A stretch of 64,000 nt of DNA from Octopus vulgaris (taxonomy: Eukaryota): positions 9,052,001 through 9,116,000 of the forward strand of contig OX597833.1 in NCBI GenBank assembly GCA_951406725.2, in the 5' to 3' direction. A program made the position numbers and the translations under genes. Of the stretch, positions 1 through 64,000 are shown piece after piece; the stretch's first letter is position 1; each line of letters starts with the position of its first letter. A model generated the notes under the pieces. That model was not told the origin of the DNA and made no database searches. It saw only the letters and a program-made list of their open reading frames with translations.

Positions 1-1699
1 ATTCCTGACATTACATACATCAACAACTGGCTACATACTGTGGTGGTGTGGACAGAACTGTTAGTTTCTTGTGAAGAGAACACATGTAAAAGCATGTCAT
101 AAGGATAACGGACATTTAGATATTGAGAGAAGTCATGGTAAAGGGACCACCACCGGCAATTGTTGGCTCAATATTGTTAGGTGAGGAAGTGAAAGATTGG
201 AGTATCTCCAGAGGTGGTCTTTTAGAACTAGATTTAGGGGACAACAGATAATTTGTTTGATATAAATACGACTGAGAATGAGTAGGGTCAGTAAGTCTGA
301 ATAAGGATCTCTTCTAGCCTAGGGTCCTGCCTGCAAGAGCTGACCTCCTGCTTTTCTCTTTTAAATGGTGAGATATGCCAGAGATTACTTTGCCATCGAG
401 TGAAACATTTACGAATTAAACAATGTCCCCACTACTTGCAGCACTTAACTGTACTTCTTTACATGTATGTGGACTGAGCTGTTTAGGGACGACAACAACA
501 ATCATAAATGAACCTCAGTGATGAACAGATCAACGTCCCAGGCCACACCCCACTCTCTTACTTTGTCTCTGCTCATTCACCAATCCTTTCACACAGCGTA
601 ACAAGTGCATATTTCCATAGGACCACTACTAATGAGATTCTTTGCCCAACACAAGGGCTCTCACTAATCTACATTGTCTCTGTTCTTTTGGCTCAGGAGA
701 GACAGTGATGGCAAGGCATAACGGAAGAGAGACAGTAATGGTAGGGTGCATAATGAGAGAGAAAGGTAGTGATAAATGCTTCAAGTGAGGAAGAGAGTAA
801 GTTGAGATGGCAATAGTGAGAGTGATGAGAGGAAATGGAAGTGATGGCTGCTAGTATAACAGGGGGCTAAATAGAGGGCTATATCAGATACTCAACCTCA
901 GGAAACTGATTTGGATGATAGCACAGAAGGGACGGAATGATTTACCCTGATGACATTGTTGGCACAAAGCGAATAATAGAGGGGAAGAAGGATTGATAAA
1001 GAAGCGAGTATTGGATACAGCTTGCCTCCTACTTTTTATTGCAAGCAGAGGTAAAATAGCTCCTTCAATTTTACCCAGTTTATTCATATTTTTTGGCCCC
1101 TATGCTTTCAGAATACCCACTCCCATGCCAATTAGGTCACCTAAACAATAGAAACTAATAACTTCTGGGCATCTGAGAGAATCTACTTTCCATGTGCCTT
1201 ATTGTCCCCTTTGCACCTACTGCATGTGCCTTCCATCTCTGTTACCCTGCCCATGATCCCATCTGTCATACAGCATCCATGGTTTACACTGGGTACGCAG
1301 TTAGTAATTTCTACATCCCCCTTTTCAGACGTCAAGCAGAGCCATTTCACTGATAATGATAAGGACCTGTCTTCTTTCCTACTAATTAAACCTTTAACCT
1401 CTGCTAAGTTTATGGTGAGGCTTCCTCATTCCACATTTTGTTTCCATGACTCAAAGTTTTTCCCTATATCGTCTACAGATTTAATAAGTTAGGCAATTTA
1501 TTTTACCTTAAAAATTGTTTGATTTTAACCTTATTTTCATACTTCTTTAACCTTATTATTATAATGAAGAAATCCATAAACATTGGGGAGTAGATTCTAG
1601 TTTTTGACGATATAAGAGTATTATCAAAACAATTGAAGAAAGTGACTTTTGTGGAAATTGATTCTCGTTTGATATGTCATAATGCTTCATATTTGTAGG

Positions 1700-2775
1700 C
1701 CAAAAATTCCTGTCTTTTGTAAGCATTGTGGCTGGTGAAAGGATTCAGCTTCCAAAATCAACTCTTCCAACAGCAGATATTTGGAACAGATTCGGGTGAG
1801 GTTAGTCCTGATCTTAGGATTTCCCACAGCTTCTTCCACTCTTTGCACCAAAATGCTTTTGCCCTCAAAACCACAATTTTTCTAACTTGTGTGTAAGGCC
1901 CTTGCTACAGCAAATGCAGGCATCTAACCAGCTGCCTGACTTGGTCACAAGTGGCTAAATTACTTTCAACAGTGTTTGCTTTTAACAGTAGCAGCCTTGA
2001 TGGTGGCAATCAGACAATCAACTGGAGGATAGAAAGCCTTTAATTTTAGAGCACAATTGTGCAGTAGGAGGGAGAAGCGCGTTACATGGAAGAGCTTAGG
2101 GTACATAACTTGCAATGTTTCTCCAGTAGCTACCATATACTGAGCAGCATCAGACAATAGTAGAAGATTTTCTCTTTGAACTCTCATACTTCTTAACAAA
2201 TCATTAAAGATTTGAGCAGGGATTGGAGCAGTTGGATCTGATTCAAATGGCAAGCATTCTATTAAGAGCATTTTCAACTGAACTAATAAATACATTAACA
2301 ATTTTTTTGTCATTGATCTCACTTTCATCAACATTTAAAAACACATTTCCATCAGCCAGGCAGCTCTTGCAATTCTCAACCAGATTTGCACTAAGCATAT
2401 CAACATATTTTTGGCACGTAGATTGAAATGGCAGTAGCTTCTTGATAGAATCAAAGAGACTTCTCAAACTTGGATTAGTAAGCCTGTGCAAAAGAATGCC
2501 AGCTTCAAGAAATGCTTTGCTCACCATTGCACTCCAAAACGTGTTCTCAGTAAATCTAAACTGATGGGTGGCTGTTCAATTTTAATAGACTTTTTAAGAT
2601 GATGGTTTTTGCTCATTCTATGCAACTCAACAAAATGCCTTTTATTGTGTTTGCCATCAATGAGGCACAATCTGCAATGTAACTAGTTATTGGGAATCAG
2701 TACAAATTCTTTTGAGAATTTTGCTGTAAATTCAAGAGCTTTTTACCTTCTGACTTGTTTTTTGGGCTTTGGAAT
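1700..2775 (-). mobile_element. Degenerate hAT-superfamily (CGGBP1/DUF659-like) DNA transposase fossil
   Basis: Broken minus-strand frames give an N-terminal CGGBP1/BED-like Zn finger (LHCRLC...RHFVELHRMSKNH), VSKAFLEAGILL, FLNVDES (first catalytic Asp region), LLLLSDAAQYM...YPKLFHVT...LLHNC and PLVTKSGSWLDA (decayed TRW motif). Contains stops and frameshifts. Confidence 0.8.
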
Positions 2776-4499
2776 CTGAGTTAAGAATAAGAAAATCATA
2801 ATAATCAAAATTAAAATTACTTGAAACAGGAAAAAAAGCAGCTCGATGAGGCAATGACAAAGGAACTCCACAATCAACTTCAAAAGGATGCAGCAATGCA
2901 TCAGGGAAAGAAAATTATTCAATTCTATTAACCTCAGATAAAAAATTTACAAAACAGTTTTCAAATTTCAATGATACATTTGAGAAACAGGTAGAAAACT
3001 GTACATTTCCAGGTAGAGAAAAGAGTAGCAAGGAAAAGGGATTACTTTCAAAGGTAAATCTAAAGTTCCTAAATAACAGATGCAAAGAATTAAAACTGTA
3101 AATAAACTTACAATTGGATGGTAATAAATAATTCTTAAAGAGGTTTATCTCATGAATTGGAGAAAAAAATGCAAATAATCGATATTAACAGTTGGTATCA
3201 ATCACCAATAACTTAATCTCTCCCCATTGGCATTATGATTTTTCTCTCAGATTCTACCTTACAATCTGCAATATCTCCCACCTCTGATCCACAAACCTGA
3301 GAGCCATTTTAATTCTTTTGACTTCTTCCTTTGCTATTGTCTGGTTTCTTTCCTACTCCTTGATGCCCTCTTTCTTCCAGTCTTTCCAGATCCATCTCTT
3401 GGCCTTTATGACTCTAACCAAAAAACTATTCCACCACTATGTCACCCACTTTTGGGTTGGAACCTTACAAACCTGGTCCGTTACTCTCAGCAGATCACCT
3501 CGTAAGTCCTTCCAGTTGTTCTCTACATCTCTCTCGTGTCGTTTACCTCAAGTAATACATCTCTGAACCTACAACAACTTGATGGTTCTTTCAATTTCTA
3601 TATCCTCCTCCGTCCGTTTGTCTTTTGTCTCCGGGTCCATCTGAAGTCACTAATCTCTGACATCTGTTGGGTGTACATTCTTCATCAACGATAAACTATT
3701 CACAATCATCTGTCCATCCCTTTCCCTGGTGAGTACCAAGTCCTACCTGCACTCCTACATACAAATTAGACGAGGGCTATTATCAAGAGGGAAGAACATC
3801 AATTACTTAAGATGCAAAAGGCCATGGAAAGATCCAGGCTAGGATTATATATATTTATATACACACACAAATATTAGCATGTTCTAGTCTACATTTCCAC
3901 CATCCCCTCTTCTCCACATCTTCTCCCATACTAAGTTCCCAACATCCCAATTCTGTCTTTACAATTCCAACCACACCTTATATACTTTAAATTCTTTACA
4001 TTCCAACTCCTTACAAGCCTTATTCCTCAGAGAAATAATAAACTGAGGGCCAGAATGTCAGGTACAAGAGCAAATTCTTCATTGCAGAAACCAAGAAAAA
4101 AAAAAAAAGCTAGTGGTAATTGTCAGTCACACCCAAAGAAAAGAGGAGGTAATTTTTAAAAATGGAGTTGGTTTACACAAAGGAAAGCCTGGTCTTTGTA
4201 GGCAAGGGAGACAACTATGGATGTGTTTTAGTCTATTAGACCTCATCAGCAAGCTTATTCAATCAGTATAATTTGCAAAATTAAAATCCTCTGCAAGCTG
4301 CCTTGAAACCCTCTATCTTCTTTGTGTGTGACTTTGTAGTGGTCTGGGTGTCCTTCCCTACTTGGCAACTCTTGCTCTCACCTCTTCACATTCTTAGAGA
4401 AAAACTATTTACACCTTACTACCTTCTCGATTATTGCACCTGTATAGGCTAGGGGTATTGATAGGACTGAATCCAAATATCCAGTCTTTAGCGACTCGT

Positions 4500-4690
4500 A
4501 TCACAGGCCACAAATTCAGGAGAAGTCAGTCATTTAAATCAACCTCAGTACTTAACAGCAACTTTATTTTACTAGCCCTGGAAGAATGAAAGGCAAAGGT
4601 GATCTCAGTAGTATTTGAACTCAGGAATTAAAGAGTTGAAACAAATATCACAAGACATTTTGTGTGACACTGATTTTACCATCTTGGGAC
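4500..4690 (-). mobile_element. tRNA-type SINE (family B), degenerate
   Basis: Reverse complement of the ...gagttcaaat...tttgcctttcat...gataaaataaagt...gtactgagg... body also seen at 27545 and 29105. Confidence 0.6.
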
Positions 4691-5137
4691 AGTTCTCAGA
4701 ATGGTTTTGAATTTGAGCAGAAAGCCAGGAATTTGGAGGGTAGGGGATTAGTTGATAGGATGGCGCCCCAATATATGACAGGTATTTTCTCAACCCCAAC
4801 AGGAATAAATACTACATAATGTTTTTTCTTACACTAACAATTCTGCCGGCTGGATACCATTCTGTGACTGTTTTAAGAATGAAAATACTGATTTCTAAAA
4901 CAGGACATGGTCTCAGTGTGTGTGTCCGTGTGTCCAGATGTCCAACTGAGCCTGGAGACACTCAACCAACACTTGAAATGGCAACTTCACAATACTGTTC
5001 CTATTGTTGTTTAAGGTCATCACTATTTCTTATTCTTTTATTCAGAAACAGTAAATCTTGGTCTACATTCTTTGAGGTTTCATTATTTTGCCAACTACAG
5101 TAAGGTGTGATTTGAGTTAGATTTGGATCCTATTTTT

Positions 5138-5500
5138 AGGTGCAGACATAGCTGTGTATTTAGTCCCTTGGGTAAGTGCCTTCTACTATAGTCCAGGGCC
5201 AAACAAAGCTTTGTAAAAAAATTTAGTATGTGGAAATTGAGAGAAGCCCATTGTGTTTGTGTATGTACACTTGTGCATCCTGTGATAATCGTAAATAAGA
5301 GTCACCATCACACAAGCAGTGTCCTTTGTTTCCAATCTTTTGTATAAAACATACCCAGCCTTGGAGAAATACTATCTTAACTGGAAACAAGTGATGGTTG
5401 ACACCAGGAAGGGCATCCAGCCATAGGAAATCTGCCTCCACAAATTCTGTTTGATCCACATAAGCAAGAGAAAGTAAATGTTAAAGCAATGATGATGATA
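5138..5500 (+). mobile_element. SINE (family A) with RTE-type 3' tail
   Basis: ggtgcagacatagctgtg head and ccttgggtaagtgccttctactatag body, then gaagggcatccagcc...gttaaa and a (TGA)n tail shared with the RTE 3' ends in this window. Confidence 0.65.
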
Positions 5501-6431
5501 ACTGCATGAGTTGAAGCAAGAACAAAGAAGCTTGTGAGAGTTAAGTGTAAATACATGAGGGACACAATGCTGTGCTGACGGCAGGAAATGAACCCGTAAC
5601 TCTTCTGTGGATGGTGACTGCCACACTCAGTGTGACCAGCTACCATCTCAGTAAAAAGTTATTCCTTTTAATGAAGGTCGGACAATCTACTTATAATTGC
5701 TCTACTACTACTACTGTTGAAGGCTTGATCAGATGCTTAAGAAACTTGCCTTACTGAGGTACTGGGTTCAATTCCACTGCATGGCAGTCCTTTACCCAAG
5801 CTTCATGATGGAAAATGCAATGTCCCATCAGATGGGTTGCATCAAATATCCAGTTTTGTCGCACAAATTCTCTGTCTGTGGAATACTCAGCTACTCATAT
5901 GCTAATTCAACAATGAAGTAGTTTAATGGATCAAGTGAGATCCATCTACTTTTCACTTCTACTACTACCACCACTGCTATTACTAAGGACAGGTCTTGGC
6001 TATTAGACATTGTGATTTCATTTCATTTCACAGTTAATGTCTTCCGGAAAGGCATGAACTCCATGCAGTCGCAATCCTCACTTTTATGTGTTGAAGATCT
6101 TGTACTAAAATACTATAAAATATTTAGTTTCTCCTCCTCAATTCTGAGTTCAAATCCTGTTGAAGCAGACAAACGCCAGAAATATACTAGTTGTAGCAAC
6201 CGTGTTAGTTTGGTATTTAGTCCAACTAATACTGGGTCACATTATTGTTGTTTTGCTGTAGATCAACCGCCACCCATCAGTCCTATAAGCAAACACAATC
6301 TGTGGCCATTCCGTCATTTTTTTTTTTTTTTAGGGTATCTAAGAAATCTTCATTTAAGTCTGTAAGGTGCGATGTCAGGGAGGTATAGCTGTTATTTTTA
6401 GCAGGCCAAGTGACGACGTAGAGACATTCAC

Positions 6432-6460
6432 ATTGGCTCACGACGGCGTGGTGGTCCAGG
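6432..6460 (-). CDS. Possible 29-nt second exon of the unidentified minus-strand gene
   Basis: Acceptor ttctttgattgcag; continues the phase-2 frame of 8447..8478 as (S)LDHHAVVSQ. Donor is gtgaat, or gtgagc giving a 19-nt exon. No homology recognised. Confidence 0.3.
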
Positions 6461-7106
6461 CTGCAATCAAAGAACCGAGATCGACACACGGCAGTGACGA
6501 TGACATCATCGAAGTCCTTGGGAAACACATGAATGTCACAACACAGAGTAAAAAAAGATGACATGCGTTACGAACTAGAATTCCTTTTGCATCTAATTAA
6601 AAAGCGACAAACACTGCTATACATATGACCTAGAAAGGCATGACCATCACAAATCTAAAGAACAGGTGAAACAACGAAGACCAAGTAAGCACGACCAGAC
6701 TTAATAACGTAATAAGGAAGGAGAGGGGAGTAATTAATTTCATTGAATTAATTGGAAGACTTGGCTTAATTGGAGGGAAGCACTGCTTACAAGACGATGC
6801 CGGCAATTCTCGTCAAGACATCGTACAACGATTCCCTTTGCCCTCGGGGCTCCAAACATCAGACATAATGTGTGTGTGTAGGGACGGATGGATAATATGT
6901 ATAATGTGTGGGTGTCCTGAACTTATTGTATGGATGTGGTTAATATTTAAATAGATGTTCTATTAGCAGAGAATTAATAACAAAAAAAACCAAAACTCTG
7001 CAACGATTGCTGATTCAAGACCAGACAAATGTAAATGTGATAGCAGTGTATGTATTAACACATATACACATAGATGTATATCTATATACATGTATACGCA
7101 CACACG

Positions 7107-7107
<1 letters not shown>

Positions 7108-7162
<55 letters not shown>
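7108..7162. repeat. (TA)n microsatellite
   Basis: Perfect TA run seen directly; similar runs near 15354-15398, 22500-22539 and 57581-57615. Confidence 0.95.
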
Positions 7163-7165
<3 letters not shown>

Positions 7166-8446
7166 TGTGTACATATGAGGCTGTCATCGTTTGTCACAAA
7201 TCTGACAGGATGTTTCTTTTTTAATCTTTGGCAATAAGGGGTCCATGGCTTTACAAGTCTGCTGTACAAATATGTAAAGGAGGATATTCCGGGTTGGAAG
7301 GATTGGTGATGTTAATTAATGCAGGGGCGGAGGGTGTTGGACTCAATACCGGTGAGAGGGTGCGAGTAGAGATGGCACCAGACGAGTCAGCTGTAAGGAG
7401 TAGAGGACATCGTAGTGGGAGTAGATGAGAAGACAGCAGGTCTGTCTGTGGGATCAGAAATTGATAGAAGAGGGAATTGGTGAGGGGGAACTTTATGTCA
7501 ATGGTAGAGGTGGGGAGGAGACCTTTCTTTGGATGTAGTTGGGGGGGGGCAGAGTTCTCCGATATGTATGAGTGTGTATACGAATGTAGGTTCATATCAA
7601 TGTAATTTATGTGTGTATATATAAATATTTACACACACACGCACGAGTGGAATAAAATAATTCAACCTACGATCGTTTTATTACTTATTAGAACCAAAAC
7701 GATGTGTGTGTAGTAGTAGTAGTAGAATAATGGTCGTAATAAATGTAATTTTTGCTGCCTTCTTTTGTAATAACAATAATAGGAATAACTTGGATGACAT
7801 GTTCATCAGCAATGAAGAGCGGAAACGTGAAACACCGATATTAATAGCTGCATCCATGCGCGCGAGGATGTGTATACATATGTAGGTATTCACCGGGACT
7901 TCCCTTCTTTTTATGAATCCGCTCAATTCCAAACACAAGACATTATTATAAATATATTATATAATGGTTCCCTTTACCTTTTGTCACTCAAGATCAGTAT
8001 CTATTGTCATGTATGTATATATTTTATACAATCATGTATTAGTATTGTGTTTATTAGATTATATTATACATTATTATAACGACCGACCTAGAAAAGGAAA
8101 GGTCGACAAAGTGGAGGACCAGAAGTGGAAAGACACAGAAATAAAGATGACAAGTTGACAACAGTTTTTATGAAGACTTTTACAAGAGCCGAGTGAAGAA
8201 GAGAAAAGAAACCGACGAAAGCAAGCGGAAAAACCCCAAGCTGAGCAGATATGAGAGGGAAGGAAATATTTGCTGGTGAGGATTGTTGTGTGTGTTGATA
8301 AAAGTGGAAGAAGAATATCTGGGGCTGTTTTTTGTGTTTTTTGTGTGTGTGAGGCGGAAATGGCGACATTTGCTCGACGTTTGCAAAGAATCTGTATCTG
8401 TGTGTGATGGTGACGAGTGAGAATAACTGCGTGACGGAGCACTTAC

Positions 8447-8478
8447 CTTGATTCCAGGGCCTGATCCAGACTATCCAT
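8447..8478 (-). CDS. Probable first coding exon of an unidentified minus-strand gene (MDSLDQALES...)
   Basis: ccccacATGG start, 10 codons plus AG, then a perfect AG|GTAAGT donor. It lies in a locally CpG-rich zone (about 8080-9070) with YY1-like AAATGGC motifs near 8357 and 9027. Confidence 0.5.
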
Positions 8479-11304
8479 GTGGGGAGAATATGAGTGTCGG
8501 AGGTGGTGTGTTGTTTTTTGAATTTGCCAGGAAATAATGAAAGTTTGATCACGGGGCCAAACAACAGGTCATGTGAGAGAGGAACATGTGACAGGGAGGA
8601 GGAGGAGGAAGGAGGAAAGGGTGGGAGGAGGAGAACGACGGTAATGGCCGACCTAGAGACACACACGACGACTACTATTCAGTCAAATATCGTCGATTAC
8701 ATCAGAAATACTCGGCAAATTAAGCGAGTGACTACTACAATCAACAACAACTGATCGGCCTTTCATAAATCGGTTCTTTCCTTCCGTTTTTCTTTTGTAT
8801 TCGAGAAGATTTTTTTGTGCAAAAAGATGCCCACTGGATACTCTCGACGACGATGGCAGCCTTTTGCTAATTTGTTTTTCTTCTTCCTCTGTGATATATT
8901 TATGACGCTCGTTGTCTTCTCTTGTATTTAATAATTCAACACTGTTTTGTATATATACTCGTCTATGTGAATATAGAGATATTTGTGTGTATAAATGTAT
9001 CTTCGTCGTTGTTGCGTTTAGTTTACAAATGGCCGCCTTCGCTTTCCAATATGTCGTCTTCATGTGTAACTGTGTGTGTGTGTGTGACTGCGTGTGTGTG
9101 ACTTAATGTGTAACTGTGTGTGTGTGACTGTTGCGACTATGTGTGTCTCAGTGTTGGAGGGGGAAGAGTGATAGGCAGAGGAAGAACTCTTCATTTTTTT
9201 TAGCCGCAGTAGAGGGCAGAGGGGACATTTTAGAGAAAGGGGGAGGGGCTATGGTGGTAGGAGGAACTAACGTTTGATGTTGAGAGAGAATTATATGGAT
9301 GATAAGAGGGGGATTTTCCATCTGCAACACACATGCGTATCTGTATATATGTATCTATATATATATAGATACATTATAATGATATGTTTCATGTATCCAA
9401 GTTTTTTTTTCTGTATATAGATGCAAATGTTAGCATATCTAGAAAGTACCTTTATTAGTAAATGCATTGAGCCATTGCTATATTACTGACAGGGAAAATA
9501 GATAATTAATGATTCCAAAGTATTTTTATTTCATATATATATATTTATGTAACATAATTATGTCAAAAATTGTCTACAATTCTGCCAAAGTTATTGAAAG
9601 GGGGTTAACGGCCTTTAATGGTTTTTGCTTAACCTCAGATCAGCTTTCAATAAACATCTGATCAAATGTATTCCGTCCGTGACCGTTTCAACTTTATTTT
9701 CCGACGTTGTTTTTTTTCTAGAATAACCTTATCTAATATGGTTTGAGTGGAGAGAGATTTGGCTGCTGTTTCTAGCATATTGTATTACCACCTGAAAGTT
9801 CCATACACGTTCTGAGATGAACCCCAGTTCTCTCCCTCGTCCAACTGCTCTATGTTCAATCGTTATCTTGTCTTTTATTCAGACATAGTGTATCTAGGAG
9901 TACATTATCTTGATGTAGCCTTTTCTTAAAACATCCCTGTTTATATCTGTCTCCTGTTCTACCTTCACATCACACACAGTTCAGATTGCGAGGGCGAATT
10001 AAACGTAGTCAGCACTGATTAAACGTACCAATGGTCAAAGTGGTTCCAATTATGACCATCCCATTTTTTATGCAGATATATAGTGGGGGGGGGTGTATTA
10101 TTCCCCACTGGAGGAAAATGCAGAATGTGATTTGATGCTGGCTTCGCTGTTATTGCTAGCAGGTCACATGACTCGTAGATGTTCCTTAGTTGTTTTACGT
10201 CCACTTTCCGTACCTGCAAGGGTTAGATGTGTCGTTATAGCCCGAGTCCCTTCTCATTCGACAATATCGCGCTTATGTTTTCAAGTTTGGCGTGGTTTCT
10301 GAATGCTCTCCCTAACTCCTATCCCCTTACAGAGTGTACAGTGTGCATTTTTATCTTGGGTACCAGCACGAGGAGATTGTATTGTCCTCAACAAGACGAA
10401 ACTTCTGTTATCAAATTTCCTTGAGGATTCTTTACAAAAGATGGGCATCAAACTACACAAGGAGATGACTGGTCCTGATGGGATAAACTATGTCGCTAGA
10501 CCTGTATCTACACTATGAATTAAAGCTGCTGCAGACTAATTTAACACTCGTTAATATTACAGTGCTACCACTGCTTACAGACTTTTGGGGGAGATACCTT
10601 TATAAGTAGCGAGAGTTGTCTATTGATTCCAACATACTATGGGTAACAGGGTACAAAATAGGTTTATCCCTAAATAACCCCCTAAATCTTCAAATATCAA
10701 AGAATTTGCTCTAAATTTTGAAGCTGTTGTGTTCTTTAGCCCCAGGTCAGGCCTAATCCAGCAGACCTATGATCAAAGGTTCAGACTATCCTATCTTTTA
10801 TTTATTTCTTTTAAAAGTCTTTAAAAAAAACATTTTAAAGTAGAGAGTTTTGTATTGTCAAACTGGAAGCAGCATCAGACCTGTTGGTATCAAAATGATT
10901 TTTTAAAATGTGGCACAACATTTCATAGACTTCTTAGAGAAATATTCCTCAGTTTTTGTTGATAGTAAATGTGCTGTAGTCTTCATATAACATGGCTTAC
11001 TGTAGAACATACAAGCATTTTTATGTTTTGCCAAATGTTTCCAAACTAAAAGATACTGTCTTGGACACCCTTCCGGAATTTTATGACAATCCATAGAAAC
11101 TACTGATCTATACATTGGCTTAGCAGTCTTTAACAGTTTCAGACAAGGACATTGAACATCCTTATAACATTGACATTAAGCTCAGAATGTTTGGAATATT
11201 CTGAAAATGATTTTATAATAATCATTTACACAATAATTATATTCACTGGACAGTTGTATATCACAAGAACACCTCATTTTCTTCCTTCAACATCGAAGCA
11301 TACA

Positions 11305-11700
11305 AAGGTTTAAAGTGGAGAGAATTTCTGGAAAAGACATGGGACAAAATATTGAAGGCTGATCTCAAAATGCTGAGACTTACGAAGGAGATGAGAGAGG
11401 ACTGAGATATTTAGTGCATCGCTGTACTTGAGAAGACCTGCCCACAACAGAATTGAGATTCTAAAACCAGGACATAGAAAGGAATGGTATGGATGCTGGT
11501 GCCACTTAAAAAGCACTGGTGATGGTGCCATGTAAAAAACACCCACTACATTCTGAAGTGGTTGGCATTAGGAAAAGCACCCAATCATAGAAACCAAGCC
11601 AAAACAGATTATGGAATCTGATGTGGCTCCTGACCTTGCCAATTCCTGTCATGTCGTCCAACCCATGCCAGCATGGAAAACGGATGTGAAATGTTGATAG
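11305..11700 (+). mobile_element. RTE LINE 3' fragment
   Basis: Encodes KTWDKILKADLKMLRLTKEMRED, homologous to the C-terminus of ORF 41651..44221, followed by the aacccatgccagcatggaaaacggatg 3' end. Confidence 0.75.
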
Positions 11701-12903
11701 TGAAATGGCTTTGTGTGAAGTGTTGAAGGCTAAAGTATAATAGAAGGGCAAGGATGGATGGCTGTCCAGCATTGCGTGAGGGTCAATGAGTGTAATTGGA
11801 TGGGAGGTAAAAATGGTGGTAATGGGGGTGCGAAAGCATACAAATTAGGAAAAGATGGCTAGAAGGGCAAATATAGATTGGATTGGGAGGGAAGGAAAGT
11901 GTGGATAGAGTGATGAAAGAGGGTGAAGGTGTGATTGATGGTAAATATCAGTGTGGAGATGGAAGTGGACAAGCATCAGTACTGGAGGTGGTGTGAGGAG
12001 CAGCAGGATCATTATATTTGTGGATAAAAGGGGGAGGCAAAGATGGTGGTTGGAGGCACATGTGAGTGGGACAGAAAAAAAGGTGATGGGTATTGATATC
12101 AGATGAGGCTGAGAATGGTAGGAGAGATGTTAAACATGAAATATTGCAGACTAAGGTGTGGTGGAGAGGAGACAAGTGAAAGACAAATGAGATGGTGCCA
12201 AAACTTGGTTGAATGGACACAGTTTTCAAATCTTATTGGATTTCCATCGTAGACATCTCCATCAATTTGACCAATGTCAAAGAAACAAATAGACAATCTG
12301 TTTGTACTCTCATCTATCACAGTAACTACAGAAAACGGGCTGCTAATTTGCATAATTTGATCAGTTTAAAACATGAAATTTGTATCATAGAATCAGAGGT
12401 GGTGGTCACAAGTGAGTTGATATCAAGTGGGTTAAAACTGAGGATATCTGGCATCTATTTCAAGTGGTTTGTCCAACTGCATAGATGCTTCTTTACTTGG
12501 TTTGTGTTGGTTGTCGTTGTTTAGTTCCAGGACTGATTCAGTCTGACTATGGGAGTCTTTGAGAGAGATCCGGCTGCTAGTTGTGGCAGTTAGACCAGCC
12601 TCATAAGGTTTTAGTTTTTCTTGCTAGCCAGTTGGTTGGTTGGTTTAAAATATAGCAATACTTAAAGTCAGCTGATTTCATCAAATGCTAAAAATGTTGA
12701 AATTGGATTAAATAGGAGAGTTTGTTGAACAGGACAATATACTCCTTTTCCAAAACACATTTCAGTAAACAAGAACAATAGTGGAGGGGAATATGTGGAC
12801 GAGTGGGAAGAGCATCCACCTATAGAAAACTGATTCAGTAGGTTTCATCTAATCCATGCTGACATGGAAAAGTAGTTGTAAAAATGAGGCATAATGATGA
12901 TTG

Positions 12904-13052
12904 GGTGTAGGCATGGCTGTGTTGTTAAGAAGTTTGCTTCCTATCCATGAGATATCGCGTTCAATCCCACTGTCTGGCATAGTGCACAAATTTCTTTTAT
13001 TCTAGCTCTGAGTCAACGCCAAGGTCTTTTGACTGGATTTGGGGAAACAGAA
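12904..13052 (+). mobile_element. SINE family A head (tRNA-like Pol III boxes)
   Basis: ggtgtaggcatggctgtgttgttaagaag (A-box-like) and gttcaatccc (B box); matches the copy at 31661. Confidence 0.7.
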
Positions 13053-13060
13053 ACCCTATT

Positions 13061-15238
13061 AATCTGCAACACTGACTTCAGACAGCCACCTGATAACCTA
13101 TCAATCAGGCAACTTTGCTCACCAGATTGATTTCATCCTCACCAGACAGTGGGATGCAGGGTTGCTCTTAAATACAAAGACCCTCGCTGGTGAAGAATGT
13201 ACCCCCCAGCATAGACTACTTATTAGTGACTGTAGACTTGAGGCCAGAAGGATGCCAAGAAACAGATCAATCCAGAAAAGAAGAATTTGGAAGCTTAAGA
13301 ACCCTTCACATGGTTAGAGATTTAGGGACATCCTCACAGAACTTTGATGAGAGGGATGAGGAGCTACAGATTTCAGACATAGAGGGTAACTGGAAATTCA
13401 TACAGGACAGCTTACTGAGTGCCACAGACCAAATCTGCATCTGGTGCAAAAATCCCTTACAGACCTAGAGTAACGTGGTGATGGAATAATACAGTAGATA
13501 ATGCCATTAGAGCAAAGAAACAAGCCTGGAAGAGTGGGGATAGCAGGGAACTGTACCAGATAGCCAGAAGGGAGGCTGGGCGACAGGTATACATAGTCAA
13601 GGGAGATGCAGAAAATAAGAAGTTTGCCAATGTTCAGTGATGTGACGACCAACGAACTGAAGTATTTTGGATTGCAAGACTGTGAGAGAAAATTGTGATG
13701 TCAGGAGAGAAATGTGTCCTCGTAGACACTGGTACACTTGCTTTTAAGGATTCTGAAAGGAAAGAGGCTTAGAGAAGCCATTATGAAAGACTGCTGAATG
13801 TGGAGAATGAATGGGAGGAGGAGAGCCTGCCAAATGTTGACCCAGTAGAGGGGCCAGCTACCTGAATAGATAGCACCCTGGTAGATAAAGCAATTGAGGA
13901 TATGAAGTCAGGAAAAGCCCTCCGCCCATTAGGAATCACTGCTGAGATGCTTAAAATATCTGGTGGTGTGGGTCATGGCCTAGCTACTCGTATTGTAAAC
14001 CAGGTAGTTCACGAAGGAGTCATACCCAAGGGTATCAAACTACTGAATCAGGTAATGAAGGTTACAGAGAGGGTCATAGCCCAACTAATTAGGGAGAGAG
14101 TCTGCTTAGATGAGATGCAGTTCGGTTTTGTGCCAGGTAGAAGCACCACAGATGCTATATTCCTGATATGGCAACTGCAGGATCAGCCCTCAGCCCCCAC
14201 ATATTCATCATAGTCCTCCAGGTAATAACAGAGGAATTCAAGACGGGCTGCCCCTGGGATCTCCTCTATGCTGATGACCTTGCTCTTATAGCGGAATCAC
14301 TACTAGAACTAGAGAAGAAATTTCGGGTGTGGAAGCAAGGTTTAGAATTGAAGGGCATTAGAGTTAACCTAGCACAAACCAAAGTCCTAGCAAGTAGGAA
14401 GGCGAACACATCACAAATCCCTTCAGGTAGATGGCCCTGCACATGTGTGAACTGCCATGCTTCACAGCAGTGAAACATGGGCCATGACTGCTGAAGATAT
14501 GCGTGGGCTTGGAAGAAATGAAGCTAGTACGATCCACTGGATGTGTAATGTCAGTGTGCACACACGACAGAGTGTAAGCACTCTGAGGGAAATGTTGGAC
14601 ATAAGAAGCATCAGCTGTGGTGGGCATGAGAGACGACTGCGCTGGTATGGTCATGTGCTCTGTATGGATGAGGAGAGCTGTGTGAAGAAGTGTCACTCCC
14701 TAACAGTGGAAGAGGGAGACCCAGGAAGACAGGATGAGGTGGTGAAGCATGACCTTCGAACGTTGGGCCCCACAGAGGCAATGACAAAAGACCAAGACCT
14801 CTGGAGATATGCTGCGATTGAGAAGTAAAGTGAGATCACAGCCGTAGCCTACACCAGTGTCGCATAACCATCCCATTTAAAAAGTACCTTTGAATCGTCG
14901 GGCAACATGCCATGCTTGAGGAGACCTATTGAGTCAAGTAAATCAAAATCAAATGGAAATGAGAGTAATTAGCAGCACTGGTGACATGCGATAAACACTA
15001 TTCATTTATGTGTGGGTTGCTGCCAGAGCCACCTGACTGACTCCCCATGACGGTGGCATGTAAAAAGCACCCACTACACTCTCAAAGTGATTGGCGCTAA
15101 GAAGGGCATCCAGCTGTAGAAACTCTGCCAAATCAAGATTGGAGCCTGGTGCAGCCATCTGGTTCGCCAGACCTCAGTCAAATCATCCAACCCATGCTAA
15201 CATGGAAAGCAGACGTTAAACGATGATGATGATAATGA
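13061..15238 (+). mobile_element. Degenerate, 5'-truncated RTE LINE with internal deletions
   Basis: Fragments ICNT-F, QIDFILTR, MKSGKA..GITAEMLK, DEMQFGFVPGRSTTDAIF, LLYADDLALIAESL, HSSETWA and RRLRWYGHV are colinear with the intact copy at 41651..44221. At least three large deletions (near 14030, 14180, 14440). Ends with the 3'UTR and a (GAT)n tail. Confidence 0.92.
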
Positions 15239-15349
15239 TATATATATATATGCATGTATTTATGTATCGATGTCTTTGTTAGCATTGTATTTTTCTCTCT
15301 GAATCTTTTATCATCTCCTCTATGAGTTTCCATGTCCTGAGATCAGCCT

Positions 15350-15400
<51 letters not shown>

Positions 15401-16478
15401 TCATAATTTAATATCCTGCTTCCGTGCAGGCATGGGTTGAACACTTTGACAGAAGCTCTACCAACCTCTAGTGTCTGCTTTGGCATGATTTCTTTGGTTG
15501 GATGGCTTCCTAGTGCTGCCCACTTTATAGAGTGTACACTCTGTGCTTTTTATGAGGAACCCACAGCAGTGTGGTCAAGAAGTAACTTGCAGGACATGAC
15601 CCCTCAACTGATGGGTTAGGTAGTATTGAGGGAGGTGGCTTTGTACCAGTTGGATGAGAAGGGACAGAAATAGGTGTCTTGCAGTAGAGGAGGAGATACA
15701 GGGTTCCCTCAGATGGAGAGGGGTGAGAACATGTGAAGATGTGATGGGACATGCACTCAAGCTACCGGGAGGGGAAGTGGAACCAGGGATTGGATGGGAT
15801 GACTGGGTTAGGGTTAGTTTGCAAGACTGAGGGGAGGGTGGGAGAGAAAGAGGGAATGCATTGTATGTAAACATGTTTTATATATATTTTCATGTATGTA
15901 TGTATATATATATAGTTGGAATTTACAAAAGAAAAAAACAAAAGACGAAGACAGGTGTGTAAACAACAGGTGTATTAATTTAATCCTTGGGAAGGTGAGA
16001 AAGTCTTTTACATTTCAAGCATCCATATCTATAGTAGTAACAGGGATTTGGGGAATCAAACAGGTCTTACATTAAGCTCTCTGCCAAGTGCATATGATAA
16101 ACCTTGATGCCATTCTGAAAATCCAGGAGGTACAATGATGGAGAGAATATATATAAACAGAGCAAAGAAGAGAAGTGACGTGAGGGAGTTCATGCCAAAC
16201 AAATGTTGATGTTTTCAATGACTAGGAATTGTTCTGATGATTAGCTCAGAACCCTTGTATATATGGGCATTTACATGCATATGTATCTATTTATATGTAC
16301 ACATTATATGCATGTAAATGCTGACATAATATCTATTATATAACTAACAAGATCAAGAAACAGTTGTAAATGAATTGAATAAACAGCTACTCTCTCATCT
16401 CCCTTCTCTTATCAGTTCTATCGATATTTAGGAAATATCTTGAGAAAGAATTGAAAATGTGTTAAGTTTTTATATACA

Positions 16479-17339
16479 TAGGAGTTAGTATCAAAAAGTT
16501 CCTGGACCAGTTATGTTTACAAAGATATAACTTATCTGCCTAAGTTTTAACATCATCCCCTTCAAAACAGTCATACACAGGGCCCAGCATGCCTGCCACT
16601 TTTGGAATCCGGCCTAGAAGTCGTTTTCCATAAGTGAGTCAAAGACCTCCTATGATTCGCTCTTGATCCCAATAATGGTGTTAAAACAGCGACCTTTGAA
16701 CTGCTTTTTCATCTTGGAGAAGTGCTAAATCTGGTGAATAGGGCAGGAGTGATGCCCTGTTGTTTTTTGTGAGAAACTCACAAGTGAGGAGAGCTCAGTG
16801 ACAAGGTACATTACTGTCATGAAGAATTCAATTCTTCAGGCTCCACACATCCAGTTGCCTTTGCTGAATGTCCTCTCTCAAACACTTCAAAACATCCTTG
16901 ATTCTCCTCCAACGATCCTCATGCACAAGCTGATGAGTTTTCTCCACATTTCTGGGGTTATGCTTGTGGCAGGTCTTCCAAGGATGTCCTTCTGCTTTTG
17001 GAGCACCAGTGCCACTTGAAACATTGTGTACAACCCATTGCCTCATCACCATAAACTTGTCAAAGCATGCTCAACGCCTGAAGCAGACTTCATAAGTTTA
17101 ATGCAAAATTTCACATTGGTTCTTTGTTTCAACTTCCTATCCAAGACAAAAATCGCACACTACAGTATTCACATGATCATAAAAGCACAAATTTCTCAAC
17201 TTGTGAAGTAAACAGTGATGTCACTTGGCACAATGCCTCATGAAGGTCACTGCTAGCTCTCACTGCAGATGCAATCATGTGCTGCCATCTGTTGGTGTGC
17301 TACAGAAATAGTCCAGGAGATCTTTGATACCATCTCGTA
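16479..17339 (-). mobile_element. Internally deleted Tc1/mariner transposon
   Basis: Imperfect ~30-bp TIRs: TA-ggagttagtatcaaaaagttcctggacca on the left and tagtccaggagatctttgataccatctcg-TA on the right. Minus-strand remnants NVEKTHQLVHEDR (HTH region) and FKGRCFNTI...FQKW...EGD (mariner C-terminus). Confidence 0.8.
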
Positions 17340-17832
17340 TATATTTTTTGCTTCATTAAAATAAGGCTAACTTTTTAACACAAGGGTAAATACTTTTATT
17401 CTATAAGAATAGAAATATGTTTTCACATAATGTCTGTGTATTATAGTTTAAGTGAAAATATATTGGTGTAGATACTCATAAGGTAAGTTTGACAAATATA
17501 ACACAAGTGAGAAGGAAGGAAAAAAAGCATCACTTTACTTGCACAGTTTATTTGCAGAGAAAAAGGCTTGAGTCTATACATTTTTGTGTCTGTTGCAGCT
17601 AAAAGAGATTTTGTAGTAAAAGAAAAGAAGCATATTAATCTCATCAGGATATGAAGAACGGCCATGAGTTTACTTAGCTCAACATAATTTCTCAAGCACA
17701 GCAAAAAAACAGGAGTATCGGTCCCTTGTCATCTCTGTCAGACCCAACATCTAAGGATCCTTTCTAACCAGTTTGTTCTGCATCTTCCTGTCTACCCCTT
17801 CTACACATTACTCCACAATTAGAGATTAGCAT

Positions 17833-17872
<40 letters not shown>

Positions 17873-18703
17873 GAAATAATTAAGATTCAGTTGAATTAGG
17901 TACTTAAGTTGAGGCACCAGGTCAGTCCGGTATTATTCGCACAGCTCGAAGTAAGGTGAATAAAATCAAAGTGAGTAACAGGATGTCAAGTGTTAGTGCA
18001 ATACGACCATTTCCGGAGGCTCCATTTAATTGAACAATGCAAGCATTATGTCAATTTAAACACTGTGCTATCTTCAGTTGCAATAAACATGAATTTTCAA
18101 CAGACAAGATATATTAACATAATTTTTCTCAAATATTTTATCAGAGCTAGAGGATGAAAGAATTGCATGCTGTCACTATTGCAGCAAGAATAATCTAAGA
18201 GAAGAACTACAGTTTTGGAGTGACATAGAACACGGTGAGGGTCAAAGGGTTATAATTCATTTCTAATTTTTTTATCTACCTTCTTATCATCAATAAAAGA
18301 TCTAAGGCTAAAATAGTATATTTATTGAAAATAAAGAACATTGTGAGTTGACTGCTCAGAGCTGGCTTCTGGCCATAAATAAATATTACTAGATGTTTCT
18401 CTTGTTCCTTAATTCCATAAATAGCCCTCACCACAAAAAGAAACAAACTTTAGAAGGAGTCAATTAGATAGCAGTAAATGCCCATAAAAGAGGTAGGGAT
18501 GACATTAACTCTTGTCCTTATTTTCAATTAAAGGGGTGTACCCTATGAAACTTAGGATGCTATACTGGGATCTAGGAAAACATTAAGGGCTCAGAGGGAA
18601 AAAGTTTATAATCAAGGTACAGCAAATAAAGAATATATAATTTCTTTTAGAAACACAAATAGAAGCATTTGATGGGATTAAGGACAAAAGGAGACGATTA
18701 ATG

Positions 18704-18830
18704 GAATGGAGGAGAGAAGAGAAAAAGGACGGATGGAGGAGAGGAGAGAAAAAGGACGGATGGAGGAGAGGAGAGAAAAAGGACGGATAGAGGAGAGGAG
18801 AGAAAAAGGACGGATGGGGGAGAGGAGAAA
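18704..18830. repeat. 27-bp purine-rich minisatellite (about 4.5 copies)
   Basis: Unit ggatggaggagaggagagaaaaaggac; visible as PSFFSPLLH repeats in the ORF track. Confidence 0.9.
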
Positions 18831-20144
18831 CATGAAACAAAGGTAGGTCCAGGATATTTAAAGAAGAAAGATGAAAGGAGGTGAATGATGGAATGAAGAA
18901 GAGAAAAGGGAAAGAAGGAAGAAGAGAGAGAGAGAGAAGAATGAAAGAAAGATAGGCCTGAGAAGAAGGATGAAGAGAAAGGATTGAAAAATAGAATGGC
19001 GGAGAGAAAAGGAAATGAAAGAGGAGGAGGAAGAGAAGAGTGTATTATTAAATTATTTTTTTTCAAAAGTGCAACAAAATGCCAGATAAAGTTTTTAATA
19101 TTTTCAATTCTAGTTTCTAATTTTGAAGGCTCAACATTTTATTAAACCCTTTTCTGTAAAACAATATTTTTTAGAAAAAATTAAAGTTTGAACATTTTGT
19201 CAAACCCTTTTTCTGTAAAACAGGAAATTCTTTCCTTTTAAATGTGTGTGTGTGTGTGTGTGTATTGGGGTGGTACATAATTATTCAACTTTTTTTCAAC
19301 AAATTTTATTCAACGAAACATCTTTAAAGAACCCAGGACAGCAACTACCATCATACCTAATTCAAGAACAATTAGCTTTGAACTGTCTTGATGTTTGTCG
19401 CTTGTAATAATGACAACATTCAGTGTTCTTTATCATGACAGCTGTTTGGTATTGTTGATGCGTGAGCAGAACAAAGGTGTTCAGGTTTCTGGTCTTCCCT
19501 GTCTGGCTCTATTGTTGAAAAGCTTGGACATTGTTCAGAGGAACTCCTTTGGTTCCAGGACATTTTGCAAGATTATGGGTCACCATTGGTTGGATTTTGT
19601 GTCCAACGACTATACTCAGAAACAGGGATGCATCTAATTACTCGTATGATTAGGAAGGGTCAATCCTGTGTATGTTGTCTGAGGACATGTATGGGTGGTT
19701 GGTTGATAGCCCGTGTTTGTTGGCTACATAGCACATGGTCAAAGTGGATGAGCAAGTAACTTGGGGAGACAGGATACCGTCTGGGATGACTCAAACACTG
19801 GCAAACGATGAATGCAGTGATGCACTGCAATGGTGCATGGTACCCGACATGACCTGTAAAGTCTGCATATTCTTGCCCCTCTTATCTAGCAGCAGAAACA
19901 GAATTAAAAGAGAACTAATCTTTAATACTATGTTTTCGTTTGGGACAATAACTGTTAATACTTTACGAATCTAAAAGTTAAACATGCTTTTCTACAACAA
20001 AAATAATTTAACAATATAACAAATTAACGCAGTGTTGCGTATACTAAATCAATAAATTATTTCTATTCTGAACAAAGACGCAGAGTTTCTAGACCCGAAA
20101 AAATATGAAGTTTTGTTGGAACTGTTGGAGGTATTTTATGACAA

Positions 20145-20400
20145 AAAGGTCACTTCCGGTACTAAAACACTGCAAATAAATACAGTTAAAATTATGCCCA
20201 GCAGAGTTTTATTGAGAGAATTGTGTATAAAATACGAAAAAATATCAAATTGGTATTCGTAAAAATATAATTATAAAAACTGAATTCAATCTAATATTTG
20301 ATTAATAAACGAAGTGGGTTCCACAAAACAAGGAAACTTATTTAGGGAATGTTGTAAACGTCACATCCGGTATCGAGTTGTGTGTAAACGTCACCATAAC
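20145..20400 (+). promoter_or_regulatory. SRPRA proximal promoter with ETS and CRE-half-site motifs
   Basis: gtcACTTCCGGt at 20149-20160, aACGTCAcatccggt near 20358-20371, and tgtaaacgtcac twice (20353, 20383). These lie 200-450 bp upstream of the ATG in a CpG-enriched region. Confidence 0.5.
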
Positions 20401-20590
20401 GCTGGAACACGATGAGGAGGAAGGGGAAGAGAAACAAATTAGAAAGATATAGAAATATATTGGAGTAGGAGTGAGTATGGAAATAGAAAGCGTAGAAGTG
20501 TGGAGTGGCGGAGGGGGAGAGAGAGAGCGTAAGAGAGTGATAAAGCCTTAGTTTGAGGTTCGCCGTCGTCGCTGTAATAACTTGGCCAAT

Positions 20591-20707
20591 ATGTTGGATT
20601 TCTTCAGTATCTTTAGCAAAGGTGGCATCGTTCTGTGGTGCTTCCAGGGAACATCGCAATGGTTCACACCATCCGTTAATGCTTTAATTAAGAGCGTCCT
20701 TCTACAA
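20591..20707 (+). CDS. SRPRA: SRP receptor alpha, coding exon 1 (SRX/longin domain start)
   Basis: MLDFFSIFSKGGIVLWCFQGTSQWFTPSVNALIKSVLLQ closely matches the metazoan SRPRA N-terminus; donor gtgagc, phase 0. Confidence 0.97.
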
Positions 20708-20865
20708 GTGAGCGAAATTCTTTCCATTTTCTCTCTTCATTCCTTTCCAGGATTTCTTTTCTGATTCTGTCCCGTTTCAGACACGTCTCGACGTTCCACA
20801 GACGACGACCACGACGACGACAGGGCACCGAGGCGGCGACACGCGGGCAGCGAGAACACACCTCA

Positions 20866-21196
20866 CATATATATATATATATACACACATGTATATATAT
20901 ATGTATGCATGTATTTCATTCTACTTGTCAATATACGCACGCGTACACGTGTGTTGATATATACGTATATACGAACTTTCTCATGCATGTGTGTGTGTAT
21001 GTATATATATATATATGTATGTGTGTATGTATATATTATATGTATGTATATATATGTGTGTGTGTGTGTATGATGTATATATATATATATGTATATGAAT
21101 GTATGTGTATGTATGTATATGTATATGAATGTATGTATATATATGAATGTATGTATATATATATGTATGTATGTATATGAATGTATATATATATAA
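20866..21196. repeat. Compound TA/TG/TATG microsatellite
   Basis: Low-complexity tract seen directly in intron 1. Confidence 0.9.
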
Positions 21197-22493
21197 TCGA
21201 TTTTCATTCTGTGGCCCAATTAGGTCAGTTTGACTGGGTGCTGGGGTCTACTTTTATGATTTAATTTCATTAATTAAAAGTCATTGGTGTCAACATATGG
21301 TTTTCTACGTTGTGTCCGTTGCTCCCACCTCCGCCTCCACGAAGATTGCTGTCGTTGGTGGTGGCCATTTAAGAGCACCTCTTCAATTCCGAAATATAGT
21401 CACGTTGTTAAATCTGCTAATTCCAAGGTGGTTGCTTTTTATCTTAAAAATAGCAGCTAAATCCTCCTGAAATCACATCCCAACTTCTCTTAAAAAAATA
21501 ATAATCAATAAATAAAACGATATTACATAATATTATTTTATATATCCCCAAATTGTTAGGAACAGAAAGCTTTTGGTTGGGACAGACCTGGAGTGAAACA
21601 ACAGGTCTTGAAGCTATGTGATGTCGGGTGTAATTCTTAAAGTCTTTGATGTTTACTAACCCTAAAAGTACCCAGATTGTGAATGAATTTAAAGATTGAC
21701 CATCCGAATGCTTTCCAATATCTTTTATTTCGACATTTGTTAATTTAGTAGTGTGAAAACCAATGTGTCATTCAGTTACTTATAATAATGCGTAAAAAGT
21801 GATTTGTAGGTCCGTCTCTCTGCCTCTCAGCTGTTCTTCCACGTTGGTGTCACTAAACCAGCTGAACTTGTCGCTACCAACCGAAATAGTCAGGCTGGGA
21901 AAAAAAACATATGCTTCGTGTCTAATCTCATTTATTGAAAATGTTGAATATATCAATTCTAGAAAAATATTTTAGCAATGATTTCTCCCTTGGCATCAGG
22001 CCAAATTTACCCCAAAATGTGCTGTAGTATTCTCGACTGAATCACAAGCACCTAATCTATATATATATAATTGTCGTTTTAACGTCTGTGTTTCCAAGAG
22101 TCAGATGGAATTTCATTGAGGCAGATTTTAAACTGCTGGATGCTCTTTCTATCGCCAGCCCTTAATCGTTTCCATGTAAGGGAATATTGCCCCTTGTTAT
22201 GATGGAGGAGGATTCGATACAAACAACACAACTGCGATGCTCACTTGCAACTGTCAGACAAGGTAACATAAGCACACAAATATTTACGACAAGATTCTTT
22301 CAATTTCTATCTCTCAAATCCATTCTCAAAGCCCTCGTTGGCCTGGGAATTATAATAGAAGACACTTGCTCAAGCTATCATATAGTGGAACTAAGCCTGA
22401 AATCACATGATTGGGAAATGAAATTAACAGCCAAATTTACTCTAATAAATGAAAAATATATAATGACCATTATTTATACCCTGTGTGTGTGCG

Positions 22494-22539
<46 letters not shown>

Positions 22540-22541
<2 letters not shown>

Positions 22542-24375
22542 TTAGTGACTTCAGACTTAGGGCCAGAAAGGTCTAGAGATGCAAACCAATATGGAAAAGG
22601 AGGTTGAGGAAGCTTGGTAAGGTAGGGTACAGGCTAGTCACCTGCATAGTTAACCAGGTCTTTCAGGAAGGTGTAATACCCAGTGATTGGTGTAGCAGCA
22701 TTATTGTTAGCTGCTCAAGGGTAAGGGTAATGCTTTAGATAGAAGAAATTACAGAGGCATCAAACTCCTGGACCTGGTGATAACAATTACAGAGTGAGTT
22801 ACAGCCTAATCAATTAGGAGCAGAATTAGGCTAGACGAAATGCAGTTTGACTTCATCCAGGGAAGAAGCGTTACCAATGCTATTTTCATAGTCAGGCAAC
22901 TGCAAGAGAAGTACTTGGCTAAGAATAAAACATTATACTTGGCATTTGTTGATCTAGAGAAAGCCTTTGATAGAGTACCCTACTGTGTGATGTGGTGGGC
23001 CCTGAGGAAACTAGGGGTAGGAGCAGTGGCTGGTGAAAGCTGTCCAGGCCATGTACAAAAACGCTGTCAGTAAGGTGAGAGTTAACTACGAATACAGTGT
23101 GTTTAGGTAGGGGTTTGTCAATGCTCAGTCCTTCATCTCTGCCTTTTTGTCATTATTCCCTCGGCCATAGCAGAGGAATTCAAGACTGGGAACTACAATA
23201 CACTGATGATCTTGCCCTCACAGCAGACTCCATATCAGAGCTAGAACAGAAATTCCAGCTGTGGAAGCAAAACCTGGAATCTAAGGGTCTTAAGGTTAAC
23301 TTAGCAAAGACTAAAGTTCTAGTAAGCAAAAAATTAACAAGACCCTACCTATTTCAGGTAGGTGACACTGTTTGATTTGTAGGAAAGGTGTAGGCAGAAA
23401 CTCCATACAGTGTACACTGTAAGCTATGCACACACAAGAGGTCCAGTGGATTAACAGGAAGATTATCAGAGAAGGTAGCGTTCGTGGAAGATGCACAGGA
23501 TCCATAAAAACTATAGAGATTTGGAAAATTGATTCTCTTAAATGCTCTGGTAGATCAGTAGAGGTAGTAGATAATTTCTGCTACCGAGGGAACCAAATTA
23601 GTAGTTGGGGAGGATGCATGGAGAGTTTGATAGCTAGAATAGGATGGAAGAAATTTAGAGAACTCTTACCGCTGTTGGCTACAAAAGGTTTCTCTCTCCG
23701 AGTAAAAGGAAGAGTGTATGATACATGTCTACAGACAGCAATTCTACATGGTAGTGAGATGTGGGCCCTGAATGTAGAGGTCATACAAAAATTAGAAAGG
23801 GATGAGGCCAGTATGCTCCTCTGGATGTGTAATTTGTGTGTGCATGTTCAGTAGAGTGCTAGTGTACTGAGAGAGAAGTTAGGCCTAAGAGGAATTTGTT
23901 GTGTATAAGAGACTGTGCTGGTTTGGTCATGTGATGTGGATGGATGCTGACAGTTTCATAAAGAAGTGCCATTATCTCAAAGTGAATGGAACATGTGGAA
24001 GTGGAAGACATGGAATGAAATGCTGAAGAACAACCTCAGGATGCCGAACCTTTCAAGCGAGAGGACAAAGGACTAAGATACCCTGAGCCTTGCTGTACTC
24101 ATGAAGACCTATTCTCTGCAGTAGAAGTGTTAAAACTGGTCCCTCTGGTGATGAGGATTGACCTATCATGTCAAAAGCACTCATGGTAGTGCCACATAAA
24201 AGCGCCCATGTGGCGCCATTTAAATGCGTATGTTTGGAATCATGTAAAAGTGTCTGTGGTGCCATGTAAAAGCACTCAGCATACTCTGTGAAGGAGCATT
24301 TGGCTGCAGAAAATATCAGCGTATCTTCTCTGACCCATGCAAGAATGGGAAAAAAATGGACGTTAAAACAATGAT
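22540..24375 (+). mobile_element. Degenerate RTE LINE in SRPRA intron 1
   Basis: MQFDFIQGRSVTNAIFIVRQLQEKYLAKNKTLYLAFVDLEKAFDRVP, YTDDLALTADS and LATKGFSLRVKGRVYD; ends in the RTE 3' tail (acccatgcaagaatgg...gacgttaaa). Confidence 0.9.
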
Positions 24376-25519
24376 AATGGTGATAATTGTCTTACTGTAA
24401 AATCTCTCCCCTTTGTTGTTATTTAATCGCATGACAACCTTTGTGACAGTCCAATAATGTCCAGGTATGTTGTATCGAGGATGACACCCAGTCATTGTAT
24501 TTAAGACAGCAGGATGTTGAGATCTGACTGCTTTTTCTAGCAGGTTAACCAACTACATAGAAACATCCTTATCAGAACAGTTTAAAAATAACGATGTAGT
24601 GAAGTATTAGATTAGTACAGTGAGTGTAATGATAAGCTGACTTCATGAAGACTTTAACCGAGATCAAGGTCATCACTAGTTGACTAACACTGAGGAGTTG
24701 CCACCCGAGAGCTGACTTGAATCTGGCAAATTTTGAAAAATTGTCTTCCCTTTGAGATCAGCCTCATCACATCTGTCGTTGCCAGTACTGGATCATTGCG
24801 CATCTTTACTGTGGTCTACTTTATCAGAAAGCATTCACACTTGGTCTCCTGTCTGAAGATAATGGCAGAGCTTTGGAACAGTTCCTCATGTCTTTGAGAG
24901 GGGAGGGGGAGGAGGTGCAGAAACAGATGTCTTGCTGTTGAGGAGGTTGCCAAGCAGTGGTGGTGGTGGTGGGGGGGAACACATCTCACACATGTCTATA
25001 TATATATATATATACATACATGCACACACACATATACACACTGGTCTTTCAGTTCAACCAAATCTACTCCCAAGGCTCTACTAAAAGACACTCAAGATTC
25101 CACACAGAGGACCTGAATCTGGAACCATGTGGTCCGACAGGAACTGGCCAGGCCAAGTGCTGCACCAGGTTCCATTGCCTGTTTTGGCTCTGCTTCTACA
25201 GTTGGATACCCGATGTCCTAACACCAACCACTTCACAATGTACTGGGTACTTTTTATTTGGCACCAGCACCTATAGGGTCACCAAGTAGCTTGGAAGACA
25301 AAACCCCCTTCAACTGAGAAGGGTGGAATGGAAAATAGTATTGAAGGTGGTGGCTTTGTGTCAGTTGAGAGATTTAAGATGTGGCAGGGACATGTGTCTT
25401 GTTGTAGAGAAGATACATAGATACCCCAGTTGGAAAATAGGAGAGGGAATTAGAAGCGATAGTGAGAGAGATAATGATGGAGCTATATCAGGACATTCCC
25501 TTGAGGGGACAGAAGAGGT

Positions 25520-27045
25520 GAGGCTTGGACTGAGTGATATCTCTTGGTCCCTAGTCCTTTGTCTTAAGGTTGGCCTTCAGTACTTTGTCTCCTCTCTTCT
25601 TTGCTCTTCCTCTTCCTCAAGTTCCAACCACTTTTTGTGATCAGCAATTCTTTATGCAATTCTCCTCATTCCTAGGCATCACATGACCAAACTAGTGCAA
25701 TCCTCTCTCTTGTCAACGACATCTAATTCTTCTTATGCCAAACTTTTCTCTCAATACATTAGTGCTCCGTTACACATGTACACTGACACTGCTCATCCTG
25801 TGGAGCTTACCCACTTCATTCCTCTCTAGTTTTCACACTTCCTCTGCATTCTGGGCCCACATCTCACTACCATGTAGCATTGCTGTTTGTATACCTGCAT
25901 CAGACAATCTTCCTTACACTCAGTGAGAGAGACCTTTGGTTGCCAACAGGTAAAAGCTCTCTGAATTTTCTCCATCCTATTCTTATTCTAGAAATTGAAC
26001 TTTTGGTACATCCTCATCCACTACTAATTTAGTTACCTAGGTAACAGAAATTACCTATCACTTCTAGAGTTCCTCCAGGGCATTTGAGGAAATCAGTTTC
26101 CCATGTGTTCGTAGATTTTATGGTTCCTATACATCTTCGACAAACAAACACTACTTTCTCTATTAATCTTCCTACTTTTCCATTGTACCTCTTGTGTGTC
26201 CATAGCTTGCACTCAATACACCAAATGGAAATCCTGCCTACACCTTTCCTACATATTGAGCATGGCCATTTACCTGAAGAGGGTAGGGTTCTGTCTGATT
26301 TCTTGCTTAGTAGGACCTTTGTCTTTGCTAAATTATCTTTAAGGCCCTTTCATTCCAGGTTTTGCTTCCACACATGGAATTTCTTTTCTAGTTCTATTAC
26401 AGATTCTGCTATGAGAGCAAGATCTTTCCATGGGTTTCCAGTCTTATATTCCTGGGAGGGTGCTGAGGTTCAAGCCTTGATGAGTGCCTACCTATGCACT
26501 AAATTCGTTACTGTGCCCATGGCTAACCCATACCTTACTAACAGCACCCTATACATGGCCTGTACAACTTTCACAAGCTATTCGTTTAACCCTTACTTCC
26601 TCAGCAACCACCATATCACAGGGTAAGGTACTCTGTCAAGGGCTTTCTCCAGATCCCTAAATACCAAGTACAATGATTTATTCCTAGCTATGTACTTTTC
26701 TTACAGTTGCCTGACTATGAAAATAACATCACTCGTGCTTCTCCCTGGCTGAAAGCCAAACTGCATTTCATCTTGCCTAATTCTTTTCCCAATTAACTGG
26801 GGCGTAACTCTCTCAGTAACTTTCATCATCCGGTCCAGCAGTTTGACACCTGTAATTTCTTCTGTCTTGTAGCAGCTGACTATAATGCTGCTACACCAGT
26901 CAATGGGGATTACACCTTCCTGAATAACCTGATTTACTATTTGGGTGACCATAACCAACTCTACCAGATATTTTAAGCACCTCAGCAGTGACTCCTGATC
27001 GACCAAGGGCTCTCCCTGTCTTCATACCTTTAATTGCATTATCTC
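25520..27045 (-). mobile_element. Degenerate RTE LINE in SRPRA intron 1, inverted relative to 22540..24375
   Basis: QIVNQVIQEGVIPIDWCSSIIVSCYK and DEMQFGFQPGRSTSDVIFIVRQL, with further RT, zinc-finger and C-terminal remnants on the minus strand. Confidence 0.88.
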
Positions 27046-27505
27046 TGATGATCATACAATTGGTAAGGTCTGTTTGTAATGTTTCTCATAAAAATGTCAT
27101 AATGTCTGTTTAGTGTGTTTTGCCTCCACAACTTTACAAAGATGATAATTATATGAGAGTGATCACTAATTAAAATCCGTTTCTCAATATTATTAGTTTG
27201 ATTTTTGATCATCATCAACTACATTATTCCTTGATGTGTATATAGTCCCAGACGGGGCCATGGCACTAGTGCTGCATCTGAGAATAAGAACACTGCTGCT
27301 TTTATAGTTTAGAAATAAAGGTTCTGCTGTGAGACCTTGTATAGATCGATGAATTAAACACCTGTTGATGACTGGAGATCAAATTGAATAAAGCATAATC
27401 TTGTGAATATAAACTGTAGTTAATTGTTGGCAAGAAGAGGATCATATTAACATCTGTGATCCTTTTAAAGTCAAATAAACTTTCTCTGAATGTAAAGCAA
27501 ATCTC

Positions 27506-27544
<39 letters not shown>

Positions 27545-27545
<1 letters not shown>

Positions 27546-27760
27546 GGCTGGTAGGATCGTTTTATGCTGGATGAAATGCTGAGCAGTATGTTGCCTGTCT
27601 CTATGTTCTGAGCTCAAATTCTGACGAGGTCAGCTTTGCCTTTCATCCTTTCGGGGTTGATAAATTGAGCACCAATGAAACACTGGGGCCAGTGTAATCA
27701 ACTAGTTCCGTACCCCCAAATTTCAAGCCTTGTGCCTAAAGTAGAAAGGATTATTATTAT
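27545..27760 (+). mobile_element. tRNA-type SINE (family B)
   Basis: gctggtaggatcgtt...gttctgagctcaaattc (B-box-like)...tttgcctttcatcctttcgggg...gccttgtgcctaaagtagaaagg(att)n; flanked by ATT repeats. Confidence 0.75.
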
Positions 27761-29104
27761 TGTTGTTGTTGTTGTGGAAGGGTTCCGACCGCCCCACAAG
27801 TGACTGAAGGTGGACTGACTTGTTATAAAACAAAGAACTGTGAGCGATCAGCAGTTCATTGGGAGCCTTTCATATGGACCATTGAGTCTCGTGAATTAGG
27901 GGTGCATCAGGTATATACTTTCTCCCCTCCCCACCACCTGTTCGTTATATCCAACATACAAGGATTTATTATTATCATGAAACAGAGGATACTTGATCAT
28001 TATTTCTATTCAATGGAAACAGATGGTGTCTTAATCATTTCAATTCCACTAATCAATCATTTCCCACATTAATTAAACACAATTTTTCTCATTTTCTCAC
28101 AAAACACTGGAGTCAGTCATTTTTGTTTTCAATTATCGTTAATGATTCATTTTTGCTATTACATTGTCAAAGAACCATTCAATAACACAAAGTTTGTAAC
28201 TAATTTGACACCAAGCCACTCATGTTCATTCCCTCCGTCACTAATACAGACTTTATATTTTAAATTGATCTCAATTAAAGCTGTCCATCTTAGTCTCATA
28301 CTTATGTTGCAGACACCAGCTTTAATAGAAACAAAGTTATTTTTATTAAACTTCATCATTTTCATAAATTAATTGAAACGAAGGCAACGGGTTTCAAGAG
28401 AAATAAGGTAACAAAACTGTTCAATTCACTTTGATGAGGTTTCAAGGCTTCTGTCTCACAAATGGGACCTGGTCCCTGACACACTGACACACTACAACAG
28501 CTGCTCTGCAATGGATGTGTTGACATTCAGATTCCTCTCTCAAACGTAATCCTTATTTATTCACATTGCTTTCAATTAATCCTGGATTATCTTATAGCTT
28601 CAAGGTTTGGATGCTGTGACATTGTTTATTTTGAGAATGACATTGTAGGGTAGGTGTGAGAGGTTAGATCTGGTTGGTTTGAATGCTAAGAGTGAATGTA
28701 AATAGTGATTTGCTAAATGTTTAGAATGACTGTTTCACAATGTTCTTACTTCAGGTTCAATAAACTTCCTCAGAGCCAGTCACTTGCTGGACTTGTACAT
28801 CACCATCACTTATTTATCTTTTTTTTATATATATATAATCCCAAGACTTGAATTTTCATTCCTTTAATTCAACACGGATATTTTTTTTCTTCTTGCAATT
28901 CACTTGGTAATTTCACTGGTGCTGGTCCCACTCTGTGCATTCTATAAAGTGGTTAGCATAAGGAAAGACATTCAGCCAAAGAAATCCTATCAAAGCAGAT
29001 ACAGGAGCTCAAGGCAGGCATTCAGCTCGTCAGATATTGTCAAATCGTTTAACTCCAGCCAGTGTGGAAGATAAATAATAAATAATAATTTTCTATTTTA
29101 CAAT

Positions 29105-29315
29105 TAGGCAGGCAAGAATTGTTAGTGTGCCAGGTAAAATGTCTAGTGGCATTTTGTCCTCTCTTTATATTCAAAGTTCAAATTCCACCAACTTTGACTT
29201 TGCCTTTCATCCTTTGGAGATTGATAAAATAAGGACCAGTTGAATGATGGGGTTCATGTATTGAGCTTAGCCCTTCCCTTGAAATTGCTGGCCTTGTGCT
29301 AAAATTTGAAATCAA
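29105..29315 (+). mobile_element. tRNA-type SINE (family B)
   Basis: Same body as 27545 (gttcaaattcc, gactttgcctttcatcc, ggccttgtgctaaaatttgaaa). Confidence 0.7.
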
Positions 29316-29520
29316 TACGTTACGATTGGTTTGATCTCTAATCATTATTGGTGAGGATCGATGGTTGAAACTTTAATTTAGAGCTAAATATTGTAAATGC
29401 ATGAGTTAACAGTCCAGAGTATAGTCATGAACACCACCACATCTCAGTTGTTTAATTAGGTTTTCTTTTTCTTTTGTGTCCTTATCAATTTTTGTGAAAT
29501 GCCTGTTTTTTGTTATTCAG

Positions 29521-29604
29521 GAGAGAAGTGGCAGTAGTTCCTACACTCACGAATCTCTGACCTTAAAGTATCGCTTGGACAATGAATACGAACTGGTATT
29601 CGTG
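29521..29604 (+). CDS. SRPRA: SRPRA coding exon 2
   Basis: ttattcag | ERSGSSSYTHESLTLKYRLDNEYELVFV | gtaagt; phase 0/0. Confidence 0.96.
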
Positions 29605-30842
29605 GTAAGTCTTCAACTTCCCATACTTCTTTCTCTTTCAACATTTCTAGGCTGACGTTCCTCCCTTCAATTCTGCAATATCTACAAACCATTCTCTCTG
29701 ACTTAGCTCTTTCTCTTTCTCCTAATCTCATCCAGTATGGTCGGGTGGGTTTTGGGAGCCCTTATAAAAATATTCAACAAATTACAAAAAATCTCAACAA
29801 AAATTTCATGTTTTTTCAGTCAGTTTTACAAATTAATTATACTTTGATTGGTTTTTAATGATGAGAATTCAGTTGTTTGAGCTGTGGTTAAGTATTTCTC
29901 AGACAGAATCAGTATAACAGTGTATGACATGGTTGCATCTTTGAATTAATGGATACCATCCATAGGGTGGGCTTCCACACAGTTTCCACTCTCCCATGGC
30001 TTGGGGTGAGCTGAGGCAAAGGTAAAACACATTTGCTCAAAGTGCATTGTACTTGGAGATCTTGTGTTTGTGGAGTGAACTTCTTCAACCACTCAACCAT
30101 GGCTAATGCTGTTGGCCAAATCTCTCTTCCCATCTGATCGACATCCAACTTTATGGCCAACAAATGTAGTTCAGTTGTACTGAAGTATTTATCATCTACT
30201 GTTTAGATTTTCAGTTGGTGGTGGTTGTTATTTAGCTCCAGGACAGTTCTTATAGAACAAACCAGTGTTTTTGAAGCACTGTGTAATTCCAAAGTCCTTT
30301 CATTTTTAAAATGTTAAGATATGGTTTGATGGATATTTGGCTGTTGTTTCTAGCAGGCCAAGTGACCACATAAAGGTTTTTTATTATTCATTCTATTTTG
30401 TTCTTTATGGCCTACAGTTTCCACAAAATTTCCCAAAGTGGTTCCGTCTAAAGTTTGAGAGGCTGGGCCTGGCCAGTTTCAATGTAAAGCAAGTAGAATA
30501 TTTGGGTTTGATATGGCCAGTTTAAATGCTAAATTAATCCTAAAATGCCAATAATCTGCAAAGCTTGGATTTAGCTTTGGTTTCCGCAGAATTGCTGAGC
30601 TGAGAGAACAGTGTGGTTTTAACAGAATTTAACTTTTCAGGAAAAACTTGGTAACTGCTTGTAACGACTTAAAATTGAGATTACTTTGAGGTATTAACTA
30701 TATATGTTGTATAGGTCTTGTGAGGCACAGATTACATACATCTGTTGTATGTCTACTGCAACACATTGTTATGCTGCCTACATCTCTCGTATGTCTTTGT
30801 TGTGACACTGTTTACATCTGTCCCTTTCTGTCTCTTACCCAG

Positions 30843-31036
30843 GTAGCGTATCAAAAGATATTACAACTGTCCTATGTCGACAAGTTTCTGACTGCCATCC
30901 AAGTGGAGTTTCGGAATAAATATAAAGATGACCTTCAACGGGGAAATATATCTCGAAATTTTGATTTTCGAGAAGATTTCAATCTTCTACTCAAGGAAAC
31001 GGTGGATGAAAGCATTTTGCAAGCCCAGAAGCCGAG
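30843..31036 (+). CDS. SRPRA: SRPRA coding exon 3
   Basis: cttacccag | VAYQKILQLSYVDKFL...FDFREDFNLLLKE...QAQKP(R) | gtaggg; phase 0/2. Confidence 0.95.
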
Positions 31037-31660
31037 GTAGGGTAAAATATTTTGGTTATTGTTATGGTGAAATCTGGAGAATTAAAGGTTGTGAGTTCAA
31101 ATCACTCATCATATTTATGTTTGTAAACCTTTGTGTGAAAAGATCATATTTAGACTCAGGAAAGAAGGGAATTTCAAAAGAAATGTTTAGTAATCAGTGT
31201 GAGAGATGAGAGAGTAGATAGGGTCCAAAGTAGACTGGAGACAACATGTGTAATGAAGAGAAGTGGTGCAGAGGATGGGAAGGACAGGAATTTGGTGTAA
31301 TTTACTCATAGAATGACTGGTCAGAAGTGGTGGTCATGACATGGATGCTTAGAGATGTAAATTGGACAAGAGCATTGTGGATGTATTTAAGTCAAGGGAT
31401 TTTAATTAAAACAACATTCTTAGTAGGAAATTTGGGCGAGAGGAGATAACCTCAAAATTTTAATTGAAATTAATATGAAGTATAGTAAGGACTGAGCCTG
31501 GTGTTTAGCAGTGTAGTGATAACTCTGGACATATTCCTGTTTTATTAGAACTCTTCAGGGCAACAGTCTAACTCTGTGTGGAGAAGCAAAAGTAGCATTT
31601 GTATGACTAAATACAGAGTAGAATTATAAATAGAGTAACTTGTTTAAGGTTTTTGTTTAT

Positions 31661-32032
31661 AGACACAGGCATGGCTGTATAGTGAAGTAGTTTGTTTCTC
31701 GACCACATAGTTTCTGGTTCAGTTCCAATGCAGGACACCTTGGGCAAGAATCTTCTACTCAAGCCCCAGGCTGACAAAGGTCCTGTGAGTGGATTCGATT
31801 GATGGAAACTGAAAAAAAGCTTATCAGGTGTGAAATGAATGTTACTGTCATCCAGGGGTGTCCTTTGTTTCCAGTCTTCAGTTAAATCATGTATGGCCTT
31901 CACGAAATGTTACCTTACTTAGAGACAGTTGAGGGTTAGTGACAGGAAGAGCATCCATTTGTAGAAAATCTGTCTCAACAAATTCTGTCTGGCCCATGCA
32001 AGTATGGAGAACTGGATGTTGAACCATGATAA
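31661..32032 (+). mobile_element. SINE family A with RTE-type tail
   Basis: ggcatggctgtatagtgaag...ggttcagttcc...caccttgggcaag...ggaaactgaaa, then gcatcca...cccatgcaagtatgga...gatgttgaa. Confidence 0.72.
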
Positions 32033-33102
32033 TACTACACACACACACACCTTAGAGCAACGAAATGGAAATTGTCATGTCAGAATGGTACAAGAGACTT
32101 AGTTTCACCAACATTGACAGTCTTAGGAATGCAAAGCAAAGGAGAAAAGTGGCTGCAAACAACCGCCTACACTGACCTGCAAACCTCATATTTGCAACAC
32201 CTGCAGGTTTCTTTGCTAGTTGTTGGCAGGACCCAAAACCCTTGAGACTGACAAAGAAAATGTAGGTTGTTGGATCTTCATCATATATATATAAGCAATA
32301 GTTATAACGATAGAGAATATGGAGACTGGTACATTCTCAAAACTTATTTGCTTTTATTCTATTATGTCATTGAGTATATTTTTATGGCTACAATGACTCA
32401 CGCACAGATTAGGGGCAGTTGCTTAATCAGGCATAATTTTCTGTGCAGCTTTGTTCGTTGTCTTTCAGCTAGCTTGGTTCGGAGGAATTTACAGCATGAA
32501 TGACAACTCCAAGTAATCATAGACGTTACATACTGTTGTGGTTAGCTGTAACCTGGAACATAACTGAGAGCCACTACAGTATCCACCTGGACTCTAAACT
32601 CACACTATGTATATATGAGCGTGTGTGTGAATATATATATATATATATTACTCATGCAAGCATGGAAAAGTAGATGTAAAAATGATGCACACACACACAC
32701 ACATGTTGGTTACTCTGTGTGTCTGTGCTTCTGTGCTTCTCTGCAAATTGCTGAGTCACAAGTCATGATTCTATTTCCTCTGTCACTAAATTGTCTTTTG
32801 GCCTTGCGCCTTTGAAGACTTATGGAATAAGAGATAACTTATATGAAGAACAGGCAACGCTTGACACTACAGAGGGTGTCTTGCTGTAAGACTGAAGCCT
32901 CAGTAATAGGTTTGTGTAATCCATATTAGCATGACAAAACGGACATAAAATTGAACCAAGAAATTGTCAAATAAATTGTGAGGGTGTAAGCAGTAATTAG
33001 TGAATAGATTGCCTATTAATACGACCATCAATTTATTATCACCAAGAGAATTAGGGTATTAGAGGAAGACCAGCTGACTGATGCAAAGCCTACCAAATTA
33101 CT

Positions 33103-33175
33103 GTACCAAATGATGAAGTCTTTTTGTAGTCTCTAATGTCAATGAGGGTTTCAACTTTTCTGACTCTGATGGTAC
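33103..33175 (+). ncRNA. Box C/D snoRNA, paralog a (copy 1)
   Basis: Terminal stem GTACCA/TGGTAC, box C ATGATGA (33110-33116), internal CTAA/ATGAGG (D'/C'-like), guide AACTTTTCTGAC (33153-33164), box D CTGA (33166-33169). Confidence 0.85.
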
Positions 33176-34190
33176 CTTAAAGACATAGATTGGTTGCCAA
33201 ACCACAATAGTGCAGGGGTTAAGCATATGGGTTATTGGCCTGGCAATTACAGGTTCAAACTAAGCCGCTTCCATTTTGTCATCTAATCTAGATTAAATCA
33301 AATTTTTTTACTCCCAGCTTCACAACATAACTCTTTTACTTGTTTCAGTCATTTGACTGCGGCCATGCTGGAGCACTGCCATTAGTAAAACTGTTTTTCA
33401 AATGTCTACATCTGTTTTTGTATGTTTGGTTCTTGCTGGTCTGATTAAGGAAAATGGACATTTCTTATTCCACGGTGAAATATGAGTCAATAAGAAGGAC
33501 TCTGTCAGACACAACACCGTCTTCCCTTTTCTGTAGCCAAAAAGGGTTAGGAAAAGTGGGGGGGGGGGTCAAGAGAGAAAAGAAATCAGGCGTGATGTAA
33601 GGGAGGTAACTGGTGCTTCTTCGCTACTTGACCAGTGAACCTAATCGGCTGCAAAGGCTATCATCGGTTGTCAATGGACCTGAGTGGAGTTGTAAGATAA
33701 TCGAATCAGAATAGAACCGGTTTATTCGTGGTTCACCAGGCTCAGCTATTTGCTTTACATATTTGTGAGGCTGTTGATATTTGGGGGCCAAGATTTGGAG
33801 GTAAATTGCCTGTTTGCTGTGGGGAGAAGATTTTTGAGATAATTTGCGTCTCCGTTTGGACGTCTAATTTGGAGGTTTTTTCCTCAATAATTTCTACTTT
33901 TAATTTTTTCCCTCCTGTAAAAATATTTTACTTAATAAAAATGGTATTTATGTAAGCTCGACCGACCTACAACCCCTTCTCCCAAGATAGCCGTTTTGGT
34001 TTCCGAATTGCAGTGATGGAGTGGATGTTGTTTGTGTGCAACTTTTTATGATATAAAATGTGTCCCCTTTGCTTTTGTTTTGTAAATTGTGCTTTGTTAT
34101 GGAGACATTGGGTTTCTCAGTGTAACAAGTTCAATGTTTTCTAGCTTTGAATTGTCGGGCTTTAATTCGCTAATCTCCTGCTGATGTGTT

Positions 34191-34263
34191 GTATCAAATG
34201 ATGAAGTCTTCTTCTAGTCTCTAATACCAATGAGGGTTTCAACTTTTCTGACTCTGATGCTAC
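34191..34263 (+). ncRNA. Box C/D snoRNA, paralog b (copy 1)
   Basis: Box C ATGATGA 34198-34204, same guide, box D 34254-34257. Inner stem is imperfect (GTATCA/TGCTAC) but an outer stem TGATGTGTT/AACACATCA is present. Confidence 0.8.
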
Positions 34264-34868
34264 CTTAAACACATCACTTAACCCATGTCCCCTTCCATAC
34301 GTTGATCATAGTTTTTCTTGATTAAATATGAAATGTATTTTTCCTCATTATTTCTATAATTATTGTGGTGGTCATATTGGTAAGGACGTGGTGGTCATGG
34401 CTCTGCTGTGGAGAAGATTTTGAGATAATTTTGGTCTCCGTATCATATCTGTATTAATGATGTGTACTTTTTCAAGTACACATATGTCTATCAAGGAGTA
34501 AAGTGTTACTGAGATCTGTAGTGCAATGTTACACTTGTATGCTGTTTTTAAGAACTGAATGACTGGTCATTTGGTCACAAACAAGTCCACTTTGTGAAAT
34601 TAATTTTTTTCTTGTGTACTTTTGTTGATAGTTGTGCAAATTGAAACATTTGCATAGACTAATGGCAATTATTTTACAATTGGATATACTTTGCTTCTTA
34701 GAGTTGTCAGCAATGATAATGGAAATGGCATTAGTTTTAGCCAGGTTAGCATTGATATAAAATTGGATGATAAAGTTTGTGCTTAGTATATCCCAATGGG
34801 GTTTAGATGCTAAAGGCTGTGTTCCATAAATCTCTGCGATGTTTCGTATATGCCTGCGGTGGTGTGTT

Positions 34869-34938
34869 GTGCCAAATGATGAAAGCATTCCAGTCTCTAA
34901 CATCAATGAGGGAGAAACTTTTCTGACTCTGATGGTAC
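34869..34938 (+). ncRNA. Box C/D snoRNA, paralog c (copy 1)
   Basis: Stem GTGCCA/TGGTAC (one G-U), box C 34876-34882, diverged interior but identical guide, box D 34929-34932; outer stem GGTGTGTT/AACACATC. Confidence 0.85.
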
Positions 34939-35737
34939 CTCAAACACATCCCAGCAAACAATGGTTTAGTTTGGTAACTGGCAAGAGCAGCAGTGCAGGC
35001 ATTGAATGGTAGAGTGTGAGGAATCCAATTAATTAGCAAAGTGAATTACTCTAGGAAGTCCTGTTGTGGTGTTCATTTGTGTACATGACTGAGAATAGTT
35101 TATAGTAACACGATATTGATTCAGTGGGTGTGTCAAATTAGCTAATGTTGAATTTATATATATATATGTATGTATGTATGTATGTGTGTGTGTGTGTGTG
35201 TGTGTATGCTGATGGAAACAGGAAAGTAGAACTCAGAACACAAATATATTTTTGGTATTGTTTATAATGGTAAACAATTCCAAATGTTTTTTCTCAAACC
35301 TTTTATAATGTGATACAAGTCTTTGGTGTAGCAATTGCATGCGGCTGCAGAAGGCTTTTGAACTATCTGTTATGTCGATGTAAGAATAAGTTATTCTATA
35401 AAGCCTGAAACATATGTACCGCAACATCCTTTGTTTCCTGTTTTTCATTTGATACATATATATATAATAAACTACAGTAATGTTGAAACAGGCGATACGG
35501 GAAAGTGCAACATGGATGAAAAAACATTTGTGGATTAAACGATGGGCCAATTCGATCAAGCGACTTGTGATTTGTCTGTTTGGTGTATTCCAGGCCCTAA
35601 CCAATCCTGGAAAATTGGAGGTGGGGTGGGCATGTGATTTTTGAATGCACTGATATGTTGTCAGTGGATATACTCCTCCTTTGCAGCAGTCGGTGCTGCG
35701 TCTAACATGACCCATCGCCTGCAGTTAGGACACCTCC

Positions 35738-36763
35738 CTCAGGTTTGTTGTCCAACATCATTCATAAAGTAAATTTGCAGGAACTGTGGTTGTTCATTTG
35801 TGCGTAACGGAGAACCAATGAGGTGATCTTGCCCTTGAACTTTGAACGTCGGTGTAAATCCATGGTCAACTATCTCCTTAGATGAACCAAACTATGTCAT
35901 TTGGAATGCAGAGTTGTATTGTCTGATATTCTTCAGAAAATCCTTTGACTGGATGGAAGTACCTTCCAGAAGATCCATAAGTGGTTGAGAAAGAGTTGGT
36001 AGTGCTGACAATGTTACCTGCCCACCTGAGCAGCACATCCCGTTAGTTTCCTTTGGAAATTTTAAAGCTTTGCAGAAATGACAATTTGAGTTTATACACA
36101 ACAATTTGGACAAGATTATCTTTTTTATAAGAATGGGATGGATTATATCTTTAAGCTGCTCCAGGAGTTGTGAAGAACGAATTTGTACGTAGTGTGTTTC
36201 TGAGAGCTGTTCTGTTGGACCCTTGTCTAATCATTAAAACAAAGTTGTTTTAATGATTCTGGATTAGGTGCTGCAGCATCCCTTTGCTGATCTTGGGGAA
36301 GTCTCATCTCACTTCCCTCTTGAGACCCCCTTTGATGTGCTGCAGCATCCCTTTGCTGATCTTGGGGAAGTCTCATCTCGCTTCTCTCTTGAGACCCCCT
36401 TTGATGTGCTGCAGCATCCCTTTGCTGATCTTGGGAAAGTCTCATCTCGCTTCTCTCTTGAGACCCCCTTTGATGTGCTGCAGCATCCCTTTGTTGATCT
36501 TGGGAAAGTCTCATCTCGCTTCTCTCTTGAGACCCCCTTTGATGTGCTGCAGCATCCCTTTGCTGATCTTGGGAAAGTCTCATCTCGCTTCTCTCTTGAG
36601 ACCCCCTTTGATGTGCTGCAGCATCCCTTTGCTGATCTTGGGAAAGTTTTACCGTCTTTCTCTCTTGCCTTTGGTCTTCTAAAATCCTCCTTGCTTTGTA
36701 CTTGTTTCTGGAGAGATTACGTCTTTTCTTTGGTGGGGTAGTTCTATCAATATTGTAAACCAA
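35738..36763 (-). mobile_element. Helitron RepHel 5' fragment (pseudogenised)
   Basis: CHFCKALKFPKETNGMCCSGGQVTL...FLKNIRQYNSAFQMT*FGS...TPTFKVQGQDHLIGS...PQFLQIYFM are hallmark N-terminal Helitron motifs, with a premature TAG at 35892. Preceded by R/Q/E-rich 23-aa repeats. Confidence 0.88.
36268..36647 (-). repeat. 69-bp tandem repeat (about 5.5 copies) in the Helitron N-terminal ORF
   Basis: Units start at 36268, 36337, 36406, 36475, 36544 and 36613; encodes RLSQDQQRDAAAHQRGSQERSEM on the minus strand. Confidence 0.95.
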
Positions 36764-37691
36764 AAATTGTGAACACAGAAGAAATTATACAGAAATCTCT
36801 TTTCGTGTAAGCAGTTGTATGTAATATGTCTTTATTTTTGTATGCAGAATAAATGAACCAAATAGAAGCACATGTATGGATTGCTAATTTAACGGTAAAT
36901 TTGCAGTTGCTGTGATAATTATTAACTGAGAATTGAATGGTAAATGTGTATTTTTCTATCCCTTGGGCCTGCTACCTCATCGTCTTTTGTCAAGGGTTCC
37001 CCCCTTCAGCTGTCTGTTATGTCAGTCAACACACATTGACACACCATTCCTGTAAAGACAGAAAGTTGCCGATGTGTAATGTTGCTCACATTAGGATGTA
37101 ATTAGAATTAAAAGTGAAACAATCCTATGTCACATTACAATATAGATGTTATTCTCTCATTTTTGACTTGTTTTACTGAATCAGTGCCACTTTTGTATTG
37201 TTTTAATCCAAATGGAAAGAAAAATGACATGTTGACACTGATGGGGTCTGATACTATTACCATGTAAAATCTGATTTGATTTGGTTGAGCCGTTGGAGAA
37301 TGCATTGCGAACAAATGGGAAGACAAAGAGAATTTTAGATATACAACAAGTACAGGTTCCAATGTTATGTGGCTAATGTACAGTTTTTGGTTTCGCTCTT
37401 ATATAGATTAATAATGAATATACAAGCAAATAAGGAAAATTTAAAGGTATGTATGCATAGATATGGAATGGCATATTCCCTATTTCCTACAATAAAATTG
37501 GTTGCACCCCACCAGCCACATGTCACCTTAGTGGCTACATGTATCATGGAATGTATTCACTGATTGTTTTCCAAAAGCGGTAGAGTTTATTCTGTTTGCT
37601 TTTGCGCCACTAGGGTCCATTTCTAAAAAGTATTTCACACAGAAAACAAACTGTTGGCATGAATTATAGTCTTCTAACCTCCCAAATTACT

Positions 37692-37764
37692 GTACCAAAT
37701 GATGAAGTCTTTTTGTAGTCTCTAATGTCAATGAGGGTTTCAACTTTTCTGACTCTGATGGTAC
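37692..37764 (+). ncRNA. Box C/D snoRNA, paralog a (copy 2)
   Basis: Identical to 33103..33175. Confidence 0.85.
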
Positions 37765-38757
37765 CTTAAAGACATAGATTGGTTGCCAAACCACAATAGT
37801 GCAGGGGTTAAACGTATGGGTTATTGGCCTGGCAATTACAGGTTCAAACTAAGCCGATTCCATTTTGTCATCTAATCTAGATAAAATCAAATTTTTTTAC
37901 TCCCAGCTTCACAACATTACTCTTTTACTTGTTTCAGTCATTTGACTGCGGCCATGCTGGAGCACTGCCATTAGTAAAACTGTTTTTCAAATGTCTACAT
38001 CTATTTTTGTATCTTTGGTTCTTGCTGGTCTGATTAAGGAAAATGGACATTTCTTATTCCACGGTGAAATATGAGTCAATAAGAAGGACACTGTCAGACA
38101 CAACACCCGCCTTCCCTATTCTGTAGCCAAAAAGGGTTAGGAAAAGGGGGGGGTCAAGAGAGAAAAGAAATCAGGCGTGATGTAAGGGAGGTAACTGGTG
38201 CTTCTTCGCTACTTGACCAGTGAACCTAATCGGCTGCAAAGGCTATCATCGGTTGTCAATGGACCTGGGTGGAGTTGTAAGATAATCGAATCAGAATAGA
38301 ACCGGTTTATTCGTGGTTCACCAGGCTCAGCTATTTGCTTTACATATTTGGGGGCCAAGATTTGGAGGTAAATTGCCTGTTTGCTGTGGGGAGAAGAATT
38401 TTGAGATAATTTGCGTCTCCGTTTGGACGTCTAATTTGGGGGTTTTTTCCTCAATAATTTCTACTTTTAATTTTTTCCCTCCTGTAAAAATATTTTCCTT
38501 AATAAAAATGGTATTTATGTAAGCTCGACCGACCTACAACCCCTTCTCCCAAGATAGCCGTTTTGGTTTCCGAATTGCAGTGATGGAGTGGATGTTGTTT
38601 GTGTGCAACTTTTTATGATATAAAATGTGTCCCCTTTGCTTTTGTTTTGTAAATTGTGCTTTGTTATGGAGACATTGGGTTTCTCAGTGTAACAAGTTCA
38701 ATGTTTTCTAGCTTTGAATTGTGAGTCTTTAATTCGCTAATCTCCTGCTGATGTGTT

Positions 38758-38830
38758 GTATCAAATGATGAAGTCTTCTTCTAGTCTCTAATACCAATGA
38801 GGGTTTCAACTTTTCTGACTCTGATGCTAC
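38758..38830 (+). ncRNA. Box C/D snoRNA, paralog b (copy 2)
   Basis: Identical to 34191..34263. Confidence 0.8.
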
Positions 38831-39438
38831 CTTAAACACATCACTTAACCCATCTCCCCTTCCATATCCCGTTGATCATAGTTTTTCTTGATTAAATATG
38901 AAATGTATTTTTCCTCATTATTTCTATAATTATTGTGGTGGTCATATTGGTAAGGACGTGGTGGTCATGGCTCTGCTGTGGAGAAGATTTTGAGATAATT
39001 TTGGTCTCCGTATCATATCTGTATTAATGATGTGTACTTTTTCAAGTACACATATGTCTATCAAGGAGTAAAGTGTTACTGAGATCTGTAGTGCAATGTT
39101 ACACTTGTATGCTGTTTTTAAGAACTGAATGACTGGTCATTTGGTCACAAACAAGTCCACTTTGTGAAATTAATTTTTTTCTTGTGTACTTTTGTTGATA
39201 GTTGTGCAAATTGAAACATTTGCATAGACTAATGGCAATTATTTTACAATTGGATATACTTTGCTTCTTAGAGTTGTCAGCAATGATAATGGAAATGGCA
39301 TTAGTTTTAGCCAGGTTAGCATTGATATAAAATTGGAAGATAAAGTTTGTGCTTAGTATATCCCAATGGGGTTTAGATGCTAAAGGCTGTGTTCCATAAA
39401 TCTCTGCGATGTTTCGTATATGCCTGCGGTGGTGTGTT

Positions 39439-39508
39439 GTGCCAAATGATGAAAGCATTCCAGTCTCTAACATCAATGAGGGAGAAACTTTTCTGACTCT
39501 GATGGTAC
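39439..39508 (+). ncRNA. Box C/D snoRNA, paralog c (copy 2)
   Basis: Identical to 34869..34938; lies about 335 nt upstream of the exon 4 acceptor. Confidence 0.85.
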
Positions 39509-39842
39509 CTCAAACACATCCCAGCAAACAATGGTTTAGCTTGGTAACTGGCAAGAGCAGCAGTGCAGGCATTGAATGGTAGAGTGTGAGGAATCCAATT
39601 AATTAGCAAAGTGAATTACTCTAGGAAGTCCTGTTGTGGTGTTCATTTGTGTACATGACTGAGAATAGTTTATAGTAACACGATATTGATTCAGTGGATG
39701 AGTCAAATTAGCTAATGTTGAATTTATATATATTGCTTTTTTTACGTGAAATCCATGGGTTGAATATTTCTTTTATTTTATGAATTAGTTTCAGTTTTTT
39801 TATTTATTTATCTCTGTTAATTGTTTCTGGTTATTTTTGCAG

Positions 39843-39949
39843 AAAGATGAAGAGTTATGAAGAATCCCAGAAGTCGAAAAAAACTGTGGCGTCGATGATA
39901 GAAAATAGAAAAGAAGACAAGAAGAAAAAAGAAGAAAAGAATAACAAAG
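39843..39949 (+). CDS. SRPRA: SRPRA coding exon 4
   Basis: atttttgcag | (R)KMKSYEESQKSKKTVASMIENRKEDKKKKEEKNNK | gtagga; resembles the conserved MKKFEDSEKAKKPVRSMIE segment; phase 2/1. Confidence 0.93.
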
Positions 39950-40324
39950 GTAGGATCACCCCCCTCCCCCACCTTCACCCCCACCCTCATCCCCTCCCCC
40001 TCCCCCACCATTATCGTCACCCTAATCACTCCATTATCAATATCCTCCTTATCTTCATGATGCTCTTCTATCATGTCTTTCACAATTTCATCTGCTTGGA
40101 ACCACTTAGAAACACTGAGAAATCTTTTACTTTCTGACCTTTGTAAGCTTTTCTCTCCCACAAAATCCATTCAGGCCTTTTCCGCTCTTCATACGTTTCC
40201 TGAGTCTTTATTGCTGTATGTTGAGGTTTCACTGAATTTGCAGGTCTTCAATTGGTTTAAATATTCTTCTTGCAGCATTTTGTGATTGGCAGGTTTTTGA
40301 ATTGTTAGCTTTGTCTTATCCAAG

Positions 40325-40690
40325 GGTGGCAGAATTGTTAAAGATATCTCGGGGAAGGTATTTCAGCACTTTTCAATTTAAGTTCAAATCCTGCTTAGGT
40401 CAATTTTCTTTTTTGTACTTTTGGGGTGGATAAAATAAAGTACCAGTCAAGTACTGAGGTTGAAATGGTCAACTGAACTCCTACCCAAGTTCAGTCATTC
40501 TACTTATGTTACAAACGATTATCCTCATCCACATTCCGAGTTGAAATCCTGTTAAAGCCCTCTTTGCATTTCATCCTTTTGGGGTCAGTAAAATATAAGT
40601 ATCTGTTGAGTACAGGGGTCAATGAAATTAACTAATTATGTGTCCCTAAAATTGTTGACCTTGTGCCAAAATTTGACATCATTATTGTTG
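40325..40690 (+). mobile_element. Two adjacent degenerate family-B SINEs
   Basis: Two passes through gttcaaatcc/gttgaaatcc...ttttgggg...aaaata.agta..gtt/cgagtac.gggg. Confidence 0.6.
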
Positions 40691-41040
40691 TTGTTAGCAT
40701 TTAATATATACAGTGAAAAGTTAGGTGTATTGTTAACATGCATGAACATACTGAAATGAAGAGATTCTGAGGTAAACCTCAATGTGGTTTATCTCAATGT
40801 GGAGAGATTTTAAGAGAGGGTAACTGGAATTCTCTGCACACTTGTACCTCGCTAAAGAGGGTCGGTTTTCTCAGTCTGTTGAAAACAGCAGTCAAATCTC
40901 CCTCAAATCACACTTAACTGCTTTATATAAGGACCAGCTCTGGGCAGTAACCAGTTCCGAGTAGATATTTGGTGTGTGTGTGTGTGTGTGTGTGTGTATA
41001 TCATGGTACAGGATATTTCTGTTTAGTGAAAAACTTCAAA

Positions 41041-44000
41041 CATCATCATCATCATCATCATTTAGCGTCCGTTTTCCATGCTAGCATGGGTTGGACGGTT
41101 CTGCTGGGGTCTGTGAAGCCAGAAGGCTTCATCAGGCCCAGTCAAATCTGGCAGTGTTTCTACGGCTGGATGCCCTTCCTAACGCCAACCACTCCGTGAG
41201 TGTAGTGGGTGCTTTTTACGTGCCACCCGCACTGGTGCCAGCCAGAGCTGGCAAACGGCCACGAACGGATGGTGTTTTTTATGTGCCACCGGCACGAGGG
41301 CCAGGCGAGGCTGGCAACGAACACGAAACGGGGCGGTGCTGGCAACGGTCGCGAAACGGAAGGTTCTCTTACATGCCACCGGCACTGGTAACACATCTGC
41401 AATTTCCATTGATCGATTTCCATTGATCGATTTCGATTCTGATCCTCACTTGCCTCAATGGGTCTTCACAAGCAGAGTTTCGACATGCCACCGGCACTGG
41501 TAGCACATCCGCAATTTCCATTGATCGATTTCGATTCTGATCCTCACTTGCCTCAACACGTCTTCACAAGTAGAGTTTTGTGTCCCAAGAAGGGAAGGTA
41601 TGCATACGTAGGCTGGCTCCATCCCATGTAGAAGGCCACGGGTTGTGGACTCACTTGTCCTGCCGGGTCTTCTCGCGCACAGCACACTTCCAGAGGTCTC
41701 GGTCTCTAGTCATTTCCTCGGTGAGACCTAAAGTTCGAAGGTCGTGCTTCACCACCTCGTCCCAGGTTTTCCTGGGTCTGCCTCTTCCACAGGTTCCCTC
41801 AACCGCTAGGGTGTGGCACTTTTTCACACAACTATCTTCATCCATTCTCGCCACATGACCATACCAGCGCAAACGTCTCTCTTGCACACCACAACTGATG
41901 CTTCTTAGGTCCAGCTTTTCTCTCAAGGTACTTACACTCTGCCGAGTGTGAGTACTGGCATTACACATCCATCGGAGCATACTGGCTTCATTTCTAGCGA
42001 GCTTACGCATATCCTCAGCAGTCACGGCCCATGTTTCACTGCCATGTAGCATGGCTGTTCGTACACACGCATCATACAGTCTGCCTTTCACTCTGTGCGA
42101 GAGGCCTTTTGTCACCAGCAGAGGTAAGAGCTCTCTGAACTTTGCCCAAGCTATTCTTACTCTAGCAGTTACACTTTCAGCACACCCGCCCCCGCTGCTG
42201 ACTTGGTCACCTAGGTAACGGAAACTATCAACTATTTCTAGTTTTTCTCCCTGGAAAGTGACAGAAGTTGGTCTCAGAGCATTTTCAGTGTTTATTGTTC
42301 CTGAGCATCTGCCACATACAAAAACCATCTTCCTAGTTAGCCTTCCTTTGACATTGCTGCATCTCTTATGTGTCCATAGCTTACACTTGGTGCATCTTAT
42401 AGAGTTTCTACCTACACCTTTTCTACAGATCGAGCAGGGCCATCTACCTGAAGGTGTTTGTGATTTGTCTACCTTCCTACTGATTACGACTTTGGTTTTA
42501 GCTAGATTGACTCTGAGGCCCTTCGATTCTAATCCTTGTTTCCACACCTGAAACTTCTCCTCCAGTTCTGATAGCGACTCAGCAATTAGAGCAAGGTCAT
42601 CAGCATAGAGGAGCTCCCAAGGGCATCCTGTCTTGAATTCCTCCGTTATTGCCTGGAGGACTATGATAAATAGGAGGGGGCTGAGTACTGAGCCTTGGTG
42701 GACCCCTACCTCTACCCGGAATTCTTCACTGTACTCATTTCCAACCCTCACCCTACTAGCGGCGTCCCTATACATGGCCCGCACAGCTCTCACTAACCAT
42801 TCATCTATCCCTAGTTTTCTCATTGCCCACCAGATAAGGGATCGGGGGACCCTGTCGAAGGCTTTCTCCATGTCAACAAAAGCCAGGTACAGGGGCTTAT
42901 CTTTGGCTAGGTATTTCTCCTGCAGCTGCCTTACCAGGAATATAGCATCAGTAGTACTTTTCCCTGGCACAAACCCAAACTGCATCTCATCTAAACTAAC
43001 TCTCTCTCTAATTAGTTGGGCTATGACCCTCTCCGTAACCTTCATCACCTGGTCCAACAGCTTGATACCTCTGTAGTTGTTTGTATCTAGGGCATCACCT
43101 TTACCTTTGTAGCAGTTGACTATTATACTGCTACACCAGTCATTGGGTATGACCCCTTTGTGTATCACCTGATTAACTATATGGGTGACTAGGCTATAGC
43201 CGACACTACCAGACATTTTGAGCATCTCTGCAGTGATTCCTGATGGGCCTGGGGCTTTCCCTGTCTTCATGCTTCTAATTGCCTTAGCTACCACAGAACT
43301 ATCAACTCGGATAGCTGGTCCCTCTGTTGGGTCAACATTCGGCAGACTCTCTTTATCCCATTCATTTTCTTCATTCAGCAACCTTTCATAGTGGCATCTC
43401 CAAACCTCTCTCTTTGCATCCTCATTTAGCGCAAGTGAACCATCTTCCATGCGAACACACTTCTCTCCTACCACATCACGATTCTCTCTCACACACTGTC
43501 TTGCAACACGAAACACCTCCAGTCTTTGGTCCTCACGGCGCAGAACATTGGCAAATTTTTTCTTATCTGCTTCCCCTCTGGCTAAATAAACCTGTCTCCT
43601 AGCTTCTCTTTTGGCAGTCTGATACAATTCCCTGCTACCCCCATTTTTCCAGACCTTCCAAGCCTGTCTCTTTTCTCTAATAGCCCTGTCTACAATATTG
43701 TTCCACCACCACGTTATTCTAGGTCGAGAGGGGACTTTGCACCAGCCACAGATCTGGTCAGTGGCTCTCAGCAGGTTGTCCCTTAGAAACGTCCAGCTGT
43801 CTTCTACCCCCTGTGATGCTCTATCCCCTTCTACTTCGTCAGAGGCTTCAAGTAATATGTCCCTAAATCTCTGTCCATTTGCAGGATCTTTAAGCTTCCA
43901 GATCCTTCTTCTCCATATTTGTCGTCTTCTGGTTGTCCTCCTAGTCCTGATCCTAAAGTCACTAACTACCAGTCTATGTTGTGGGGTACATTCTTCACCT

Positions 44001-44155
44001 GGGAAGGTTTTGGCATTTATAAGCAGCCATCTCTCCCTTTGCCTTGTAAGGATGTAGTCAATTTGGCTGGTATGTTGGCCCGATTGGTAAGTGACTAGGT
44101 GGCTGGTAGGTTTCCTGAAGTTAGTGTTGCAAATCATAAGATTATTTGCATCGCA
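41041..44155 (-). mobile_element. Young 5'-truncated RTE-clade LINE in SRPRA intron 4
   Basis: Uninterrupted ORF from the endonuclease C-terminus (TYQSGQHTSQIDYILT, QHRLVVSDF) through RT (GKAPGPSG, YRGIKLL, QFGFVPG, AFVDMEKAFDRV, GVHQGSVLSPLLF, YADD) to the RTE C-terminus (RRLRWYGHV, GRGRPRKTW). About 600-bp 3'UTR and (GAT)7 tail at 41041-41061. No convincing target-site duplication. Confidence 0.97.
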
Positions 44156-44221
44156 AATATTTGTTTCATTTGATATTTTAGTTTGTTGTCTTTGTTTTAG
44201 TCCGTCCGACTGAAGTAGCAT
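41651..44221 (-). CDS. RTE ORF (partial APE + RT + PHD finger), 856 aa as called; first ~22 aa are host-derived
   Basis: From the ORF track. Element homology begins at CDANNLMICNTNF; the ATG (44219-44221) is in the antisense of SRPRA exon 5. Confidence 0.7.
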   Translation of the reverse strand: MLLQSDGLKQRQQTKISNETNICDANNLMICNTNFRKPTSHLVTYQSGQHTSQIDYILTRQRERWLLINAKTFPGEECTPQHRLVVSDFRIRTRRTTRRRQIWRRRIWKLKDPANGQRFRDILLEASDEVEGDRASQGVEDSWTFLRDNLLRATDQICGWCKVPSRPRITWWWNNIVDRAIREKRQAWKVWKNGGSRELYQTAKREARRQVYLARGEADKKKFANVLRREDQRLEVFRVARQCVRENRDVVGEKCVRMEDGSLALNEDAKREVWRCHYERLLNEENEWDKESLPNVDPTEGPAIRVDSSVVAKAIRSMKTGKAPGPSGITAEMLKMSGSVGYSLVTHIVNQVIHKGVIPNDWCSSIIVNCYKGKGDALDTNNYRGIKLLDQVMKVTERVIAQLIRERVSLDEMQFGFVPGKSTTDAIFLVRQLQEKYLAKDKPLYLAFVDMEKAFDRVPRSLIWWAMRKLGIDEWLVRAVRAMYRDAASRVRVGNEYSEEFRVEVGVHQGSVLSPLLFIIVLQAITEEFKTGCPWELLYADDLALIAESLSELEEKFQVWKQGLESKGLRVNLAKTKVVISRKVDKSQTPSGRWPCSICRKGVGRNSIRCTKCKLWTHKRCSNVKGRLTRKMVFVCGRCSGTINTENALRPTSVTFQGEKLEIVDSFRYLGDQVSSGGGCAESVTARVRIAWAKFRELLPLLVTKGLSHRVKGRLYDACVRTAMLHGSETWAVTAEDMRKLARNEASMLRWMCNASTHTRQSVSTLREKLDLRSISCGVQERRLRWYGHVARMDEDSCVKKCHTLAVEGTCGRGRPRKTWDEVVKHDLRTLGLTEEMTRDRDLWKCAVREKTRQDK

Positions 44222-44366
44222 TTAAAATGGCAGCGGCACCAGTGAAAGAGGAGGCTGTGATCAAAGACACGGCTGGAGAATTGGATGAAGAAACTATTCG
44301 AAGAAATATTGAGAAAAAGTTCAAGAAAAAACCTGCAAAACAACAACAACAACAACAAGATGTTAG
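44201..44366 (+). CDS. SRPRA: SRPRA coding exon 5 (linker)
   Basis: tttgttttag | (V)RPTEVAFKMAAAPVKEE...ELDEETIRRNIEKKFKKKPAKQQQQQQDV(S) | gtttgt. Phase 1/2 bridges exons 4 and 6 exactly; ELDEETIRR resembles vertebrate ELSKEELIRR. Confidence 0.88.
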
Positions 44367-44829
44367 GTTTGTGGGCTTTTATTTCTTTTTACCAAGTTTT
44401 ACCAGGAAAGTGAACGTGTTGTAGATTAGCTTTCTCTCTGGGGGTGGGCATGGTGCTATTGTTTTTGGGAATGCAATGGATGCCAATGTTGAAAGTGCAC
44501 TTATGAGTTGTATGAGGAGGGGACACACGCATACATCCGTGCATCCACAATCACACACACACTTTCTCTCTCTCTTGTATATGTGATTGTGGATCTCTTG
44601 TTGGTTTCAGCAATGAGCAATCCAGCTCTTGGACAACAAACCTACTGCATTCATTATTCATTAAATTGTTTTTCTGACTAAAGTATAAACGATAGACACA
44701 AAGGTGGAAAATTAAAATACAAGCCTTTTGACACTCTGCTGCATAGTTTCTCTCTACATACATCTACCCCCTACTCCATGAAGATCGCTCAGATGTTTTG
44801 GCAAGGCATCATATAATCATGGGCCCTTG

Positions 44830-45125
44830 AATCCCAACCTATTGCAGCGCACGGTCCTCACTCAGACGGAATAGCTGTGACCTTTGGAACAGTGCAGTGA
44901 CGTACAATTCAGGGGCTGGTATTGCTCTCGATACCAAAGTTTGGTGCAGCCCCTCCAGGATCTTCAATACATGTATCACTCCAGGGAGTAGAGTCCATAG
45001 CTCTTTCAATCTCTCTCGGTAACTCAACTCTTCCATTGACGCTTGCTTTCTGGTGTAGCACAACTGAACTGCCTCAAGTTCTGCTATTAATTTGAAACTG
45101 TAGGTTGACCACAGTTGGGAGCAGT
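44830..45125 (-). mobile_element. CR1-like LINE 3' coding fragment
   Basis: MEELSYRERLKEL...KILEGL resembles the LSYxERLxxL C-terminal motif of CR1-group LINEs. Confidence 0.6.
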
Positions 45126-45164
45126 TTCTCCATAAGTGATTTCGACACCCCTAATAAAACCCCC

Positions 45165-45425
45165 ATCATCGTCATCATTTAATGTCTGTTTTTCATGCTG
45201 GCATGGGTTGGATGGTTTGATTGAAAACTGCTGCACCAGTTTCTAATCTGATTTGGCCTGGTTTCTATGGCTGGATGCTCTTCCTAATGCCAACCACCCC
45301 AAGACTATAGTGGGTGCTTTTCACGTGCCATTTATGTAACACTGGCATCAGCCATGACTATTATCTCACTTGGCTTCACATGTCTTCTCAAGCACAGTAA
45401 ATCTCCAAAAGTCTCGGTCACTCGT
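45165..45425 (-). mobile_element. RTE/SINE 3' tail fragment
   Basis: catcatc...tttaatgtctgtttttcatgctggcatgggttgga...ggctggatgctcttcctaatgccaaccac matches the 41041 element 3' end. Confidence 0.75.
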
Positions 45426-45600
45426 CCCTGTTTCCTTGGGCTGAAAATTAATTAAGGCAGTTTATAATTTTCTCACTATCAGGAGAAATTAGTAATTTTG
45501 ACAGGTTGCTGTGTTTTCTACACAGCTTTACACAAACACATTCCATTGATTGAGAGCAAATAAATGACTAAATGTGTTTTCTTTTCTTTTTTGGTAACAG

Positions 45601-45766
45601 CAAGAGCCCAGAAGATAAGAAGAAGAAGGGCAAAGTCGCTCGCAAATGGGACAACTGTGTGAGCAAAACTGATGCGGAAAGTTTGGACTTTAGCTCTAAG
45701 AATGGTTTAGTGAATGGTGACATCACTGATGCTGAAGTGGTGAAAAACCTCACTTCACATGATTTG
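45601..45766 (+). CDS. SRPRA: SRPRA coding exon 6
   Basis: ggtaacag | (S)KSPEDKKKKGKVARKWD...ESLDFS...TSHDL | gtaagt; conserved KGKxxRxW and LD(F/Y)S motifs; phase 2/0. Confidence 0.93.
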
Positions 45767-45790
45767 GTAAGTCTGTTGTTCTATTTCATT

Positions 45791-45865
45791 CTTTTGCTGG
45801 ATTGTAGCCATGCTGGAGCACCACCTTTTGCTGGATTGTAGCCATGCTGGAGCACCACCTTTTGC
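45791..45865. repeat. 34-bp perfect tandem duplication
   Basis: cttttgctggattgtagccatgctggagcaccac twice plus a partial copy, inside a small dispersed repeat (gccatgctggagcac also near 33362 and 59793). Confidence 0.9.
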
Positions 45866-46279
45866 AATTTTAGCAGGTTTCATTAATCCCAATATTTTGT
45901 TGATTTCATTGATGGTCGAGTGTGTAAAGGGACAAAAGTGTAATGGCATTAAATACCACATGGTATTTCTGCATTCATTCTGCCAACCTGAGTGTGTGTG
46001 TGTGTGTGTGTGTGTGTAATGGGTTGCCGACCATTTCCAGCTGTCAAATTTCCCTTGACAAGGTTTCTTGATTGATGAGGTTGTTGTGAAAGACGTTTGA
46101 TTGTCAAGATGCCATCTCAGGAAACGAATTGTGAACCCTTGTTGCAAAACAAACATTTTAACCTTTCATATACTGATGATGATGATGGTGGTGGTGGTGG
46201 TGGTGGTGGTGATGCTGAAGATGATTGCTATTGCACAAGAGGTCAGTTATTCATTTTTTTTTTTTGGTTTTTAACCCAG

Positions 46280-46386
46280 AATATGAAAGGACAAATGATG
46301 GGTGACTTGAAGGACATGGAACCGGAGAGTAGCAGCGAGGAGGAAGAAATTGAAGAAGAAATTGTCCAAAAACCAAGTAAGAAAAG
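46280..46386 (+). CDS. SRPRA: SRPRA coding exon 7
   Basis: ttaacccag | NMKGQMMGDLKDMEPESSSEEEEIEEEIVQKPSKK(S) | gtaagc; phase 0/2. Confidence 0.92.
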
Positions 46387-47780
46387 GTAAGCCTGAGGGG
46401 TTTCAGGGATGGCAACTGAGATTTTGTTTTTCTTGATTTCTGTTTCTTTTTTTGTTTACATCTGGTTTTCCTGGATTGCATGGGTTGGAGGAATATTTAT
46501 TGAGGCATTAAATTTATAACTGGATGCTGTTTCTACTGCTAATTCTATCCTGTTTTTTTTTTTTAGCAAGGGTTTTTTTTGTTCCCTGTGTCCTCAAAAG
46601 GAGAGGACTACAAGACACTTTCTGAGCAGTGGAGTGTTTAAAAAGTGTCTTTTCTTTGTTTTATGCCATGACGCAGAATATAAACATCTACACATGCAAA
46701 CGCATCTACTAAATCCACTCACAGGACATTGGTTAACCTAGGGCTGTACCTGAAGGCTCTTGCCCAAGGGGCCATGCATTATGATAGAACTAAATGGTTT
46801 CAGGTTCAGTCCTTCTGCTTGGCAACCTAGTCAAGTATCTTTTGCTTTAGCCCCGAAGTGACCAATACCTTCTGGGTGGATTTTGTAAATGGAAACTGAA
46901 AGAAGCCCACTACATGTGCTCTGCAAATGTTGCAGGCTGTTAGCTGTGTTGTTGCTTCATGTGTCAAACAGTTGTCTCCTCACTTCATATCTTCAAAGAC
47001 GTGTAAAATAAGTGAGCCTTTACTTGGAAAATAAAGGGTAAGCAATTGGAAGGGCCTTAGTAATATATTCATCTAACCCATGCTAGCATGGAAAAATGGA
47101 TGTAAAATGATATATTCACACAGCTTTTCCTGTCTCTAATAAATGAGATAATGGATTAAGTTAGGTGTTTTTACACTTAAGAGTGGAGTAGATTGTACAT
47201 GTTTAGTATTTGTATGTTTGTGTGTGTGTGTGTGTTTGTACATGCACGTGTGTTGTGTTTCATTAGCGTTTATGCCAAAGAAAGTCAATTTATTAGGTCA
47301 GGCTAATACTGAGATTTATAAACCTGTCCTACCCACATTAGTACAATGATTAGCGAGAGGCAGAATCCTCATGTTATAGATTTGTAATGTTACGTGTGTC
47401 AGCTCATTTTGCTTTAACATGCATTATTGGTGTTAGGAAGGCCATCCAGCCATAGAAACCATGCTGAAGCAGACATGGAACCTGGACAGCCCTTCAGCTG
47501 ATCAGCTCCTGTCAAACTGTCCAACCCATGCCAGCATGGGAAATGGACGTGAAATGATGATGATTTGCATGAATAGGTATATAACCTTTGATCACTACAT
47601 GCATGCATACTGTGCACTGAGGCATGTGCATTTCTGTGCATATTGCCCAGATGTGCAGATGTGTTCTTGTACTTTTTGTATATTTGCATTTAGGCGCAGC
47701 ACATGCGTTTGTTAGAGAGTAATGTGTTTTTCTAACCAAAGTGACAAATCTGTCTTCACTCTGATCTCCTCCTCCAACAG

Positions 47781-47908
47781 TTCTACAGCCAAATCCAAAA
47801 GCAGTGGTTTTGGAATGTTCACCATGTTCAAGAATTTGGTTGGTTCTAAAACACTGACTATGGAAGATATTCAACCTGTTGTTGACAAAATGAAAGACCA
47901 TTTAATTG
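47781..47908 (+). CDS. SRPRA: SRPRA coding exon 8 (start of N domain)
   Basis: ctccaacag | STAKSKSSGFGMFTMFKNLVGSKTLTMEDIQPVVDKMKDHLI | gtaagt; phase 2/1. Confidence 0.96.
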
Positions 47909-49059
47909 GTAAGTCCTTTCAGCCGTTGCCACTATTTGAACCTTGTATTCTCACCACTTCCTGCTCAACCATTTTGCAGATTATTATTTCATTTGTTCTC
48001 AAACCCTGAAGAAATGGGGTCGGGGCAGACCTTGTTATGGTAGACTTTAATAGAATCAGGGTTCTCTTTAAGTAATCTATCGTCATATTTAGAGTAATTA
48101 ATTATATTTAGCAGCTTTTTTTTTTTACAATATTAAAATCGTTACAGTTTAATTAGTTTAGCCTCTGATTGGATTTGAACTGCAGATCCTTATTCCTTAA
48201 TTGCTAATCTAAGGCTTCTGCTTTTTGTATCTGTTCTTTTTGTGACCTCAGCTTTGGCCATCTTGTATGGAATCTATCCACACCCCACCAAGTCTCAGAG
48301 AGACCATATAAAGGGTCATGGAGACTGCCCAACTTACTCTAATTAACATAAATTATGTGCGACATAGTTGTTGTGGTGATTCTATCATGCCCCCTCCTGT
48401 GAACAAAAAACCCAGCACAAACTGATTTGGGCCTAATGTGGAAATAGAAATGTGGTTTTGGTCCTTTCAGTGAGGGCTGTTGCTCTTCTCACATCTGAAT
48501 TGCTGTTTGCATTTGGGAGCTATTGCTTTATAATAATCCTTTTGTTAGATTAATCCATTTGGCTGAGGCTAAGCTGGAGCATTGCCAGCAGATATGTGTG
48601 TCTGTGTTTACATATTTCTAACCAGTATTTCTGTACAAATATACAGAAAAACAATAACGCATACACACATAACAGGTCCTTATGCTTTCTTTAGCTCTCT
48701 TTATGCCACCGTCTCATCTAAGCTATAAAAAGCTTTTAAATGTAAATGCAAAACCATGGTTCCTGGGGAAATATAAATCTACCCCTGGGTAAAACACTAG
48801 TCTACCAAGGCAATGTACACTGTCAGTCTATCGCAGCTAACATTCTCAGATAATCTGCTACCTAATGCTAACAGTGAACAGGAGTAATCTCCTTTTGTAG
48901 AGATTCTTTTAAATCTATGAATATATTTCACGGAAATATTACGTATCATATTTTAACTCAGAATCAGTTGTGTCTCATAAGTAAACAGTTTGTTGTAATT
49001 AAATTTTTTTCCTGAATTCTCCGTTTCTTTCAAGTTTCAATTTTTCTCCCTTAATCCAG

Positions 49060-49146
49060 CAAAGAATGTAGCATCTGATATTGCATTGAAACTCTGTGAA
49101 TCGGTTGCTGCAAAACTGGAAGGAAAAGTGCTTGGAACATTTGATA
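49060..49146 (+). CDS. SRPRA: SRPRA coding exon 9
   Basis: ttaatccag | (A)KNVASDIALKLCESVAAKLEGKVLGTFD | gtaagt; phase 1/1. Confidence 0.96.
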
Positions 49147-50844
49147 GTAAGTGTACAGAAATTGGCAAATGAATCTATTGTATTTGCTGTATGGATATGC
49201 ATGTGTGTGTATGGGTCTATGTATGTGTATTTATATGGTCATTATTATCATTCGTTTTTCCATGCTGGCATGGGTTAGCGAGTTTGATAGGAGCTGGCTC
49301 GGCAGAAGACTGCACCAGGTTTCACTGTCTGTAAGCTGGTTGATGTTAAGAAGGGCATCCAGCTGTAAAAACCCTGCCGAAACAAAGACAACCCATATAA
49401 ATATATGATGGGTACAATGTGGATAAATTATCCAGGTGGGTGCCGTATGAGCACTCAGGTATAGTCTAGGCTCAGGCCAACTGCATCAAGTAGTAAAAAG
49501 CACCAAGGATTACTTACAGTGATAATCCCACTAATCTATTCAACGAGTAAATCCTGGGCTTGCTTCACTGGATTATGAATATTTTAGGGAGTGTAAATCC
49601 AAAACAAAGAAAATGAACATTGGTACATCTTCATATTTGTTTTAGCTTTGTTATTACAGTTAATTATACAGTGTAATTAGTTTAAACGACCAACACATGT
49701 TTCTACTACTTAGAGAATTTGAAGTTACATTTGCTCCGGCTATTTTCAGTGATGCACCTTCCTTCAGGGTCTGTCCACAAATGTGGTTTGAAGCAAACTG
49801 ATTTTACTGATGAATTTTGTTACTTTGCTATGGTTTAAGAAATAAGAAAGTGAAGGGGAGACTTAGAAACTGGATGGGGCTATAAAAATTTACTTTGTAT
49901 AAGACCCCATTTGACCTTAGTTTAAGGATGAACCTGAGTCATAACCCTTTTAAGTAGATCAAAGTATTTATGTTAGTGTTTTGTACAACAGCTTGGTATT
50001 AACTTGGATTAAAGAAAGATAAAAATAAATTAAATTCTGTCAGATTAGATTAGATACCTGTGATATAAGAAGCTTATGATGTCAAGATGAACATTTCTCT
50101 GTAATCAGTTTCTGTGCAGTGTCTACGTTTCCTGTATGTGTTGCTTTGATTTTTAAAATGAATATTTTAATTTAGTGAGAATATCAACAGCTATTTGAAA
50201 GTCAAACCAGATATTTTCCTGACATTTAACCCTTAAATTCAGAGATCTCCCATTTGTGTAGTGGATACTAAACTATAGAAATATTTAAGGGACTTCCCAT
50301 GCAAATGCAGACATCTTAAGGCCTGTTCCAGTCTAATTATGCAACTGGTATTTAGCTGTAAAAATCTTGAAAATTTCCTCCAGGCACAAGTTGCATTTTT
50401 TGCTTCCTATTACACGAGGTACAGCTATGCTAATTTTTTCCCATTCTAGACTAAAGCTAGCATTCCTATCCTTCCTTACACCAATGTAGATGTAGGAATC
50501 TCCTTCTGATCTTATCTTACATCAGTGGACTGAATTTCTCCTTGTACATTTGTTATTTAAGGGATGAGTTCTTATTTTTATCACAACTACAAAGAACAGC
50601 CTTAGTGGGGGTGTGTAACGACTGAGCACACTCGGACAACCATTTATGGCTGAAATGACCAGAAATAGTCAAGAGGTCACTTCCAGTATGAATGGCAAAA
50701 GCAGGAAGGAAACAGTGAAAGGGGCCTGTGTGTACCTGCTTATTAGTTTGTATGCAGAAGTTACCTGAAGCTTTATCAAGACAATATTCATAAGCATGTC
50801 ATTAACAGTGTCTGTGTGTCTTATAAACATTTCAATTATTTAAG

Positions 50845-51017
50845 GTATCACAACGACAGTGAAAAATACCCTGAATGAATCCTGTGTTCAAATTCTGTCA
50901 CCCAGGAGACGAATTGATATCCTTCGTGATGCAATGGAAGCAAAACAACAGCGCCGTCCTTACTGCATCACATTTTGTGGTGTTAATGGCGTTGGCAAGT
51001 CAACTAATTTGGCCAAG
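50845..51017 (+). CDS. SRPRA: SRPRA coding exon 10 (G1/P-loop)
   Basis: tatttaag | (S)ITTTVKNTLNESCVQILSPRRRIDILRD...FCGVNGVGKSTNLAK | gtaaat; phase 1/0. Confidence 0.97.
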
Positions 51018-51310
51018 GTAAATCTTTTTCATCTCATCATTTTTCTTAACGAACTTTCATCTTCAGACTAACATAAACTGTGAATGGTGTCATGTGATCT
51101 GCTGCTGTCAAAACAAAGATTTTTTTTTCTTTAATTATTTTTATTAAAAAAGAAAATGACTCGTTAACTGTAAATTTTCTTTATAAATTTTCCTCTAATT
51201 TTTTTCTCCAGACAGTATTGTATGATTTGAAGGAGATTTAGCTGTCCTCCCACCTTGTTGGTTTGTTCATGCAAGGATTGAACTCAGTGCCTGTCTGCTC
51301 ATTTTTTTAG

Positions 51311-51524
51311 GTGGGATTTTGGTTGGTCGAGAATGGTCTGCGTGTCCTGATCGCTGCCTGTGATACATTCCGTGCAGGGGCAGTGGAACAGTTGCGCACT
51401 CACACACGTAAACTGAATGCACTTCATTCTCCTGAAATGCATGGTGGCGTTCAAATGGTGCAGTTGTATGAGAAGGGATATGGAAAAGATGCTGCCAGCA
51501 TCGCAATGGAGGCAATCAACTTTG
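51311..51524 (+). CDS. SRPRA: SRPRA coding exon 11 (G2, DTFRAGA)
   Basis: tttttag | [31 protein letters not shown]...[18 protein letters not shown] | gtaagt; phase 0/1. Confidence 0.98.
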
Positions 51525-51587
51525 GTAAGTTACTTCCAGATTTGTTTTCTCTTTTTTTTTTGAGAAAGAAGAGATTCCACCCCATCA

Positions 51588-51860
51588 TCATTACACACCT
51601 CCACTTTGGCTGTTCTATCGCTACCTTCCCATCCCGTCATTACACACCTCCACTATGGCTGTTCTATCGCTACCTTCCCATCCAGTCATTACACACCTCC
51701 ACTATGGCTGTTCTATCGCTACCTTCCCATCCCGTCATTACACACCTCCACTATGGCTGTTCTATTGCTACCTTCCCATCCCGTCATTACACACCTCCAC
51801 TATGGCTGTTCTATTGCTACCTTCCCATCCCGTCATCACACACCTCCACTTTGGCTGTTC
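51588..51860. repeat. 49-bp minisatellite (about 5.5 copies) in SRPRA intron 11
   Basis: Unit cattacacacctccactatggctgttctatcgctaccttcccatcccgt; ORF-track starts are offset by 49 (51606, 51655). Confidence 0.95.
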
Positions 51861-52969
51861 TGTTAGTGCTTCCCTGATTGTGGGTGGTTGAGGGGGTCAT
51901 GGGTTCAATCTTGGTTTCAGCTAGTCTATTGTATCCTTGATCAAAGTACTTCATCTCTCCTCGTGTAGCCTTCTGTCCCCCTACCTGCCCTATCTTTGAT
52001 AGTCTGTTGAGTTCTGGATGGCAGACCTGTGTCTTTACTATGGAGGCACCTTAAAGCAATTATTGAAAGTACGGCACATACTACCAGGTCAAAGTCTCTT
52101 TGGGTTACTGCTGCCCCCAAGTCAACACAAGAAATATAAAAGGTATTTCAATCATGACCACCACTGCTCTGACTGCATCAGTTGTTGTGTGGGTTGCTCT
52201 AACTGTTACTCAGGTAACAACTGTAACCTCTATCCTATTGCATTATTATTCATGTAACCTGTTCCAAAAACTTAAACTGTCAACAACTTTGGTCTTGCAT
52301 CTCAGTCCAGTTTCCAATAGACTTCTCTCTCTTCTATAAATGGTTGCTAACAACAAAACCAGTTCTAACAAGGACATGACTGATTGGTTGAGTTTGGAAT
52401 CTTAAAAAGAAATTTTATTATGACCGATGAGGTCAAACATAAAATATTATGATATTCCAAAATTAATGTGAATCATTATTTACTGAGGATTTCATTAAAA
52501 AATAAACATTATTATAAAGATCAGTTAAAGCTAAAATTTATGATAGAAATTACAGAATTGTTGTCTTTGGGTTCACTCAAAGAACTGCATTTATTTTGGG
52601 TGAATATCATCTGATTTGGGTTTTTGTTATACAATTCTTAATATTGGTTTTAGAATCTTTCTTTCTGATGTATTATTTATCCTAATTTGTGGTCTGCTTT
52701 GAATTCTTACAACCATCATCTGGTCAAACTTTTGTCTGGTTAAAGTCATTTAATTTCTGGTGTAAAAATTGATGATGATGCTGATGATAGTGGCAATTGC
52801 AGTTTCATAATTTTAGGACCAGAAATTTGTGTGGTTTTGGGTTTGGCAAATGAGATTGACTTCAGTACTTGATAGGGCCTTCATTTATTGACCCTGAAAG
52901 GTAGAGTGGACCATAGCAGAATTTGAATTCAGTTTGTAAAGAGATGGAAGAGATACCAGGACCAGCCAA

Positions 52970-54070
52970 CATTCAGAATGTGTCTCAGATATCTCTAATG
53001 GAAGCACTCAAAGACCCGTAAAGGGTCCACGTCTCACATGAGTAAAGGAACGACATCAGTACACATGCAGGGTCCACAGCAACTTGAATCACCTTGTAAT
53101 ACCATGTCAGGACCAGGCACAAAACTTAAGAGCACTAAAGGAATTAGTTGCTTTCTGAAGACTTTAAAATATTTCATCATCCAAGGAGCAAGAATGGCTG
53201 AGTGTGCTGCCCTAACAGACAGAATTATCTACCATTTTCAGAACTTATGTCACCAAGCTTAGGCCGCAACATTACAACGGTCTTGTCGAAATGCTTTACA
53301 AGATGCAGAAATATGATCCTTAAGAATTTGCACATCTTCAACTGTATGAGCAACTAAGTTGCAATCAGCTGCATAAAGGTCATGAAAAAGAAACTGAAAC
53401 TCTTTTGAATTGGCATCAAATCTATGCAAGTTGAAGAGACAACCAGAAGATTTGTGTCTTACATATTCTTCCGTAAGAACAATCCACAGCAAAAACACGA
53501 GTGAAAATAACAATGAAACAAAAGAAAAAGAGAATCGGGACGAAGATGGTGGCTGGCTTAACATGATTCTCTACAGGAATGGGTTTCACCAGACCCTTGC
53601 CAACAATGACCTCTGCCTCCATCCTATCATGAACTGATTTAATTATTGATAGAAAGTGACCCAAATTTGCTGAGTATTGAACACAGGGAGGCTCTGTTTA
53701 CAGTATCAAAGGCCTTTGTTAAATCAATAAAAATCTGGACAAGATGCATGTTCTGTTCATAGCACTTTTCCTGCATTTGGCAAACTGTGAAGAATCCCTT
53801 CTGTTGCTCTTCTACAAGAACAGTAGCCTCCTCATTGAGATTCTGAAGAGGATGCCATTTACAAGGTGTTTATTGAGGCATGGAAGAATACTTGCCAGAA
53901 CCTTTCACAGTAAATCAACACCTCTCTGGTTACCACAATTTATTATTCTGACTCCCTTTCCTGTATAGAGAGACAAGTTAATTGCATCCTTTGAGTCATT
54001 AGGAACAGTCCCCCCCCCCACTTCCCTCCAGCTACACTAATAATCTTGTGAAGATTGTGTGTGATGCAAC
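52970..54070 (-). mobile_element. Old RTE-BovB-type LINE fragment
   Basis: SVHDRMEAEV...PIPVENHVK, SSGCLFNLHRF, LYAADCNLVAHTVEDVQIL...SASCKAF and FLYSCETWTLY are decayed versions of BovB-type FHDGM, DGKLFNLRRL, LFADDCALVAHT and LYGCETWT. Confidence 0.75.
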
Positions 54071-54723
54071 CCCTGGCAAAACACAAATTCCCATGAATCA
54101 GAGGAAGTTTATTGAGTCAGAAGGTCTTTCTTGTCACCAACCCCCACCTGTTCCCAAGTAATGCCCCCCCCCCGGGTCAGGTATGTCTCCACAGAATACT
54201 GAACATAGATGACATTGCTTGTATAAAAACAGTGACAATCATTTACAACCATCCCAAGATGTCAAAGCAAGGAGACGTGCACACACAGGATATTCTTTCA
54301 GTTTCTGTCTTCCAAATCCGTTCACAAAGCTTTGGTTCGCTCAGGGCTCGAGTAGAAGACACTTGCTCGTGGTGCCAAGCAGAATGACTGATCTTGAAAT
54401 CATATGGCTGGGATGCAAACACCCCTATAATAATAATTCTTTCAACTCTAGGCACAAGGCCTGAAATTTGGGGGTTGGGGGTAGTCAATGACATTGACCC
54501 CGTACTCAACTGGTACTTCATTTATCATAACAACAACATGAACAACAGCAATATTTTTTAAATGGCTCCTGGCTACATAATCTGTGAGAAACTTCTGTTT
54601 GACTGTCAGGCGTGGCTCTAAGAGTTTCGCATGGAAGAAGCTGGAGAGTTTGTTGTTGCGTGTGTTTGAAGCTGTGTACAAGTTATTTGTATTTGAAGAT
54701 TTCTTGAAATCTTTTCTTTGAAG

Positions 54724-54809
54724 CTCGTGACAATCGTATCGATGTTGTCCTTATTGATACTGCTGGGAGAATGCAAGACAATGTTCCATTGATGAAAGCT
54801 TTGGCAAAA
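54724..54809 (+). CDS. SRPRA: SRPRA coding exon 12 (G3, DTAGR)
   Basis: ctttgaag | (A)[28 protein letters not shown] | gtaagt; phase 1/0. Confidence 0.97.
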
Positions 54810-55561
54810 GTAAGTAGCTTTTTTCTTCATTCTTTATGAAATGATTCACCAATTTCTTGACTGTCTTTCAAATGTCTCTGGTATATTGATGTCTTCACCA
54901 AAAACAAAAAAAAGATACTAGCTAATGTATAAAAACAAATGGTTACAATTCCTAGTCAAAGTGAAAAACTGAAATCATAGCACCTGGTACTTGTACAAAA
55001 TTCTCAGCATTGCAACTTTAAATATGCGTCAAGTAATCTTTACTTGTGAAAAAGTGTTGGTCGCAGATTCTTGATCCGTTGCCTCAGCAGTAAAATCTCA
55101 GCTCGAAAACCAATTCCTATATTTTGTTACAGAAAATATATTTACGTTCCATGGCTGCTGTTAACGTACACGATAAGCATGGATCGACATAGACTGCTTG
55201 ATTAGGTGTGGGCCAACAGCCGTCAGATGTTGGGGAGATGTATGTGGGTGCAGTAAACTTAGATTTGCCCAGTCAATGCAAGACCGAAATATTTAATCCG
55301 TTAAATGGGGTTAAAACTTAAGAAAATCCTTGTAAGGAATGGTTTTATTAAACAGTGTCACTTTTGTTCCACTGTGCCATTTGTGATGATCAAAACAGGC
55401 AGCTTTACCAAAGAATTTAATTCCTTGATTTCGGGTTAATTACGTAAACCCTTGAACCTCCAGTGTTTTAGTTTTGCGGTTCCACGTGAATTCATCTTCC
55501 TTTTCTAAACTGACGGAGTTCAAGGTTTCATTTAATTTTCTATTTTGCTTCTGTCCTACAG

Positions 55562-55738
55562 CTAATTAAAGTGAACCAGCCGGATCTGGTTCTGTTTGTT
55601 GGAGAGGCTCTGGTTGGAAACGAAGCTGTTGATCAGCTGACCAAATTTAACCAGGCTTTGGCAGATAATTCGAATATGGCTAATCCACGTCTAATTGATG
55701 GGATCATCCTTACAAAGTTTGATACCATTGATGATAAG
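55562..55738 (+). CDS. SRPRA: SRPRA coding exon 13 (G4, TKFD)
   Basis: gtcctacag | [33 protein letters not shown]...[15 protein letters not shown] | gttggt; phase 0/0. Confidence 0.98.
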
Positions 55739-56192
55739 GTTGGTAGAGAGAAGCTTCTTTTGTCATTCATAACATTTTTTTTTAGATATTTACTGCTTTA
55801 CTTTCTCCAAATGCTTAGGTTTGCTGGGCACAGCGGACATTTCGTAGAATGTGCAGGAAAAGTGAAGAGGTGGAGTGTGGAAGGAACGGATGAGAAGGGC
55901 GTGTGGTGGGGTGGAGAGGAGGAGTGTCTTTTAAAAGTTACTCATAATCCATTTCTTGAGCCTGGGATTAGAAACCTTGTTTTCTTCCATGACAATGTTC
56001 GACAGTTGCTATGCATTGTGTCAGAGCCTTTGTGTCTCTTGGAAATGCATGAGAGTCACAACATCCCTTGTTCCTTTTTCATCCAGCACGTCATGCTTTA
56101 CACGGAAGCTGTACATGTTTATTTGACCAGCTAGTAATAACAGTTTAATCTCTTTCAAATCACAATTGTTTTAAAAAGAGGGAAATCCTCCT

Positions 56193-56620
56193 CATTTAGC
56201 GTCCATTGTCCATACTGGCATGGGTTGGACGGTTCGACCAAGGCTGGAAGGCTGCACCAGACTCCAGCCTGATTTGGCATGGTTTTCTACAGCTGGTTGC
56301 CCTTCTTAATGCCAACCACTCTAAGAGTGTCACTGGCACAGGTGCCATTTGGATGACACCAGTATCTGTCACGATTGTGATTTTGCTTGGCTTGATGGGT
56401 CTTCTGAAGCACGACATAATGCCAAAGGCCATTGCCTCTGAGAGGCCCAACATACGAAAGGTGCTTTACATGTGCCAATGGCATTGGCTACCTTGGCTCC
56501 ATGAGGCCCAACACTTGAAAAGTGCTTTTTATGTGCCAATGGCATGGGTACCAGATACATGACACCAGCCACAACTAAGATTTCACTTGGCTTGACGGGT
56601 CTTCTCAAGCACAGCAAATT
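56193..56620 (-). mobile_element. RTE/SINE 3' tail with repeated gtgcc..ggca modules
   Basis: catttagcgtcc...ggcatgggttggacggtt...cccttcttaatgccaaccactc, as in the 41041 element 3'UTR. Confidence 0.75.
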
Positions 56621-56891
56621 ACAGCCAAATTTGAAATGAAACATTCAATTCAAAATATGTGGTCATAACTGGAATGTCTTTGACCAGCTGTGAGCTACTG
56701 AATCACAGCTGATCTGGGCCTAACCAACATCATCATCATCATCAATAACTTTGTTAATGAAGAAGACTAATGTAGTCTAATGGATCCTTGTGAGTTAGCT
56801 TTATGGCCCCAAGCTTATAAGGGTCACATGATATGAAACTGTGTGTGTCCCTGCTGGATAATAAGTAATGATCTTTTTCTTTCAATTTCAG

Positions 56892-57020
56892 GTGGGAGCT
56901 GCCATCTCTATGACCTACACTACAGGTCAACCAATTGTGTTTGTGGGCACAGGTCAGACATACACTGACCTCAGGAATCTCAATACCAAAGCTGTTGTCC
57001 AGGCTCTACTCAAGGCTTAA
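56892..57020 (+). CDS. SRPRA: SRPRA coding exon 14 (G5, stop)
   Basis: aatttcag | [45 protein letters not shown]. Total CDS is 1935 nt, 644 aa. Confidence 0.98.
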
Positions 57021-57482
57021 ATCAAACAACAACAACAACAACAGCAACATACTGAGGTCACTGGGTGCATTATTCACTTGGTTGTTTCATGTTTTTGTAG
57101 AGACTTTTCTAGAGATTCTATTAACTGCCTGACACCACATTCACACATCTTTACATACATGCACACACACACACACACAACAGTCTTTCTCCCCCCCCCT
57201 CTCTCTTTATATATATATATATGCATACACCCCCCACATACACATCTACACACACACACACACACACACACACGATTATGGATTTCTTTCTACTGGCTGG
57301 CATTGGAAGCAGATTTCTTCTGTAAATCAAAAGTTGAGAAAATCCTTTTGATTGGATTCACACTTCAAGATGAAAACTGTACAAAAGTGTGTGTGTGTGT
57401 GTGTGTGTGTGCCTCTATAAGTTAAGTTATGCTGATAAAACCTGGAGTAGAAGTTTGTTATTAAAATCTATAATTTTTATTA

Positions 57483-57488
57483 AATAAA
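57483..57488 (+). terminator. Candidate SRPRA polyadenylation signal
   Basis: AATAAA about 460 nt after the stop (ATTAAA at 57460), followed by a T/GT-rich tract. Confidence 0.6.
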
Positions 57489-57577
57489 AGTAAAAAAACG
57501 AAAATTTGTTATGTTTTATGTATATATGCAACATATATATACTTACTTACACACATACATATACATATATATATATA

Positions 57578-57618
<41 letters not shown>

Positions 57619-57837
57619 TGAAGGTTGTAACATGGACACAGTTTCTCCTTAATAAGGAATAATTTGGAATAGCTGGGTAGCTTAGTTTTTAAACCAGCAG
57701 CATCCCTCTGTATTGGGGGTACTTGCCCCACTGGGTGGAGCATGGTGATATTTTGGTGGGTCACCTTTTGTACACGATACCAATAAGAGAAAGGGAGCAA
57801 TTCGAAAATGAGTTTTAAAAAAAAATTCTTTGCACCC

Positions 57838-57964
57838 CCCCCTTTCGGTGGGTTTGTCGGGTTTGACACTTTAGAGACATCAGATCTTTACAACAAATTG
57901 TCCAACTAATAAAAGGATTTGATGTCTCTAAAGTGTCGAATTTGGTAAAATGTTTGCTGAGGGG
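57838..57964 (+). repeat. Long imperfect inverted repeat/hairpin
   Basis: Core arms tttgacactttagagacatcagatcttt (57862) and aaggatttgatgtctctaaagtgtcgaa (to 57940); extendable to about 50 bp with G-T/U pairs. Confidence 0.85.
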
Positions 57965-59884
57965 ATGTGGGGAATATTTTGATTTAGTGGTATATGAAAA
58001 CGTGTAGGTAATTAATTACAAACACTTATTGTGTGTGATTCCTACACGTTTTTTTTTACACCCGTTGCACTATTTTTTTATTTTTGCTTCCAGGTAATGT
58101 TGTAATCCAAATTTTGAATAACAAAAATTAAATATCAGAAGGGGGCATCAGGATTTTAGAAATGATTTGGTGGGGCATAGCCAAAAGTCAGTTGGGAACC
58201 ACCTGCTTTCTATATATTGAAATTATCATCTTGCACAACTTGTGATTTTCATTATTACAGAATATCAATTTAATCTTTACTCCCAATGTGTGAAACAAAC
58301 GGCTGACCAAAAAAGCCCGAAAACAAACCTGCATGCTTTGGAATAAACTTACAAAAAGGACTCTGGACAAGTAAAGGGTTAAAAGTTTTATTCAATTCTA
58401 TCAATTAATTTTATTGATCTCTGATTATTGAATGGTTAATTTACCCTTTCATGTAAAAGGACACCACTTGATGCAGTTTCCATATTGTATTTGCTTGGCT
58501 GTGGTCAACCCAAAGCTGCAGTGGAAAACACTCGCCCAAACTGTTCAGAAGAGGGATTGAACCAGGAACCAGGTGGTTACTCAGCAAACTTGACCAAGAG
58601 ATGCTCGTCCTTTTTTTCTTTCTTTTTCTTTTTTCAACCAATAGAATTTACTTTTCGGTTACTTAAGGCATTTAATTCCTTCCATAAAACTCCCCGTTTC
58701 TTTGATGTCCTTCATCGTAATACAATCATACATGAAAATTCCAACATGTTTTACATAGAAATGCTTTAAGATATTCTTTCTAATTTTGGCATAAAGCCTG
58801 CAATTTAAGGGTGAGAGAAGGGGGCAAGTCTGACTGGTACTTCATTTTATTAACCCCGAAAGGATGAAGGGCAATGCTGACCCTAGAAGGATTTGAAATT
58901 GAGTTTTGTTTATAAAACATATCCCAAACACCAGCTTCATAATCTTCTGAAGTACTTGACTATTTTTTGGAAAATTAACTCAACACAGAGGTTGGTGTAT
59001 TTTGTTAGTAACAAGGCTATGAAAGGGTTAATCTGTTCAGGAAAGATTAAATTAAATAATTCAGAAACTACAAATACCCTTCCTTGTTAATTTGTATCCG
59101 TTCTTCCAATACTGGCAGAGGTTGAACAAATCTCACAGCATTTCCCCACAGGGTGTGGCCCTTTATTTCGCACCCAGAACTAGAGCTACCTTAGCAGCTT
59201 TATAGCTACTTCAACCCCAGGAAAATCAATGCACTGGGCCCTATGGTATCTTTTATTGACAACAAGCCACAACATACATAGATCAGAATTGGGGTTCCTG
59301 AGCCTCTGTCCAGGTTATCCATACCTCAAGATGGTCCTGCACAGAATAATAGAAAAACCCAACAATCTATTTCATGTTGTTTCTATGTTTTTAAGAAAGC
59401 TTTTTGAAAATGGTTGCTCTTCCCTTCATTCACTCAACAGCAAGCACTAGCTGTATTTTAGTGAGCGACTGGCACCAGAGATGAAAGGGATCTGCTCCAA
59501 CCTTTAGCAGTATTTTTAGCCAGAGTTACATACAGTTCTTCTAAGCAAGTTGCCTGCAAAATTCAGGCCTCCTCTGGTTGGTATATTCTTTTGAGGACTT
59601 TTTTTTTTCTTACAGTTGCACGCTTTTATCACAGTCATGAGCACACTGCAGCCTGTGGGGCTTTCTGAGTGATATGTCCAATGAAAAATATGCATATATA
59701 TATATATGCATGATGATGATGATTATATATATATATATATATATATTTATGCATATGTTTATGTTTGTTTTCCAGTTTCAGCTCGAGCTGTGGCCATGCT
59801 GGGGCACTGCCATTTGGTGTTGCTACATGATTTTACCTCACGAATGCTTTTTAGCAACTGCCATTTGGTGCATGAGAGAGTTTG

Positions 59885-60020
59885 GTGATCGGAGTATTGG
59901 GATGCGTATTGGACAGTTTCACGGAGTGTACCGATAAAACTGGAAATGGTGCAAGGTTGCAAGTCATACAGAAGGCAGCACTTCTTGGGAGAGCAAAGGT
60001 TTTAAGGAAAGTCTTTGTCT
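59885..60020 (+). mobile_element. R4/Dong-like non-LTR element C-terminal fragment
   Basis: VIGVLGCV...RLQVIQKAALLGRAKVLRKVF resembles the VVGALG...QKTALLGTARILRKVL terminus of R4/Dong ORFs. Confidence 0.65.
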
Positions 60021-63000
60021 ATGTACAGCACAAGGTGAGTTAAGTAGTAAGGATGAAGATTTGTTGGCAAATCTACTTTGGATTTAATGAAACAACTCCC
60101 AGTCTCTGAGGAGAACATGACCAAAGCCTGAAGGGCAAATGTTTTGTATGTTAACTAATGAAAGTAGGAGTCATTGTGATAGCATTGATGTTTCACTGCT
60201 GCCATGACAACCAAAATGATTTCTTATTCAAGAATAAATTCTGAATCAATGGAGAGGAGTTCCAATTCAATGAAATTTCCAAGTAGTTCAAATGCCTAAG
60301 TCTCCAATATCTAAGTGGCTAAAAAGTATCAGTCGAAGGGCAGCCAGGAGTCATAACCTGGATGTGGCTTGCTCTTCTCCTTCAGGTAATGAGTTAAGGG
60401 CCAAAACATTTACCTGAGCAAGGATGGATTCTCTGAAAACTTTTTGCAGTTCAGTTCTCTCAACACTTTCTTAGAATATAGTTGCTATTATCTGTGTGGG
60501 TGGCTAATCTATTTCCAGACTTATAAGATTAATCCATTGTGAAATTAATCCATGATGAAATTTTTCGAGTGAATGGAATTGCCTGAAAATTCAGAGATTA
60601 TTTTAACCTTGATAACAACTGAAAAACATTTCATTGGAATCCGTTACAGACTGCAGACACGTTAAGAACATGTTTCATTCTTTGATACGGATCATACACA
60701 AATCACAATTTGTATCAAGTATTTGTTTTATACCCTTATAAATTAAGGGTCAGTTTAAACGGATGATTGGCATGAATGGGTTAAGCAGATGGCCTTCCTT
60801 ATGGTAATTCCTAAGGTTCGTAGGGTCCATAATTTGTATGCTAAATCCTTTTCATTTAATTATTGGTGCAAGTAACCTGCTTAAGTTTAGTGCTATTGTA
60901 GTGTTTATCATTTGATCATAACGACTTCATTTAATAGCTCCATTGTAATACTGTAAAGGAAAGATTAGAGATCTTAATGGATACATAGTTAATTATACTC
61001 TTCCTAATTGAAAGTGGAAGGTTAGAAAGTCTATGAACATATTGTAGGTTCTTGTTAGGCTTATAGTATGGTTGGTAAGTTTGTGAGATTAAATCTAAGG
61101 TTAGGCTTTGAAAATTAACAGTGGTAACTCATTTTCCAAATGAGATAAATAAAAGTTTTGAAAAACTTGTATAATTCCTTCCTTAATCTTTCTAAGGATG
61201 AGGATTCATGGAGTAAGATTTCTAGTTTTGTCTCCTATCACATGCAATTTGTTTGAATTTAGAATCTAATTAAATACATCTCAAGGTTTTCATTGGGACG
61301 TAATAGACTCACTCCCAGACTTACACTACCAATACTCCAACCCTTCTGGCCATGTTCTCTCTTCATCTAGAAGGTGATTTAAGCTGCTTTGACCAGATAT
61401 AAAGGGTGAATTATATTATTTTGTACATATTTTGATGTCTTAACTGAAGATCTTGTGTAAGAGCTGAAATTCCCTTTTATCTGAAATGTGTTAAATACAT
61501 TCAAAACATCATTATTTTGTTTGGCTTCATTATACATATAAAGAACAAATATCAGTTCTATCACCTGAGATTTGAAAGCGCATCTCAGAATTACTGGTCG
61601 CACTTTCACCCACCAAATCAGTTTGTGGTGGGAAAAACTTCTTTGTCCTGTCACTTGAATCAATGATTGATGAGTTTTTAATGACCAGCTTGGTGCAATT
61701 AAGCTCAGATGAATTAGATCTAACCTGAATATTCAGCTGAGGTTTGTCCATCTTTCTATCGACTGCAGACTGTTATAAATACAACCAGTTTCATGGATAG
61801 AGACTGTTCGCACTCACTCACCTCAGCTTATATCATATACGCCCTTTCATGCTCACTCACTGCCTCCGTCATGCAACAACTGGCACATTTTGCACACATG
61901 TGTATGCTCGTTCACTCTGCCTCAGTTGTGCACCAACTGGCATATTCTGCATCCTGTGCAAGCAAAGTGACACCGCTATTCAGACTCACATGAATAGATT
62001 CCTGTCCCATATATCTTTTCAAGGTTCTCTCTCCTGATATGCATCATTTTTGTCAGCCTTGCCTCACATCTACCAACAACAAAATACTTTTCACAATTGA
62101 ACGTTATTTTCACCTTGTCTTAAAATGCATTTTTGTACGAATGCACTCTTTTCCCTAGATTGTTTGTTTCTTTTTTTTTTATAGAAACTCTCTAGCTGGG
62201 TAGTAGTGTAAGGGTCTAGCCTGACCCTGTCTGAGATTTGAAACCAAGTCCACCTGCTTGCTGCTTGTCAACATGAGCAGGAAATCTTCTCAACACCAGA
62301 TAATTGATGAGGAAGCACTCAATCCCCTAGGACCTGTGCTGGTCAAGGAAAGGTCACTCCTTTGTTTTGGATTTGACCTACATTACTGACCATAGTCTAT
62401 ATAACAGAGAATTTCCTATCTCTTCCTCTTATGTGTCAGCTATGACCAAGAGCAGCACATTTCTCAGCCACAAGAAAGATGATGCCACCTCTATCCTTTC
62501 TAATCAGCACCGTGCATTCCTTACTCTTTCACTCTCTACTGACAGACAACCTTTTTGTACACTATCAACCAGCGAGCCAACCTTGCCACTATCACTAGAA
62601 TTGCTCCTGTCTCTTTAACTACCCGTCAGGCAAACGAATAAACATATGTAAATAATATTTCTTCCTGTTGATGGCATTTTCCTTCAATGACCAAATATGC
62701 CTGGGGTTGTAATAACCCTAACCCTAAACCAGTTAAATCTGGTCTTGTTCCAACTGTGGCTTACATCTCAAGTAGGTAACATCAAGCACTTTGGATCAGA
62801 TGTTGTGGACCATAAGAAAGACTCTCTTACATGTAGGAGACAAGCCCGGAGCGTCTGTCACAATCTATAAAACAATGGGCAATCAAGTATTTCAAAGTTT
62901 CTCACCATCTTCAGAGCATTCACTTCCATGGAGCAGAAAGTTGGACTACGAAGAACAGAGGTTCAAGATCATCTTGATGGTTACATACGTAGAAAAAATT

Positions 63001-63940
63001 TCTCAAGATGGTTCAAAATATCTGATTACACGAACACAAAATCTAAGAGGCAGTTTATGGACGCACTCTACCCATCTCCATAATCATTGCTCAGTGCTGG
63101 TTGGTTTTAACATCCGAACAGATGTTATATTCTAATGTCCTAATACGGGATGACAGCCACTAAGCTACATCAATGTTTTTAGCTGAGACACAAAACATGA
63201 AACACGATATACCAATAGTGGTGATGGGTCAGAGATTCCTGGTACAGCATTGCAAAGCACATTTGGTTGTGACCACTTGAAGAAGTTACACATAGCCTCT
63301 ATTTACATTTACCTGGATTTAGGGAATTAAAATGAACATTTCATAATTATAAAACGGGAAATAAACATTTACAAACTCTATTGAAATTGTGTTGATTTTT
63401 AAAATTAAACTTCATGGTTTCATTTGATGCATTAACGAGATTAAACAAGTTTAAAGACAGTCATTTTGGTGTTACCTGCTCCTGAATGTATCCTGTGGTG
63501 AGGTGGACACCCTCCATTTCTCGTGATGCCAAGGAATCAAGTAGGTGGTGATGATCTAAATGATGTAAAACCATTTTTATTCAATTGGTGTTTACCTCTT
63601 GGGAAAAGAAGACAAAAACCTAATGGAAACTATTAGAAATTTTATAAAGGAAAGGAGATCATTTTCAGAAGAGTAATTTAATAATTCTAAAACATTTAAT
63701 TCTCCTGCTCAAGACAGAATCTGATATGTTAAAAGGAAAGCAGGGGAAATATGCCAATACAGCAGGATCTCATTAGGGAAACATTATAAACACAAACCAT
63801 TGTGATTGGTTTCAGTTTTAGGAAATACGTTCAGAAAATTTGAGTTTGTTGTTTATTTAATTCTTTTTACCGTCCAATTGTAGCAGAATGCTTTTTATGT
63901 GGCTGTTTGGTATCATCTGTTTACATTTTCTAAAGAGAAT

Positions 63941-64000
63941 TATGACGTAGTATCAAAAAGTTTCTGCACCAGTTCTGTAGCACAGACCTTCATGAGGCTG
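63941..64000 (+). mobile_element. Start of a second copy of the mariner family at 16479..17339
   Basis: tatgacgtagtatcaaaaagtttctgcaccagttctgtagcaca-gaccttcatgaggc matches the TIR and subterminal sequence of the 17339 end; runs off the window. Confidence 0.65.

Follow-up and report, generated by a model that had tools for sequence, protein, structure and literature searches.

Six predicted box C/D snoRNA genes in an octopus SRPRA intron share a guide for a probably undescribed 28S rRNA site in the ribosomal E-site loop

What is encoded by a short motif that recurs six times on one strand of a 64,000-nt stretch of Octopus vulgaris DNA (the window), and which rRNA nucleotide would it address? 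The motif is a 17-mer consisting of a 12-nt guide, a U, and box D, and it occurs in six exact + strand copies with 0 mismatches (starts at 33153, 34241, 34916, 37742, 38808, and 39486), against an expected count of 0.03 (mean of 100 shuffles). Each copy forms the 3' part of a 70- to 73-nt unit with box C (RUGAUGA) close to its 5' terminus and box D (CUGA) close to its 3' terminus; both boxes are perfect in 6/6 copies. The units and the parts of the first one are as follows.

33103..33175, + strand: box C/D snoRNA, paralogue A copy 1 (from sequence, alignment, pairing, and fold)
33103-33108 and 33170-33175, + strand: terminal stem arms of paralogue A copy 1
33110-33116, + strand: box C of paralogue A copy 1
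33133-33136, + strand: D' (CUAA) of paralogue A copy 1
33142-33148, + strand: C'-like element of paralogue A copy 1
33153..33164, + strand: 12-nt antisense element to 28S rRNA, paralogue A copy 1
33166-33169, + strand: box D of paralogue A copy 1
34191..34263, + strand: paralogue B copy 1, guide at 34241-34252, one terminal-stem mismatch
34869..34938, + strand: paralogue C copy 1, guide at 34916-34927, the most diverged paralogue, with a stem A-U changed to G-U
37692..37764, + strand: paralogue A copy 2, guide at 37742-37753, same sequence as copy 1
38758..38830, + strand: paralogue B copy 2, guide at 38808-38819, same sequence as copy 1
39439..39508, + strand: paralogue C copy 2, guide at 39486-39497, same sequence as copy 1

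The ends of the units form a 6-bp terminal stem, which together with a 3-nt bulge is spaced as in the C/D kink-turn. When the stem and the two pairs adjoining box D (named by hand) are scored, 38/40 cells are paired; slid controls reach 25 to 60%. The stem changes among the paralogues are one G-U (C) and one mismatch (B), and no compensatory stem change is found among the three. The D' (CUAA) and C' (AUGAGGG) elements, which are 5 nt apart, are the same in all copies yet degenerate. Free folding recovers the stem in A and C, and the folding stability of the whole molecule is no better than that of shuffles (z of 0.1 to 0.3), as expected for C/D RNAs. An internal CUGA at 33160-33163 was rejected as a box D, with 7 pairs remaining and no stem. 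By their sequence anatomy, the six genes are box C/D guide snoRNAs, an ordinary RNA class, with a predicted function.

All six lie on the sense strand of a single intron of the gene for the signal recognition particle (SRP) receptor alpha subunit, SRPRA.

30843..31036, + strand: upstream SRPRA coding exon (Pfam SRP-alpha_N)
31037..39842, + strand: host intron of SRPRA, 8806 nt, GT..AG; a spliced contig from run X19 omits these 8806 nt
39843..39949, + strand: downstream SRPRA coding exon (run X19 contig; Pfam)

The flanking exons match pieces of the Pfam families SRP-alpha_N and SRP54, which identifies the SRP receptor alpha subunit, and over 64 amino acids the upstream exon matches a cluster labelled Octopus sinensis SRPRA at 100% identity (next best, 77%). 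Elsewhere in the locus, an 856-codon open frame with an RVT_1 domain (Pfam) lies antisense inside the SRPRA gene at 41651-44221 (− strand) and looks like a recent copy of a non-LTR retrotransposon; decayed relatives are found at 13 to 15 kb and 22 to 27 kb. A 98-bp tandem repeat occupies 51588-51864, directly after an SRPRA coding exon.

The six copies represent three diverged paralogues (A, B, and C) multiplied by one 2.1-kb duplication, so that they constitute three independent witnesses, not six.

33089..35163, + strand: duplication unit 1 (A, B, C), 97.6% identical to unit 2 by self-BLAST
37678..39733, + strand: duplication unit 2 (A, B, C); the upstream flanks of both units are present in runs X17 and X18

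Pairwise, the paralogue bodies match at 56/60, 47/57, and 48/57 positions, and their 100-nt flanks can be aligned only with heavy gapping; as read from these sequences, the paralogue divergence is older than the duplication. Among the columns outside boxes and stem, 14/38 vary, with 0/12 varying within the guide (P about 0.001). The invariance of the guide amid varying columns indicates that selection acts on it, with three sequences as the evidence. Between the two units there are 23 substitutions and 4 indel events, none of which falls within the 213 nt of snoRNA sequence; this absence of substitutions since the duplication is not significant (P of 0.09).

The 97.6% identity of the units and the sameness of the snoRNA bodies would also be seen if the second triplet were an assembly artefact, with two haplotypes placed in tandem and three genes present rather than six, and none of the listed contigs covers both units. 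However, the upstream flanks of the two units are unrelated, and runs X17 and X18 show each of them continuing into copy A. Depth gives a hint and no more: it is 18 to 20 for the contig that lies within the unit, compared with 3 to 11 for other long contigs when the high-copy repeat is left aside. We therefore consider an artefact quite unlikely and the duplication probably real; the question bears on copy number only. Contig boundaries in X17 and X18 (an end at 34257, a start at 38797) coincide exactly with a 32-mer common to A and B that contains C', guide, and box D. These ends point to the same guide in runs that carry other organism labels, and an identity of ~99% to the window marks X17 and X18 as close kin.

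The spacer between the units (35164-37677) contains a high-copy repeat and a 69-bp tandem array at 36268-36667. An open reading frame within it (35892-36230, − strand) has no Pfam match and gives a weak Helitron-like lead (score of 0.89, family assigned on 25% of members); the duplication may have involved a rolling-circle element.

To which RNA would the conserved guide pair? LSU stretches were fetched by a motif 3' of the predicted target, giving at least 39 loci, 38 of them rRNA-like and one (L009) a chance match. The guide is Watson-Crick complementary at 12/12 positions to the 12 bases before the anchor in 22/38 eukaryotic LSU stretches among the matches listed, and the remaining 16/38 differ from the guide complement at one or two positions. 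It also pairs 12/12 with the stretch of human 28S rRNA given in an excerpt of PMC12477938. In these 28S sequences from other species, the antisense element ends 1 nt before box D and is Watson-Crick at D+5, where the U at 33161, the fifth base upstream of box D, stands opposite the predicted target A. A complete 18S/5.8S/28S unit (L090) contains one 12-bp guide site with a duplex energy of −15.2 kcal/mol, and 7 to 12 of 1000 shuffled spacers reach the guide score on this unit when G-U is counted half. Within the window, the perfect 12-mer stands at 6/620 CTGA sites, which are these six copies. A sequence-only reading of this DNA had described the guide followed by U and CUGA in all six copies, its 12/12 pairing with a conserved 28S stretch, and the placement of D+5 on this same A; the exact copy count, the match to human and to 22 of the 38 listed LSU stretches (all from other species' 28S), and the pairing register bear out each of these points. 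The LSU stretches (L001 to L039, with the 38 rRNA-like ones) and L090 lie inside GTDB prokaryotic genome records, which points to contamination of those assemblies with eukaryotic rRNA.

The one or two differences in 16 of the 38 listed stretches, and the fact that about 1 in 100 shuffled spacers scores equally once G-U pairs are admitted, could mean that the real target is another RNA or that octopus 28S has diverged, leaving the match as a relic or a product of chance. We regard this as very unlikely given the perfect match in the human excerpt and the complete unit, the exact D+5 register, and the location of the site in domain V, where it is flanked by known guided methyls.

The D' side does not appear to provide a second target. 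That its sequence differs among the paralogues and has no recognisable target had already been remarked in the sequence-only reading and agrees with the search of the L090 rRNA unit, in which no duplex exceeds chance: the best score 7.5 to 8.5 and are equalled by 540 to 641 of 1000 shuffles. In 8 LSU stretches of fungal type, 11 nt of paralogue B (two of them G-U) pair immediately upstream of the main target; this candidate second guide was rejected because A and C do not pair there and an animal-type locus offers only 6 to 8 weak pairs. The D' side probably serves as a spacer with no target of its own.

Counted without gaps from the conserved 3' anchor, D+5 corresponds to human A4376, yeast A2799, and E. 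coli A2430, the last by way of E. coli landmark numbers. The yeast and human anchors (2815 and 4392) come from Table S4 of PMC11014333, in rows 1-36 and 112-209. In an excerpt of PMC8430933, yeast G2794 corresponds to bacterial 2422, which makes the eukaryotic loop shorter by 3 nt immediately 5' of the site. The A2430 equivalence thus rests on the count from the 3' side, and of the three numbers the bacterial one is the least secure. With that proviso, the numbering proposed earlier (A2799 and A2430) is reproduced by the 3'-anchor count. The accompanying description of the site as next to the peptidyl-transferase centre proved loose: the target A belongs to the H88-H74 loop, which lines the tRNA E-site, and A2451 is 21 nt away; the target as a whole spans the single-stranded H88-H74 loop and the 5' strand of H74. 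According to the same excerpt of PMC8430933, tRNA A76 is held between yeast G2793 and G2794, and yeast A2802 is a contact of E-site inhibitors. An excerpt of PMC13372681 places U2431-A2435 at the bacterial E-site and describes a ribose methyl in the pocket of that site, Cm2395, that blocks an antibiotic. With these contacts nearby, the site is better assigned to the E-site loop than to the peptidyl-transferase centre.

We favor, with a probability of about 0.7, the explanation that the SRPRA-intron snoRNAs act as standard methylation guides and direct 2'-O-methylation of the 28S A4376 equivalent, which remains a prediction. Under established C/D rules, the SRPRA intron would be debranched or cut and trimmed to RNAs of ~70 nt, on which the core proteins would assemble at C/D and C'/D'. 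The guide would then form 12 bp with octopus pre-28S rRNA, and fibrillarin would 2'-O-methylate the ribose of the nucleotide opposite D+5 (A4376/A2799 equivalent). The effect would likely be a local stabilization of the H88-H74 loop, like that of the neighboring Gm2791, Gm2793, and Gm2815 marks. Those rules are the source of the steps from release and assembly to pairing in octopus and methylation; what is observed comprises the boxes, the stem, the kink-turn spacing, the sense-strand position in a spliced intron, the invariance of the guide, and the pairing to 28S of other eukaryotes. Points against a standard guide are the differences in 16 of the 38 listed LSU stretches, the lack of compensatory stem change, the degenerate C', the CUAA at D', and the presence of six copies in one intron with none closer than 334 nt to the 3' splice site.

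The anatomy and conservation would fit equally well if the guide were conserved for pairing itself, with the snoRNP acting as a folding chaperone on the H88-H74 loop of pre-28S and leaving little or no methyl. Yeast snR190 provides a precedent for a chaperone role. The target covers a single-stranded loop together with the 5' strand of H74; in the rows of Table S4 of PMC11014333 cited above, snR190 is given as "predicted" and no methyl is listed here for the six mapped species. However, the duplex starts at position 2 from box D and is Watson-Crick across D+5, which is the geometry of methylation, and 12 bp is an ordinary guide length. A second conserved antisense element is also lacking. Pairing without methylation is accordingly considered unlikely.

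If the standard guide reading holds, has the site or the family been described before? Rows 1-36 and 112-209 of Table S4 of PMC11014333 give measured sites for fly, human, yeast, Arabidopsis, Xenopus, and Dictyostelium; the human entries run from 4368 and 4370 to 4392, with nothing at 4376. As the sequence-only reading had it, the site falls between those of SNORD60/snR48 and SNORD1/snR38 (6 nt and 16 nt away, respectively), and these rows show no methyl there in human or yeast, to which fly, Arabidopsis, Xenopus, and Dictyostelium can be added. Maps from Euglena, trypanosomatids, nematodes, zebrafish, archaea, and planarians lie outside this six-species comparison.

The comparison with Rfam that had been proposed along with that reading returned no existing family that covers the target at threshold: none reaches its gathering score, the best having 21.8 bits against 42. 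When single copies were searched at E≤10, 18 and 22 matches were obtained, mostly to unrelated C/D families and at most 22 bits; the SNORD60/snR48 and SNORD1/snR38 families are not among them, and the guide is absent from the best 10 of 18 and the best 10 of 22 alignments. Tetrahymena TtnuCD13 (RF02289) was set aside as a coincidence, scoring 18 bits against 75 and having 26S 928-942 and a tRNA as assigned targets. The zebrafish SnoBIRD candidate CD_77270 has 11/12 guide letters, but they stand after the D' box and not before a box.

In the literature searched, mostly open access, neither the site names nor the guide and target motifs led to a snoRNA or methyl assigned here, and searches for mollusc or octopus snoRNAs found neither work on rRNA methylation nor a cephalopod methylation map. 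The main text of a fungal snoRNAome study has no "2799," supplementary file 2 of a Tetrahymena study is without the guide motif, and a search of the Leishmania literature for the site gave 0 matches under a guessed numbering, which is uninformative. On the six-species comparison and these searches, the target site is probably undescribed, and the cluster is, from its sequence, a predicted guide of known class with a likely new target.

Homologues were also sought more widely. When metagenomes were scanned for box C combined with guide and box D, 48 stretches were obtained, most of them in long open frames by eye; none shows the C'/D' layout, and they look like chance. A covariance model built from the three paralogues scores the six copies at 95 to 108 bits and the metagenome stretches at 21.2 bits or less, and it finds no further copy above 15 bits within the window. 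Because these collections are poor in animal DNA, the absence of homologues is no evidence for lineage specificity. In L053 and L087, which look like animal DNA, a 49-nt stretch from box C to box D with a 5-bp flanking stem is found at 401-449 (− strand); its guide variant would pair via one G-U, it scores 16.5 bits, and it is short and without C'/D', probably a chance occurrence.

How six copies would be released from a single intron is a further question. Intronic snoRNAs usually occur one per intron. Here, the distances to the 3' splice site of the 8806-nt intron range from 334 nt (paralogue C copy 2) to 6667 nt, and an acceptor-like site within 400 nt downstream is found for 1/6 copies. 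End-trimming of the intron alone would yield an RNA of ~6.4 kb (33103-39508) with a snoRNP at each end, and the gene layout would permit such a sno-lncRNA. The run data consist of assembled contigs, with no run on record as RNA, and the low-depth intronic contigs that cover B and C (runs X1 and X19) may represent pre-mRNA or DNA. Together with sno-lncRNAs, which an excerpt of PMC10557570 describes as two snoRNAs with the unspliced sequence between them, these features would suit copies that are not singly released, with either the ~6.4-kb snoRNA-ended RNA as the product or a single copy matured while most stay silent. However, the same excerpt also describes polycistronic snoRNA units, including intronic clusters, and splicing-independent release, and A, B, and C all retain guide and boxes despite the divergence of their flanks, which fits selection on each. 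A long RNA or largely silent copies are therefore judged improbable; either would be compatible with methylation, with which they are not mutually exclusive. Sno-lncRNAs and polycistronic intronic clusters resemble the octopus cluster in having more than one snoRNA per intron; the octopus cluster differs in consisting of six same-family C/D copies that arose via local duplication.

One 934-letter contig from run X19 fits 34228-35057 over 829 letters, with 105 outside the listed match. A weak alternative 5' splice site just downstream of copy C is conceivable, since GT comes after the unit-2 equivalent (39627) and the next exon measures 107 nt.

A more far-reaching combination of these elements can be put forward, rather speculatively and as an unlikely whole: an octopus E-site methyl described in no organism so far, served by a six-gene cluster that is still expanding and is processed by splicing-independent cleavage or as a 6.4-kb RNA, might tune tRNA release or sensitivity to E-site ligands. 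The methyl would then lie between the bases reported to hold tRNA A76 and the contact of E-site inhibitors.

Compared with known guides, the octopus genes share with the box C/D class the boxes C, D, C', and D', the kink-turn stem, a length of ~70 nt, a 12-nt antisense element before box D, the sense-strand intronic position, and a translation-related host gene. They differ in having a target that is absent from the portion of the six-species table cited and no Rfam match at gathering score, and as guides they are predicted from sequence. The SNORD60/snR48 guides are hosted by a gene other than SRPRA. These and the Drosophila guides for Gm2791 and Gm2793 (human Gm4370) address the same E-site loop 6 to 8 nt upstream, with G as the target of SNORD60/snR48 where an A is predicted for octopus. 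The next guided methyl, 16 nt downstream, is that of SNORD1/snR38 (Gm2815, human Gm4392), a different target. Similar in kind are guides listed only for Drosophila (Am2724, Cm3298, Um3415, Am3420, and Cm3422) and only for Xenopus, which place a methyl in conserved domain V rRNA that the other listed species lack and are often multicopy; those sites are measured, whereas the octopus site is predicted, at another position and in a mollusc.

Private sites of this kind are common in the sources: rows 1-36 and 112-209 of Table S4 of PMC11014333 include five fly-only and many Arabidopsis-only sites, and an excerpt of PMC6984369 reports frog-only and human-only sites. Given such sites in every species mapped there, one more would be expected in an unmapped animal. 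The prediction concerns one nucleotide and can be checked by RiboMeth-seq or primer extension. If measured, it would add a guided methyl in domain V at a point where the listed sites of six mapped species have none, in an animal group for which no rRNA methylation map was found in the literature. It would bear on whether lineage-specific methyls reflect neutral turnover or ribosome tuning, and the layout of six genes in one intron offers a testable example of the release of clustered C/D snoRNAs in animal cells.

What the first reader, a model, noticed from the sequence alone, without database searches (positions are those of the whole stretch)
33103..39508. Six-copy box C/D snoRNA cluster hidden in SRPRA intron 3
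Seen: six 70-73 nt sense-strand units (33103, 34191, 34869, 37692, 38758, 39439). Each has a terminal stem, box C ATGATGA, D'/C'-like CTAA..ATGAGG, and box D CTGA. The three paralogs differ in flanks and interior, yet the boxes and the 12 nt before box D are invariant and stem changes mostly preserve pairing, which suggests selection on RNA function. Known: vertebrates usually carry one snoRNA per intron, while Drosophila and plants have intronic clusters. I do not recall SRPRA as a snoRNA host. Inference: a polycistronic intronic cluster needing endonucleolytic release, possibly via the outer stems (TGATGTGTT/AACACATCA), and co-expressed with the ER ribosome-targeting receptor.
Basis: partly seen in the sequence, partly recalled or inferred. 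Interest (0 to 1): 0.85.

Follow-up and report, generated by a model that had tools for sequence, protein, structure and literature searches.

The report
Six rRNA-guide snoRNAs in one intron
One intron of the SRP-receptor gene holds six copies (three variants, doubled by a duplication) of a likely small nucleolar RNA whose 12-base guide matches this animal's own 28S ribosomal RNA and is predicted to methylate a base not listed as methylated in six mapped model eukaryotes.

Summary
Observation confirmed, with corrections. Six sense-strand box C/D units lie in the 8.8-kb third coding intron of SRPRA. They are three paralogs (A, B, C) doubled by a 2.07-kb duplication with 23 substitutions. Boxes and guide are invariant (0 of 33 columns vary, against 14 of 27 others), and paralog flanks no longer align. 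The D+5 rule predicts Am at 4103, equivalent to human A4376 and yeast A2799, among E-site pocket residues. A six-species table lists no methylation there. No Rfam family matches. A seventh copy on contig C12 has an A-rich tail starting 3 nt after box D, like a retroposed mature snoRNA, which is indirect evidence of processing. The family is not a transposon part (7 copies found). How the units are released is untested: no RNA data were obtained. Outer stems occur only in B and C and resemble known external assembly stems. Cryptic exons, or a long RNA capped by snoRNAs, remain rivals to endonucleolytic release.

The parts
33103..33175 (+). snoRNA paralog A, copy 1: box C 33110-16, D' 33133-36, C' 33142-47, guide 33153-64, box D 33166-69, 6-bp terminal stem, no outer stem
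34182..34276 (+). paralog B, copy 1 (core 34191-34263; guide 34241-52; box D 34254-57) with a 9-bp outer stem 34182-90/34268-76; one inner pair broken
34860..34951 (+). paralog C, copy 1 (core 34869-34938; guide 34916-27; box D 34929-32) with outer stem 34860-68/34943-51
37692..37764 (+). paralog A, copy 2 (identical core; guide 37742-53)
38749..38843 (+). paralog B, copy 2 (identical core 38758-38830; guide 38808-19)
39430..39521 (+). paralog C, copy 2 (identical core 39439-39508; guide 39486-97; box D ends 340 nt before the 3' splice site)
33089..35163 (+). duplicated block, copy 1 (A-B-C)
   Evidence: 97.6% over 2079 columns; 23 substitutions, 4 indels
37678..39733 (+). duplicated block, copy 2 (A-B-C)
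35452..37343 (.). dispersed repeat between the two blocks, about 80% identical to dozens of copies elsewhere; holds a 69-bp tandem array. 'Helitron-like' is a recalled label; Pfam gave no hit
31037..39842 (+). SRPRA third coding intron (8806 nt), host of all six units
30843..31036 (+). SRPRA coding exon 3
   Evidence: PF04086 E 3.6e-15
39843..39949 (+). SRPRA coding exon 4 (3' end read from the GT at 39950)
   Evidence: PF04086, E 0.027
34312..34379 (+). candidate 68-nt cryptic exon between B and C (AG before, GTAAGG after; copy at 38882-38949); unproven, chance-level signal

Best explanation
SRPRA intron 3 carries three related box C/D units, doubled to six by a 2-kb duplication, whose invariant 12-nt element pairs with this genome's 28S rRNA 4100-4111 and is predicted to guide fibrillarin to 2'-O-methylate A4103 (human A4376, yeast A2799). 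Shown: boxes, copy structure, conservation, complementarity and site mapping. Inferred from established C/D biology: transcription with SRPRA, core-protein assembly on each unit, and trimming to about 63-70-nt RNAs. Because five of the six units lie far from the branch point, assembly is likely splicing-independent, helped by the external stems of B and C. The units are likely freed by a cut somewhere in the long spacers followed by exonuclease trimming. I put that release step at about 0.45, against about 0.9 for snoRNA identity and 0.8 for the target.
For: 12 Watson-Crick pairs from position -2 before box D; the next-best anchored duplex scores 8. Background: 16 other hits among 63,989 window 12-mers, so about 5e-4 for two registers. 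Invariance starts exactly where complementarity starts. 0 of 33 box/guide columns vary against 14 of 27 others, Fisher p 1.2e-6, while 300-nt flanks give local scores of only 16-22. The scan control gave 0 hits on the minus strand and at most 1 in 30 shuffles. The target is identical in two tandem rDNA units. Register to human numbering: 18 of 19 sites match at one offset, next best 10. The C12 copy matches C from 6 nt before box C to 3 nt after box D (92%) and is followed by an A-rich tract inside a 16-nt direct repeat; this fits mature C/D ends (PMC4053766) and type-1 snoRNA retroposons (PMC1687206).
Against: No RNA evidence from this locus. No Rfam family reaches its cut-off; only generic C/D hits at E 1-8. 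The predicted site is not a listed methylation site in the six species tabulated, so conservation lends it no support. The D' element varies and has no duplex better than 8-9 nt with G-U pairs to rRNA, the rDNA spacers, U2 or U6. A has no outer stem and B has a broken inner pair. The 5' end of the C12 copy overlaps a SINE head by 4 nt, and 13 non-A bases separate its tail from the direct repeat. D' and C' columns were picked partly because they looked conserved, which inflates the Fisher test somewhat. No nuclease site was identified.
Confidence: 0.7

Rival explanations
1. Same snoRNAs and target, but one per intron after all: cryptic non-coding exons (for example 34312-34379) split the intron in a minor, decay-prone SRPRA isoform, and ordinary debranching plus trimming frees the units.
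For: An AG acceptor lies 54-57 nt after box D of B, with a GTAAGG donor 68 nt later, in both blocks; acceptors lie 122 and 179 nt after A. One per intron is the animal norm (PMC11028025; PMC1821038; PMC3089462).
Against: The scan was a crude pyrimidine count; about one such donor is expected by chance in this much sequence (my estimate). No acceptor was found within 260 nt after C, and no strong donor between A and B.
Confidence: 0.3
2. No internal cut: exonucleases stop at the first and last assembled units, so the intron yields long RNAs capped by snoRNAs (up to 6.4 kb, A1 to C2), and a free snoRNA only when a single unit assembles.
For: This is the described outcome when two snoRNAs share an intron (sno-lncRNAs; PMC11028025, passages). 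No nuclease signal was found here.
Against: All three paralogs, the internal one included, keep a perfect rRNA guide. The C12 copy ends 3 nt after box D and carries no host flank, though its 5' end is ambiguous.
Confidence: 0.15
3. The RNAs bind 28S 4100-4111 as folding chaperones and do not leave a methyl group.
For: The site is not listed as methylated in Drosophila, human, yeast, Arabidopsis, Xenopus or Dictyostelium. In Drosophila, 31 of 75 sites predicted from complementarity were not confirmed (PMC11014333, section 19).
Against: The duplex has canonical geometry, adjacent to a perfect box D, and the boxes are intact.
Confidence: 0.12
4. The doubling from three to six is an assembly artefact (two haplotypes joined in tandem); the animal has three units.
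For: The blocks differ by only 23 substitutions in 2.07 kb, a level allelic variation could give (recalled), and block 1 ends in a microsatellite.
Against: A 2.5-kb unrelated spacer separates the blocks, and neither flanking exon is duplicated. No reads could be examined.
Confidence: 0.15
5. The units are fragments of a mobile repeat or dead copies with no RNA function.
For: The intron is rich in SINEs and dispersed repeats; one copy has moved to C12.
Against: Only 7 copies were found genome-wide; the 5 other guide+box D matches lack box C. The A-B spacer occurs only in the two blocks. Variation avoids the boxes and guide.
Confidence: 0.05

Closest known systems
Box C/D methylation-guide snoRNAs (generic; intron-encoded animal type)
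   Same: RUGAUGA and CUGA boxes, internal D'/C', terminal stem, about 70 nt, 12-nt antisense element before box D, sense position in an intron of a translation-related host gene (definition: PMC11028025).
   Different: No Rfam family matches; six units share one homology-defined intron; none is closer than 340 nt to the 3' splice site, against the preferred 50 nt before the branch point (PMC5519232).
SNORD60 / snR48 (Gm4370, Gm4368) and SNORD1 / snR38 (Gm4392)
   Same: They guide methylation in the same 25-nt stretch of 28S domain V (Table S4 of PMC11014333).
   Different: The predicted target here is A4376, between them. The SNORD60 model did not hit this locus; its one genome match was below cut-off.
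Drosophila intronic snoRNA clusters; rice intronic clusters
   Same: Several related snoRNAs within one host intron.
   Different: The Drosophila clusters are H/ACA, while its C/D RNAs are one per intron (PMC3089462). Rice clusters were seen only as a reference title. Units here are spread 0.7-2.8 kb apart among repeats.
sno-lncRNAs (SLERT, LNC-SNO49AB)
   Same: More than one snoRNA in a single intron (PMC11028025).
   Different: Six units rather than two, all with the same rRNA guide; a long capped product is not shown here.
Type-1 snoRNA retroposons (snoRTs)
   Same: The C12 copy has snoRNA sequence, 3 extra bases, an A-rich tail and a 16-nt direct repeat (PMC1687206).
   Different: The passages read give H/ACA examples in mammals; this copy is C/D type and shares its direct repeat with a head-to-head SINE.

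Membership tests
Box C/D guide snoRNA | Box C (RUGAUGA) near the 5' end and box D (CUGA) near the 3' end | tested here: met
   6 of 6 units, 57-60 nt from box C start to box D end
Box C/D guide snoRNA | Terminal stem closing the C/D motif | tested here: met
   6 of 6 pairs in A and C (one G-U), 5 of 6 in B
Box C/D guide snoRNA | Internal D' and C' boxes | tested here: met
   CTAA and ATGAGG, 5 nt apart, invariant; degenerate, as usual
Box C/D guide snoRNA | Antisense element of 10 nt or more to rRNA/snRNA next to box D or D' | tested here: met
   12 WC pairs to own 28S 4100-4111; none for D' (U1, U4, U5, 5S and minor snRNAs not tested)
Box C/D guide snoRNA | Accumulates as a discrete RNA bound by fibrillarin, NOP56, NOP58, Snu13 | not testable with these tools
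   No RNA reads obtained; only indirect support from the C12 copy
Box C/D guide snoRNA | Directs 2'-O-methylation at the D+5 nucleotide | not testable with these tools
   Prediction only
Any curated Rfam C/D family (incl. SNORD60, SNORD102, snoU25) | Score at or above the family's gathering threshold | tested here: not met
   0 of 4227 families; best C/D hits 15-22 bits against cut-offs of 30-75
Polycistronic intronic snoRNA cluster | Several snoRNAs within one intron | tested here: inconclusive
   True for the protein-coding splice path; cryptic exons not excluded
Polycistronic intronic snoRNA cluster | Endonucleolytic separation of the units | not testable with these tools
   No data; outer stems absent in A
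High-copy transposon part | Many dispersed copies inside a larger repeat | tested here: not met
   7 copies; paralog flanks unrelated; A-B spacer found twice only
Type-1 snoRT (C12 copy) | Mature-like ends, A-rich tail, target-site duplication | tested here: inconclusive
   3' end, tail and 16-nt repeat present; 5' end overlaps a SINE that shares the repeat

The most novel reading that the evidence does not exclude
This animal lineage has evolved and amplified a new C/D guide that methylates an E-site adenosine (human A4376 equivalent) left unmodified in mapped model eukaryotes, and it frees six C/D snoRNAs from one intron by endonucleolytic cutting, a plant- or yeast-like route that breaks the animal one-per-intron rule for C/D RNAs.
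Probability: 0.3. Interest if true: 0.7.

Novelty: new variant of a known kind. Interest (0 to 1): 0.48.

Why it matters
It predicts a specific, cheaply testable rRNA methylation in the stretch that forms the large-subunit E-site pocket (yeast G2793, G2794 and A2802 line it; PMC6451132, passages), at a position absent from a six-species map. It also offers a natural test of how an animal handles several C/D snoRNAs in one intron: cutting, hidden exons or long capped RNAs. Paralogs, a recent doubling and a probable retrocopy show both routes of snoRNA spread in one small family. The RNA class and chemistry are ordinary, and species-specific methylation sites are common in the same table, which limits the surprise.

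Tried and rejected
Rfam at gathering scores: nothing in the window or in L007, L038, L039. D' targets in 28S, 18S, 5.8S, the whole rDNA unit, U2 and U6: nothing above chance. A second pairing of A and B to 28S 376-387 through an internal CTGA (10 WC pairs): set aside, because C and the C12 copy lack it, it overlaps the main guide, it has no terminal stem, and the table lists no site there. Further copies in other SRPRA introns: none; a model built from the four sequences finds only the six units in the window. Five other genome matches to guide+box D have no box C. A pattern search for a Gm4370 guide found nothing but is uninformative: one position did not fit this genome's rRNA. A search for a Gm4392 guide gave 2 matches against 2 in the control, neither with a clear box C, so whether octopus-type genomes cluster other snoRNAs is open. 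Pfam did not name the spacer repeat. Literature: snoRNA + SRPRA gave 2 papers and snoRNA + cephalopod 29 (20 listed); I saw listings only, none about this locus. A search for Am2799/Am4376/A2799 and similar terms gave 224 papers, and the 20 listed were irrelevant. A trypanosome methylation paper was not held. Five look-ups of earlier findings: four returned nothing. No related animal genomes were available, so conservation in other molluscs is untested.
Full report
Setting. The window is G000:C20:9052001-9116000 in a 2.8-Gb genome. No call names the organism; 'octopus-like' is my recollection from its SINEs and size. The + strand carries SRPRA: exons at 29521-29604, 30843-31036 and from 39843 hit Pfam SRP-alpha_N at consecutive profile positions, and later exons hit the SRP54 GTPase (5 of 6 exon queries hit, the first coding exon did not, two hits were below the curated cut-off). 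The intron between coding exons 3 and 4 runs 31037-39842 with GT..AG ends and the frame kept. Untranslated upstream exons are not excluded, so 'intron 3' means third coding intron.

Observation. They are three paralogs repeated by a duplication, 33089-35163 = 37678-39733, with 23 substitutions and 4 indels, none inside the units (p about 0.05, weak). Between the blocks lies a dispersed repeat about 80% identical to dozens of other copies, so it appears older than the doubling. Among A, B and C, 0 of 33 box and guide columns vary against 14 of 27 others (p 1.2e-6), and 300-nt flanks give no real alignment. A scan for box C, box D and a 10-nt rRNA-complementary guide found 10 hits on +, all in the six units, 0 on -, and 0.17 on average in 30 shuffles. 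Stems: A and C have six terminal pairs (one G-U in C), B has five; a 9-bp outer stem is present in B and C, not A. With four related sequences the covariation counts carry little weight.

Target. I located a tandem rDNA array on C20, fetched one unit and delimited 28S, 18S and 5.8S with Rfam. The 12 nt ending one base before box D form 12 Watson-Crick pairs with 28S 4100-4111 in all units; the next-best anchored duplex scores 8. Of 63,989 window 12-mers, 22 are complementary to the rRNA and six of them are these guides. The run of invariant bases starts exactly where pairing starts. The D+5 rule (established knowledge) points to A4103. To number it I used 19 of the 20 rows of Table S4 of PMC11014333 between human 4342 and 4536 (one row lacks a human number): 18 of 19 bases match at offset 273, next best 10. 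The site is human A4376, yeast A2799, Drosophila A3332. That table runs Gm4368, Gm4370, Gm4392 with nothing between, for Drosophila, human, yeast, Arabidopsis, Xenopus and Dictyostelium (supplement; Table 1 of PMC8817022 agrees). I did not see maps for other species. Yeast G2793, G2794 and A2802 line the E-site pocket (PMC6451132, passages); A2799 is not named there, so its closeness is inferred from sequence position. Against over-reading: in Drosophila 31 of 75 complementarity-predicted sites were not confirmed. The D' element varies and has no convincing target in rRNA, spacers, U2 or U6.

Copy number and the C12 copy. Two DNA searches and one pattern search each gave 7 copies: these six and one at C12:30077590-30077655; such searches are lower bounds. 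A looser pattern gave 12 matches (control 3), and the 5 extra lack box C. The C12 copy is 92% identical to C from 6 nt before box C to 3 nt after box D. An A-rich tract follows at once; a SINE abuts its 5' end head to head; a 16-nt direct repeat brackets both. Mature human C/D RNAs keep 4-5 nt before box C and 2-5 nt after box D (PMC4053766, passages), and type-1 snoRNA retroposons have 0-9 extra bases, an A-rich tail and a target duplication (PMC1687206, passages). I read the copy as a retroposed processed RNA (about 0.7). Its 5' end is ambiguous because 4 nt also fit the SINE head, and its differences from C all avoid boxes and guide, so it may come from a lost paralog or be functional itself. 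No host gene was evident among ORFs in 40 kb around it (visual inspection only).

Mechanism. Shown: anatomy, conservation, complementarity, position in a sense intron. Inferred: transcription with SRPRA, snoRNP assembly and methylation. Human C/D RNAs prefer a position 50 nt before the branch point, and long external stems make assembly splicing-independent (PMC5519232, one passage). Here the nearest unit ends 340 nt before the 3' splice site, and B and C have such stems, so the stems need no nuclease role. Release is the open step. Exonucleases alone would leave a long RNA capped by snoRNAs (PMC11028025, passages and Introduction part 1). Since all three paralogs keep a perfect guide, I favour separation by a cut in the spacers followed by trimming (about 0.45), then cryptic exons (0.3; a 68-nt candidate between B and C, chance-level), then long capped RNAs or one survivor per intron (0.15). 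No RNA data were available to decide.

Comparison and novelty. It works like an ordinary C/D methylation guide and meets every sequence-level criterion tested, but belongs to no Rfam family. Animals mostly follow one snoRNA per intron; Drosophila intronic clusters are H/ACA (PMC3089462, passages). Searches for snoRNA with SRPRA and with cephalopod listed nothing on this locus; I saw listings only, and the library lacks most subscription journals and bioRxiv supplements, so absence from print is not established. Two features go beyond a routine new member: an unlisted target and six C/D units in one homology-defined animal intron. Both are predictions.

Verdict. Real feature; snoRNA identity about 0.9; target about 0.8; endonucleolytic release about 0.45; doubling possibly an assembly artefact (0.15). 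New variant of a known kind; interest 0.48.

Noticed in passing
window 41651-44221 (-): An 856-aa stop-free reverse-transcriptase ORF (RTE-like LINE by recall) in the next SRPRA intron, with decayed relatives at 13062-15239, 22615-24009 and 25566-27044; a candidate source of the machinery for SINE and snoRNA retroposition (inference).
   Followed up: no
G000, 38 places: A 17-nt 28S motif occurs in a 7-unit tandem array on C20 (18.3-kb period) and at 31 other places; L008-L010 keep the rRNA context and L011 is cut just before it, suggesting many dispersed 28S fragments.
   Followed up: partly
L007 1430-1810 (C12): The snoRNA copy and a SINE sit head to head inside one 16-nt direct repeat, with a 4-nt overlap at the junction; possibly a two-RNA co-insertion.
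   Followed up: partly
window 36268-36667: 69-bp tandem array, open in several frames, inside the dispersed repeat between the duplicated blocks; no Pfam hit.
   Followed up: partly
L039 about 1410-1520 (C7:89397600, - strand): An element complementary to 28S at the Gm4392 site followed by CTGA and a possible short stem, without a clear box C; could be a diverged SNORD1/snR38 guide or chance.
   Followed up: partly
L019-L020 (C20 rDNA unit): Expanded rRNAs: 18S about 2.5 kb, 28S about 4.9 kb.
   Followed up: no
window 33148-33159 and 34236-34247: A and B also pair over 12 nt (one G-U) with 28S 376-387 ahead of an internal CTGA; absent in C; probably chance.
   Followed up: yes
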